DNA from: Mobula hypostoma
Taxonomy: Eukaryota
DNA: 64,000 nucleotides
Reading direction: 5' to 3'
Assembly (NCBI RefSeq): GCF_963921235.1
Contig: NC_086097.1
Span: 131,628,001-131,692,000, forward strand
In this document: piece after piece, positions 1-64,000 of the stretch
Position numbering within the stretch: position 1 is the first letter of the stretch
Layout: every line of letters begins with the position of its first letter
Notes under the pieces: generated by a model
Told to the model about the DNA's origin: nothing
The model's database searches: none
The model's input: the letters and a program-made list of their open reading frames with translations, nothing else
Translations under genes and position numbers: made by a program

Positions 1-358
1 GCGTCTCCTCACCTGCTTATCACCTCCTATGGTGCCTCTCCTCCTTCCGTTTTTCCCATTGTCCACTTGTCTCTCCTACTAGATTCCTTTTTCTCTCGCC
101 CTTTACTTTTTTCCACCTATCACTTCCCAGCTTCTTTCTTCATTCCACCTCCCCCATCTACCTAGCTTCACCTATCACCTTCAAGTTTTTACTTCTTCCC
201 CTGCCCCCACCTTTTCATTTTGGCATCTTCCCCCTTTCCTTTCCAGTCCTGAAGAATGTCGACTATTTATTTCAGTACATGCTGCCTGAGCTGCAGAGTT
301 CTCCTGCACGTTGCGTGCGTTGCTCTAGATTTCCAGCATCTACAGAATTTCTTGTCTT
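1..358 (+). mobile_element. Penelope-like element 3' terminus (pseudo-LTR) fragment with decayed hammerhead
   Basis: Pyrimidine-rich tract, then cagtc-ctgaaga..atgtcgact and the tail gctgcctgagc...gatttccagcatctacagaattt. The same terminus follows the GIY-YIG ORF at 29337-30198. Confidence 0.7.
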
Positions 359-720
359 AAGAAATACCTGAGTTAGTTATGGGATGACTGAAACTACACC
401 GACGGCAACTCTATCTGTCCATTTCCCGATTGTGTGAATTCCTGCATTATGTAAATATACACTTGATCTTATAGTAGCCAACGGCAATCGGATTTTGGTC
501 CACAGTCAGCACTGCTGGAAAAGTCTCAGTTGGCAGGGCTCTCTGCTCTGAGCCAGATAATTGTGGATTTGCATCTTGCTCCTCAGCCCTGAGTCCACAA
601 GTGAGACTGACTAAATGGAGAAGCACTTCAACATGCATCCAACAAAATGTTAATCTGAGGGTTTACTTTAAAATATCTCCGGTCGTTATCTGGATGATTA
701 GAAAGGAAGGGCTCTCTAAA

Positions 721-1955
721 TTCAAAGTAAATTTATTATCAAAGTACATATACGAGGGGTGATTGATAAGTTCATGAAGTTGAAGGAGATGAGGAGGAAC
801 TTCAAACATTCTGCATTTTCACTCAAAGAGTTGAACTGCATGTGCATGTAACAAGAGCTGTATAACTCATCTCCTTCTACGCAAGGCCACAAACTTAATC
901 ACCCCTACTGTGGACCACCTGGAGGTCCAAGGCCCTCTCGTTCCATGTATGTGCAGTTCAACTTTTTGAGTGATAATGCAGAAAGTTTGAAGTTAATAAC
1001 TCAACTCCTTCTACCCCAGGCCACAAACTTATCAATCACCTCTCATACACCACCATAGACAATCCTGAAATTCATTTTCCTGTAGGCATATTCAGCAAAC
1101 CTATAGAATAGTAACAATGGCAGAATGAATGAAAGACTGCACCAACTTGGGTGTTCAATCTATATAAAAAAGACAGCAAACTGTGCAAATAAAAAAGAAA
1201 GAAATAATAATAATAAATAAGTTTGCAAGAAATATTGAGAACATGAGATGAAGAGTCCTCGAAAGTGAGTCCATAGGTTGTGGGAACATTTCAATGATGC
1301 GGCAAGTGAAGTTGAGTGAAGTTATCCCCTCCAGTTTGACAGCCTGATAGTTGATAGGTAATAACTATTCCTGAATCTGGTGGAGTGAGTCTTGAGGCTC
1401 CTGTATCTTCTTCCTGATGGTAACAGAGAGAAGAGGGCATGTCCTGAATGACAGGGGTCCCTGAAGACAGAGGCTGCTTTCCTGCGACAGCTTTTCATGT
1501 AGATGTGCACAATGGTTGGGAGGGTTTCACCCGTGGTGGGCTGGGCCATATCTACTATTTCTTGGTTGATTTTCTGTTTAAGAACATTGATGTTTCCGTA
1601 CTAGGCTGTGATGCAGCCAATCGCTATACTCTCCACTACACATCAATGGAAGTTCGTCAAAGTTTTAGGTGTCATGGCTAATCTTCGACAACTCCTAAGG
1701 AAGTAGAGGCTCCTCCATGCTTTCTTTGTAATTGCATTTACGTCCTGGGCCCAGGACAGGTCTTCTGAAATAATAACACTGCAGAATTTAAAGTTGCTGA
1801 GCCTCTCAACCTCCGATCCTCCGAAGAGGACTGACTCATGTACATCTGGTTTCCTTCTCCTGGAGTCAATAATCAGCTCCTCAGTCTTGCTGATATTGAA
1901 TAACAGGTTGTTGTTATGGAACCACTCAGCCAGGTTTTCAATCTCCCTCCTATAT
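721..1955 (-). mobile_element. Rex1/Babar-type LINE, 5'-truncated and degenerate
   Basis: ORFs 1643-1969 and 1322-1549 encode the RT C-terminus (YRREIENLAEWFHNNNLLFNISKTEELIID; HSGHALFSLLPSGRRYRSLKTHSTRFRNSY). The 3' UTR ends in AATAAA plus (tttgaa) repeats. Confidence 0.85.
753..1045. mobile_element. Tc1/mariner-type MITE nested in the Rex1 3' UTR
   Basis: TIRs cgaggggtgattgataagtt / aacttatcaatcacctctca with TA on both sides (751-752, 1046-1047), plus long internal inverted repeats. Confidence 0.8.
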
Positions 1956-2064
1956 GTTGTCCTGGCCAAAGTTTAATCCTCAGAAACATCACCAAAATAC
2001 ATTACCTCGTCTTTATGTCAGTATTGTTTCTGGGAGCCAGTTGTGCACGTAAAAGTGACCGGAA

Positions 2065-2490
2065 TTTCGTCATCCGCTTTCCCTCTTGTTCCCATCCACC
2101 CATTATCCTTTACCTGTCTGATCCACTTATCACCTTCCTTTCTCAACAAATTCCATTATCTGTAGCCCTCTATAGTCTTCATTTATCACTTCCTGCCTTT
2201 TGTTGGTTTCACTATCTTTCCTTCTCCCATCTGGATCCATCTGCCCATCAAACACTCCTCATCGGGATCTGTCTATTGCTTTTTGGCTCTTGTTTCACCA
2301 TTACCCCCATCCTCCCATCACCTCTTTATACTGGCCATTTGCCATCTACATTCTCAGTCCTGGTGAGGGATCTCTACCCGAATCATTGACCATCCCTTTA
2401 CTTCCACGGATGCTGCTTGACCCATGGGGTCAACTTACTTTTTTTTTGCCTCAGGTTCTGGCATCTGCAGTCTGTTGTGTCTTGTCTTCC
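2065..2490 (+). mobile_element. Old Penelope-like terminus fragment
   Basis: CT-rich tract, decayed hammerhead cagtc-ctggtga-gggatctctaccc-gaatc-att-gacc (2355-2391) and an atgctgcttgaccc...gcatctgcag tail. Confidence 0.6.
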
Positions 2491-3134
2491 AGAAAAATGA
2501 TTAATTAGCTGGAAACGTACTGGGAAATCCCAATATTGTGAAAGGTGCTATACGAATGAAAGTCAAGATTTCTTTCGCTGCTGGATGAATAAATGTTGCT
2601 GGATATTTTCAGTATAAGGTACTTGGAGTATATAAATGGGACCTCCCAGCAATCTGATGGCAAAGTTCCCAGAATCAAACAGTAATAAATTTAATTCACC
2701 TTGCTGGGTAATTAATGTAACTGCTCTAATTTATACTGGTCTTTCAAATAGGATAGCTAAGACAAAGATCTATATTACAAACGGCAGCAATCAAACTGTT
2801 GATTCATTCACCACCTATTTACATACTTTTGTTTAAATGCTGCAGCTCATGCATGAAAAAAAAATTAGACCTGCCAGGGATTTGCTTATATTTGAATAAA
2901 ATTGTCATTTTGATTTCACAAAAGCCAACTTTTTCCGATTTCGATACAGACGTGAGGATTAGACCTAAACATGGATCAAGTAAAATGTATCTTGTCTTTT
3001 ATACCTTCAAGTCTCTTGTCATTGTTTCAAGACCTTTTCGAGCTTACTTTTTCTTTATATTTCTAACAGAAATACTTTGCGGCAGGATATTGAAGGATAA
3101 GGCTACAAGCCATTATTTTCTGATATAGCAAACA

Positions 3135-4190
3135 ATCAAATAAAGGCACAAGAGAATGCAAGTGCTGGAAAATGGAGCAACACACCAAATGCTCAGCAGG
3201 ACAGGCAGCATCAATGGTGCAAAATGGACAGTCGATGTTTTGGGTCGTGCCCCTTCTTCTGGACTGAAAGAAGGAGTAAGATAGCCAGGATAACAGGTGA
3301 GGGAGGGGTAGAGCAAGAACTGGCAAGTGATCCCAGCGGGGAAATTAATAGATGACCGTGGGGTGGGAGGGGAAAGAGTGGGATGTAATAAGTGGAAGTA
3401 ACTCAAGGCTGAAGATGATGGAATCTTATAAAAGAGGAAAGTGGAGCATGAAGTAGACAGAGGGAAATGACTGGGTGATGGGGCAGATGAAGGATGGTGG
3501 GGAGGGTAAAGGGAGATGGAGGGCTGGAGAGATTGCGAGATGGGGGTTAGTTGGATCAGGAGGAGAGAGGAAAGGAAAGAGGGCAAAAGGTCTGGGGGGA
3601 GTGTTACTGGAACTTTGAGAATTTTGTGTAGTGCTGTCATGCTAGAGAATACAGGAAGAATATAAGGTTCTGTAGGCCATTGAGCCTGCCCACATTCAAT
3701 ATCATCATTGCTGATTAACAATCACAACAACACTTCCCTCTCATTGGTGACCTCCTTGCTTTCAATACACCAGTGAAAGGTCACTGAGGCAGGCAGTGAC
3801 TGTGGACAGTTGGTATTTTGGGTGGAGAAGGAGAGATAACCAGTAGAAAATGGTAGAGGGAAAGGGTGAAGCAGAAGATAGCAGGTAATAGGTGGATCCA
3901 AGTGAAGGAGAGGTGATAGACAGTTCAGGGAGTAGGAATATTGGCAGAAGCTTAGAGGTGTAGGTGGAGTGATCATAGGGCTAAAGATGATGGGATTTTA
4001 TAACAGGAAGGTGGAGCTCAGAATCATTACCCTGGTTCTCTTCCCCAACTGATCTCATCTGCCCTCTTATGCGGAGGGCAGATGGGATCAGTTGGGGAAG
4101 AGATCCAGGGTAATGGGGACTGGGTAAATCAGCATAGATGAAGGGGACTGGGCAGATGGGTGTTACAACAACCCAATAAATCATTAATCA
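3135..4190 (-). mobile_element. Two old Penelope-like terminus fragments
   Basis: Reverse-strand tail (aagagaatgcaagtgctggaaa...aaatgctcagcaggacaggcagcatc), decayed hammerhead at 3229-3266 and GA-rich tracts. Confidence 0.55.
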
Positions 4191-4359
4191 GTGTCTCTGG
4201 TGCCTTGTTTACTCTTTCTTGTTAGGATGGTTCCAGGATTTTAGAAGATGAGGGTTATGGCCTCTGATGCTTTTTGTTTGACATTATCTGCAGGCATTCT
4301 TGAAGCAAAGGAGAGGAGATTGAATGCAATTGAACATCAGAGTGGCCTTCCAGGATGAG

Positions 4360-4630
4360 GGGCCACCTCACTGTTTCTGCAACTTGGGTTCGATTCCAAC
4401 CTCCGGTGCTGCTCAGGCAGACTTTGTGTGCACTCCTCGTCTCTATCTACATTTCCTCTGGGTGCACCAGTTTCCTTGCACATCACAAAGATATCCTGAG
4501 TGTAGATAATAGAGAAATATTAAAGGGTATTTGTGAGGGAAAGGGTTACAGAGATACAAGTGGGAGGGATGAGTTCGATGGAGTTGCTATGAGAATTGGC
4601 TTAGACTTACTGGCCTGCATGGTCAACCTA
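4360..4630 (+). mobile_element. tRNA-derived HE1/V-SINE-like element
   Basis: B-box-like gggttcgattcc, followed by the V-domain-like tttcctctgggtgcaccagtttccttgcacatcacaaaga. Confidence 0.55.
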
Positions 4631-4693
4631 ACTCGCCCAGGCTGACCAGGTTGCCTACCTAAGCTAGTCCCATTATTGTGCATCTCTCTAAAC

Positions 4694-4772
4694 CAGGGGT
4701 TCCCAACCTGGGGTCCAAGGACCCCTCAGTTAATGGTAGGAGTCCATGGCATAAACAAGTTGGGAACCCCTG
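4694..4772. mobile_element. 79-bp hAT (Charlie/MER5-like) MITE
   Basis: 14-bp perfect TIRs caggggttcccaac / gttgggaacccctg and an imperfect 8-bp TSD (ctctaaac / ctacaaac). Confidence 0.8.
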
Positions 4773-5519
4773 CTACAAACCTTTTTCATCAATATATCTA
4801 TAGAAAAGGTCTCTCAAACATTGCAAGTTTAGAAATATCAGTTTAGAAGAACATGAGGAGATCTTTTTGAGAGTTGGCAGTTCCTGAGAGAGACTGAACT
4901 GATAATGGCTGTTTCCTATGTTTGGAGAATCTAGGATCAAGGGATACATGCTCATGGTTAAAGACTGCATACTTAGAAGTGAAATGAGGAAAAGGTTTGT
5001 TCAGAACTGTGTGAATCATTTATGTCCCCTACCCCATTGGTCATTAGGTGTATTCAGGACTGAGAATGGATTCCAAGGCACAAGGAGAACTAAAGATTCT
5101 GTGAACTGGTAAATGAGCTCGAGGAAAGTAAGGGCTTGTTCTTAGCAATGATACTATTAAATGCCAGGAAATACATCCCACTCTCAGGCTGAACATCCCA
5201 CTCTCTCATTTTGTTTGTTCTCGCACAGCATAACTGGGTGCCAGTTTATGCTGGATCTCTGGAGACGCGTGCTCTTTAACTGTCCCCAGGCACAGTACAA
5301 GAACTGAGTGCATATTTCCCAGGCCTGCTTATACTCTTATTCAAAAGGTGGTTGAGGATGTATGAGGGTGAGTACCTTGCAGAATCTCCTTCCATTTGCT
5401 CGCAGGCACGGATGCCAACTCTCATCCTCTTAAACTAGCGAAGGAACACCTGAAACTTGTTCCCCTTTTCCTTTCGCAAGTTGAATAAGTTGTGGCAGGG
5501 AAATTCAATCAACTGAAAA

Positions 5520-6482
5520 TGGGTTTGAGTGTGCCATAGTTTGTGTGGCTTCAGAGCTATGTGTCAGACATGTGTATAAGTAGCACTGGGCCCCCACGGG
5601 GACTGTATTGGCTCCCTTTCTGTTTACCCTGTATACCTCGGACTTTAGATACAACACTGAGTCATCATCTGCAGAAATTCGTTGACACCTCAACAAAAGT
5701 TCGGCATATAGAGGGAGGATAGGAGAATGAATACAGGGCCCTGGTGGAGGACTTTGTCAAAAGGTGCGAGCTGAATTTTCTGCAGCTCAACATCAGTAAG
5801 ACAAAAGAGATGGTGACGAACTTTAGGAAGGCTCAGCCTGCACTGCTCCCTGTTACTATTGATGGTGAGGACCTACGAGTACCTGGGGGTGTGCCTGGAT
5901 GACAGACTTGTGTGGACAAACAACACAGAGGCTGTGTATAAGAAGGGCCAGAGTCGCCTCTACTTTGGCGTTTGCAAGCCTCTCCTTCATATGTTCTATC
6001 AGTCTGTTGGCACCAGTACAATCTTCTATGTGGTGGTGTGCTGGGGCAATGGCATCAACAAGGGTAATGCCAACAGGGTCAATAAACTGATTAGAAAGGC
6101 TAGCTCTGTTTTAGGAGTCAAACTGGACACACTGGAGGCTGTGATAGAACAAAGGCCCCTACAGAAAATCTTGACAATTCTGGACAATATTTCTCACCTT
6201 CTGCATGCCACCTCAGCTAAATGGAGGAGCAGTTTTAGTAATAGGCTAAGACAACTGCACTACTTCAAAGAGCATTATATGAGGTCATTCTTACCCTTGG
6301 CCATTAGGCTCTATAATGAGCCAACCTATAGCCGGGGAAGTGATCACCCCCTCCTGTTAGACTGTTTGTGGTAACTTATTTTTTATTCTTTATACTTTTC
6401 TTCTAATGTTTATATCTATGCACTTATAATGCTACTGTGACACTGTAATTTCCTTTGGGACCAATAAAATATCTATCTATCT
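5520..6482 (+). mobile_element. Rex1/Babar-type LINE 3' part
   Basis: ORF 5859-6374 (YEYLGVCLDDRLVWTNNTEAVYKKGQSRLYF...SFLPLAIRLYN). The 3' end has AATAAA plus (atct)n. Confidence 0.85.
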
Positions 6483-7029
6483 TATTAATTTACTTTGATT
6501 TGAGTATTCCTTGGAGCAAAGGAGATGAAACAATGATCATGAGGGACATAGACAGGGTGAATATACTCAATCCTTTTCTCAGCATTGGGGAATAAAGAAC
6601 TAGAAAGCACTGGTGACAGGACTTAATAGGAATTTGAGAGACAACTTTTTTTTTAATACAAATATTGGAATCTATGTGAAATCAGCTGCCAGAGGAAGGG
6701 GTGAAGCAGGTACAATGACAGCTTTCAAAAGACAGTTGGACAGGTACGTGACTGGAAAGGTTTAGAAGTTCAAGGGCATTAACTTGGAGTGGACATTTTG
6801 GTTGGCACGGACTAGTTGGGACAAAGGACTTGTATAACTTATTGAGTTTGTGATCTTGGGAGCAGAAATAACAGGGAGTGGGTGAACAATGGCTGCAGTA
6901 TGGCACTGACTACAGCCAAGAGAATATGTTATTCTTGTGTGCAAGGGTAGGTTACAGGGAACAAAGTTAGAGAATAGAATTAATGGAACTGCCCTGGGAT
7001 CTGGCACAGCCTCAATATAAAGTCCTTTG

Positions 7030-8250
7030 TCAAAATTAGAATCTGATTTATATGATGTGAAATTTGGTGTTCTGTGGCAGCAGTACCAAATAAAGTAATA
7101 AAGTTACTATAAAATTGAAAAAAATTCCAAATAAAAGGAATAACATGAAGGTGCTCATTGGTTCATGGACCACAGTTCAAAGCAAACTTATTATCTAAAT
7201 ACATATATGTCACCATATAGAACCCTGAGATTCATTTTCTTGCGGGCATACACAGTAAATCCAAAAAACACAACAGAATCAATCAAAGACCACACCCAGT
7301 AGACAGCCGACAAACAATCAAAGTGCAAAAGACAACATGAGAACATGTAACGAACAGACCTTGAAAGTGAGTCCATAGGTTGTGGAAACAGGTCAGTGGT
7401 GGAGTGAGTGAACTTGAGTAAAGTTATCCCCACTGGTTCAGGAGCAAGGTTGGGAGGCAATACTGTTTCTGAACCTGGTTGTACCATCTTCCTGATGACA
7501 ACAGCGAGAAGAGAGGTGGCCTTGGTGATGGGGTCCTTGATGATGGATTGTTACTTTCCTGCAACAACGCTCCGTGTAGATGTGCACAGTGGTGAGCTGG
7601 GCTTTACCCATGATGGACTGGGCCATACCCACTATTTTTTTGGTAGGATTTTCCATTCAAAGGCATTGGTGTTTCCATACAGGCTATGATGCAACCAGTC
7701 AAAATACTCTGCACCACACATCAATAGAAGTTCATCAAAGTTTTAGACGTCACGTCAAATCTTCGCAAACTCCCAAGTTTCCATGCTTTCTTCATGATTG
7801 CACTTCTGTGCTGGGTCCCTTGGAATGATGACACCAAGGAATTTAAAGCTGCTGACCCTGTCTGTCTCTGATCGCTTGATGAGGACTGGCTCAAGGACCT
7901 CTTCCTGAAGTCAATAATCAGCTCCTTGGTCTTGCTGCCATGGAGTGAGAGGTTGTTGCTGTGGCACCATGCACAGCCCGTAGCGCATTGCAGTGGTTCA
8001 CTGGTGCCATCTTGGTAAAGCTGGACCATTTAGATATCTGGTAGTGGAGGGGAAGAGGCTGTTCCTGAATTGTTTAGTCTTCGGACTTCTGTACCTCCTC
8101 TTTGTTGGTAGCAATGAGAAGAAGACATGTGCCAGATGGTGAGAAAACTTGGCGGTGTATGCTGCCTGCTTACAGAGGTCCTCAGTGGCGGGGTGGCTGT
8201 TACCATGATGGAGCTGGCTGAGCCTCTGCCATTTGTGAAAGGCATGTCTT
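7030..8250 (-). mobile_element. Two nested or adjacent Rex1/Babar LINE fragments
   Basis: WCHSNNLSLHGSKTKELIIDFRK and TTRFRNS motifs on the minus strand. The 3' UTR is homologous to that of 721-1320. Confidence 0.7.
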
Positions 8251-8569
8251 TACTTAAAAGAATACAATTAGCAATCATGAATATTCCCTGAAACAAAAGC
8301 TTTGGTCTAATTTTCTTCCCTGTTTCCAACCTATTGTGAGAGGTGAGGCTCCTTGCTGAGACCATATTAACCTATGATTACTCTTTACCTGTGTTAATGT
8401 ACATCAATTATTTGGCAGATTTTATAGACCTCTGCTCCTGCCGAGGTGGAGATGTGTCTGCTGGAAAATACACACTGTCAGCTGCTCGTGTGCAGTGCGT
8501 AGAGCCAAATATGTTTCATTTTCAATTCATAATGTATGAACTCAAAAATCCTAAATGAAAATGACACTT

Positions 8570-8835
8570 ACACTTGTATACTTCCTCAGCATCCATTACG
8601 TATTTTAGTCAGATGTCTCCACTTCTCTGATGCAGGAAACACAGCCAGCAACTGGTGCACAGCAAGATCCCACAAATCACATCGCGATTGCCTGCTTTAA
8701 AGTGAGTTTCACTGATCCGTGATGTTCATGACACAGGGGAGAACTTGGTCATCTTCAATATAGAGCCATGGAAGCCTTTATCTCCTCTTGGGAAGACAGT
8801 GTCTCTCACAATGTACTGGGACGTCAGGTTTGAAC
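8570..8835 (-). mobile_element. Deu-domain SINE (SacSINE1/AmnSINE-like), old
   Basis: gcaggaaacacagccagcaactggtgcacagcaagatcccacaaa...gacacaggggagaac...atagagccatgg resembles the reverse-complemented Deu-SINE body as recalled. Confidence 0.55.
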
Positions 8836-9523
8836 TGCTGTCAGGTTTGATTTTTTTTTGATTAAGAAGTTGTTAAGGTCTGTGGAAGCCTCGTCTGCTT
8901 TTGCCAAAATAAATCATCAAGGATACTTCCCAGCATTCATTGCATGCTCCCAGCTTTCACATTCACTGTTCTGTTACATGTGCTATGTATAGTATGTAAG
9001 TATATTTGTATACACACCGTATCATATAATCATATATAATCAACACCCAGTCATGCACTCGCAAATGTATTGAAGTCATTCACGACTTATTGGGTTGTGC
9101 TTCTGCTACTGGGTGTGAATATCATGGGATTCAAGCCCTATTCCAGAGTGCAAGTATCTAGTATGGCTCGACAGTGCAGTATTGTCCAACCTCTTCTGGA
9201 TTATGCAGTAAGCTATAGCCCTGTGTGTGTTAATGATCATGTGATGCCTTCTTGGCGATGAGCAGAGTGATCTCAGATCCCTCATCCATGCTAGTACTGT
9301 ATTTGTCCATCGATTGTCAGTGAAACAACTCATCATTTCATCACATTGCTTCTGACGTGCACAAACTTCCCACATCACAGCAGTCAATACACTCCAGAAG
9401 TACTTCAATAGCTACAAATTGCTTTGTAATAAACAGAAACTATGAACAGATAGTAGAAATGATATATACTCGCATGCTCACACTCACCATGCACACACTT
9501 GCACATACTCTGATGCTGACTCA

Positions 9524-10988
9524 CTTCTTCTTCGGTTGTCCATTGAAATCCAATGACGATGTCCACTCCTTTGAGATCCTTGATGACTATACAGTCCTAT
9601 CCTGGACCCACAAGCTCTATTGCAGGTGGGACATGTATATGTGGTAGTGATGGTAGTGGTGGCAATCATGGCTGCATTTATCCTGGCTCTCTCCTGCTGT
9701 CTCCTGGTTGTTCTTTCCATCTCCAGAATATGAACCCCGTTCCTACACAGCTGTCGCCACGTGGCACGGTCAGCAGCAACATCCTCCAGGTCCTTGGGTC
9801 TGATCTTGCACTTCCTTAAAGCATTCTTCATCTGATCCTTATAGCGCTTCGGCCTTCCAGCTGAGCGTCGACCATGATGTAGCTGGCCATATAACACTCT
9901 GCGGGGTAGCCGACATGGGGGCATCCTTATCACGTGCCCCAGCCACTGCAGCTGACGCTGGGCGATCATAGCTTCAATACTCCTGCAGTTAGTCTTTACA
10001 AGTATTTCAGTGTGAGGCACCCGCTCACGCCAGTAATTCCCAGGATGTGCTGGAGGCAGCTTATGTTGAAGCTCTCCAAGGACTTGATGTGATGGCTGTA
10101 GGTTACCCAATCTTCACAGCTATAAAGGAGGGTGGTGACACAGACCGCTTGGTGTACAGTGACCTTTGTGGAGGGACAAAGGCTCCTGTTCTGAAAGACT
10201 CTATGCCCAAGTCTCCCAAAGGCAGCTGATGCCTGTTTAACATGGCTCTGGACGTCATTGTCAATGCCGCTATCCTCAGAGAGAGTGCTCCCCAGATATT
10301 TGAAAGATGGCACTACTGACAGCTTTTCGTCACCAACAGTGAAGGCAGGTAGAGTGGGTGGGACACTGGTACTCCATTGGCAAACCACTTCTGTCTTGGT
10401 GGTATTGACAGTCAGGCCCATCCTGCTGTATGCTCTCACTGCCACAGCAAGGACTGTCTGAAGATCCTCTGGAGTATGGGCCACAAGTGCACAGTCATCT
10501 GCACACTGCAGCTCCAGGACCCACTCTCTACGGAGTTTTGTGGTTGTGTGGAGCCTTCTGATGTCAAAGAGGTTGCCATCTAATTTGACGTCCACTGCCA
10601 CACCGCTGCTGTCTTCAATCTCGTTGTGGAGAAGCTTGGTAACACACAAGAGGAAGATGTTAAAGAGCACGGCGCTAGCACACACCCCTGCCTCACCCCT
10701 GTGCGTACAAGGAAGGGCTCGGACTCTTGTCCTCCTACGGTCACCCGAGCAGGCATCCCATCGTGGAACTGGCAGAGGATGTTAACAAAATTATTGGGAC
10801 AGCCAAACCTGAGGAGGACATCTCATTAGAGCTCTCTTTGCACAGTGTCTAATGCTTTGGAGAGGTTGACAAAGGCCATAAACAGGTCCTGATGTTGCTC
10901 CCAGCACTTTTCCTGAAGCTGCCGGGCTGTGAAGATCATGTCGATCGTGCTCCTGTTTTTCCTAAATCCACACTGTGATTCAGGCAGC
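9524..10988 (-). mobile_element. RTE-clade LINE, 5'-truncated, frameshifted
   Basis: LPESQCGFRKNRSTIDMIFTARQLQEKCWEQ; ELQCADDCALV; QLQWLGHVIRMPPCRLPRRVLYGQL; C-terminal CPTCNRACGSRIGLYSH zinc finger; 3' stem-loop and (GAA)n tail. Confidence 0.92.
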
Positions 10989-11420
10989 GTTGACTTGTGC
11001 GCGCGTGCACACACACACACACACACATATATATGCATATACCTACAAACATACATTCACACATACATAAACAATTGCAGAATCGCCTTGTGCAAGAATG
11101 GGAACTTCTAACTTAGTTGATGTGTCTTTTGAATTTGTTGCTCCATCAACAGACCACACTGCTGGAAGAAGTGTAACATATTTTATGGAATCATTAAGAG
11201 TTCTGCACACAGACATCCATATTCAATATCAGTAGGCTCCTGCTCTAATTCACATTCTCTCTCATTGCAATGCTAAAATAATATATTTGGTGATCTGTCA
11301 TCATTCTAAGACTGGTCAGACCAAGGAACATGGCCACTGTAAGAGAAGCAGCTGAGAGAGTTAATACCATCACCAATTCATAACTCGAAGGGGAAATTAA
11401 TATCTAGCAGAGGACAGGAC

Positions 11421-11846
11421 ACCTCCAAGAAGATGACAACCTTGTCATGGTTTTGAGGCTCGTGTGCCTCGATGACCCAGAGAGCTATGCTGGCTGAAGT
11501 CCGTGCTTTCTGCTTTGGCTCTTGGTAGGGTCACTCATGCCAAATGAATCGAAGGGTAGAGGCCAGATTAAGAATGGTCCACTGATCACCCAGGTTTGGG
11601 GGTTCAGCTCAAGGCTAACAACCCTGACTGGTAAAACAAAGTAGCTACGGAAACAGCAATGAAGAAGCTTCCTACATCTCAGTACGATGGTATTACTGAG
11701 TCTCCACCCAGGACTTGCATGACTGACTGTAGTGAAAACTGCAAGGAAGCTATTGCCACGATGAAGGAAGTGCTAAACACCACCTGTGATGGAGGACCTT
11801 CATTGCTGCCCTAAATGTCAGCGGCATAATGGGCAGTAAGTAAGTC
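11421..11846 (+). mobile_element. Non-autonomous bipartite RTE/Expander-type retroposon
   Basis: 10-bp TSD aggacaggac (11411-11420 / 11847-11856), an Expander-like structured 5' UTR, a ggctaacaaccc hairpin and a (TAAG)n tail. No ORF. Confidence 0.7.
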
Positions 11847-11866
11847 AGGACAGGACTAACATTACA

Positions 11867-11942
11867 AACAAGAGAAAATCTGCAGATGCTGGAAATCCAA
11901 ACAACACACACAAAATGCTAGAGGAACCCAGAATTTTTGCTG
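11867..11942 (-). mobile_element. 76-bp Penelope-tail micro-insertion
   Basis: 15-bp TSD aggactaacattaca (11852-11866 / 11943-11957) flanking aacaagagaaaatctgcagatgctggaaatcc... Confidence 0.75.
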
Positions 11943-12108
11943 AGGACTAACATTACACGATAGATGCACAGGAAGGAAAATTAATGGAAAATATTGGTAA
12001 AAAATGTTTTGTGTTGAAGATATAAAACACAAGCAATTTCATGTTTTGTGGTTGCTGACTTAAGGTGTTTCTATAAGGGAACATTTTACATCTCATAGTC
12101 CCTTACAG

Positions 12109-12353
12109 CAGGGGTCCCCAACCTTTCTCGCACCGTGGACCAGTTTAATATTGATGATATTCTTGTGGACCGGCTGACAGGGGGTGGGGTGGTGGGGTGG
12201 TGTTCAAGTTCAACAGTGCGTGACAGGGAATGAGGAAAGGTGCAGCTGACTCATATCGTTTCATGTCGCCAAATCATATCCTTTCCTTACGGCCCGGTAG
12301 CACATGCTTTGCGGCGTAGTACTGGTCCGCGGCCTGGTGGTTGGGGACCACTG
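12109..12353. mobile_element. hAT (Charlie-like) MITE
   Basis: TIRs caggggtccccaacc / ggttggggaccactg and a perfect 8-bp TSD ccttacag (12101-12108 / 12354-12361). Confidence 0.9.
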
Positions 12354-12469
12354 CCTTACAGCATAAAAACTGGCCATTTCAGTCCATGACAACTCACATG
12401 GTAATACTCTTCCCCAAGAGATTTCCCTGTAACTTCTTCCCATATACCAACAATTTCTGTTGTTCATCA

Positions 12470-13030
12470 GTCAGAGCACCAAATATAGCAGTCAGCAGTT
12501 TATGATACGGTTCTAAAACACATTGGTGAGGCCTTACCTGGAGTATTGCATCACTCTTGGTCACCCTGCTACAGGAAAGATATTATTGTACTGGAAAAGG
12601 TGTAGAAAAGACTTACAAGGGAGTTGTCAGTACTTCAAGCACTGATTTATAGGGAGAAACTAGACATTATTCTTTGAAGTGTAGGAGACTGAGAGGTAAT
12701 CTTGTAGAGGTGTATAAAATTACTAGGGGCATAGAGAAGGTGAATGCATTCAGTCTTTTCCCCAGGGTTGTGGAATCAAGAACTATGGGGTATGGGTTTA
12801 AGGTGTGAGGGAACATATCTAATAGAAACCTGAGGGACAACATTTTTACTCAGAGTATGGTCAGTATTTTGAATGAGCTGCCAGAGGAAGTGGTTACAAT
12901 AATAATTTTTAAAAAACAGTGGACTGGTACACGAATTGGAAAGGTGTAGAAGGTTATTGGCCAAACTCTTGCAAATTGGACTCGTTCGGATGGACGCTTT
13001 GCTTGGCGTGGACTAGTTGACCAATGATGC
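12470..13030 (+). mobile_element. CR1 LINE 3' fragment
   Basis: Degenerate LVRPYLEYC...RRLRGNLVEVYKI...FFTQSMV motifs. Confidence 0.75.
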
Positions 13031-13317
13031 AGGTGGGTGTATGGAATGGGAGTCACACGTGAGAGATGTACTCTATAACTCCATAACTCCATCTGAGCAA
13101 GGGAGCAAGAAAAAGAGAGAATCCACCATCCAGCTATGCCAACACTCACTGAACACATCCAATTAACGCTTTGGGATATTGGGGGAAATAAGAGCACCCA
13201 GAGGAAACCCATGTGGTCACAAGGAGAACATGCAAGCTCCATGCAGTGAGCATCAGAGATCATATTGAACTCCAATCACATGAGCCAGGAGACGGCAGCT
13301 TTACTAGGACAGCCAAT

Positions 13318-14330
13318 GTAAACAACAGGAATTCTGCAGATGCTGGAAATTCAAGCAACACACATCAAAGTTGCTGGTGAACACAGCAGGCCAGGCAGCA
13401 TCTCTAGGAAGAGGTACAGTCGACGTTTCAGGCCGAGACCCTTCATCAGGACTAACTGAAGGAAGAGTTAGTAAGAGATTTGAAAGTGGGAGGGGGAGGG
13501 GGAGATCCAAAATGATAGGAGAAGACAGGAGGGGGAGGGATGGAGCGAAGAGCTGGACAGGTGATTGGCAAAGGGGATATGAGAGGATCATGGGACAGGA
13601 GGTCTGGGGAGAGAGACGGGGGGGGGGGAACCCAGAGGATGGGCAAGCGGTATAGTCAGAAGGACAGAGGGAGAAAAAGGAGAGAGAGAGAAAGAATGTG
13701 TGTATATAAATAAATAATGGATGGGGTACCAGGGGGAGGTGGGGCATTAGCAGAAGTTAGAGAAGGATCTCCCAGTGGCCACACATTTTAATTCCACATC
13801 CTATTCCCATTCTGACATGTCTATCCACGGCCTGCTCTACTGTAAAGATGAAGCAACAGTCAGGTTGGAGGAACAACACCTTATATTCAGCCTGGGTAGC
13901 CTGATGGCATGAACATTGACTTCTCTAACTTCCGGTAATGCCCCACCTCCCCCTCGTACCCCATCCGTTATTTATTTATATACACAGATTCTTTCTCTCT
14001 CCTTTTTCTCCCTCTGTCCCTCTGACTATACCCCTTGCCCATCCTCTGGGTTTCCGCCCCCCCGCTTGTCTTTCTCCCCGGACCTCCTGTCCCATGATCC
14101 TCTCATATCCCTTTTGCCAATCACCTGTCCAGCTCTTGGCTCCATCCATCCCCCTCCTGTCTTCTCCTATCATTTTGGATCTCCCCCCTCTGCCTCCCAC
14201 TTTCAAATCTCTTACTAACTCTTCCTTCAGTTAGTCCTGACGAAAAGTCTCGGCCTGAAACGTCGACTGTACCTCTTCCTAGAGATGCTGACTGGTCTGC
14301 TGCGTTCACCAGCAACTTTGATGTGTGTTG
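13318..14330. mobile_element. Penelope-like (Neptune-type) fold-back insertion: terminus in both orientations
   Basis: Inverted arms of about 410 bp (about 13353-13765 vs 13920-14330). The spacer encodes the GIY-YIG C-terminus (DLPVATHFNSTSYSHSDMSIHGLLYC). TSD cagccaat (13310-13317 / 14331-14338). Confidence 0.9.
13417..13454 (-). ncRNA. Minimal type I hammerhead ribozyme motif (Penelope-associated)
   Basis: Minus strand reads UAGUC-CUGAUGA-A-GGGU-CUCG-GCCU-GAAAC-GUC-GACUG: conserved core, stem II with tetraloop, stem I UAGUC/GACUG, and palindromic ACGU in place of stem III. Confidence 0.75.
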
Positions 14331-15198
14331 CAGCCAATAAGTAATATGTTTTGTGAACACTCTGAGACTGCAACAGGTGCTAGATAAAGGCAAGTCAATC
14401 TTTCTTTTCCTCACCTCATCAATGTTGAAACATCTCACGAAATAACATTGCGTTGTGATGTTAAGCAAGTGTGTTTTTTGATGTGTTATACAGTACCTCT
14501 GTTGTAAGTTAATGAAGAATAAGCTGGAGGAGAGGAGTAATAACTTAAATGATGTTTCTTGGGAAGTTATAGGCAGGGGATCCCACTTGAATTTACATCT
14601 GTTGATCTTTGGAGTGACACTCACAGGTATGAATATTATATTGCAAATGTGCATTCACGTATCCATTTCCTCAGACCTTTTTTGGGCTGAAGTTACTTGC
14701 AGTATACACCCCTGTGTATAACTGCAGATAAGCTTGTGTGATCTCCCAGCTTTCCACTCTCTCCTGTGGCTCTGATTCCATACAACCACCTCCATCATCA
14801 GTCATTCATCAGAATTGTCTCACTGCCTTGACACAACTTAATTTCTAATGGATGTCAGCTGATATCATTTATTGCCTGTCTCTAATTGCCCTCTGCTACA
14901 CCACTTCAGAGGCAAAGCCTGGAGTCACAGAAAGGCCTCCCTGAAGGATATTGAATGAGCCAGATGGGTTTTTACAAATCAGTGAAGTTACTGATATTAG
15001 CTTTTTAGTTCCTTGTTTTGTCAATTATTTGAGTTTAAATTCTCCCAAAAATTGCAGTAGAATTCATAGTACTACTTAATTAACTCTTTATGGTAGCATG
15101 CCTTAAGTCCTTTAATCATCAAAATCTTTCTATGTTTCAAAAGCGCAGGCAACACAGGAATAAACTTGAACCATTTGTTTCACTGTGGATTTAACATG

Positions 15199-15431
15199 TG
15201 TTGTGTATTTAATATTACAATAATATTTGAGTAATCTTGTATTAAGCATTCCTTTTCTTTTAAATAATTCATTTCGGTTTATATGTATGAATGCTTGAAT
15301 TGCATATATCATCATACTATTATGTGATATGTGCGTTCCTTGCTTAAGTAAACTTGAAGTTAGACCTGCGTTTCGGATTCCCGAGCCTTCCTTTGAATTA
15401 GTTTAATGCTTTGAAGATACAAAACATAAGA
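15199..15431. mobile_element. Possible solo LTR
   Basis: Starts tgttgtgt and ends acataaga (imperfect TG...CA inverted ends), AT-rich interior. No clear TSD. Confidence 0.35.
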
Positions 15432-15658
15432 ACACCTTTAATGAAACTGGAGGTTTCGTTAATTGTGGCGATTCTTTTGTAGACCTGACACATTCTTAAT
15501 GACGGAATAGTGTACGTTCAGAAAAGTGACAAACCAGAATGATAAACCTGAAGTGCAGTAATGAAAGGAAATGAGAGGAGAAATTGGAAATGAGGAAAAA
15601 GAGGCAACAGCAAAGAAAGGAATGAAAGACCAAGCCAGTGGTGAGAGAGGGGTGAGTG

Positions 15659-15965
15659 TATGTGTGTGTGTGTGTGTGTGTGGCAAGAGAGGGGGAGAGA
15701 AAGAGAAAACGAGAAAGAACAAGTGAGTCTGAATTACAGAGAGAGAGGAAGAGAGGAAGAAAAAGACAGATAGACAGAGAGTGAGAAAGAAAGAGAAAAG
15801 AGAATGAGGAAGACAGAGTGAGAAAGGGAGGGAGGGGAGAGAGAAAAAAAGTAAAGACAGTAGAGAAAGAGAAATAAGAACAAGGGAGACAGAGACAGAG
15901 AGAGAGTGAAAGGGGAGAGAAAAAAATCAAGAGATAGAAAGACAGAGCAAATGAATAAGAGAAGA
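15659..15965. repeat. (TG)n microsatellite followed by a GA-rich low-complexity tract
   Basis: Directly visible. Confidence 0.9.
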
Positions 15966-17109
15966 TGTGCCTCTCTGGATTCATTCTATGTATGTGACAT
16001 CAGCATCACCCACTTTACATACTTTTAATCAGTTTGGCTATGGGCTGAAGGGGTGTTAAAGGAAGCTCGCCTATAAACCTTTGATGGCTTGGACATCTGG
16101 TTGGGAAACCCATAAAAGAGGCCCTGAATAAGGTTACAAAGGTCAGGAGCTGTTTGTCCCTGTGGCCATGGATAGTCCAATCCTGAAAACCAACAAACCA
16201 GGCTATGCTAACCAAACCAACACAAAATAGTGTCTCCTTCACTTGAGAGATGCCAAATGATATGATTGCAAGCTTTTTATTTTCCTATTTTCCAGGAAAG
16301 CCTGTAAAGTGTTCAGCATACACACAGAGAATGTCGCTGCCCATATCCTGGTCTAATAGCTTCCATCCTTTCTCATTACTTAGCTCATTAATAAGTGACC
16401 GGAGGCATTAAACTTGTTGTATAATGGATACTCGCTGTTTTAAGGCCATAAAAGTAAACAGACCCGTTTAACCAAAAAAAGTACAAAAAGCCTCTACAAG
16501 TACAAAGGTCTGTTTCTGTGTGTGGAGGGAGAGGGAGTGGTGATATAAAGGAAAGGAGTTTGGGCTCTTCAATTCTGTTTGCATTGCCTGCTAGGAGATT
16601 AGTGCCCAGCATCAGGTTTATGAATTGTAAGCTTCATTAGTCTTAAAATGGTAACAAAGGAAGATGCTTTCTAAAAAGTGTCATCCTTCATCGGGGAGGG
16701 CAATGTCTGACACATTAGGAATCTATATGCTCAATTAACTACTGGCAGGCTCATTTTTTCTGTCTGTCTGTCTCTCTCTCCCTCTTCCTCTGAAGCTTTC
16801 AGCATCCAGCCATTGATGTCCCTGACTGCACGTAAACACTCAATTACAAACAGACTGGTGGGTATTTGATTTTCAGTAAAAGGTTTGACTGCTGCTAGCT
16901 TTACACTCCATCACCTTGTTGAATATAATAATGAAACAGTGAAAAAGTCCCCGAGAAGAAGCGCTGGCTCTTGTACAGATAGATGCCGAGACTTGTAAAC
17001 ACAACGTTCATATGTACAAGAGTGCATGCACATCTGCACAGGTATTGCAGGTATTGCACACTCACACACACTTGCTTGTGCACGGACATACACACACCAG
17101 GTGGATATA

Positions 17110-17112
<3 letters not shown>

Positions 17113-17145
<33 letters not shown>
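17113..17145. repeat. (AC)n microsatellite
   Basis: Directly visible. Confidence 0.95.
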
Positions 17146-17147
<2 letters not shown>

Positions 17148-18559
17148 TGTTTTCCCTATTTTTGTCCCTGAACTAAGAGCAAGGACTAAACTGACGGAGT
17201 AGGAACAACCTCCTCGATAAAAGAAGCCTTGATATTGGGGGAGAATTTCTGCTGGCCCTTGCGAGGGCTGTGATTCATCAACACGTCAAGATGTGGGTCA
17301 TCCTGGCAGATTGAGGCTGCCTTGTGGCTACACAAGACTGCAGGAGGCTATGTGCTGCAGGTGTAAGCAAAGGAAATGGTTTGTTGCAAAGTGTTTTTTT
17401 TCCTGTGCGTGTTAATTGTCAGGAAGCAGCCTGCTCGAGGTAAAAAAAAGCGCTATTGCGAGGGACTGTTTGCAGTGGCTACTGACAAAATGAAACATTG
17501 CTGACCCCAATGTTTAATCAAAATTACTGTAGTAGTCAGTTATAAAGCTAATTATAGCAATTATGAAGACAAGAGCTATATGACTGCTACTTGTGCGTAC
17601 TGTAGACCCTAAAAATGTGAGGGACAATTAACACTGGGTTAGCTCCTTGCCAAGTGGGATTGATCAGTGACTTTCTCATTTTATCCTCATTAAATGTCCT
17701 AACGTCAACCGAGAGTCTGGTCTTTAATCATCACCCATCATCGAATGCTTCCAGGAAGGGAAGCAACGATTTGTTACTGGAAGGTCAGAGGTCAAATATT
17801 AGTTTAGGTTTGCCTATAAGTCCAGTGTGAAAAGATGCAAGGGGTCAGGTACAGGTCAGATTAACAGGGAAGCTTGTTTTGATGTGGAATAATTGCAAGT
17901 TTTTAACTTTAAAAGGCAGTGGGGAGGGAGGGGGAGATTTCTCACCCGCGTTTAATTATGTCCTTGTTGCTGCATTTCTCCCTCCTCAGAGTCTGTGTCA
18001 ATGACTAGCCTGTTCTTCTGGGAGAGTGGCAGGGCTCAAGACGCCCAGTGCCAGTGTAAATAAGCTCCATTCATTTCGCAGCCACTGGCATATGGCATGT
18101 CATTGTCCCGTGTCACTGAGGCAGAAGCAATGCAATTTGTTGACAATGTCCTGTTACCGTGTAAAACGATCTACCTCACGGAGGTACAGCAAACAGCAGC
18201 AGAGGCTCCAATGTGACCACAAGGATGTGGGAACTAGAGAGATTACAGTGCCCTTCCCTCGGCAAAATGAAGGGACAAAGTTGAGACAAACATAAGGATA
18301 AAAGCGACTTGTGGACAAGCATTGAGAAAATATAAACACAATTATGCAGCTTGGCCATTGTTTGTTTTGCAGTCAAACATGCTCTGCAGCATGATAACAT
18401 TCTAGTGAATGGAATGCTGACATTGATAGGACGAGCCAGTCAAAGAGAGAAATAGCACAGAAGCAGGCCGTTCAGCCCATCAAGTCTGTGCAGACAATCT
18501 AGCTCCCAATTTATGCTACTCTTACTGGAGTGGCAATTAACCTATCAACCAGCAACTCT

Positions 18560-19120
18560 GTACTCTCAAAACTTCTCTTTTGAAGCCCTCTTACTTACAA
18601 AGTACACCTTTGTCAGAAAACAACCTGTCCCAATCCACACTTCCCAGATCCTTTCTGGTACCATCAAAGTTGGACTTTCTCCAATTTAGAATCTTAACCC
18701 AAGGACCAGACTTATCCTTCTCCATAATTATCTTGAAACTAATGGCTTCATGATCACTAGATTCAAAGTGTTCCCCTACGCAAAGTTCTGTCACCTGCTC
18801 TGTCTCATTCCCTAATAGGAGATCTAGTATCACACTCTCTCTAGCTGGGAGTTCTATGTACTGATTAAGGAACTCTTCAGAAAACATTTGAAAAACTCTT
18901 TCCCATCCAACCCTATTACAGTATGGGAGTCCCAGTTAATATGTGAAAAGTTAAAATCACCTATCACAACCTATTTTTCTTGCAAAAGTCTGCGGTATCT
19001 CCACAAATTTGCTCCTCAAAATCTTGTTGATTGTTGTCTGGTCTATAAAACAACCCCATTAATGTGGTGATACCTTTCTTATTCCTTTCTTAAATGAGCT
19101 CTCCAGTCTATCCTAACTGG
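18560..19120 (-). mobile_element. CR1 ORF2 fragment (endonuclease C-terminal part)
   Basis: ORF 18591-18887: FLNQYIELPARESVILDLLLGNE...GEHFESSDHEAISF. Confidence 0.85.
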
Positions 19121-19600
19121 GAATAAAAGAAGAGAGAGTTGACTTTACTGCAACTAGTAAAATCATGTGATTTCTCTGATTTCTCTCAATTCCTAAGCCC
19201 TCAATCAAGCACATCCTTTTAACCAGTTCCAAATTTGAATACAGCCAATGACTGAACTTCCACAGTTTTTGGCATAGAGGATTGCAAATCTTCACAACTT
19301 TCTGAGAAAAGAGTTTTCATCTCCTTTCTGTCCACCATGGCTTCCTGCTTATTCTAAGCTTAGGGTCTCTCGTTCTAGACTCTCCAACTAAAAGGAGCAA
19401 ATCTCTTATCTTACATTCCATCAATCTATCTTTAGTATGCATCAGATAACTGCTTCTCTTCTAAGCTCCATGTAGGACCACCTCATTATAATACAACCCT
19501 AGGAAACATTTAAGATCACCCTATCCTGCAAAATTGAAATTCAAATGTGAATTTCTTCAAAAAAATGCTATCTGAAGACAAATCATTAGCTTGCAAACCT

Positions 19601-19845
19601 AGCAACACACATCAAAGTTGCTGGTGAACGCAGCAGGCCAGGCAGCATCTCTAGGAAAAGGTACAGTTGATGTTTCGGGCCGAGACCCTTCGTCAGGACT
19701 ATCCTTCGTTAGTTCTGACGAAGGGTCTTGGCCCGAAACGTTGACTGTACCTCTTCCTAGAGATGCTGCCTGGCCTGCTGCGTTCACCAGCAACTTTGAT
19801 GTGGGTTGGTTGAATTTCCAGCATCCGCAGAATTCCTTGTGTTTA
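19601..19845. mobile_element. Palindromic Penelope-terminus insertion carrying two back-to-back hammerheads
   Basis: Inverted arms of about 100 bp (19601-19701 / 19710-19810) around an 8-nt spacer. 13-bp TSD agcttg(c/a)aaacct (19588-19600 / 19846-19858). Confidence 0.9.
19710..19747 (+). ncRNA. Minimal type I hammerhead ribozyme motif
   Basis: UAGUU-CUGACGA-A-GGGU-CUUG-GCCC-GAAAC-GUU-GACUG: intact core, NUH triplet GUU, palindrome AACGUU. Confidence 0.75.
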
Positions 19846-20499
19846 AGCTTGAAAACCTGACTGTTTCTTTCTCCACAGATTACTATGTGACTTGCTGAAT
19901 ATTTCTTGCATTCTCTGTCTTTTATTACATCTGTTTTCTTTTGTATTATTTATTTATTCTGTAATTTATAAAAATGTTATGTCTTTGCAGAGTACTGCTG
20001 TTTTAGTTCAACAAAATTCATATCATAGAGATCAGTAATGAAACATACAAGTCCAGTTTATTTGACAGAACATAATGTCACACAATCCATGCATTCATCA
20101 TAACTGCATGGAGCACTTAATTGAAAGGAAAACAATCCTGTGTTTATATAGTACCTTTCTCAATCTCATTATACCCCAAGTAATGTTACAGCTAATGAAT
20201 TAGTTTATAATTGAACACAATTTCCATTTCAATGTTCCATACAGAACTTTGCCTCAGAAATATTCCTGTCCATCTTGGTTTTATTATTACAGATTTTGAA
20301 ACATGATATCTCCAGTCTGATGGCAAGCTTCAGTGTAGGTTCAATCCTAGGAACTCAAACAGTGGGAAATCTCATCTATATCTCCCTCCATATGATTCAA
20401 AAGCTAGTGTTACCGCTATTCAGAACCTCTTCTGTCTGCATCAGATGAAATGGTGCTTGTTTCTTTACCTCATTCTAAGAATAGCTTGAGTCAGAGACT

Positions 20500-21290
20500 C
20501 AGAGACAGAGGTACAGCATGGAAAGAGGCCATGTGGCCCAAAGAGTCTGTGCTGACCATCAACCACCCTGTAGAGCAACTTTAAATTAATCCCATTTTTA
20601 AATTTCCCACATTCTATTCCTTCCCCCATCCTACACCCCCCACCCCCACCAATTATATCAATTCTACAACTCATTTACGCACTAGAGACAATTTACATTG
20701 TCTAATTAACCTAATGGATGGCAAGATGGAAATACATCTCCGGCAAAGGAGGTGTAAGGCGTTCCTTCCCTCCGCTGGCATGCAGGTCAACCTTGGGCAA
20801 GGTGCATTACCTGCTTAGCACCCCCCCCCCCCATCCACGGGTCATATGAAGCCATGGGAGCAGGTGGTGGATGGTCATATGGACAACTGGTGCATATCAC
20901 AAGCCCTGGTTATGCCACCACTGGTGTCAGGCGCACAATCTCTGAAGAGTATTGGTAACGGCTGGGGTCACCCATCTTGTAAAGACAACACCCAGCAGAA
21001 GACAATAGCAAACCACTTGTGTAAAGAAAAATTGCCAAGAACAATCATGGTCATAGACCACGATTGCCTATGGCATAAATGACAGGGCACATAATGCTGC
21101 TGCTGATGAATTAACCTACCAACCTGCACGTCTTTCTGATGTTGGAGGAAATTGAAGCATCTGGAGAAAACCCACAGGGAGAACGAACAAACCTCACACC
21201 AGCAGCTGCAGTGGTGTTGTTTGAACGAACCCAAAACTCTAGCACTATGAATCAACAGCTCTAGTAGCTTCGCCACTGTGCCACTCTTAA
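20500..21290 (-). mobile_element. HE1/V-SINE-like element interrupted by the 20714-21108 insertion
   Basis: acaatttacattgtctaattaaccta | ccaacctgcacgtctttctgatgttggaggaaattgaagcatctggagaaaacccacagggagaac: a SINE body split at the TSD. Confidence 0.65.
20714..21108 (+). mobile_element. Short non-coding RTE-dependent retroposon with an HDV-like 5' end
   Basis: 10-bp TSD aattaaccta (20704-20713 / 21109-21118), BovB/RTE-like gcaaaccact...tgccaagaacaatcatgg motif and a trinucleotide tail (tgc/tga)n. Confidence 0.75.
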
Positions 21291-21914
21291 ATTTCACCCC
21301 TGACGCTATTAATATGATAAAAGTCACCAACAGAAAATGCTGACTCTGTTTCTCCCTCCATGGATACTGCCTGACCTGCTGAGAGTTCCTGGCACTTTCC
21401 TATATATTCATTCAGTACCTCCTTGTTTATTTTCTCACCATCCATCGTTACATAACTTCTCCAATTGACCACATCTGCAGATTTTTGGCCCCTAAGCTTC
21501 AGAGTTCTCTCCCAAAATCTCTTCACCTCTTCAAATCACTCTAATCTTTTAGAACCTTATTTAAATTCTACTTCTTTCTATCCTTTGTGTCAAACATTAG
21601 TTAATAATAAGAAGCACATTGAATTTCATAAAATTATCACCGTCCCATAATGCAAACCTTGTTGTTGTAGTTTTTGGCACTCTTAGTTGCAAAACTTCAT
21701 CAACCAGCAAAAGATAGACTGCTGCAAGAACTCAATGGTTCAAGCAGCATCTGTGGAGGCGAAAGAATGGTCAACGTTTCAGTCAAGGCCCCGCATCAGG
21801 ACTGAGAATGTAGAGGGAAGTACATATAGGATGTTGAGACAGTGGTTATTACCTTGATGAGAATATCACTGAACTCTGCACTCAATCAGAATAAAAGGCA
21901 AGGACAACACATTT

Positions 21915-24900
21915 CGAGAATCTTGGCTTTCAAGAGATATTGAGGCCCTGGTTAATAAAATGAAGGAGGTGCATAGAATGTATAGGCAGACAAAAGAACA
22001 CTTTAGAAGGATATCAGGAGGGCTAAAAGAAGACATTAGGTTGCTCTAGCAGGTAAAGTGAAGGAGAATACTTTATACTTTATTGTCGCCAAACAATTGA
22101 TACTAGAGTGTACAATTATCACAGCGATATTTGACTCTGCTCTTTGCGCTCCCTGGAGTACAAATCGATAGGAAATATTAAAAATTTAAATTATAAATCA
22201 TAAATAGAAAATAGAAAAGGGAAGGTAAGGTAGTACAAAAAAACCGAGAGGCAGGTCCGGATATTTGGAGGGTACGGCCCAGATCCGGGTCAGGATCCGT
22301 TCAGCAGTCTTATCACAGTTGGAAAGAAGCTGTTCCCTAATCTGTCCATACGAATCCTAAGGACTTTGTCAGATATAGTAAGAGCAAAAGGATAGCAAGG
22401 GACAAAATTGGTCTGCTGGAAGATCAGAGTGGTAATCTGTACGTGGAGCCAAGAGAGATGCGGGAGAAGTGGGGTTTGCATCTGTATTTACTTGGAAGAT
22501 GGCCACAGAGCCTAAAGATGGGAGGCAATGCAGCAGCGAGTTCATAGACCCTATGCGGATTACAGGGGAGGAGGTGCTGCCTGTCTTGAAGTAGATTAGG
22601 GTGGATAAATCCCCAGGGTCTGACAATGTGTTCCCTCGGACTCTGTTGGAGGCTAATGCAGAAATTGCAGGGGCCCTATCAGAAATATTTAAACATCTTT
22701 GGCTACAGGTGAGATGCCAGAGCATTGGAGAACAGCTAATATTGTTCTGTTGCTTAAGAAATGATCTAAGAGTAAACCAGGAAATTATAGGCCAGTGAGC
22801 TTGACATCAGTAGTGGGAAAGTTTTTGAATAGTATTCTAAGAGACTGGATATGTAAGTATTTGGATAAACAGAGACTAATTACAGATTGTCAACATGGCT
22901 TTGTGCATGGTAAGTCATGTGTAACCAATCTTACAGAGATTTTGAGGCAGTTACCAGAAAAGTTGATGAAGGTAAGGCACTGGATGTTGTCTACATGAAC
23001 TTTAGAGGAGGTTGGTCGAGAAGATTCTGTCACTTAGCATTCAAGATGAGGTTTTAAATTGGATTAGACATTGGCTTTAAGGAAGAAGCCAGAGAGAGTG
23101 GTTGTAGAGGATTGCCTCTCTGATTGGAGGATGATGACTAGTGGTCTGCCGTATGGATCAGTGCTGGGTTGATTGTTGCTTCTCATCTATATCAACGATC
23201 TGGATGATAATGTGGTTAACTGTATCAGCAAGTTTGTGGATGACACCAAGACTGAGGGTGTAGTGGACTGTGAGGAAGACTATCAAAGCTTGCAGTGAGA
23301 TCTGGACCGGCTGATGAAATGGGTTGAGAAATGGCAGATGGAAATTATTGTAGACAAGTGAGAGGTGTTGTACTTTGGAAGGACCATCCAGGGTAGGTCT
23401 TACACAGTGAGCGTTAGGGCATTCAGGAATGTGGTAGAGGGATCTGGAAATACAGGCACATAATTCCTTGAAAGTGGCGTCCCAGCTAGTTAGGGTTGTA
23501 AAGAGAGCTTTTGGCACATTATCCTTCATTAATCAATGTATTAAGTACAGTAGTTGTGGTGTTATATTGAAATTGTATAAGATGTTGGTGAGGCCCAGTT
23601 TGGAGTATAGCATCCAATTTTGGTCACTTACCTACAGGAAAGATGTAAGTAAGATTGAAAGAATGCAGAGAAAATTTGCAAGGGTGTAACCAGGACTTGA
23701 AGACCTAAGTTATATGGAAAGATTGAATAGGTTAAGACTTTATTTCCTCCGACAGAGAAGTCTGAAGGGAAATTTTATAGAGGTAGGCAAGATTATGAGG
23801 GGTATAGATAGGGTGAATGTGGTGGCATCCGTTAGTCTCGTGAGACCATGGATCTGTGCTTGGAAAGTCTCGCTTCAGTCTGTATTAGAGCAGCATCTGT
23901 TGTGGCTGTAGAGGCCCACACGGGAGTGACAGTCTCGGCTGGAACGACTGCACTTGAAGGCACTGTCCTCCAGTGTTGTCTTGGTGCTGTTTTTCCAACA
24001 AGTGCGCTTTTCTTCAGCAGCAAGCCTCAGCTTCTCTTCTCCTCTTTTTAGACCTCTGTGTAGTTCTAGCCTCCAGTGAGAGCAATCGCTTGCAATGTCC
24101 TCCCACCTCTCGATGTTCATTTTCAGTGACTTCATGTCTCTCTTGCAAACGTCTTTGAAACGAAGATGGGGCCGCCCTTGTGCTCTCTTGGCGGAGGCCA
24201 GTTCCCCGTACAGCAGGTCTTTCGGGATCCTCCCATCTGACATGCGCTGTACGGGGCCCAGCCAGCGGAGACGTCGTTGTTGGAGCAGGGTGAAGAGGTT
24301 GGGTATCTGGGCGCAGGCCGGGACCTCGTTGTTGGTGACTCGGTCAGTCCACGTGATGTCCAGGATGCGTCTTAGGCTGCGAAGGTGGAAGGCTTTGAGA
24401 CGCCTTTCTTGTCTGTAGTAGAGGCTCCAGGTTTCGCTGCCATAAAGCAGTGTGCTGAGGACGCAGGCCCTGTAGACTGCAACTTTGGTGTGCGTTGTCA
24501 GCTTTCTGTTCTCCCAGACTCTCTTTGTCAGCCTGGCGAATGTTGAGGCTGCTTGTCTAATCCGTCTGTTGATCTCGGGGTCTAGGGACAGGCTGTCCGT
24601 GATGGCGGAGCCTAGGTATGTAAACTCGTGAACTACCTCCAGCTCATAGTTGTTGATGATAATGGCAGGGGGTTGCTCAACGCTTTGGCCCAACACGTTG
24701 GTTTTCTTCAGGCTGATGGTCAAGCTGAAGTCCTGGCAGGCCCTTGAGAAGCTGTCCATGAGGCGTTTGTAAGCAGGCTTTTTCCACTGAGGTTGGGTGA
24801 AATTAGAACTAAAGGACATGGGTTAAGGGGGAAAGGAGAACTGTTTAAGAGGAACACGAGGGGGAACTTCTTCACTCAGAGGACGGTGAGAGTATGGAAT

Positions 24901-25090
24901 GAGCTGCCAGCGCAAGTAATGGATGTAGTGTTGATTTCAACATTTAACAGAAATTTGCATAGGTACATGGATGGAAGGGTAATAGAGGGCTATGGTCCAG
25001 GTGCCGTTCGATAGGGTGAGGAAGATTAATGGTTTGGCAGTGTCTAGATGGGCCGAAGGGCCTGATTCTGTAGTGTTCTATGATTCTATC
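21915..25090 (+). mobile_element. Degenerate CR1 LINE (RT plus 3' end), interrupted by a Rex1 fragment (about 22068-22350) and an RTE (23821-24767)
   Basis: DKSPGSDNVFPRTL; SLTSVVGKFL..QHGFVHGKSCVTNL; LVRPSLEYSIQFWS; RTKGHGL..NFFTQRTVRVWNELP; attctat tail. Confidence 0.9.
23821..24767 (-). mobile_element. RTE-clade LINE 3' part
   Basis: ORF 23875-24819: FTYLGSAITDSLSLDPEINRRI..TLLYGSETWS..RRLRWLG..DLLYGEL..CHSRVGLYSHNRCC. Confidence 0.92.
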
Positions 25091-26427
25091 AAAGGCCATT
25101 ACCCTTGGAAATGTATTCTAGGATTGAGTTGCTGTCTTTTTGAATAGAGGGAAGTATTAAAAGTCAGCGAGGGGAATAAAATGGTAAATAAATGTCCACA
25201 TCCTAACTTGCAAACTTTGACACTTTTAAATTTGATTTCAAAGTGATCACCCAAATAATGTCTACCTTAATCAATAATAGCCTGTGAGCAGAGTCAAGTT
25301 TTAAGGTACTGTGGCTCAGAGCTGGAAAGGACAGATCCAAATGACCTTCTAATGAAGAGACATGTGCCCCTTTGCAGGCTGTTTTAAAACATTTTTATCC
25401 TTTCCTTCTCGCTAGAGCAAGCTGATCGATATCTTCGGCTAAAGTCAATATTTTTCCAGGTAAATTGACACCTGACCCTTTTAAACATCTTCTGACAGTG
25501 TCTAATGGCTCTGCCAAGATGGTCAAATCCAGAAGGAGGACTAACATCCACACTGGTCACACTTAGAGCCTTGACAGATCTTCTGCACCTGATGTTAAGT
25601 TTAACATTGACAGATTATCGACTGAGATGTCACTTTTTTTTTGTGTCTAGGAGGCGGCGGATTCCAGCTTGAAGCTTTGAAAAACAAATACGATTTTGCT
25701 TTCCAGGTATATCCTGTGATTCTTCGTAAAGTGGTTTACATAAATTAATTTTAAATATAAACGTTAAGCCAACAAGACATTGATGACTACTAATGTTGAC
25801 CTCTGACCAAGCAAGTACAGTAGTACTTCCATCTCTGAGTTGAAGTTTTCTGAGTTCAGACTCTTAAATATTAAAAATAAGTTGACTCTTCTGAGTTATC
25901 AGAGGGAAGTGTTGCATTGTCTGCAGTTCAATGTTTTAGGTAAATAGATCTCTTCATTCAGAACAGTTAATAACCAACAGAATCCTTTCAAATTGTAGTT
26001 GTTGTAAAATGTGTTGGCTAATTTAGTATTGTGGGTTTGTATTCTAACATGAATGAGGTGCTGAGAATATAATGAATCAGCAAAACACACGGAGGACTAC
26101 TGAAACACATGCACCTTGTATACTCTCTTGCAACTATACAACGCAGGCCCAGATTACTCACCTATTAAAAAAGCTAGTAGTGCATTCCTGCCTTTGAAAA
26201 GGAGGACCAATTTGCACATGCACATTATTTACAGCTTTCCTGGATCTCTTTGATCTTCTCAAGCAGACATTTCCTGTTGACGTTACATTCACTTCATGAC
26301 TTGGGGAAGGCATCACTTCCTCCTATTTCTTCTAAGGTGTCCTACGGACTAACTTTTGGAATTCACTCTCAACCACATAAACCTTTGCAATGTGCTTGGA
26401 TATCTCTGGCAGATATTTTATGGGAAC

Positions 26428-27025
26428 TTCTAATACATTATGAGGCACTAGTCAGGCCGCAATTGGAGTATTGCCAACAGTTTTGGGCCCTATATCTCAG
26501 AAAGAATGTGTTATCATTGGAGAGAGTCCAGAGATGGTTCACGAGGATGGTTCTGGGAATGAAGGGGTTAACATATGAGGAGCATTTGGCACCTATGGGC
26601 CTGTACTCACTGGTATTCAGAATAATACAGGGGGATCTCATTGAAACCTACTGAATCTTGAAAGAATTAGATAGAGTGGATGTGGAGAGCATGTTTCCTA
26701 CAGTGGGCATATCCAGAACTAGAGGGCACAGCCTCAGAATTGAGGGGTGACTTTTTAGAACAGAGGTAAGGAGGAGTATTTTTAGCCAGAGAGTAGTGAA
26801 TCTGTGGAATGTTCTGTCACAGACTGTGGTGGAAGCCAAATCTGTGGGTATATTTAAGGTGGAAGTTGATCATTTCCTGATTGGTCAGGGCATCAAAGGA
26901 TATGGCGAGAAGGCAGGTGTGTGGGGTTGAGTGGAATCCAGGATCAGCCATGATGGGATGGTGGAGCAGAGTTGATGGGCTGAATGGCCTAATTCTGCTC
27001 CTCTATTTTGTGGTCTTATGGTCTA
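26428..27025 (+). mobile_element. CR1 LINE 3' fragment
   Basis: YEALVRPQLEYCQQFW..LERVQRWFTRM..GDLIETY; 3' UTR tgaatggcctaattctgctcc with a (tggtctta) tail. Confidence 0.9.
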
Positions 27026-27334
27026 GTACCATCTCCTCTTTTCACAAGATATCATTATGCCTATATATTCCCCTTGTCATTTCCCAATCCCATCCATTTT
27101 TGAATGCTAGATTTACTAGCTAATGTAATATGGGATCTTCATCAAACCATTTGTCTCACTCTACTCCTTGAATAATAATTTTCTTTTGTCCAAACTGCTT
27201 CTCTTCCTCTTTGCTTTCAAAATTAGCCTGAAATAAGGCTTAATGTTCTTTAGAATGTTCGATTCAGCAGGCAGAATGGAGACACAAGAGGCTGCACATG
27301 CAGCTTGCTCCATTACTTTTTTCATTTCTTATCA

Positions 27335-28905
27335 GATGCGCAGCAACTCTGGCACGATCTGCAAGACATTACTTCCTACAAAGCGAAACCCAGTAGTATG
27401 AATGGCAGCGATGCTTCACTACCAGATGAACTCAACGGCTTCTATGCAGGCTTTGAAAGGAGAATACAACTACATCTGTGAAGATCCCTGCTGCACCTGA
27501 TGACCCTGTGATCTCTGACTCAGAGGCCGATGTTAGACTGTCTTTAAGGTAGAAGGTCCCAATGCAATACCTGGTAAAGCTCTGAAAACCTGTGCCAACC
27601 AACTAGCGTGAATATTCAAGGACATTTTCAACCTCTCACTGCTATGGGCAGAAGTTCCCATTTGCTTCAAAAATGTAACAATTATACCAGTGCCTAAGAA
27701 GAATAATGTGGGCTGCCTTAATGACTATTGCCCAGTAGCACTCACATCGACAGTGATGAAATGCTTTGAGAGGTTGGTTATGACGAGACTGAACTCCTGC
27801 CTCAGCAGGGACCTGGACCCATTGCAGTTTGCCTATTGCCATAATAGGTCAATGGCAGATGCAATCTCAATGGCTCTCCACACGGATTTAAACCACCTAG
27901 ACAACTCAAACACCTACGTCAGGATGCTGTTCATTGATTATAGCTCAGCATTTAATACCATCATTCCCACAAACCTAGTTGAGAAGTTACAGAACCTGTG
28001 CCTCTGTACCACCCTTTGCAACTGGATCCTCGACTTCCTAACCAGAAGACCACAGTCAGTGTGGATTGGTGATAACATCTCCTCCTTGCTGACGATCAAC
28101 ACTGGCGCACCTTAAGGGTGTGGGCTTAGCCCACTGCTCTACTCTCTATATACAAGTGACTGTGCAGTTAGGCATAGCTCAAATACCATCTATAAATTTG
28201 CTGACAATACAACCATTTTTGGTAGAATCTCAGGTGGTGATGAGAGGGCGTACAGGAGTGAGATATGCCAACTCGATGCAGTTATAAAGAAGGCAACACA
28301 GCGACTATACTTTATTAGGAGTTTGTAGAGATTTGGCATGTCAACAAATACACTCAAAAACTTCTGTAGTTGTACCCTGGAGAGCATGCTGACAGGCGGC
28401 ATCACTGTCTGGTATGGAGGGGCTACTGCACAGGACCGAAAGAAGCTGCAGAAGGTTGTAAATCTAGTCAGCTCCATCTTGGGCACTAGCCTACAAAGTA
28501 CCCAGGACATCTTTAGGGAGCAGTGTCTAAGGAAGGCAGTGTCCATTATTGAGGACGTCCAGCACCCAGGGCATGCCTTTTTCTCACTGTTGCCATCAGG
28601 TAGGAGGTACTGAAGCCTGAAGGCACACACTTAGCAATTTCGGAACAGCTTCTTCCCCTCTGCCATCTGATTCCTAAATGGACATTGAAGCTTTGGACAC
28701 TACCTCACTTTTTTTTAATATACAGTATTTCTGTCTTTTTTGCACTTAAAAAAATCTATTTACTTGTTTATTTATTATGATTATGTTTTATTTTATTTTT
28801 GTTATTATTTTTTCTCTCTGCTAGATTATGTATTGTATTGAACTGCTGCTGCTAAGTTAACAAATTTCATGTCACATGCCGGTGATAATAAACCTGATTC
28901 TAATT
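27335..28905 (+). mobile_element. Rex1/Babar LINE, RT with internal deletion
   Basis: ORF 27690-28115 ([44 protein letters not shown]), KFADNTT, HPGHAFFSLLPSGRRY, and a gataataaacctgattct tail. Confidence 0.92.
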
Positions 28906-29336
28906 CTTTCTCTCTCTTTGTTTGTCGCTATCTACTATTCGCCTGCTGCTGTCTCCCAGTTCTACCCCTCCCCTCCCCTACCTGCCATAACCCTTCCTCA
29001 GTTCACCAGTCCCCTCAGACTCCATTTTCACCACTCCCCCTGTTTATACTGACACCCTAAATCCCATTGATCCAAACGGTTGGCAATTCTTTTCCCCCCA
29101 CAGATGCTGTTTGACCCACTGAGATCCCCTAACTAATTGTTTATTGCTTCAGCAGGTATCAACTGTGTTGGAATGTGAAGTCATTCAGCAGGTTAGCAAA
29201 AAAAATTACTCATTTATTGTTTGTTGAGATACAGCACAGAATAGGCCCATCTTGCCCTTTGAACCATGCTGGCCAGCATTCCCCCGATTTAATTGGAGCC
29301 TAATTACGGGACAATTTACAATGACCAATTAACCTA

Positions 29337-30198
29337 CATCTTTCCCTCTCCACCCCTCTCCGGTTTCCTCAGAGATCGGTCCCTCTGCGACTCCCTGGTC
29401 CACACGTCCCTCCCCACGGATCTCCCACACGGCACTTTTCCCTGTAAGCGCAAGTGCTACACCTGTCCCTACACCTCCTCTCTTGCCACCATTCAGGGCC
29501 CCAAACAGTCCTTCCAAGTGAGGCAACACTTCACTTGTGAGTCTGTTGTGGTCATCTATTGCATCCAGTGCTCCTGGTGGGGCCTCCTCTACATCAGTGA
29601 AACCCGACGCAGATTGGGGGACCGCTTCGTCGAGCACCTCCACTCTGTCCGCCACAACAGACAGGATCTCCCAGTAGCCACCCACTTCAGCTCTGCTTCC
29701 CACTCCCATTCAGATATGTCCATACATGGCCTCTTCTACTGCCATGATGAGGCTAAACTCAGGTTGGAGGAATAACACCACATATACCGTCTAGGTAGTC
29801 TCCAGCCCCTTGGAATGAATATAGAATTCTCCAACTTCCGGTAATTCCTTCCCCCTCCCTTCCTCCATCCCTATGTCACTCCGCCCCCTCCCCCAGCTGC
29901 CTATCACACCCTCATGGTTCCGCCTCCTTCTACTACCCATTGTGTTTTCCCCTATTCCTTCTTCACCTTTCCTGCCTATCACCTCCCTGCTTCCCCTCCC
30001 CCACCCCTTTATCTTTCCCCTTACTGGTTTTTCACCTGGAACCTACCAGCCTTCTCCTTCCCACCCTCCCCCCACTTCTTTCTAGGGCCTCTGCCCCTTT
30101 CCACTACAGTCCTAACGAAGGGTTCTGGCCCGAAACGTCGACCGATCTTTTCCACAGATGCTGCCCGATCTGCTGAGTTCCTCCAGCGTGTTGTGAGT
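29337..30198 (+). mobile_element. Neptune-type Penelope-like element 3' part: Cys-rich linker, GIY-YIG endonuclease and terminus, inserted in a SINE
   Basis: ORF 29293-29775 (FPCKRKCYTC..VVIYCIQC..LLYISETRRRLGDRFVEH..VATHF), then a CT-rich UTR and a hammerhead variant at 30107-30144 (CUAACGA). Confidence 0.9.
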
Positions 30199-30345
30199 GG
30201 TACGTCTTTGAACTGTGAGGAAACTGGAGCACCCGAAGGAAAATCATGTGGTCACGGGGAGAGCATACAAACTCCTTACAGGCAGCAGTGGGAATTGAAC
30301 CGGTATCATCTGTACTGTAAAGTAATGTGCTAACCACTATGCTAC

Positions 30346-32350
30346 AAATTAGCCAGAAAAAGTGGCTCACCTGAGGACTAGGAGAATTTCAGAGTTCAGC
30401 AGAGGAGGCCAAAGGGCTTAATTAGGAAGGGGAAAAAAGATTATGAGAGAAAACTGGCAGGGAACATAAAAACTGACTGTAAAAGCTTTTATAGATATGT
30501 AAAAAGGAAAAGACAAATGTAGGTCCCCTACAGACAGAAACAGGTGAATTGATTATTGGGAGCAAGGACATGGCAGACCAATTGAATAATTACTTTGGTT
30601 CTGTCTTCACTAAGGAGGACATAAATAATCTTCCAGAAATAGTAGGGGACAGAGGGTCCAGTGAGATGGAGGAACTGAGCGAAATACATGTTAGTAGGGA
30701 AGTGGTGTTAGGTAAATTGAAGGGATTGAAGGCAGATAAATCCCCAGGGCCAGATGGTCTGCATCCTAGAGTGCTTAAGGAAGTAGCCCAAGAAATAGTG
30801 GATGCATTAGTGATAATTTTTCAAAACTCGTTAGATTCTGGACTAGTTCCTGAGGATTGGAGGGTGGCTAATGTAACCCCACTTTTTAAAAAAGGAGGGA
30901 GAGAGAAACCAGGGAATTATAGACCGGTTAGCCTAACGTCGGTGGTGGGGAAACTGCTGGAGTCAGTTATCAAAGATGTGATAACAGCACATTTGGAAAG
31001 CAGTGAAATCATCGGACAAAGTCAGCATGGATTTGTGAAAGGAAAATCATGTCTGACGAATCTCATAGAATTTTTTGAGGATGTAACTAGTGGAGTGGAT
31101 AGGGGAGAACCAGTGGATGTGGTATATTTGGATTTTCAAAAGGCTTTTGACAAGGTCCCACACAGGAGATTAGTGTGCAAACTTAAAGCACACGGTATTG
31201 GGGGTAAGGTATTGATGTGGATAGAGAATTGGTTAGCAGACAGGAAGCAAAGAGTGGGAATAAACAGGACCTTTTCAGAATGGCAGGCGGTGACTAGTGG
31301 GGTACCGCAAGGCTCAGTGCTGGGACCCCAGTTGTTTACAATATATATTAATGACTTGGATGAGGGAATTAAATGCAGCATCTCCAAGTTTGCGGATGAC
31401 ACGAAGCTGGGCGGCAGTGTTAGCTGTGAGGAGGATGCTAAGAAGATGCAGGGTGACTTGGATAGGTTGGGTGAGTGGGCAAATTCATGGCAGATGCAAT
31501 TTAATGTGGATAAATGTGAAGTTATCCACTTTGGTGGCAAAAATAGGAAAACAGATTATTATCTGAATGGTGGCCAATCAGGAAAAGGGGAGGTGCAACG
31601 AAACCTGGGTGTCATTATACACCAGTCATTGAAAGTGGGCATGCAGGTACAGCAGGCGGTGAAAAAGGCGAATGGTATGCTGGCATTTATAGCGAGAGGA
31701 TTCGAGTACAGGAGCAGGGAGGTACTACTGCAGTTGTACAAGGCCTTGGTGAGACCACACCTGGAGTATTGTGTGCAGTTTTGGTCCCCTAATCTGAGGA
31801 AAGACATCCTTGCCATAGAGGGAGTACAAAGAAGGTTCACCAGATTGATTCCTGGGATGGCAGGACTTTCATATGAAGAAAGACTGGATGAACTGGACTT
31901 GTACTCGTTGGAATTTAGAAGATTGAGGGGGGATCTGATTGAAACGTATAAAATCCTAAAGGGATTGGACAGACTAGATGCAGGAAGATTGTTCCCGATG
32001 TTGGGGAAGTCCAGAACGAGGGGTCACAGTTTGAGGATAAAGGGGAAGCCTTTTAGGAGCGAGATTAGGAAAAACTTCTTCACACAGAGAGTGGTGAATC
32101 TGTGGAATTCTCTGCCACAGGAAACAGTTGAGGCCAGTTCATTGGCTATATTTAAGAGGGAGTTAGATATGGCCCTTGTGGCTACGGGGGTCAGGGGGTA
32201 TGGAGGGAAGGCTGGGGTGGGGTTCTGAGTTGGATGATCAGCCATGATCATAATAAATGGCGGTGCAGGCTCGAAGGGCCGAATGGCCTACTCCTGCACC
32301 TATTTTCTATGTTTCTATGTTTCTATGTTTCTACGTTTCTATGTTTCTAC
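30346..32350 (+). mobile_element. Young CR1 LINE, 5'-truncated
   Basis: Uninterrupted RT ORF plus 3' UTR ending in (gtttctat)n at about 32304-32350. It splits a SINE at ...ctatgctac | catgctg. Confidence 0.95.
30549..32228 (+). CDS. CR1 ORF2 reverse transcriptase domain (559 aa open, no endonuclease)
   Basis: KSPGPDGLHPRVLKE, NYRPVSLTSVVGK, QHGFVKGKSCLTNL, VYLDFQKAFDKVPH, SGVPQGSVLGP, SKFADDTKL. Confidence 0.85.
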   Translation: MIIGSKDMADQLNNYFGSVFTKEDINNLPEIVGDRGSSEMEELSEIHVSREVVLGKLKGLKADKSPGPDGLHPRVLKEVAQEIVDALVIIFQNSLDSGLVPEDWRVANVTPLFKKGGREKPGNYRPVSLTSVVGKLLESVIKDVITAHLESSEIIGQSQHGFVKGKSCLTNLIEFFEDVTSGVDRGEPVDVVYLDFQKAFDKVPHRRLVCKLKAHGIGGKVLMWIENWLADRKQRVGINRTFSEWQAVTSGVPQGSVLGPQLFTIYINDLDEGIKCSISKFADDTKLGGSVSCEEDAKKMQGDLDRLGEWANSWQMQFNVDKCEVIHFGGKNRKTDYYLNGGQSGKGEVQRNLGVIIHQSLKVGMQVQQAVKKANGMLAFIARGFEYRSREVLLQLYKALVRPHLEYCVQFWSPNLRKDILAIEGVQRRFTRLIPGMAGLSYEERLDELDLYSLEFRRLRGDLIETYKILKGLDRLDAGRLFPMLGKSRTRGHSLRIKGKPFRSEIRKNFFTQRVVNLWNSLPQETVEASSLAIFKRELDMALVATGVRGYGGKAGVGF

Positions 32351-32939
32351 CATGCTGGCCATCAGTATCTGCTCAAATTAATCACTTGTAATACCCTTGA
32401 TCCTGCAGCAATTTTAACTGACCTCTTTGCTCCACTGTTTGATACAGTGCAATGAACAAGTGTTAATTCCATTTTGCTTCATAAAACATTGAAAGTAGAA
32501 CGAACACAAATGTCTGGGTCTATTTCTTCTGGAGGGTCAAGACAGGAAAAAAAATAGTTAAGTGTTCGATAGTATGCTGTACTACAGGATGCATCATGTT
32601 TAAGTTTGATCCAGTTTGACTTGCTATCAACAAGTACTAAGGAGCTATAATCCCCTTCTAATAATGATTAATTAACAACATATAGAGTCATCGAGTTACT
32701 TGGGACAGATACAGGTCCTTAGGCCCAAATGGTCCTTACCAAGATGCCCCATCTAAGTTAGGGCCATTTGCCAGCATTTAGCTCATGTCCTTCTAAACCA
32801 TTCCAATCCATGTATCTGTCCGACTGTCTTTTAAAAGTTGTTATTGCACCTCCCTTAATCACTTCCTCTGGCAGCACATTCCACTTAGATACCACCTTTT
32901 ATGTAAGAAAGTTATCCTTTGTTCCTATTAAAACTTTCC

Positions 32940-33446
32940 CCGCGTTCTGGTCACCTCACTATAGGAAGGGTGTGGAAGCATTGGAAAGGGTACAGAGGAG
33001 ATCTACCAGGATGCTGCCTGGTTTAGAGAGTATGCATTATGATCAGAGATTAAGGGAGCTAGGGCTTTACTCTTTGGAGAGAAGGAGGATGAGAGGAGAC
33101 ATGATAGAGGTGTACAAGATAATAAGAGGAATAGATAGAGTGGATAGCCAGCGCCTCTTCCCCAGGGCACCACTGCTCAATACAAGAGGACATGGCTTTA
33201 AGGTAAGGGGTGGGAAGTTCAAGGGGGATATTAGAGGAAGGTTTTTTACTCAGAGGGTGGTAGGTGCGTGGAATGCACTGTCTGAGTCAGTGGCGGAGGC
33301 AGATACACTAGTGAAGTTTAAGAGACTACTAGACAGGTATATGGAGGAATCTAAGGTGGGGGCTTATATGGGAGGCAGGGTTTGAGGGTCAGCACAACAT
33401 TGTGGGCCGAAGGGCCTGTACTGTGCTGTACTATTCTATGTTCTAT
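32940..33446 (+). mobile_element. CR1 3' fragment inserted into an older minus-strand CR1 fragment (about 32685-33620)
   Basis: FWSPHYRKGVEALERVQRRSTRML..RGRFFTQRVVGAWNAL; (ttctatg) tail. Confidence 0.85.
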
Positions 33447-34029
33447 TACCTTAAGCCTATGCTTTCAACTTCTTGTTTCCCAAACCCTGGAAAAAAATGG
33501 AGCCTATTTTCCCCACTTATCCCCTTCATGATTTTATACACTTCTATTATATGATCGCTCAGTCTCCTTGCTCCAAAGAATAAAGTCACAGCTTGTCCAG
33601 CCTCTCCCTACAACTCATTCACTCAAATCCTACTCTTTGGAAAGGTGTTTTTAGCCATTCCCAAACTTTCAAAGGAGTCTTTGCTGGACCTTGAATATTT
33701 TAGGTTTCTTTTCACCTTTCCTCTGATTGGTTGTAATTCATTTATGTATTTTCTTGGAGTCATTGAGTTATATAGTATAGAAATAGGCATTTTGGGCCAA
33801 CACATCCAAGCCAGTCAAGGTGCCTACCTGAGCTAATCCCATATGCCCGTATTTGGTCTGGATCTGTTTAAACCTGTCTAAATATCTTTTAAAAGTTGCA
33901 GCTAGTTCATATAGCCACCATCCAATGTATGTGCCCTTTAAATCTTACTCCTTTGCTGGAACGTCGTATCTTTCTAACTTACTCTAACACTTTACTCATT
34001 AAGTTCTTCAGACATTCAAGGCTCACAGT

Positions 34030-34730
34030 GTACTTGTGCTCCTGGCTGGCTGAGAAAATAATCTGTACATATAATCTGTACACCTCCTCGTCACCATCTG
34101 AAGTTCTGCCAACAATAGTTGTGTGGTTGGCATATTTATAGATAGTGCTTGAACTGTGCTTAGCCACACAATTGTGGGTGTTGAGAGTAGAGCAGTGGGC
34201 TAGGCACACATCCCTGGGGTGCACGTGTTGATCGTCAGCGTGGAGGAGATGATAGTTCTGATCCACACAGACTGTGGTCTCTTGGTGAGGAAGTCAAGGA
34301 TCCAGTTGCAGAGTGAGGTACAGAGGCCCAGTTTTTGGAGCTTGTTGTTTGAACTGAAGGTAGCATTGTGTTGAACACTGAGGTGTAGTCAGTAAACCAC
34401 AGCCGACATAGGATTTTACTGTTGTCTGGGTAATCCAAGGCCAAGTGGAGACCCAATGAGATCGCATTCTCAGTGCACCAATTGTGGCAGTCGGCAAATA
34501 ACAGCAGCTCCAGGTCCTTGCTTTAAAAGGAGTTGATTCTAGCCATGGCCGACTTCTCAAAGCACTTCATCACAGTAGATGTAAGTGCCACTGGGAGATA
34601 GTCATTGAGACAGCTCACCCTGTACTTCTTGAGCACTGGTATGTTTGCTGCCCATTTGAAATAGGTGGGGACCTCCCACTGGAGCAGTGAGAGATTGATG
34701 GTGTCCTTGAACTCTCCCATCAGTTGGCTG
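34030..34730 (-). mobile_element. Rex1/Babar RT fragment
   Basis: [40 protein letters not shown]. Confidence 0.85.
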
Positions 34731-37700
34731 AGGTACTCCCTTACCTATTGATCTTCTCCAGCCATTTGTTTTTTTTTCCTCCAGGCTTCAGCATCTGCAG
34801 TCTGTTGTATCTCCTTGTGAATCTTTTCTGCACCCTCTTTAGCTTTATTTACACCCTTCCTTTAGCCCATGGCCTCTGTATGCTCCTGATACAGAATCCC
34901 AAGGAACCTGGCTCATACAGAGACTGGTGCTGCTGTGGGTGTGGAAAAAAAAGGACAAAGTATCTCCAAATTTTGAAAGCTTCCTCCAGTCGTCAGGAGG
35001 TTTCAAGGATTCAATGTATTCTAAGTACACTAATTATCGAAGTATGTATACAGTATACAACCCTGAGATTCATTTTCTTCACAGACAGCAACAAAACAAA
35101 GAAAACTATGGAACCCGTGCAAAGAAGAACATCAATCTCTCCCTGTGCAAAAAATAAATAAATTGTGCAAAAGGTAGCAAGAACATCAACCCCTCCCACA
35201 TGCAAATAAATAAATCATGCAAACGGCAACAAGAACATCAATCCCCCCACACTAAAAAAAATCACACAAACAGCAACAGAAATATCAACTTCCACTCACT
35301 AAGAAAAAACAACGAGGAAAGAATGAGTGAAAACATAGATAATAACACAGAAAATCTTAAGAGTTTCAGCTCAGTATTCATTAGTTTCACTCTGTAACTG
35401 GAGGACTCTGGGAAAGTTTATGCTGGCACTCCTTAGGCTGATTGGCATTTAAGACAGTATCACTCATCTGCCTTTCTGTTTTCTCTTTAGGGTTTTTACT
35501 ACCAATGATTCGTTTACTAATGGGCGAGCCCTTGGAAAGTATGTGTGTGTGCTTTTTTTATGGCTGCGTCAGGTATTTATAGGCCTGATCCATCATGAGT
35601 GCGAGACACCTCTTTTTCTTCCTCCTTTGAAAGACAGAAATAATAAAAATGCAGATGCTGTACTTTGAAATGACTCTGTAAATATTTTCACTCCTTTTCC
35701 GTGGGAAACAATGGCCGTGTCTATGCTGCAGCTCATTTGCACGCAGGGGACAGGCATTTTCGTTTATTATCAATTTTATGCATTACTTCATTTCACGGCG
35801 TTAAGACAATTACAATCAAAGGACTCTGCGTTCTGTGGGGATGCTATTCATGCCTTCAGTTCCATCATATTGATGCTATTCACAGAGATTTGCATAGAGG
35901 GTAGTGAGCTACTTCAGAAAAGAGAGGATAAAGAAGCTTGTTGCAAACTTTTTATGTGTGTTCACGTAATGAGGGTTTCAGCACTTTCCCTCAAAGGTCC
36001 ACATTCTGAAACAGTGGAGACAATATGTCCACACCAAGGCACATCTAGGACTTTAACTCTTTGGGCAACTTCTACAGATTAGGTAGTTTCTCAAAGAGAT
36101 GTACAGTTGCCAATTCTTTCCTTAAAGGGTCATATCAGTAAGGAATTTACAGGGGAAAATGGATTACATCCTGCTATGTGCAGTCTTTTCCGAAAGTCTT
36201 CAGTTTGGCATTCCTGTCTGCATTTTGGATTTGAACTGGAGATAATACATTCTTATTTCTCAATATTCATTTTTGAAGTTTACACTCTTTTTGAATCAGA
36301 AAAGGCTACACCACTCCGCAGGTGGTACCAATAACATTCCCGTTTAGCAATCTGGTAAATCATTTTACAAAGCCACTTACCAAAAGACAGTCTCCTTTTA
36401 ATGAAGTATTCCTGGGTCAAAGCCACATTGTAAATTTTTTGGTAGTACTGCTTTAATCAAGAAACTGTGAGGAGGGTTGAGGAGAAAACAAGTCTGTACA
36501 ATTTTGCAATCCTATTTGAAAACTACAAACAAAATCAAGAAAGGAATTCTAGCACGTTGCCACTATTTTAACTTACTTTTTATTTTTATTGTAATTTATC
36601 ACAATTTATTTTTCACTAATATTTTTAAAACCTGCAGAGCAGTTGGGTTATAAGTCATACCTCAATGATGTTCTGATCTGTATTAATTCTTCTCAAAAAT
36701 ATAATTGTATTATATTAATATAAGACCAGCCACGTTGAGTAGAGCAGACTCTCATAGTATTGAGATAATCCTAAGGTGATCCACTTTTAGGAATGCTAAT
36801 TGAAGGATAAGTACTGGCAGAACACCAGGGAAAATTCAACCATTTTTCTTTGAAGTGTTACCATGAGATCTTTTCTATCCATGCAAGGCCTCATCTCGAA
36901 GCACCTCCATAAATCCAGCTTTTTCTCTGTTTTGTACTGACACGTCAGCCTTCATTATTAGAATTGACACTTGATCTTATAGTTTCCTTCAAACTAAACC
37001 ATTTTTAACACAGGTTGGGAACATGTGGCCTGATTAAAGTAAGTTTGCTGATTACACAAAGACTGATGCTGTTGTAGATAGTGAGGAGGGTTGTCTAAGA
37101 ATAATGAAGGACATAGATGGACTGGAAAATTGGGTGGAGCAGAAGCAAATGGAATTTAATCCAGACGAGTGTGAGGTATTGCATCCTGGATCATCGAATT
37201 CTGGCCAGACATGTACAGTAATGCCAGGGGCTTGGATACCTTGGATATACAAAGGGGAAGACCTTATGTTGCAAGTTCATAGTTACAGCTGGATAGGGTG
37301 TGGAGAAGTTGTTTTGCTTGCTTGCCTCCTTAGGCACAGGTGGAGAGGATGTTTCCTATAGTGGGGAACTTAGAGCCAGAGGGCACTGCCTCAGAATAGA
37401 AGGATGTTGTCACAAACACAGACTATGCTGTAGGTTTTTCCTTTAACTCTGCACGGTTCTTACTAAAAATCAGTGAAGTGTTCATCCACTTCAGCGTCTC
37501 TCCCTCTGCACTTGGGCGATAACCACACACTTGTGTCAGAGATATGGAGGAATTTCTTCAGCCACAGGGTGGTGAATCTGTGCAATTCGTTGCCACAGTC
37601 AGCTCTGGAGGCCAGTTCATTCAGTTCATTTAAAGTGGAGGTTGATAAATTCTTGATTAGTTAGGGCGTCAAATGTTACGAGAAGCGGGAAGAATGGAGT

Positions 37701-38016
37701 TGAGAGGGATACTAAATCAACCCTGATGGAATGGAATAGTGGAGCAGACTCGATGAGCAGAATGACCTAATTCTGCTCCCATGTCTGATGGTCTCTGTTT
37801 GGCTATAACTGGAATATTGTGTGTAGTGGAACTACACACAGTGGTGTGGAAACACTGGAAAGAGTGCAATAGATAGTTAGATACTTTATTGATCCCAAAG
37901 GAAACTACGGTGTCACAGTAGCATTACAATAGCATAGATGTACAAATATACAAATATTAGAAGAGAAGTAAGAAAGAATAAACAAATAATTCTAACAGGA
38001 GGAGGGCATCATTTCC

Positions 38017-41000
38017 ATTGGGCATCAGAGGAGCAGACGTAGGAGTAGAGGGAGACAGAGTAGGAAGGCTTTGGCTCAACGGGGCTTCAGTGTTAACAGG
38101 TCAAGGAGAAGTAGGTTGCTTGATGAGAATACAGACAGGAAGTACGTGTGTGAGGCCGGTTTTCTGTGCTCAGTGTCAGATGTGGGAGGTTTGGGAGACT
38201 CCTAGCCTCCCGGACAGTCACATCCGTGCTAGGTGCGTCGAGCTGCAGCTCCTTAGGGACTGGGTTAGGGAACTGGAGATGCAGCTCAATGACCTTCATC
38301 TGGTCATGGAGAGTGAGGAGGTGAGAGAGAGGAGCGATAGGCAGGTAGTCACACTGGGGCCTCGGGAGACAGACAAGTGGGTAACAGTCAGGAGAGGGAA
38401 GGGCAGGAGTCAGAGGCTAGACAGCACCCTTGTGACTATACCCCTTGACAATAAGTACTCCTGCTTGAGTACTGTTGGGAGGGGCATACGGTCTACCTGG
38501 GGGAAGCAACAGTGGCTGTGCCTCTGGCACAGAGTCTGGCCCTGTGGCTCAGAAGGGTAGGGAAAGGAAGAGGATGGCAGCAGTGATAGGGGACTCTATA
38601 GTTAGGGGGTCAGACAGGCACTTCTGTGGATGCAAGAAAGGAGCACGGATGGTAGTTTGCCTCCCAGGTGCCAGGGTCTGGGATGTTTCTGATCGCATCC
38701 AAAATATCCTGAAGTGGGAGGGTGAGGAGCCAGAGGTCGTGGTACATATAGGTACCAACAACATAGGTGGGAAAAGGGAGAAGGTCCTGAAAGCAGACTA
38801 CAGGGAGTTAGGAAGGAAGTTGAGAAGCAGGAGTACAAATCTTGGGATTACTGGCTGTGCCACGTGACAGTGAGTATAGGGATAGAGTGAGGTGAAGGAT
38901 AAATGCGTGGCTGAGGGATTGGAGCAGGGGGCAGGGATTCAGATTTCCAGATCATTGGGACCTCTTTTGGGGCAGGAGTAACCTGTACAAAAAGGACAGG
39001 TTGCACTTGAATCCCAGGGGGACCAATACCCTGGCAGGGAGGTTTGCTAAGGCTATTGGGGAGAGTTTAAACTAGAATTGTTGGGGAGTGGGAACCAAAC
39101 TGAAGAGATGGAGGAAGAGGCGGTTGGCTCACAAATAGAGAAAGCTTGGAGACAATTCGAGAGGAAGGATAGGCAGGTGATCGAGAAGGGATGCGCTCAG
39201 ATCGATAGTTTGAGATGTATCTATTTTAATGCAAGGAGTATTATGAACAAAGCAGATGATCTTAGAGTGTGGATCAGTATTTGGAGCTATGATGTTGTGT
39301 GCCACTACAGAGACTTGGATGGCTCAGGGGCAGGAATGGTTACCAGGCTTTAGATGTTTTAGAAAGGACAGGGAGGGATACAAAAGAGGAGGGGGCATGG
39401 CACTGTTGATCAGAGATTCTGTCACGGCTGTAGAAAAGGAGGAAGACATGAAGGCATTGTCTACGGAGTCTCTGTGGGTGGGAGTTAGGAACAGGAAGGG
39501 GTCAATAACTCTACCGGATGTTTTTATAGACCACCCAATAGTAACAGGGACATCGAGGAACAGATAGGGAGACAGATTCTGGAAAGGTGTAATAATAACA
39601 GGGTTGTTGTGGTGGGAGATTTTAATTTCCCAAATATCGATTGACATGTCCCTAGAGCGAGGGGTTTAGATGGGGTGGAGTTTGTTAGGTATGTTCAAGA
39701 AGGTTTCTTGTCACAATATGTAGATAAGCCTACAAGAGGAGAGTCTGTACTTGATTTGGAATTGGGAAATGAATCTGGTCAGGTGTCAGGTCTCTCAGTG
39801 GGAGAGCATTTTGGAGAAAGTGATCACAACTCTGTCTCCTTTACCATAGAATTAGAGAGGGATAGGAACAGACAAGTTAGGAAAGCGTTTAATTGGAGTA
39901 AGGGGAAATATGAGGCTATCAGGCAGGAATTTGGAAGCATAAATTGGAAACAGATATTCTCAGGGAAATGTATGGAAGCAATGTGGCAAATATTCAGGGG
40001 ATATTTGCGTGGAGTTCTGCATAGGTACGTTCCAATGAGACAGGGAAAGGATGGTAAGATACAGGAACTGTCGTGTAGAAAGGCTGTTGTAAATTTAGTC
40101 AAGAAGAAAAGAAAAGCCTATGAAAGGCTCAAAAAGCTAAATAATGAGAGAGATCGAGAAGATTATAAGGCTACCAGGAAGGAGCTCAAGAAAGAAATTC
40201 AGAGAGCCAGAAGGGGCCATGAGAAGGGCTTGGCAGACATGATTAAGGTAAACTCCAAGGCATTCTACAAGTATGTTAAGAGCAAGAGGATAAGACGTGA
40301 GCGAATAGGACCAATCAAGTGTGACAGTGGAAAAATGTGTATGGAACCGGAGGAGATAGCAGAGGTACTTAATGAGTACTTTTCTTCAGTATTCACTACG
40401 GAAAAGGATCTTAGTGATTGTAGGGATGACTTGCAGCAGAATGAAAAGCTTGAGCATGTAGATATTAAGAAAGAGGATGTGCTGGAGCTTTTGGAAAGCA
40501 TCAAGTTGGATAAGTCACTGGGATCGGCTGAGATGTATCCCAGGCTACTGTGGGAGGCGAGGGAGGAGATTGCTGAGCCTCTGGCAATGACCTTTGCATC
40601 TGGAGGATTGGAAGGTTGTGGATTTTGTTCCATTATTCAAGAAAGGGAGAAGAGATAGCCCAGATTATAGACCAGTGAGTCTTACTTCAGTGGTTGTTAA
40701 GTTGATGGAGAAGATCCTGAAAGGCAGGATTTATGAACATTTGGAGAGCCATAATATGATTAGGAATAGTCAGCATGGCTTTGTGAAAGGCAGGTCATGC
40801 TTTACAAGCTTGATTGAATTTTTTGAGGATGTGACTAAACACATTGATGAAGGAAGAGCAGTAGATGTAGTGTATATGGATTTCAGCAAGGCATTTGATA
40901 AGGTACCCCATGCCAGGCTTATTGAGAAAGTAAGGAGGCATGGGATCCAAGAGGACATTGCTTTGTGGATCCAGAACTGGCTTGCCCACAGAAGGCAAAG

Positions 41001-43110
41001 AATGGTTGTAGATGGGTCATATTCTGCATGGAGGTTGGTCACCAGTGGTGTGCCTCAGAGATCTGTTCTGGGACCCCTATTCTTTGTAATTTTTATAAAT
41101 GACCTGGATGAGGAAGTGGAGGGATGGGTTAGTAAATTTGCTGATGACACAAAGATTGGAGGTGTTGTAGATAGTATGGACGGCTGTCAGAGGTTACAGC
41201 AGGACTTTGATAGGATGCAAAACTGGGTTGAGAAGTGGCAGATGGAGTTTAACCCAGAAAAGTGTGAGGTTGATCATTTTGGTAGGTCAAATATGATGAA
41301 AGAATATAGTATTAATGGTAAGACTCTCGGCAGTGTGGAGGATCAGAGGGATCTTGGGGTCCGAGTCCATAGGACACTCAAAGTTGCTGCGCAGGTTGAC
41401 TCTGTGGTTAAGAAAGCATACGGTGCATTGGCCTTCATCAATCATGGGATTGAGTTTAGAAGCCGAGAGGTAATGTTGCAGATATATAGGACCCCACTTG
41501 GAGTACTGTGCTCAGTTCTGGTTGACTCACTATAGGAAGGATGTGGAAACCATAGAAAGGGTGCAGAGGAGATTTACAAGGATGTTTGCCTGGATTGGGG
41601 AGCATACCTTATGAGAATAGGTTGAGTGAACTCGGCCTCTTTTCCTTGGAGTGACGAAGATTGAGAGGTGACCTGATAGAGGTGTATGAAATGATGAGAG
41701 GCATTGATTATGTGGATAGTCAGAGGCTTTTTCCCAGGGCTGAAATGACTTGTATGAGAGGGCACAGTTTTAAGGTGCTTGGAAGTAGGTTCAGAGGAGA
41801 TACCAGGGGTAAGTTTTTTACACAGAGAGTGGTGAGTGTGTGGAATGAGCTGCTGGCGATGGTGGTGGAGGCGGAAACAATAGGGTCTTTTAAGAGACTC
41901 CTGGATGGGTAAAATGCTGAAGATCCTGAAAGCTTGCGGAGTGCCAGACCATCTACTGAGAGCAATAGAGTCCAGATATACCAAAACCATGGCGAAAGTT
42001 GTATCACCAGACAGAGAAACAGCAGTGTTTGAGCTCCTAGCTGGTGTGCTGCAAGGAGACACTCTAACACCCTACATCGCTATAATCATCCTTGATTATG
42101 CTTTACGTCAAGCTAGCAAAGTTCATGACAAGCTCGGTTTTACCATAAAACCAGGACGAACCAAAAGGGTCAGATCAGTTACGCTCACAGATCTCGATTT
42201 TGCAGATGACATAGTCCTGTTCTCTGACCAGATGGAGGAAGCACAGCAGCTACTGCCAAAAGTGGAAATTGAGTGCAATAAAGTTGGACTTCACCTAAAC
42301 GCTAAAAAGACAGAGTACATGGTATTTAACTGCAACGAAGGTACTCTCAAGACTGTAAAGAATGATACCATTAAGAAAGTCTTTGACTACAGGTACCTCA
42401 GGTCAAGAATGATGAGTTCGGAGATGGACATAAAGATACGGAAGGCGTTGGTGTGGAGGGCTATGAACGACATGAAGGAAATCTGAAAGTTGAACCTGAC
42501 CAGAGGGCTTAAAAAGAGGATCTTCATAGCAGTCATAGAGTCCATTCTCACGTACAGATGCGAGATGTGGACACTCACCAAGGCTATGTGAAAGTCTCTA
42601 GATGGTTGCTATATATGAATGCTCCAGATGGCTCTAGATGTGAGTTGGCAACAGCACATGACGAACGTTGAGTTCTGTGACAACCAGCCGATGCTCACCA
42701 CTAAAATCGAGGCGAAAAGACTGCAACTAGTGGGGCACTGTCTATGCCACCCTGAGCTACCTGCCAGCTCCGTCATCATATGGGAGCCCAAGCACGGGAG
42801 GATGAACCCTGGGCGCCCTCCCAAGGCTATGTTCAACACACTCGTAGAAGACAGCGGCGCGGCTAATGTAGATGAACTGAACACGCTGATGAGGGAGAGG
42901 GAGAAGTGGGGAGTCCATCATTGTGCCCAACGCTGGCCCCCTAGGCCTGAGTCGACGTAGTAGTAGTAGTGGATAGGTACATGGTACTTAGAAAAATAAA
43001 GAGCTATGGGTAACCCTGGTAATTTCTCAGGTAAGGACATGTTCTGCACAGCTTTGTGGGCTGAAGGGCTTGTATTGTGCTGTAGGTTTTCTATGTTTCT
43101 ACGTTTCTTT
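38017..43110 (+). mobile_element. Near full-length degenerate CR1: ORF1 (Cys motif plus SGNH esterase), ORF2 (APE plus RT), 3' tail
   Basis: FCAQCQMWE; VIGDSIVRG..VVCLPGARV..VHIGTNN; CIYFNARSIMNK; GESDHNSV; YMDFSKAFDKVPH; SKFADDTK; gtttctat tail near 43090-43108. Confidence 0.92.
41912..42969 (+). mobile_element. RTE/RTEX-type LINE 3' part nested in the CR1
   Basis: AGVLQGDTLTPY..DLDFADD..GLHLNAKKTEYM..RLQLVGHC; (TAG)n tail; TSD tggat(g/a)ggta (41902-41911 / 42970-42979). Confidence 0.88.
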
Positions 43111-43565
43111 GATTTTCCCTGGCTATAGGTTGACTCATTATAGAGCCTAAGAGGTGAGGGTAAGAATGACCTCGTATAGTGCTCTATTACAAAAAGTGCT
43201 CCTCTGTTCAGCCAAAGTGCCGTGCAGAGGGTGAGAAACAGTTCCAGAATTGCCAGGATTTTCCGTAGGGTCCATTGTTTTACCACAGACTCCAGTGTGT
43301 CCATTTTGACTCCTATAACAGGGCCAGCCTTTCTAATCAGATTAGTGAGCCTGTTGGCATCATCCGTGTTGATGCCATTGCCCCAGCACACCATCACATA
43401 GAAGATTGCACTGGCGACAACAGACTGGTAGAACATGTGAAGTATAGATTCTCTAGGAAGTTGCCCAGAATGGAGGGCAAGGAGAGATTAGATAGGTTGG
43501 AATTGTTCTCACTGGATTGCAGGTGGCTGAGGGGGTGATCTTATAGATACTTATAAAATCATAGG

Positions 43566-44113
43566 GGGGTATGGGGTGTCCTCTGGTGGAGGAATATGTC
43601 ACGTCCTTTTCAGGGTGGTTAGTCAACATTTGGTCCCCACCTGGCACTCAGCTCTCACCTGTGGCTCCCCGTAGCTGTTTACATGCGACAGCGGCCACAC
43701 CCCGGGCAATGGCTTTGACAAGCCAGCTAAACCAGGTGAGGGTAGCCGACGGGTCTCAAACCCTCGGTGAGATAGGGAGTTGTCTATCCCAACATGTGAA
43801 GACAGACTCCGGTGGATTGAGTGGACAAGACCAATGGAAAGTCCAATGGTCAAGAAGGCGGTCTCTGCAAGCGTCATGGAATGTGTAGAGCACGACAAGA
43901 CACAGAAATTGTCCTGGTCATCCACTGCGCCTAGTCCCATCTCCAGCCGTCTTGACTCTCGTCTTGCCACTGGATCCAGATGGGAATTGGGAAGAGAGAG
44001 TGAGGCTGACGCTGCGCATCTCTCCCTCACTTAAATCCAAATCATGCGCTGGTCTTGACACCATCACCATGGTGTCAAGGTCTTCATCGACGTCAACGAT
44101 GGACGAACAACCC
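43566..44113 (+). mobile_element. Non-autonomous RTE-type retroposon (ribozyme head, RTE 5' UTR, RTE 3' tail)
   Basis: Perfect 14-bp TSD tataaaatcatagg (43552-43565 / 44114-44127) inside a CR1 fragment. No coding capacity. 3' stem-loops and an (AAC) tail. Confidence 0.88.
43573..43743 (+). ncRNA. HDV-like self-cleaving ribozyme (predicted)
   Basis: P1 GGGGUGU/ACACCCC; P2 GCUCUCACCUGU/ACCAGGUGAGGGU; P3 GGC/GCC; L3 UCCCCGUA plus a hairpin; P1.1 GG; GCAA; P4 UGGCUU/AAGCCA; J4/2 G-C-UAA. Confidence 0.8.
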
Positions 44114-45262
44114 TATAAAATCATAGGATAGGGGAGTCTGAAACTAGAGTGCAAATATTTAAAGGAGAACTGTGGGGCAAGTTATTCACGCAGAGCTGGA
44201 AATATGGAATGAGCTGCAGAACAATGGGTATAGTCACAGAGTTTACAATGTATTTGGACAGCTACATGGATAGCAAAGGGACATAGGGCAGTCGGGACTA
44301 GATTAGACTGGCACCTTTGTTGCTGTTGACACTTTGGGCTGAAGGGATGGTTTCTGTACTGTTCCCTCTATGACTGTGTGAACTTGTGGTTACACTGTAA
44401 GTCAGTGGTGACTTTGATCAGAGTAGTTTTGATCCTGTTTCAGAGCCAGGAGCCTGAATTGATGGATTTGAGTTCAAAGTTCAAAGTACATTTGTTGTCA
44501 AAGTATGTATACTATATATCACTGTGAGAGTCGTCTCATTGCATGCAGCCGCAAAACAAAGAAATGCCACAGAGCCCATTAAGAAAGAAGACTGACAAGC
44601 ACACAACGTGCAGAAAAAAATTGTGCAAACAATAAAAGTCAACAATTAACATTCTGAACTAAAGTTCACGGAAGTGAGTTCACAGCCACAAAACGATCAT
44701 CACTGTAGCCGATCCAGGAACCTGTTATTTGCACACCACTGCCGCGGTTCAGTGCAGAGACGAGTAAACCTTGAGGGGCAGTGAGCTGTACACTGGCCTG
44801 TCCCTCTTCCCTGGCCCCGACACCCTGACTGTTTCAGTCTGGCCTGGCACTTAAATTGGCCAAACTGTAGGTCATTTCTTCTCACACCCAGGTGGGCCCT
44901 GTTGCTTCAGTATGTTCTTGGGCCTGGGCCCCACCAGCTCAATTCAACACATACCCAAACTTTCCAATCTGACCCGGCACCTAAATTGAGCAAGCAGCCG
45001 GTTGTTCCTCTCTCTTGGGCTCAGGACCTGCTTCCTCCACTCTGCCTTGCCTCAGTTCTGCCACTTCGAATCGCCTCCAAGTCTGGCCCGGCAGCAGTAT
45101 TGTTTAGGTGAAGAAATTTCTCCTCGTCTATTTACTTTAGTTTGTGTGAACTCCAGTGTCATCAGGAACATCTTTCCTGCATCTACTCTACTCAGTCCTT
45201 TTAGAACTTTGCCGTGCTTTATCTAGCCTCTGCATACTTCCAAAAATCTCAGAAATATAAGC

Positions 45263-46125
45263 TTAATTGATACACCTCTCTTCACATATCTGTTCTGCCA
45301 TCTCAGCAATCAATCTGGTGAAACCGGAGTACACTCCTTTCATAGTGAAAACATCATTTATCAAATAAGGTCGCATACAATACTCAAAGTGTGGTCTAAC
45401 CAAAGCCTTTTTTAATAGCAGCAAAATATCCTTGCTCCTGTTCTTAAATCCCCTTGTTATGATGGCTGCAGTACTACTTGCCTTTGTAGCTGTCTGCTTC
45501 ATGTGCAATGTTGGCATTTATTTCAAGCAGAGTAGAATATAAAAGCAAGAAGATAATGCTGAGCCTTTATAAGACAATAGTCAGGCCGCACTTGGAGTAT
45601 TGCCGACAGTTTTGGGTCCTTTTTTGCAGAAAGGGTATGTTGTCATTGGAGAGAGTCCAGAGGGAGTTCACGAGGATGATTCTGGGAATGAAGAGGTTTA
45701 TATTGGTAGCTTTGGGCCTGTATTCACTGTAATTTAGAAGAATGAGTGGGGATCTCATTGAAACCTTCAAAATGTTGAAAGAATGAGATAGGGTGGATGT
45801 TTGCTATGCTGGGCATATCCTGAACTAGGGGGCACAGCCTCAAAATTGAGGGGCGACCTTTTAGGACGGAAGTAAGGAAGAACTTTTTAGTCAGAGAGTA
45901 GTGAATCTGTGGAATGCTTTGCCACAGACTGCAGGGGAGGCCAAGTTTGTGGGTATATTTAAGGTAGAAGTTGATTGTTCCCTGATCAGTCAGGGCATTG
46001 AAGGATATGGCAAGAAGGCAGATGTATGGGGTGGAGTGGGGTCCGGGATCAGCCATGATGGAATGGCGGAGCAGACTCGATGGGCTGAATGGCCTAATTC
46101 TGCTCCTATGTTTTATGGTCTTATG
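45263..46125. mobile_element. Two CR1 fragments back to back (minus 45263-45505; plus 45508-46125)
   Basis: LVRPHFEYC on the minus strand; IVRPHLEYCRQFW..NLWNALPQ plus a tail on the plus strand. Confidence 0.85.
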
Positions 46126-46362
46126 TGCATGCTTAATTATATAATCAAGGAAATCCAGGTGGCATTGTACCTTCCCCTTCCTAATCTATCAACATTCAGA
46201 TAACAGTCTTCTTGTTTTTGCCATTAAGATGGATACCATCACATTAACCATGTTATGCAGCATGTGTCATGCATTTTTTCAATCACACAACCTGTCAAAG
46301 CTTTACTATATCCACCTGACACCACTTCCACCAAACTAGTGTTATCTTCAGATTTGGATATA

Positions 46363-48332
46363 CAGGAGTCCCCCGCTTTTTGAACGTTCGCTTTACGAAA
46401 CCTCACTGTTACAAAAGACTTACATTAGTTCCCTGTTTTCGCTAACAGAAGGTGTTTTGACTGTTAGGAAAAAAGCAGCGCGCGCCCCGAGAAGTCGCTC
46501 TCCCCTGGATTTGGAACGGCATTCTCGCCAGCATTGCTTAAACACGTGCCTGTGAGCAGCCGTTAGCAAGATGAGTTCTAAGGTATCGGAAAAGCCTAAA
46601 AGAACTCATAAGGGTGTTATACTTGGCGTAAAACTAGATATAATTAAGCATTTCGATGATGGTGAACGAAGTAAGGACAAAGTGAGTTTGGCTTGTGGAC
46701 ACGAGGAAATCTGCAGATGCTGGAAATTTAAACAACACATATTGAAGTTGCTGGTGAATGCAGCAGGCCAGGCAGCATCTCTAGGAAGAGGTACAGTTGA
46801 CGTTTCGGGCTGAGACCCTTTGTCAGGACTAACTGAAAGAAGAGCTAGTAAGAGATTTGAAAGTGGGAGGGGGAGGGGGAGATCCAAAATGATAGGAGAA
46901 GACGGCGGGGGGGGCATGGAGCCAAGAGCTGGTCAGGTGATTGGCAAAAGGGATATGAGAGGATCATGGGACAGGAGGCCTAAGGAGAAAGAAAAGGGGA
47001 AGGGGGGAGGAAAAACCCAGAGGATGGGCAAGGGGTATAGTGAGAGGGACAGAGGGAGAAAAAGGAGAAAGAGAACAAGAATGTATGTATATAAATAAAT
47101 AACGGATGGGGTACAAGGGGGAGGTGGGGCATTAGCAGAAGTTTGAGAAGTCAATGTTCATGCCATCAAGTTGGAGGCTACCCAGACGGAATATAAGGTG
47201 TTGTTCCTCCAACCTGAGTGTGGCTTCATCTTTACAGTAGAGGAGGCCGCGGATGGACATATTAGAATGGGAATGAGACGTGGAATTAAAATGTGTGGTC
47301 ACTGGGAGATCCTGCTTTCTCCCTTACACTTCCTCCCTTACCACCATTCAGGGCCCCAGACAGTCCTTCCAGGTGAGGTGACACTTCACCTGTGAGTCGG
47401 CTGGGGTGATATACTGCGTCCAGTGCTCCTGATGTGGCCTCCTATATATTGGCGAGACATGATGCAGACTGGGTGATCGTTTTGCTGAACACCTACGCTC
47501 TGTCCACTAGAGAAAGCAGGATCTTCTCCTATCATTTTGGATCTGCCCCTCCCCCTCCCACTTTCAAATCTCTTACTAGCTCTTCTTTCAGTTAGTCCTG
47601 ACGAAGGGTCTCGGCCCAAAATGTCGACTATACCTCTTTCTAGAGATGCTGCCTGGCCTGCTGCGTTCACCAGCAACTTTGATGTGTGTTGCTTGGCTGG
47701 TGGAAGCTGATGGAGATGATGTTGAAGAGGTTTTGGCATCCCATGACCAAGGACTGATAGATGAAGAGCTGATGCAATTGGAAGAGGAAAGGATAACAAT
47801 CGAAATCGAATGCAGTAGCGAACTGAATGTGAAGCAACTGCGTGAGATTTTCGCTGCAATGATAAAGTACGACTTTAATTTTGAAAGGGTAAGTCGGTTT
47901 AGGGGATATTTGCAGGACAGTCTGAGTCCTTACAAAGAACTGTATGATAGAAAAATGCGCGAGGCTCAGCAGTCAAGCAAGCCTTCCACATCAGCCACAG
48001 CAGACGACGAACCTTGACCTTCGACATCGAGGCGGGCAGTCATAGGAGAAGATGACCTGCCTGCCCTAATGGAAACAGATGACGACGAGATGACACCCCA
48101 ACTCCCAGGGCGCGGACAGATATCGATTCGTGGAGAATGCAGCGGTAGCCGGGAGGCACACAGCACATCTTTAAGAAAAAAGCCAAAATAAACGTGCTAA
48201 TTAATTAGGTGTCACCTGACACATAATTGCCGGCCCAGATCAGAGGCGATGCAAGCTTCTTCACTTTACGACATTTTGGCTTACGAACCGTTTCATAGGA
48301 ACGCTCTATCTTCGGATGGCAGGGGAAACCTG
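46363..48332 (+). mobile_element. Tigger/pogo-type DNA transposon, internally deleted
   Basis: Imperfect TIRs caggagtcccccgc / gcaggggaaacctg with TA TSDs. N-terminal CENP-B-like HTH (PKRTHKGVILGVKLDIIKHFDDGER) and TIGD-like C-terminus (DDVEEVLASHDQGLIDEELMQLEE..LSPYKELY). No DDD domain. Confidence 0.85.
46700..47692. mobile_element. Penelope-like fold-back insertion inside the Tigger
   Basis: TSD ttggct(t/g)gtgga (46688-46699 / 47693-47704). Minus arm 46700-47318, inverted GIY-YIG piece and terminus 47320-47692. Hammerhead variants at 46794-46831 (-) and 47593-47630 (+). Confidence 0.9.
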
Positions 48333-50760
48333 TACTGTATTGTACTTAATTCCCTCATCTAACTCATTAATATGAGCTGTCTTTCGAATGGACTGCTGAA
48401 CTGTTGTCCTATCTGTTTCTCACTGTTGGTTTGTATGCTGTCATGTTATTATAGAGACATAGAGTTATACAGCAGAGAAACAGGCCCTTCACCCCTATTC
48501 ATCGATGCCTACCTGTACTAGTCCCATTTGCCTGTGTTTGGCTCAGATCCCTCTAAGTATTTCTTATCCAAGTGCCTATCTTTTTACCATTGCAATTATT
48601 TATGAGAAGTGCAGGGAAGTTCACTGTATCGTGGTCAATATTTATCCTTTAACTAGCACCTGAAACAGATCTTATAGTCCTTCTTGTTGGTAGGAACTTG
48701 CTAGGAGCAAATTTACTGTATCTCCTATTTGCACTTCAAAAATATTTGACTTTTTGGAAATCATTTTGGATCATTCCATTTTCAGAGAAGCATTATAAAG
48801 TTTGATGGACCATTGCTAAGACTGAGAGTAAACCTCTTTAACACTTTATCCTTTATTCTGGAAGCATGCAGAATATGAAAGCAGTGCCCCCTGTTCCAAT
48901 CTCCAGAACTTTGCCTTTAAAGGATAAATCCTACTCTGATAGCATGCATGGATTGTATTCGATGCAGAACTGTAACTAGGGATATGCATTTATTGCTTTT
49001 CATATCATTGATGATTATTTCAGTACTTCACATAGCAGAATAAACCAATTGTTAGCATGCAATTAACCCACGGAGTAAGTACCTTTCCCATTCTTTGATA
49101 TCCAATTACTTACATTAAGGCTCCACTAGTAGAACCATGTTTGGATAGAATCACTGTTGGATTTGCCCTTGCATCATAATTAATTAGGAATTGTCTTCAA
49201 CTTCACTAAGACACAAACCAGCCTTTAAAATGTTGGAAAACCTTTAACTTCTGTGAAGAAAAAGATAGGCATTTCTATAACTCTTTCAAGGCACCCAAAA
49301 TATTCTCAGCCATTAATATCGGCTGTGTATAAGCCAATATTCTTTCTATATTGCAGTTGTAGGCAAAATAGCAAACATCTTGCACATAGCAGATAATGGC
49401 TAGATGATAATGGTTGAGAGTTAAGTGTAGGGAAAGGTATTCTGTAGAAAGGATTCCATTTCAGATTCTACAGCCTCCATCAGATTTCCAATACCAGTTC
49501 TCCTAATGAGGAGATTTCTCATATATAAGCATATATATTATATTTGCTCATATAAATGCAGGGTAACACACATGAAATGCTGGAGGAACTCAGCAGGCCA
49601 GGCAGCATCAATGGAGTGGAATAACCCAATGATGTTTTATGCTGAGGTTCTTCATTATCCTGCTTCAGGATTGGTAGCGGGAAGAAGCCAGAATAAGAAG
49701 GTAAGGAGAATGGAAGGAGTACATATGATAGTGAGACAGGATGAGGTGGAAAGTGGATGGGCGAGGGAGGGAAGAGGGTATTGTATGTGCGTACTACTAC
49801 ATATCAGTAAAAGCACACATGTGGGAGATGGCTTTAACTGTTGTAGTTACATTGCGGCAAGGGAGAAAAAGAGAACAATGCACATGTGTAGACAACGGAT
49901 CCATACGTAGTGCTGGGGGTGTGTGTCATTGCTGCAAAAGAAATAGATTGATATATGACACTTCCTCCCCCTTTTTATTAACGCAGCATAAATCTGAATA
50001 TGTACAAAACATTCAATTTCCCTTTCATAGACCTATGTTCCAAATAAACATGCTTTCACGATAACAGTCCATAACTAACTTCACAGTTCTATTAGGTGGT
50101 GCTCTGTTTCTTTCAGGATTGCACCTCTGGGCCTGTGGAGTGGCATCAAGTCTGGTAGGTGTCTTGTCTAAGACAACGTTCTCGCTTTCTGGTGTCACAT
50201 TGCTGTCAGTGACATCATCTGGCTTGTTGGACGCAGTTGACTCAGATGTGCTCTTTAGTTAAGCATCCAGTATCTGGTCCACATGACATCTCCATGTCTG
50301 ATCTCCAACATCTACTGTGTACATCAGTGGTCCAGTTCTTGTAGCTATCCTACCGGGTGTCCACTTGCCTTCTTGGTAATTACGCACCAGGACTTCCCGT
50401 CTAATCTCAAACTCCTTGTTGCTTCACTGGGCAACTGGCTGAACAGTTTATTCTGCACTTCTCTTTGTAGATCTGGTTTCAGGAGGTCTATGCAAGATCT
50501 CAGATTCCTGTTCATGAGCAGCAGTGCAGGTATTTGATTTGTTGTTGTATGAGCAGATTTCTGATACACAAAAATGAAGTTTTCCACCTTCTGTCATAGA
50601 GAAATGTCCTCCTTGTCCATCACTTAAATGGACTTTTTGAATGTTTAGATAAACCTTTCAGTTAACCCATTCATTGCTGGGTGAAGAGGAGTTGACTTGA
50701 AATGTCTAATGCCATTTTACTTCACGAACAGTCGGAATTCTTCTGACGCATATTGTGGTC

Positions 50761-51294
50761 TAGAAACATAGAAACATAGAAAATAGGTGCAGGAGTAGGC
50801 CATTCGGCCCTTCGAACCTGCACCGCCATTCAGTACGATCATGGCTGATCATCCAACTCAGAACCCTGTACCAGCCTTCTCTCCATACCCCCGATCCCTT
50901 TAGCCACAACAGCCATATCTAACTCCCTCTTAAATATAGCCAATGAACTGGCCTCAACTGTTTCCTGTAGCAGAGAATTCCACAGATTCACCACTGTCTG
51001 TGTGTGTGAAGAAGTTTTTCCTAATCTCGGTCCTAAAAGGCTTCCCCTTTATCCTCAAACGGTGTCCCCTCGTTCTGGACTTCCCCGACATCAGGAACAA
51101 TCTTCCTGCATCTAGCCTGTCCAATCGCTTTAGGATTTTATAAGTTTCAATAAGATCCCCCCTCAATCTTCTAAATTCCAATGAGTATAAGCCTAGCCGA
51201 TCCAGTCTTTCATCATATGAAAGTCTTGCCATCCCAGAAATCAATCTGGTGAACCTATGAAAGTCCTGCCATCCCCAGGAATCAATCTGGTGAA
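50761..51294 (-). mobile_element. CR1 3' fragment (same subfamily as 30346-32350) nested in the Gypsy integrase
   Basis: RFTRLISGMARLSYDERLDRLGLYSLEFRRLRGDLIETYKILK; (agaaacat)n tail. Confidence 0.92.
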
Positions 51295-51417
51295 TCAGTC
51301 TGTTGTCCATCACAATTTGTTCCTTAGCCATTTGTGACGAAGGTAGTCCTCAGAGTGGAGACAGTCTTTGCTCATGTGGTTGACTTCATTGGTATAACCT
51401 CCGGCCACTTTGAATTA

Positions 51418-52838
51418 CGGCAACGATTATACCAGAGCCTGAGAAGAATAATGTGAGCTGCCTTAATGACTATTGCCTGGTAGCACTCACATCTACAGTG
51501 ATGAAATGCTTTGAGAGGTTGGTTATGACTAGACTGAACTCCTGCCTCAGCAAGGATGTGGACCCAATGCAATTTGCTTATCACCACAATAGGTCAACAG
51601 CAGATGCAATCTCAGTGGCTCTCCACATGGCTTTAGACCACTTGAACAACACAAACACCTATGTCAGGATGCTGTTCATCGACTAAAGCTCAGCATTTAA
51701 TACCATCATTCCCACAATCCTGATTCAGAAGTTGCAGAACCTGGGCCTCTGTACCTTCCTTTGCCAATGGATCCTCGATTTCCTAACCAGAAGACCACAA
51801 TCTGTGCAGATTGGTGATAACATCTCCTCCTGGCTGACAATCAACACCGGTGCACTTCAGGGGTGTGTGCTTAGCCCACTGCTCTACTCTCTGTATACAC
51901 ATGACTGTGTGGCTAGCCATAGCTCATATACCATCTGTAAATTTGCTGATGATCTAACCATTGTTGATAGAATCTCAGGTGGTGATGAGAGGGCGTACAG
52001 GAGTGAGGTATGTCAACTATTGGAGTGGTGTCACAGCAACAACCTGGCACTCAATGTCAGTAAGACAAAAGAGCTGATTGTGGACTTCCAGAAGGGTAAG
52101 ACGAGGGAACACATGTCAATCCTTATGGAGTGATCAGAAGTGGAGAGAGTGAGCTGTTTCAAGTTCCTGGGTGTCAAGATCTCTGACGACCTAACCTGGT
52201 CCCAACATATCGATGCAGCTATAAAGAAGGCAAGACAGCGACTATACTTCAGTAAGAGTTTGAAGAGATTTGGTATGTCAACAAAAAACACTCAAAAACT
52301 TCTATAGATATACCGTGGAGAGCATTATGGCAAGCTACATCACTGTCTGGTATAGAGGTGGGGGGCTACTGCACAGGACTGAAAGAAGCTGCAGAGGGTT
52401 GTAAATCTAGTCAGCTTCATCTTGGGTACTAGCCTACAAAGTAGCCAGGACATCTTCAACGATTGATGACTCAGAAAGACAGCGTCCATTATTAAGGACC
52501 CCCAGCACCCAGAGTGTGGCCTTTTCTCACTGTTACCATCAGGTAGGAGGTACAGAAGACTGAAGGCACACACTCAGCAATTCAAGAACAACTTCTTCCC
52601 CCCATCCAATTCCTAAATAGACATTGAACCCGTGAACACTACCTCATTTTTAAAATATATATTATTTCTGTTTTTGCACGATCTTCAATCTATTCAATAT
52701 ATGTATACAGTACTGCAATTTATTTATTTATTTATTTATTCATTCATTCATTCTATATTATGTATGGCATTGAACTACTGCTGCTAAGTTAACAAATTTC
52801 ACATCATATGCCAATGATAATAAACCTGATTCTGATTC
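51418..52838 (+). mobile_element. Rex1/Babar LINE nested in the Gypsy integrase
   Basis: [39 protein letters not shown]; gataataaacctgattctgattc tail. Confidence 0.92.
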
Positions 52839-54143
52839 TGAATGAGTATTCACAGCAATCAGAAAGATGGAATCCAGGAATGGTGCAGCAAAATCAATAT
52901 GTACTCTTTGTCATGGTGATGATGGCCACTCCCACGGGTGTAATGGTGCCTGTTGGGGGTGCATTTTGAACTTTTTTTGGCATCCTGAACAGCTTTTGGC
53001 CAGGTTTTCAACCTGCCCAGCCACCACACATAGGTCTGGGCAAGACTCTTCATCCTGACTGTAACCATGTGTCATTCATGCAGATCTTCTAACACTCTGT
53101 GCTCAGTTTAGAGAGAACCACAACACGACATTTGCACATCTGTGTTCTTTGACATATGACAGTTGTTCTCATCTCACTGAGAAGCCTGAAAATATAGGGT
53201 TACCATGAGATAGCCCCCTTGCATGGTGATTTTATAGACTTTTGACAATGTCTGGTTATTCTTTGTTTCCCTTTGTATTTTGGAATTTGTTACCAACAAC
53301 TCCTCCACCAATGCGACATGGAGCACATCTGCTGGGTCACAGTATGAAGATTTTCCTTCTTCAATTGTCAATGTGGAAGACGTGACAAGCCATCAATGTT
53401 GCTGTGTTGTTTTTGGTACCCTTGTACTCTATGTCGTTAGATTGGACTCCAAGGAATAGTGCCCACTGTTGTAACCAGGTAGCAGTCATCACTGGAATTC
53501 CCTTCCTGGGACTGAAAATGGACACAAGGGGCTGGAGATCTGTCACTAGCGTAAACTTTTGACCATAGAGGTGGTGGTGGAACGTCTTCATTCCCCATTC
53601 TAAACTGAGGGCATCTTGGTTGACCTGTGTGTAGTTGTGTTCTGCACTTGTCAGTGATCTTGAAGCAAATGCAATCGAGAATTCAGATCCATCTTTCATA
53701 ATGTGTGACAAAGCGGCTTTGATGCCCTAAGGAAACGCACCGCATGCCAGTCTGATAGGCAGGGATGGGTCGTCATGCGTGGGCAATTCATCGGATGTTA
53801 CTACTTTCTTTGTTTCCTTGAAAGCTTTATCACATAATTCTGACCATTCCCACCTTGGTCCTGTCTGTAATGGTGCATTCAATGAATGCATCATTGTAGC
53901 AATGTTTGGGAGAAACCGGTGGTTTACAAGGCCCATGTATGACCTGAGTTGTGACACATTTTCTGGTTTGGGTGTATGTAGCACTACTTCAATCTTCTCT
54001 TGTGACTCAAGTAAGACATGCTTGTCAATGACATGCCCACTATATGAGACTTCATTGTTGAAAAACTCACATTTCTCTCTCTTTGCGCAAGACCATACTC
54101 ACTCAGCACAGTAAGCATTTTACCAAGGTTCTGTAGGTGCTCT

Positions 54144-57100
54144 GGTAAAATCCAGATCCTCAAATGCGGTCGAACAACAACAAAAATGAAAAGGTACACC
54201 CCTGCCTCACAGGGAGTGCAAGGACTAAAGCTCACAGGCTGGAACATCAGAACCATGCTCGATACAGCAGACAGTGGTCGCCCAGAACGATGCTCTGCTC
54301 TAGTTGCGCATGAACTTTCAAGACTGAATGTCCGCATCGCTGCCCTCAGGGAATTCTGCTTCCCAGAGGAAGGCAACCTTCAAGCACATGGCGGCGGCTA
54401 CACCCTCACTCGTCGGGTAAGCCAGAGACTAAGAGACACCTTTCTGGCATTGACTTTATGGTCAGGAATTCTATTACCTCCAAACTTGAAAAATTCCAAT
54501 GGGTCACTCCGACCGCATCATCTCCATGCGCCTCCCACTTCGAACCAAGCAGCATGTCACACTCTTCAGTGTGTATTCCCCACTCTTCAAGCGGATCCTG
54601 CAGAAAAGGACAAGTTTTACACTGATCTGCGCAATCTCATTTGGAATGCCCCTGCAGACGACAAGGTCTTCATCCTTGGCGACTTCAATGCCAGAGTAGG
54701 CCAAGATTCAGAAGCCTGGAAAGGAGTACTTGGCAAACATGTTGTTGGAAACTGCCACGACAATGGGCACCGTCTGTTAGAATTTTGTGCGGAGCAGCAA
54801 CTCATCATCACTAACACCATTTTCCAGCAGAAAGACAGTCTGAAAACAACCTGGATGCATCCTCAGTCCAAACATTGGCACCTCATAGACTACATCTTGG
54901 TGCGCCAAAGAGACCCTTGGGACGTCTTATTCACCCGAGTGATGCCCAGCGCAGAGTGTCATATGGATCATCGTCTTGTCCGCTGCAAACTCAGTCTCCA
55001 TTTCAAACCCAAGCCAAAGAGAGGAGACGCTCCAAGAAAGAAGCTTCAGGTTGGCAACCTCCAGTCAGCTGAAGTGAAAGCTGACTTTCAGACGAATCTT
55101 CAGTCGAGGCTTCAGGATCCCAATTTCCCCACAGACTCCTCTCCAGAAGTGCTTTGGGAACACCTAAACACCACCATCCTGCAAACCTCTGAAGAAGTCC
55201 TAGGGTTTTCCACAAAGAAGAACAAGGACTGGTTCGATGAAAACAACCAGGAGATCCAAGAATTGCTGCCGAAGAAAAGATCTGCCCACCAGGCGCACCT
55301 TGCTCAGCCGTCTTGTCCTGATATGAAAGCAGTCTTCCGCCTTGTATGCCGCAACCTCCAGCACAAATTTTGAGAGATTCAGAATGTGTGGTGGACCAAC
55401 CTCGCAAAGAGAACTCAGCTTTGCACAGACACCGGTGACTACAGAGGGTTTTATGAAGCCCTGAGAGTGGTGTACGGCCCTTCGCATCAGGACCAGAGTC
55501 CCCTGCACAGTGTAGACAATCAGGTGCTCTTCAGAGACAAGGTGTCCATCCTGAACCGGTGGTTGGAACATTTCCAGTCTCTCTTCAGCACCAACCGCAT
55601 GGTCCAAGACTCAGCAATTCATTGCATCCCACAACAGCCAGAGAAAACAGAACTGGACAAGATTCCAACCCTAGAACAGACAGTCAAGGCCATAGAGCAG
55701 CTTAAAAGTGGCAAAGCAGCGGGAGTTGATGGAATCCCACCTGAGATTTGGAAGCATGGGGGCCCAGTGTTACACACCAAACTCCATGTGTTCTTTGTCT
55801 GCTACTGGGAACAAAGTAAACTACCACAGGACCTCCGTGACGCAGTCATCATCGCCCTGTATAAGAACAAGGGGGAAAAGTCCGACTGCTCCAACTACTG
55901 GGGAATAACTTTGCTCTCCATTGCAGGAAGTATCCTCGCAAGAGTACTCCTGAACAGATTGGTGCCCATCATTGCAGAAGAACACCTTCCAGTGAGCCAG
56001 TGTGGCTTCAGAGCCAACAGGAGCACCACCAACATGGTATTTGTTCTCAGACAGCTCCAAGAGAAATGTAGGGAACAGAACAAGGGATTGTACGTAACGT
56101 AGCCAAGTCAAACACAACAATGACCTCTCAGAACCCTTCCCAATAGGCAATGGAGTAAAACAAGGCTGCGTCCTCGTGCCGACTCTCTTCACCATCTTCT
56201 TCAGCATGATGCTCGATAGGGCCACAGAAGACCTTGATGACAAGGACGGTGTTTACATCCGATACCGCACCGATGGCAACCTGTTGAATCTGAAGCGACT
56301 ACAGTCCCACAACAAGACATTGGAGCAACTCATCTGAGAGCTACTCTTCGCTGACGATGCTGCCCTTGTTGCCCACACGGAGACAGCCCTGCAGCGTATA
56401 ACACCCTGCTTCACAGAGGCTGCCGAGCTCTTCGGACTGGAAGTCAACTTGAATAAGATAGAAGTTCTCCATCAGCCCGCACCTCAGGAAGATTACCACC
56501 ATCCCCGCATCACCATCGGTGAGGTAGAGCTGAAGTCAGTCCACCAGTTCAGCTACCTGGGGTGTGCCATTTCGTCAGATGCCAAGATCGACAAAGAGAT
56601 TGACAACAAACTGGCAAAGGCAAACAGCGCATTCGGCAGGGTGTACAAAAGAGTCTGGAACAACAAGCATTTGAAGAAAGGCACAAAGATCAGCGTGTAC
56701 AGAGCCGTTGTACTGACCACCCTCCTGTACAGCTCTGATTTGTGGGTCACCTACTGTCACCACCTACGACTCCTTGAGCGTTTCCATTAGCGCTGCCTCT
56801 GCACCATCCTCAGCACCCACTGGAGTGACTTCGTCACCAACATCGAAGTCCTCAAACAGGCGGAGGTCACCAGCATCGAGGCCATGCTGTTGAAGACGCA
56901 GCTGCGCTGGGCAGGGCATGTCTCCGGGATGGAGGATCATCGCCTGCCCAAGATTGTGTTGGATGGCGAACTCTCCACTGGCCACCGTGACAGAGGGGCG
57001 CCAAAGAAGAGGTACAAGGACTCGCTGAAGAAATCCCTTGGTGCCTGTCACATTGACCATTGCCAGTGGTCTAATCTAGCCTGTGATCGCAAAGCCTGGG

Positions 57101-57353
57101 GACACACCATTCACCAGTCCGTCTCCTCCTTCGAGAACGCACGCAGGGCTGGCATTGAGGACAAAAGGAGAAGGAGGAAGATCTGTGACATGGCAGCACC
57201 AAACCCAGAACAGAATTTCCCTTGCAGCCGCTGTGGCCGGACCTAACTGTCCTGTATTGGCCTCATCAGCCACCAGCGAGCCTGCAGCAGACATGGGCAG
57301 CCCCCTTCCTAAATCTTCATTCGCAAAGCCAAGCCATGATGATGATGATGATG
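54144..57353 (+). mobile_element. Near full-length RTE LINE (AviRTE-like; APE plus RT plus C2H2), pseudogenised
   Basis: WNIRTMLDTADSGRPER; ILGDFNARVG; HLIDYILV..DHRLV; GVKQGCVL; LFADDA; CSRCGRT; (GAT)n tail; TSD aggtg(c/t)tct (54135-54143 / 57354-57362). Confidence 0.93.
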
Positions 57354-57765
57354 AGGTGTTCTATATCAATTTTGACAGTTTGATGATGTCATCAAGGTAA
57401 CATTGTGTTCCTGGTTATTTTAGAGCACTTGGTCCATTGCCCTTTGCCAAATTACTGAAGCTGATGCAACGCCAAAGATGAGACAATTGTTCAGGAACAG
57501 TCCCTTGTGAGTGTCGAGTGTGAGGAACTTCTTGACTCCTTGATCTCCATTTGCAGATGGGCTTGTGACAAGTCGATCTTTGAAAACCTCTCCCCTCCTG
57601 CCAAAGATGCACAAATGTCTTCTATTCGTGTCAGGGACTCTGCACAGTACACGGCACCAGGTTGATGATCACCTCATTATCTCTTGTTTACTATTCACCT
57701 TTATCTTTAACTTAGACTGCTATGAAATTGTAAAAACTTTCAAAAACAGCCAGTCAGATTATTTC

Positions 57766-57952
57766 AGCAGGCCAGGCAGCATCTATGGAAAAAAGTACAG
57801 TCGACGTTTCATGCTGAGATCCTTCGGCAGGACCCTGTTCCTGAAACATCAACTGTACTTTTTTCCATAGATGCTGTCTGGCCTGCTGAGTTCCTCCAGC
57901 ATTTTGTGTGTGTTGCTTGGACTTCCAGAATGTGCAGATTTTCTCTTGTTTG
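57766..57952. mobile_element. Short palindromic Penelope-terminus insertion
   Basis: 15-bp TSD cagtcagattatttc (57751-57765 / 57953-57967), inverted arms of about 47 bp, and a minus-strand hammerhead variant CUGCCGA..GAAACGUC. Confidence 0.85.
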
Positions 57953-59984
57953 CAGTCAGATTATTTCTCTATTTATTCCTGTTAATTCTTATATTCATGC
58001 TGTACATTACATGGGAAAATAAGATGCAAAATGAAGTTCCTCGAGATGTAGGTGTTCTTGAAATATTAGATTCCCCAAGTGGCATTTTAGAGAAATATCA
58101 TTTTCTATCTTGAAACAGCTACAATGTTTCCGGAAATCTTAATGTTTCAAGGCAATCTTGAAGAAATTATTGAAAATCTGGGTTGGAAATTAAAACAAAA
58201 CACTTCTTCCTCTCTCAGCTGAGTATAAAATATTATACAAGTTCTGTTTGTTGTCATGTGCACAAGTACAGTGAGGTACAAGTGCAATGAAAAATTTGCT
58301 TGCAGCAACACGACAGGTACATAGGTTCAGATAACAACTCTGAACATATATTATGCATAAATTATGCAAGTCATTGAAGAAAAAGACTGAGCAAAACAAG
58401 ATATTAGTGCAAAAACACAATTAGAAACAAGTCCATGGGGGTCTCTTTTGAGTCTTACAGAGAGTACCTAAATTGACACCTATGTTGGGAAATATCTTCT
58501 AAAGGTTCAGAAAGTTAGAGAAGGGTTAGATTTGGAGAATGAGACAGAACCTTTGTTCAGAAAATTGAGAAGTATTTCTGCTTATCCAACATTGGAGGTC
58601 GAATTGTCTGATAATTTAGAGGCAGTAGAAGAGTCAGGAGAGGTGGTGGTGGAATAAGATTGAGAACTCTCAGCTTTTACTTAGAACCAAACTGACATTA
58701 CCAAGGTGAGGTGTGAGATGAGCCATGAGAACATCAAGGATAGATCAACGGGAGTGAGGGAAGGTATGGGGTTAGCATATCATATGTAATAGAGCGAATA
58801 TTAGGAAGACAGGACATTGCTGCGAATTTTATATCAGCTTCACTTACTGGGGTTCAGTCCTGATCTCCAGTACTCTGGTCGTGGAGTTTACACGTTCTCC
58901 CTGTGGCCACATGTATTTTCACAGTGTTCAGGTTCTCACCAACATCCCAAAGCTTTTCAGGATGTATATTCTATACATTTCTCTAACATTAAATGTACCT
59001 ATTGAAACCTATTGGTAGATTAATTGCCAAATGCATATTGCACCCGGTGCATTCAGGGGTAGAATATTGGGGAGGAGGGAGAGAAGTTGATTGCGTATGT
59101 GGAGAATAAAATAGGGTTAATGCCAGATTAGTGTCAATGGGCAGTTAATTGTTGGCACAGATTCAATGGGCTGAAGGGCCACTCACAAAGCCGTATTACT
59201 CTGTTAACTCTAAAATGAAGGCTTTTTACCAGCTGGTGAATTCTACGTGCAATATTTGGGGCTAGAGATGATTGCAAAACTTGAGATATAACCTCTTGAA
59301 AACCTTACTTGCCAGATGAAGAACCGCTTTGCCTTGCAAGAGAAAAAAAATGTCAAACCATTTCTTAATGAAATATTGCATGTATGGAGTAATTAGTTTC
59401 AGTCCACAGCTGGGATTCAATCCTGTGCAGTCAATTAGGCAGGTGAGTGACAGACAAATTGGTAGACTTGGAATGCAACCTGTTACCTTAGCATTCAGTG
59501 AATTAAATCAACATGTGGGCTTGATCCAACAAAAATACTTCTCGTCAATTAACACTGCTGCCTGATAAGAAGATTCACTGCAGTGTAGCATCGCAAGACC
59601 CAAAATATAGCCTGAACAGCAAATAGACTACATGGGCCCTATGGTTATATAGCAAAGATCTTCCAAAACTGTTTTCAATCCCCCTCTCCCTGAAAAGCTT
59701 CTGTTTCTCTAAATACATGGCCCACCCTAATGGAACAAGAAACAGGTTAAATCATACAAGTTTTAAAATATCTTTACCAGTGATCCATTAATGTTAGACA
59801 CTATCTGATGAGAAAGGCTTTGCAATAGTATTATCAATAATCCTTTCCAGAGTAATTACTTGGAGATATTTAAAACAAACAATATTACATGAGCTATAGA
59901 TATATTTGACGGCATAGTCTGCACAAATTATTTAATAGATATCCTGGAAGAAGATTACAATGGTGTATTTGGGGTACACAGAAT

Positions 59985-60610
59985 ATCAGAATTAGAATTA
60001 TTTTTATTATCACTGACTTACATGACATGAAATTTGTTGTTTTGCAGCAGCAGCACAGTGCAAAGTCATAAAAATTATCATAAATTACAAAAATAAAAAA
60101 AATCGAGCAAAAAAAAGGAATAATGAGGTAGGTTCATGGGTTCCTGGATCTGATAGCAGAGGGGAAGAAGCTGTTACTGAATCATTGTGTGTGGGTCTTC
60201 AGGCTCTTGTACATAATCCTCAATGGTAGTAATAAGAAGAGAGCATGTCCTGGATGGTAAGGATCTTTAGTAATGGATGTCATATTCCTGAGGCGCTTCC
60301 CACTGAAGATGTCCTTGATGGTGAAGAGGGTTGTGCCTGTGATGGAGTAAGCTGAGCCTACAACCCTCTGGATCCATTGCAGTTCTGTGCATTAGATTCT
60401 CCATATCATGTTGTTAATCAATGAGTCAGAATACTCTCTACCGTGCACCTACAGAACTCTATATGCCTTTAGTGACATACTGAATCTCCTCAAGCTCCTG
60501 ATGAAGTAAAGCTGCTGGTGTGACTTCTTCCTGATTCCTTCAATGGGCTCAGGATAGATCATCTGAGATATTGACACATAGGAATTTAAGATTGTTCACA
60601 CTTTCCATTC
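59985..60610 (-). mobile_element. Rex1/Babar 3' fragment
   Basis: agaattagaatt tail with tttattatcactga; NLKFLCVNISDDLS motif. Confidence 0.75.
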
Positions 60611-60699
60611 TTTTGCTTTTTACACCAGAGAATTTGAAGATTTGCAAGGTGGGAGCCATTTGAAAAGAACATGTCTTTTTGGGAGTGCATTTTATTTGA

Positions 60700-63600
60700 G
60701 CCAATAAAAAGAAGGGAGGTGTAAGCAAAGTGGCCATTGTTGGAGTGGGCCAGTATTAGAGTGGGAGGCTCTGGCTTAACAGGCTTTGGTGAGAACAGGC
60801 TAGGGCAAGCACAGACAGACATTCTAATTAAGTTTTTAATAAGGTTTTTTTCTCCGTTGCTTTGTCTATAGCCAGTGTGCTGAGGGTCTAGTGTTAGTGG
60901 TATGCTCTTTTTGTGAAATGTGGCACCTCTGGAAGACCTCCAGTCTCCCTGATAACTCAATCTGCATGAAGCGCATCGAGAAGCAGCTCCTTAGAGACCA
61001 TGTTAAGGAATTTTGGCTCATATGGGAGAATGATGAGGTGATAGATAAGAGCTATAGGGAGATAGTCACCCCTAAATTGCAAGAGGCAGGTACCTGAGAA
61101 AGTAGAGGGAAAGGGAATAGCCAGCCAGTGCCAAGTACTCCAGTGGCCGTTCCACTCAATAATAAGTCTACCACAGGGGGACAACCTACCAGGCGGAAGC
61201 TGCAACAGCTGGGTTTCTGGCTCTGTGCCTCAGAAGGGAGGCAGGGAGAAGAAGAGTGCAGTAGTGATAAGGGATTCCACATTTAAAGGAGCAGAGAGAA
61301 GACACCTGGCTACTATTTTGCCTCCCAGGTACCAGGGTCAGGGTCAGAAATGTCTTGGGTCATGTCCACAGCATTCTAAATGGAGGTGGGGGAGTGAGCA
61401 GCCAGAAGCCGTGGTATATTTGATAGGAAAAGGGAAGAGGTCTCCAAGAAAGAATATAGGGAGTTAGTAGGAAGATGAAAAGTAGGATCTCCAGGGTGGT
61501 AATCTCTGAATTGCTGCCTTTGCCATGACCCAGTGAGGGTAGGAATAGGACGATTTAGCAGTTGACTGCGTGGCTGAGGAATTGGCGCAGAGGGCAGGGT
61601 TTCTGGATCATTGGGATTTCTTCTGGGGAAAAGTATGACCTGTGACAAAATTAACAAAATGCAAGGATACACTTGAACCTGAGGGGGACCAATATCCTTG
61701 CGGACAGGTTTGTTACAACAGTTGGGGATGGTATAAATTAACTTGGCAAGTGGTTGGGAACTGGAAAGATCAGACTGAAGATGGAGCAGTTGGTATACAA
61801 GTTGATGCAGTGTGTAGTGAGGCTGTGAGGAAGAACAGGCAGATGACAGGGCAAAATTGCAGTCAGCGGGAAGTGTTGGTGTAATATGAGGGCAAAATTG
61901 AAAAGGGAGATGAAGACAGGACTGAAGGTGTTATATTTGAATGGAAACAATATACGGAACAAGGTAGATGATCTCGTAGCGCAGTTAGAGATTGGCAGGA
62001 GTGACATTGTGACATCACTGAGTTGTTGCTGAAAGAAATCATAGATGACAGCTCAACATCCAAGGATACATACTGTGTCAAAAGGCTGACAGAGAGGGAG
62101 AAGTGGTGGGTGGCTCTGCTGGCAAAAGAATAAAATAAAATCCTTCGAAAGAAGTGATGAAGGATCAGAAGATGTAGAATCCTTATGTGTAGAATTAAGA
62201 AACTGCAAGGGTAAAAAGACTTTGATAGATGTTATATACAAGCCTCCAAACAGCAACCAGGAAGTGGGATGCAAATTACAATGGGAGATAGAAAAAGCAT
62301 GTAAAAATGGCAATGTTCTGAAAGTCATTGGGGATTTCAATACGCAGCTAAACTGGGAAAATCAGGTTGGTGCTCGTTCCTAAGAGCGGGAATTTGTAGA
62401 ATGCCAGTGAGATGTATTTTCAGAGCACCTTCTGGTTGAGCCTACCAGGGGAAAGGCAATTCTGGATTGGGTGTTGTGTAATGAATCAGATTTGATTAGC
62501 AAGTTTAAGGTAAAGGAACCCTTCAGAGACAGTGATCATAAATTCCTTAGAATTCGCCTTGCAGTTTGAGAGGGAGAAGCTAAAGTCAGTTATAGAAAAG
62601 AGAGTGCATATAATACAACAAAAATTAGTGAAAGCTTTTAAAAACCAAGAGAAGGCAAAGAAAGAGTCATAAGGAGAGAAAAGATGCAAAATTAAAGAAA
62701 TATGAATAAAACAAAAAAGGATACCAAAAGTTTTTTTCAGACATATAAAGAATAAAAGAGAGAAAGGTGTAGATATTTGTCCTCTGGAAAATGACACCAG
62801 AGAGGTATAATGGGGGCCTAAGAAATGACGGGTGAACTTAATAAGTATTTTGTGTCAATCCTCACTGTGAAAGAAACCAACAGCATGCCAGAAATTCGTT
62901 CGTGTCAAGGGGTAGAAATGAGTGTAATTGCTACTACTAAGAAGAAGATGCTCAGGAAGCTGAAAAGTCTGATGGTAGATATGTCATCTGGACCAGGTAG
63001 ACTACACCCCAGAGTTCTGAAAGAAGTATCTGATAAGTAGTGATTTTTCAAAAATCGCTAGATTCTGGAATAGTTTTAGAGGACTGGAAAAATGCAAATG
63101 TCACTCTACTCCTAAAGAATGGAGGGAGGCAGAAAAAAGGGAATTATAGGCCAGTTAGCCTGACTTGAGTAATTGGGAAGATGTTTGAATCCATTATTAA
63201 AAGTGAGGTTTTGGAATAAGCCAAAGTCAGTATGGTTTTCTTATGAGGACAACTTGCCTGACAAATCTGTTGGAACTATTTGAGCAAATAACAAGCAGGA
63301 TAGACAAAGGAGAGACAATGGATGTTGTTTACTTGTATTTTCAGGTCTTTGACAAGGTGCCACACATGAGGCTGCTTTACAAGTTAAGAGCTCATGGCAT
63401 TATGGGAAGGATACTAGCATGGATAGAAGATTGACTGACTGGGAGGATGCAAAGAGTGGGAATAAAGGGGATCGTTTCTAGTTTGCTGCTGGTGATTAGT
63501 AGTGTGCTGCAGGGATTGGTGTTGGGACCACTTCTTTTCATGTTATATGTCAATGATTTGGATGATGGAATTGATGGCTTTGTGGCCAAGTTTGAGGACA

Positions 63601-64000
63601 ATACGAAGGTAGGTGGAGGGACAGGTAGTGTTGAGGAAGTAGGGAGTATGTAGAAGGACTTGGACAGATTGGAAGGATGGGCAAAGATGTGGCAGATAGA
63701 ATATAGCGTAGGGAAGTGTATGGTTGTGCACTTTGGTAGAAGGAATAAAGATGTTGACTATTTTCTAAACAGGAAGAACATTCAAAAATCAGATGGGCAA
63801 AGAGGCTTGTGAAGAGACTTGTGCAATACTCCCTAAACGTTAACTTGCAGGTTCAGTGAAGGCAAATGCAATAATTTCAAGAGGATTATAAAACAGGAGC
63901 AAGGGTGTAATGCTAAGGTTTTACAAGGCATTGGTCAGAGTACTGTGACTTATCTAAAAAAATATGTGCTAGTGTTAGAGATTGTCCGGAGGAGTTTCAT
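60700..64000 (+). mobile_element. Degenerate CR1 (ORF1 remnant, APE, RT) running off the window
   Basis: VVCSFCEMWHL; AVVIRDS; SSGPGRLHPRVLKEV; CLTNLLELFEQ..FDKVPH; LQGLVLGPLLF..AKFEDNTK. Confidence 0.88.

Follow-up and report, generated by a model that had tools for sequence, protein, structure and literature searches.

A decayed non-autonomous RTE element with a predicted HDV-ribozyme-like 5' end

Does a stretch of DNA that pairs like an HDV ribozyme mark the beginning of a mobile element, and if so, of which element and from which base? The question is raised by an insert in the window (the whole stretch of 64,000 nucleotides analysed here), part of which had been read, from the letters alone, as a complete, canonical HDV-like ribozyme at the head of a SINE-like, self-cleaving retroposon. 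We find that the 550-base insert (43564-44113) is a non-autonomous RTE element in a state of decay, for which an HDV-ribozyme-like 5' end is predicted, the fold taking up approximately the first 195 nt (Table 1). The helices of the nested double pseudoknot are present at the coordinates given by the sequence-only reading, and all of the listed pairings held when checked: GGGGUGU at 43573-79 is exactly complementary to ACACCCC at 43697-703, and the 71-nt J1/2, P2 (43651-62/43731-43), P3 (GGC/GCC), GG at 43704-05, GCAA, P4 and G-C43727-UAA were all confirmed. The broader proposal, an HDV-like fold heading a non-coding retroposon that relies on RTE machinery, is likewise supported, and the autonomous parent was found. 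The words complete and canonical fit the order of the structural elements; what they overlooked is a hairpin inserted in L3 and the lesions of the window copy, namely 15 nt missing from J1/2, one mismatch in the outer P1, and changes at 43681, 43710, 43716 and 43725. In HDV, the equivalent of 43710/43725, a C-G pair at the base of P4, forms a triple. The window copy is predicted to be, probably, a weak or mis-registered cutter.

Table 1. Coordinates of the insert, its flanking duplications and the parts of its predicted fold in the window
Feature	Position	Strand	Remarks
Left target-site duplication (14 nt)	43552..43565	+	Last GG may be common to the element's first unit
First 9-nt unit (family GGGGTRTAT; altered in the window copy)	43564..43572	+	P1 5' strand probably supplied by its first 7 nt
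Second unit (P1 of the sequence-only reading)	43573..43579	+	P1.2 with 43644-43649, closing the J1/2 domain; alternative P1 register
J1/2 peripheral domain (long stem-loop)	43580..43650	+	15 nt absent between 43579 and 43580 in the window copy
P2 5' strand	43651..43662	+	12 bp with 43731-43743
P3 5' strand	43663..43665	+	
Canonical part of L3 (UCCCCGUA)	43666..43673	+	C43667-C43668 in P1.1; U43666 and G43671 at the reverse-wobble positions
Hairpin inserted in L3	43674..43693	+	Stem 43674-78/43688-92, CAUG loop, then G43693
P3 3' strand (43694-96) and P1 3' strand (43697-703)	43694..43703	+	
P1.1 GG and J1.1/4 GCAA	43704..43709	+	
P4	43710..43725	+	Basal pair U-A in the window copy, C-G in the family (CpG decay, both strands)
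J4/2 G-C-U-A-A	43726..43730	+	Candidate catalytic C43727, C in 53/53 copies
P2 3' strand	43731..43743	+	
Remainder of the retained RTE 5' UTR	43744..44068	+	90% identity to parent copies L108 and L110 over window 43580-44070
Hairpin spanning the deletion point	44051..44082	+	5' UTR segment paired with the first 3' UTR bases; 11 Watson-Crick pairs, 14 with G-U
RTE 3' UTR and short AAC-type tail (44106-44113)	44069..44113	+	36/41 identical to the parent's end
Right target-site duplication (14 nt)	44114..44127	+	

The insert consists of the first ~505 nt and the last ~45 nt of an RTE-type LINE of 4.1 kb, united by a single internal deletion. It is single in the window, and its longest plus-strand frame from stop to stop is 107 aa, with no ORF. 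The term SINE-like holds in so far as the element is a non-coding retroposon; a bipartite non-autonomous RTE (SIDE) is the better description, considering that it combines the lack of an ORF with a target-site duplication (TSD), a microsatellite tail, many like copies, and the 5' and 3' ends of a parent with an internal deletion. A classical SINE was rejected: no tRNA, 5S or 7SL head is present (no tRNA head was found in the element, and a Rfam search was without match), nor are there exact Pol III boxes, copy L012 having no exact match to the A or B box patterns. A retrozyme was rejected as well, on the grounds of the single copy in the window, single copies between TSDs and no hammerhead match in Rfam. 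Dispersed LINE-like repeats elsewhere in the window, which we take to be CR1, match both flanks of the insert.

The parent was traced through a metagenome homologue, L095, that extends beyond the deletion point of the element into an endonuclease ORF. The 5' UTR of L095 that the element does not share was used to find long elements in the genome, and four of these (L108-L111) were fetched. Two of them closely resemble family copy L012 before running on: L108 is 92% identical to it over 537 nt and L110 93% over 521 nt, with an endonuclease match just downstream in both. The end of L108 lies ~4.09 kb from its start and comprises the end of a zinc-finger-like ORF, a matching 3' UTR, identical to window 44069-44109 at 36 of 41 bases, and a 9-nt TSD. 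The parent is thus known from its two ends, and the label RTE is indirect, resting on endonuclease and reverse transcriptase (RT) matches in L073, endonuclease matches in L095 and L102, and by-eye resemblance to RTE-1_PSi and RTE-3_AMi. Other candidates were discarded. L073, a member of a second family (B), is 74% identical and has a different 3' end; L109 and L111 belong to the L078 family, which is without the ribozyme; and the RTE fragment at 41912-42972 of the window has a GTA tail, with none of its 11 other loci matching the element. That fragment, on the plus strand, is a 5'-truncated LINE with an RT match and an RTE-like end, inserted in another LINE fragment and represented by 9106 candidates in the genome.

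A search of the 3.48-Gb genome with the element gave 4935 candidates; the 40 that were scored are 93-94% alike, the window copy itself excepted, and 30 copies average 97% identity to their own majority sequence. A 17-mer from the 5' end occurs 2062 times, as against 34 times for a control; this is a lower bound for the sequence and includes long copies, and we put the copy number of the element at about 2,000 or more. When the 5' 236 nt served as the query, 29 of the 30 loci recovered were of the short form, TSDs of at least 7 nt flank 23/30 and 21/30 loci in two sets with 5 loci in common, and the 3' end carries AAC or AACC tails. The family J1/2 is 15 nt longer than that of the window copy, which has a deletion after 43579. 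Near-identical sequence is present in sequencing runs of six organisms, one of which may be the source itself, with shares of at least 0.70. The strict metagenome pattern returned 0 loci, as did the viral pattern, and an RT query in viral contigs returned nothing; the relaxed metagenome pattern gave 13 loci, comprising 2 homologues and 11 chance matches. Loci L074-L077 have no homology to the element except for one 29-nt match in L075.

Several relatives and neighbors were observed along the way. Family B is a second autonomous RTE-type family (L073 4608-9260, at G000:C1 about 31330600-31335260, and L079-L094) with the same ribozyme core and L3 hairpin and with ragged starts; L073 carries the endonuclease and RT domains. 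In a third family (L078 about 3700-4690, L109 and L111), the downstream 5' UTR and the 3'-end type are shared and a GC-rich sequence replaces the ribozyme. Because this ribozyme-less family looks numerous, the ribozyme may be replaceable. The endonuclease frames of L095 (806-960) and L102 (2159-2270) open 30-45 codons before the first conserved motif, with no Met before the motif in L095. The window further contains a MITE-like repeat with long terminal inverted arms (88-95% complementary) in at least 3 copies (13317-14331, 19589-19845 and 46694-47696).

How far does the fold exceed what chance would provide? In the alignments, 94-95% of the cells are paired in the nested double-pseudoknot order (P1, P1.1, P2, P3, P4), compared with 34-49% in slid controls. 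Rfam gave no match to the insert, either at the gathering threshold or at E<=10, with the HDV and CPEB3 models included. Pseudoknot-free folding is no better than in shuffles (z of -0.49 for the window copy and -0.67 for copy L061), which is uninformative because the fold is a pseudoknot; the best nested fold hides C43727 by pairing the P3 5' strand with J4/2. A loose descriptor found no site in the window with an L3 of 7-8 nt and two with an L3 of 9-30 nt, the insert among them. Given that ten random windows yield sites in 0/10 cases for the short L3 and a mean of 0.3 sites for the longer one, the descriptor by itself is weak evidence, and the window by itself is suggestive. The second site lies outside 43000-44500 or on the minus strand, with ~0.3 per window expected by chance. 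The case beyond chance is therefore built on the position of the fold at the 5' end of a family, on the conservation of its core and on covariation.

The core is conserved. U43666, C43667, G43671, G43705 and C43727 are each invariant in 53/53 copies, and the seven HDV core positions (the L3 reverse wobble, the CC/GG of P1.1 and the J4/2 C) are kept in 51-53 of the 53; this set was obtained by dropping 5 duplicates and L031, and then L001 and L020, which could not be anchored. Between RTE families (5 rows), the core is 87-97% identical, as opposed to 52-74% for J1/2. The core-base definition of HDV-like ribozymes that we followed is that of PMC6326823, in which J4/2 is given as CRRA; here it is CUAA. 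Covariation was examined in two alignments, the first with 34 of ~70 copies and the second with 9 hand-picked rows. Families A and B have changed both bases of five J1/2 pairs relative to each other in the 34-row alignment. In the 9-row alignment, 12 of 60 pairs show a double-sided change, compared with 5.0 in shuffles (0/500 reaching the observed number), although the shuffles ignore relatedness. Eight of the 12 are in J1/2, one is in P1, two are in P4 (one of these being the CpG decay of the window copy) and one closes the hairpin loop. Covariation in P1-P4 had been proposed as a check; it appears in P1 and P4, and no double-sided change was found in P2 or P3 in these alignments, while the stem of the L3 hairpin varies on one side only. 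J1/2, P1 and P4 are hence supported by covariation, and the core by conservation without it.

The feature that sets the fold apart is L3, which measures 28 nt (43666-93), and 26-28 nt in homologues. It opens with the canonical U-C-C-N-(C/A)-G, its fourth position being variable (C/U/A), and a 19-nt hairpin follows the eighth base. The base of HDV at the point where the hairpin is inserted, U27, is flipped out and dispensable, which makes an insert in L3 plausible, though unproven. The hairpin is kept among RTE 5' UTRs that are only 67-75% alike. Family copies and both metagenome homologues have a self-complementary hexamer in the hairpin loop (window 43681-43686); the self-complementarity is broken in the window copy, which has A43681 where 53/53 copies have G. 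The eight leading bases of L3, the two G-C pairs in P1.1 and the J1.1/4 junction fit the genomic HDV pattern of bioRxiv 2022.09.22.508989, according to which L3 of HDV and CPEB3 comprises 7-8 nt. Because the insert departs from this short L3, we class the element as an HDV-like variant.

Where the ribozyme would begin is a separate matter. The sequence-only reading placed the cleavage at 43572/43573, took the ggggtat before G43573 for a stutter and expected the 5' ends of copies to pile up at G43573. Comparison with the family supports none of the three: copies start, and pile up, 9 nt upstream, and the presumed stutter is the family's own first unit, GGGGTRTAT. Conservation sets in at position -9 relative to G43573, with G in 42 of 53 anchored copies and a mixture of bases at -10; of the 23 TSDs found in 30 copies, none ends at G43573 and 15 end between -10 and -6; and among the 2062 genomic copies, 1772 carry TAT upstream of G43573 and 1029 carry the full first unit. 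The 5' strand of P1 is therefore most likely the repeat located 9 nt upstream of G43573, and the cut is predicted, as the likely site, at 43563/43564, or at 43565/43566 if GG belongs to the target. In this outer register, P1 pairs at 6/7 positions in the window copy and at 7/7 in the main variant (86 of the 100 listed copies), the A-C mismatch being present in the other 14. The outer-register fold of P1 and J1/2 is energetically better in 44/50 copies (three copies were skipped in this test), by 7 kcal/mol on average, and the two registers differ by only ~2-4 kcal/mol in the window copy. RNAalifold also yields P1.2. In L095, a single metagenome copy, the outer register has U-A in place of G-C at the second P1 pair, an exchange that breaks the register of the sequence-only reading.

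The repeated units carry further information on the 5' end. A third unit is partly present (at least 6 bases) in 32 copies, compared with 1-2 estimated by chance from the composition of the flanks, and in 30 of these 32 the variable base is the same as in the copy's own first unit; the second unit is repeated in just 1 copy. Re-copying of the first nine bases by slipping back would place the first base of the RNA at the outer G. The excess of G at -10 that reverse transcription of a cap would leave is absent (8/53). In public RNA-seq data from another organism, 16 loose, adapter-like letters adjoin the first G of unit 1 on one contig (depth 11.5), although contigs do not show RNA ends; these letters are presumably Illumina adapter. 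This contig comes from 1 of 4 runs, two of the four (X21 and X22) being without reads on the stretch and the X15 contigs showing presence only. Family B has two identical 9-nt units and many single-unit copies; because a near-full first unit is found in only ~8 of its 17 copies, the P1 register is less clear there and either may be used. In five copies (L008, L010, L021, L024 and L027), the TSD is separated from the first unit by 5-7 additional bases, the last two being AT; in some copies these are partial third units, in others they look non-templated.

Taking these observations together, we consider it probable that the insert is a decayed bipartite RTE element whose HDV-like ribozyme, equipped with an L3 hairpin, served a cycle with cleavage at the outer G. 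In such a cycle, a read-through host transcript would include a copy; the ribozyme would cut before the first G of the first unit, with C43727 as the general acid, and the flank would be dropped; and the endonuclease/RT of the parent would bind the ends of the RNA and prime on the AAC tail (TPRT), yielding TSDs of ~7-14 nt. At the 5' end, the RT might sometimes slip back onto the next G run and re-copy the first 9 nt, doubling and sometimes tripling the P1 strand, and sequestration of the second unit in P1.2 would keep the cut at the outer G. The cut at G43573, with the upstream unit regenerated at each insertion, strikes us as very improbable. The second unit does pair 7/7 with P1' and is the better conserved one (52-53/53 per position), the registers are close in energy in the damaged window copy, and both may serve in family B, with its identical units; yet re-copying under that model would repeat the second unit, which happened in 1 copy as against 32 for the first, the two units differ at their last two bases, the register is broken in L095, and the second unit is occupied by P1.2.

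It is also conceivable, albeit unlikely, that the fold exists but has no cutting activity, or has lost it, and acts as a protein-binding, promoter or translation element, with -9 being a Pol II start site. An insert within the catalytic core and a core conserved without covariation would be in keeping with this, and there is precedent in Pr77 of L1Tc, which is both promoter and ribozyme, and in the proposal, in PMC6765202, that the R2 and L1Tc ribozymes function as IRES and protein-binding sites. The conserved catalytic positions are kept, however, P1 starts at the first base of the family and shows one covariation, and the G excess at -10 is missing. We attach little probability to yet another possibility, whereby the L3 hairpin switches the ribozyme on and off or lets it dimerise, with the self-complementary loop pairing two RNAs or gating cleavage, so that the ribozyme would work only when paired or bound by protein. 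In crystals, dimers of CPEB3 ribozymes form through a palindrome in L3 (bioRxiv 2022.09.22.508989). Self-complementarity of the loop hexamer is shared by families A and B and L102, and in L095 two compensating changes (pair 141-146) preserve it; but these changes would also suit an ordinary base pair at the foot of a CAUG tetraloop, they represent one event in which one of the two changes is at a CpG, and the window copy lacks the self-complementarity.

The point at which the two ends of the parent were joined has a property of its own. In the parent, the 5' UTR has, where the deletion begins, 11 bases exactly complementary to the start of the 3' UTR (0/300 shuffles), and no complement above chance was found in L073 (132/300 shuffles) or L078 (203/300). 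By eye, a complement of 9 bases, different in sequence, is present at the two corresponding places in each of RTE-1_PSi and RTE-3_AMi. Such complements may reflect a long-range pairing that directs the deletion or that mobility requires, which we regard as a lead; our literature searches gave no report of 5'-3' pairing in RTEs. It offers a testable reason why few LINE clades give rise to bipartite derivatives, a point left open in PMC5786205. A more far-reaching reading, which we put forward as tentative and rather doubtful, is that this RTE lineage combines an undescribed subclass of HDV-like ribozymes active with a helix in L3, telomerase-like re-copying of 9 nt, by which the element would maintain its cut-site strand, and pairing between the 5' and 3' UTRs over ~3.5 kb. 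If it were true, L3 would be a third natural site for peripheral domains, besides J1/2 and P4, that has been missed by short-L3 descriptors, and the 5'-3' pairing would explain the frequent bipartite RTE derivatives joined at that point. If cutting occurs at all, a helix in L3 is compatible with a working HDV core, such ribozymes have been under-counted by short-L3 searches, the L3 helix is a natural insertion site for sensors, and ribozyme-defined, promoter-free mobilisation extends to a family of thousands of copies in a 3.5-Gb animal genome. Our literature searches gave no report of an insert in L3 or of this family, a provisional result, given that a ribozyme of this kind may figure in Ruminski 2011, Webb 2009, or Webb and Luptak 2011; nor did we find a paper under the label skate HDV-like ribozyme.

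HDV-like ribozymes are known at the 5' end of RTE-clade retrotransposons (PMC3774820, PMC5786205 and PMC6765202), and, as far as the accessible parts of these and the following papers go, the closest counterparts of the insert are those RTE ribozymes and drz-Agam-2-1 (PMC4908430). As in the insert, the ribozyme is located at the first base of the element, a P1.2-closed domain occupies J1/2, P2 has 12 bp, and the linkers among P1, P1.2 and P2 are short. In drz-Agam-2-1, the P1.2 domain and the 12-bp P2 accelerate cleavage almost a thousandfold (PMC4908430). Unlike these ribozymes, the insert has a 19-nt hairpin in L3 and a P1 strand doubled from the element's own sequence; the natural variation described in the available text of PMC3774820, PMC5786205, PMC6765202 and PMC4908430 concerns J1/2 and P4, and L3 features solely through a deviation in spacing in Nasonia R2. 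Duplicated P1 strands occur at R2 5' junctions too, where a few per cent of copies contain duplications whose length is set by the cut site and which may extend J1/2 (PMC3774820). There, as here, two P1 strands can compete; in R2, however, the duplicate is 28S target sequence (PMC3774820), whereas in the insert it is the element's own first 9 nt, with a dedicated partner, P1.2, for the inner copy.

With respect to overall build, the insert resembles the R2 SIDEs of Drosophila (PMC3414825) and NARTc/RIME/SIDER of trypanosomatids (PMC4035085), non-autonomous elements in which a 5' ribozyme is likewise combined with the parent's 3' end and moved in trans. In contrast to both, the family of the insert is RTE-derived, dispersed with TSDs and present in thousands of copies, and it retains ~310 nt of 5' UTR past the ribozyme. 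The bipartite RTEs (RTESINE2, WALLSI3/MAR4, Bov-A and RTE-N2_Lch; PMC5786205) have the same build, and in the supplement to that paper, again by eye, window ~43915-44060 resembles RTE-1_PSi 27-196 and RTE-3_AMi 147-292, and the 3' end of the insert resembles RTE-1_PSi 3726-3767. Four window motifs had no exact match in the accessible supplement, and, in contrast to the insert, no ribozyme fold is shown for those families in the accessible part of PMC5786205. RTE ribozymes, R2 SIDEs, bipartite RTEs and the principle that a ribozyme and a 3' end make a mobile unit are thus already published; the present analysis adds the parent, the covariation in P1, signs that the first 9 nt are re-copied, and, where the deletion joins the two ends, the complement between 5' and 3' UTR. 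By analogy with these systems, the element would work like an HDV ribozyme on an RTE-derived SIDE.
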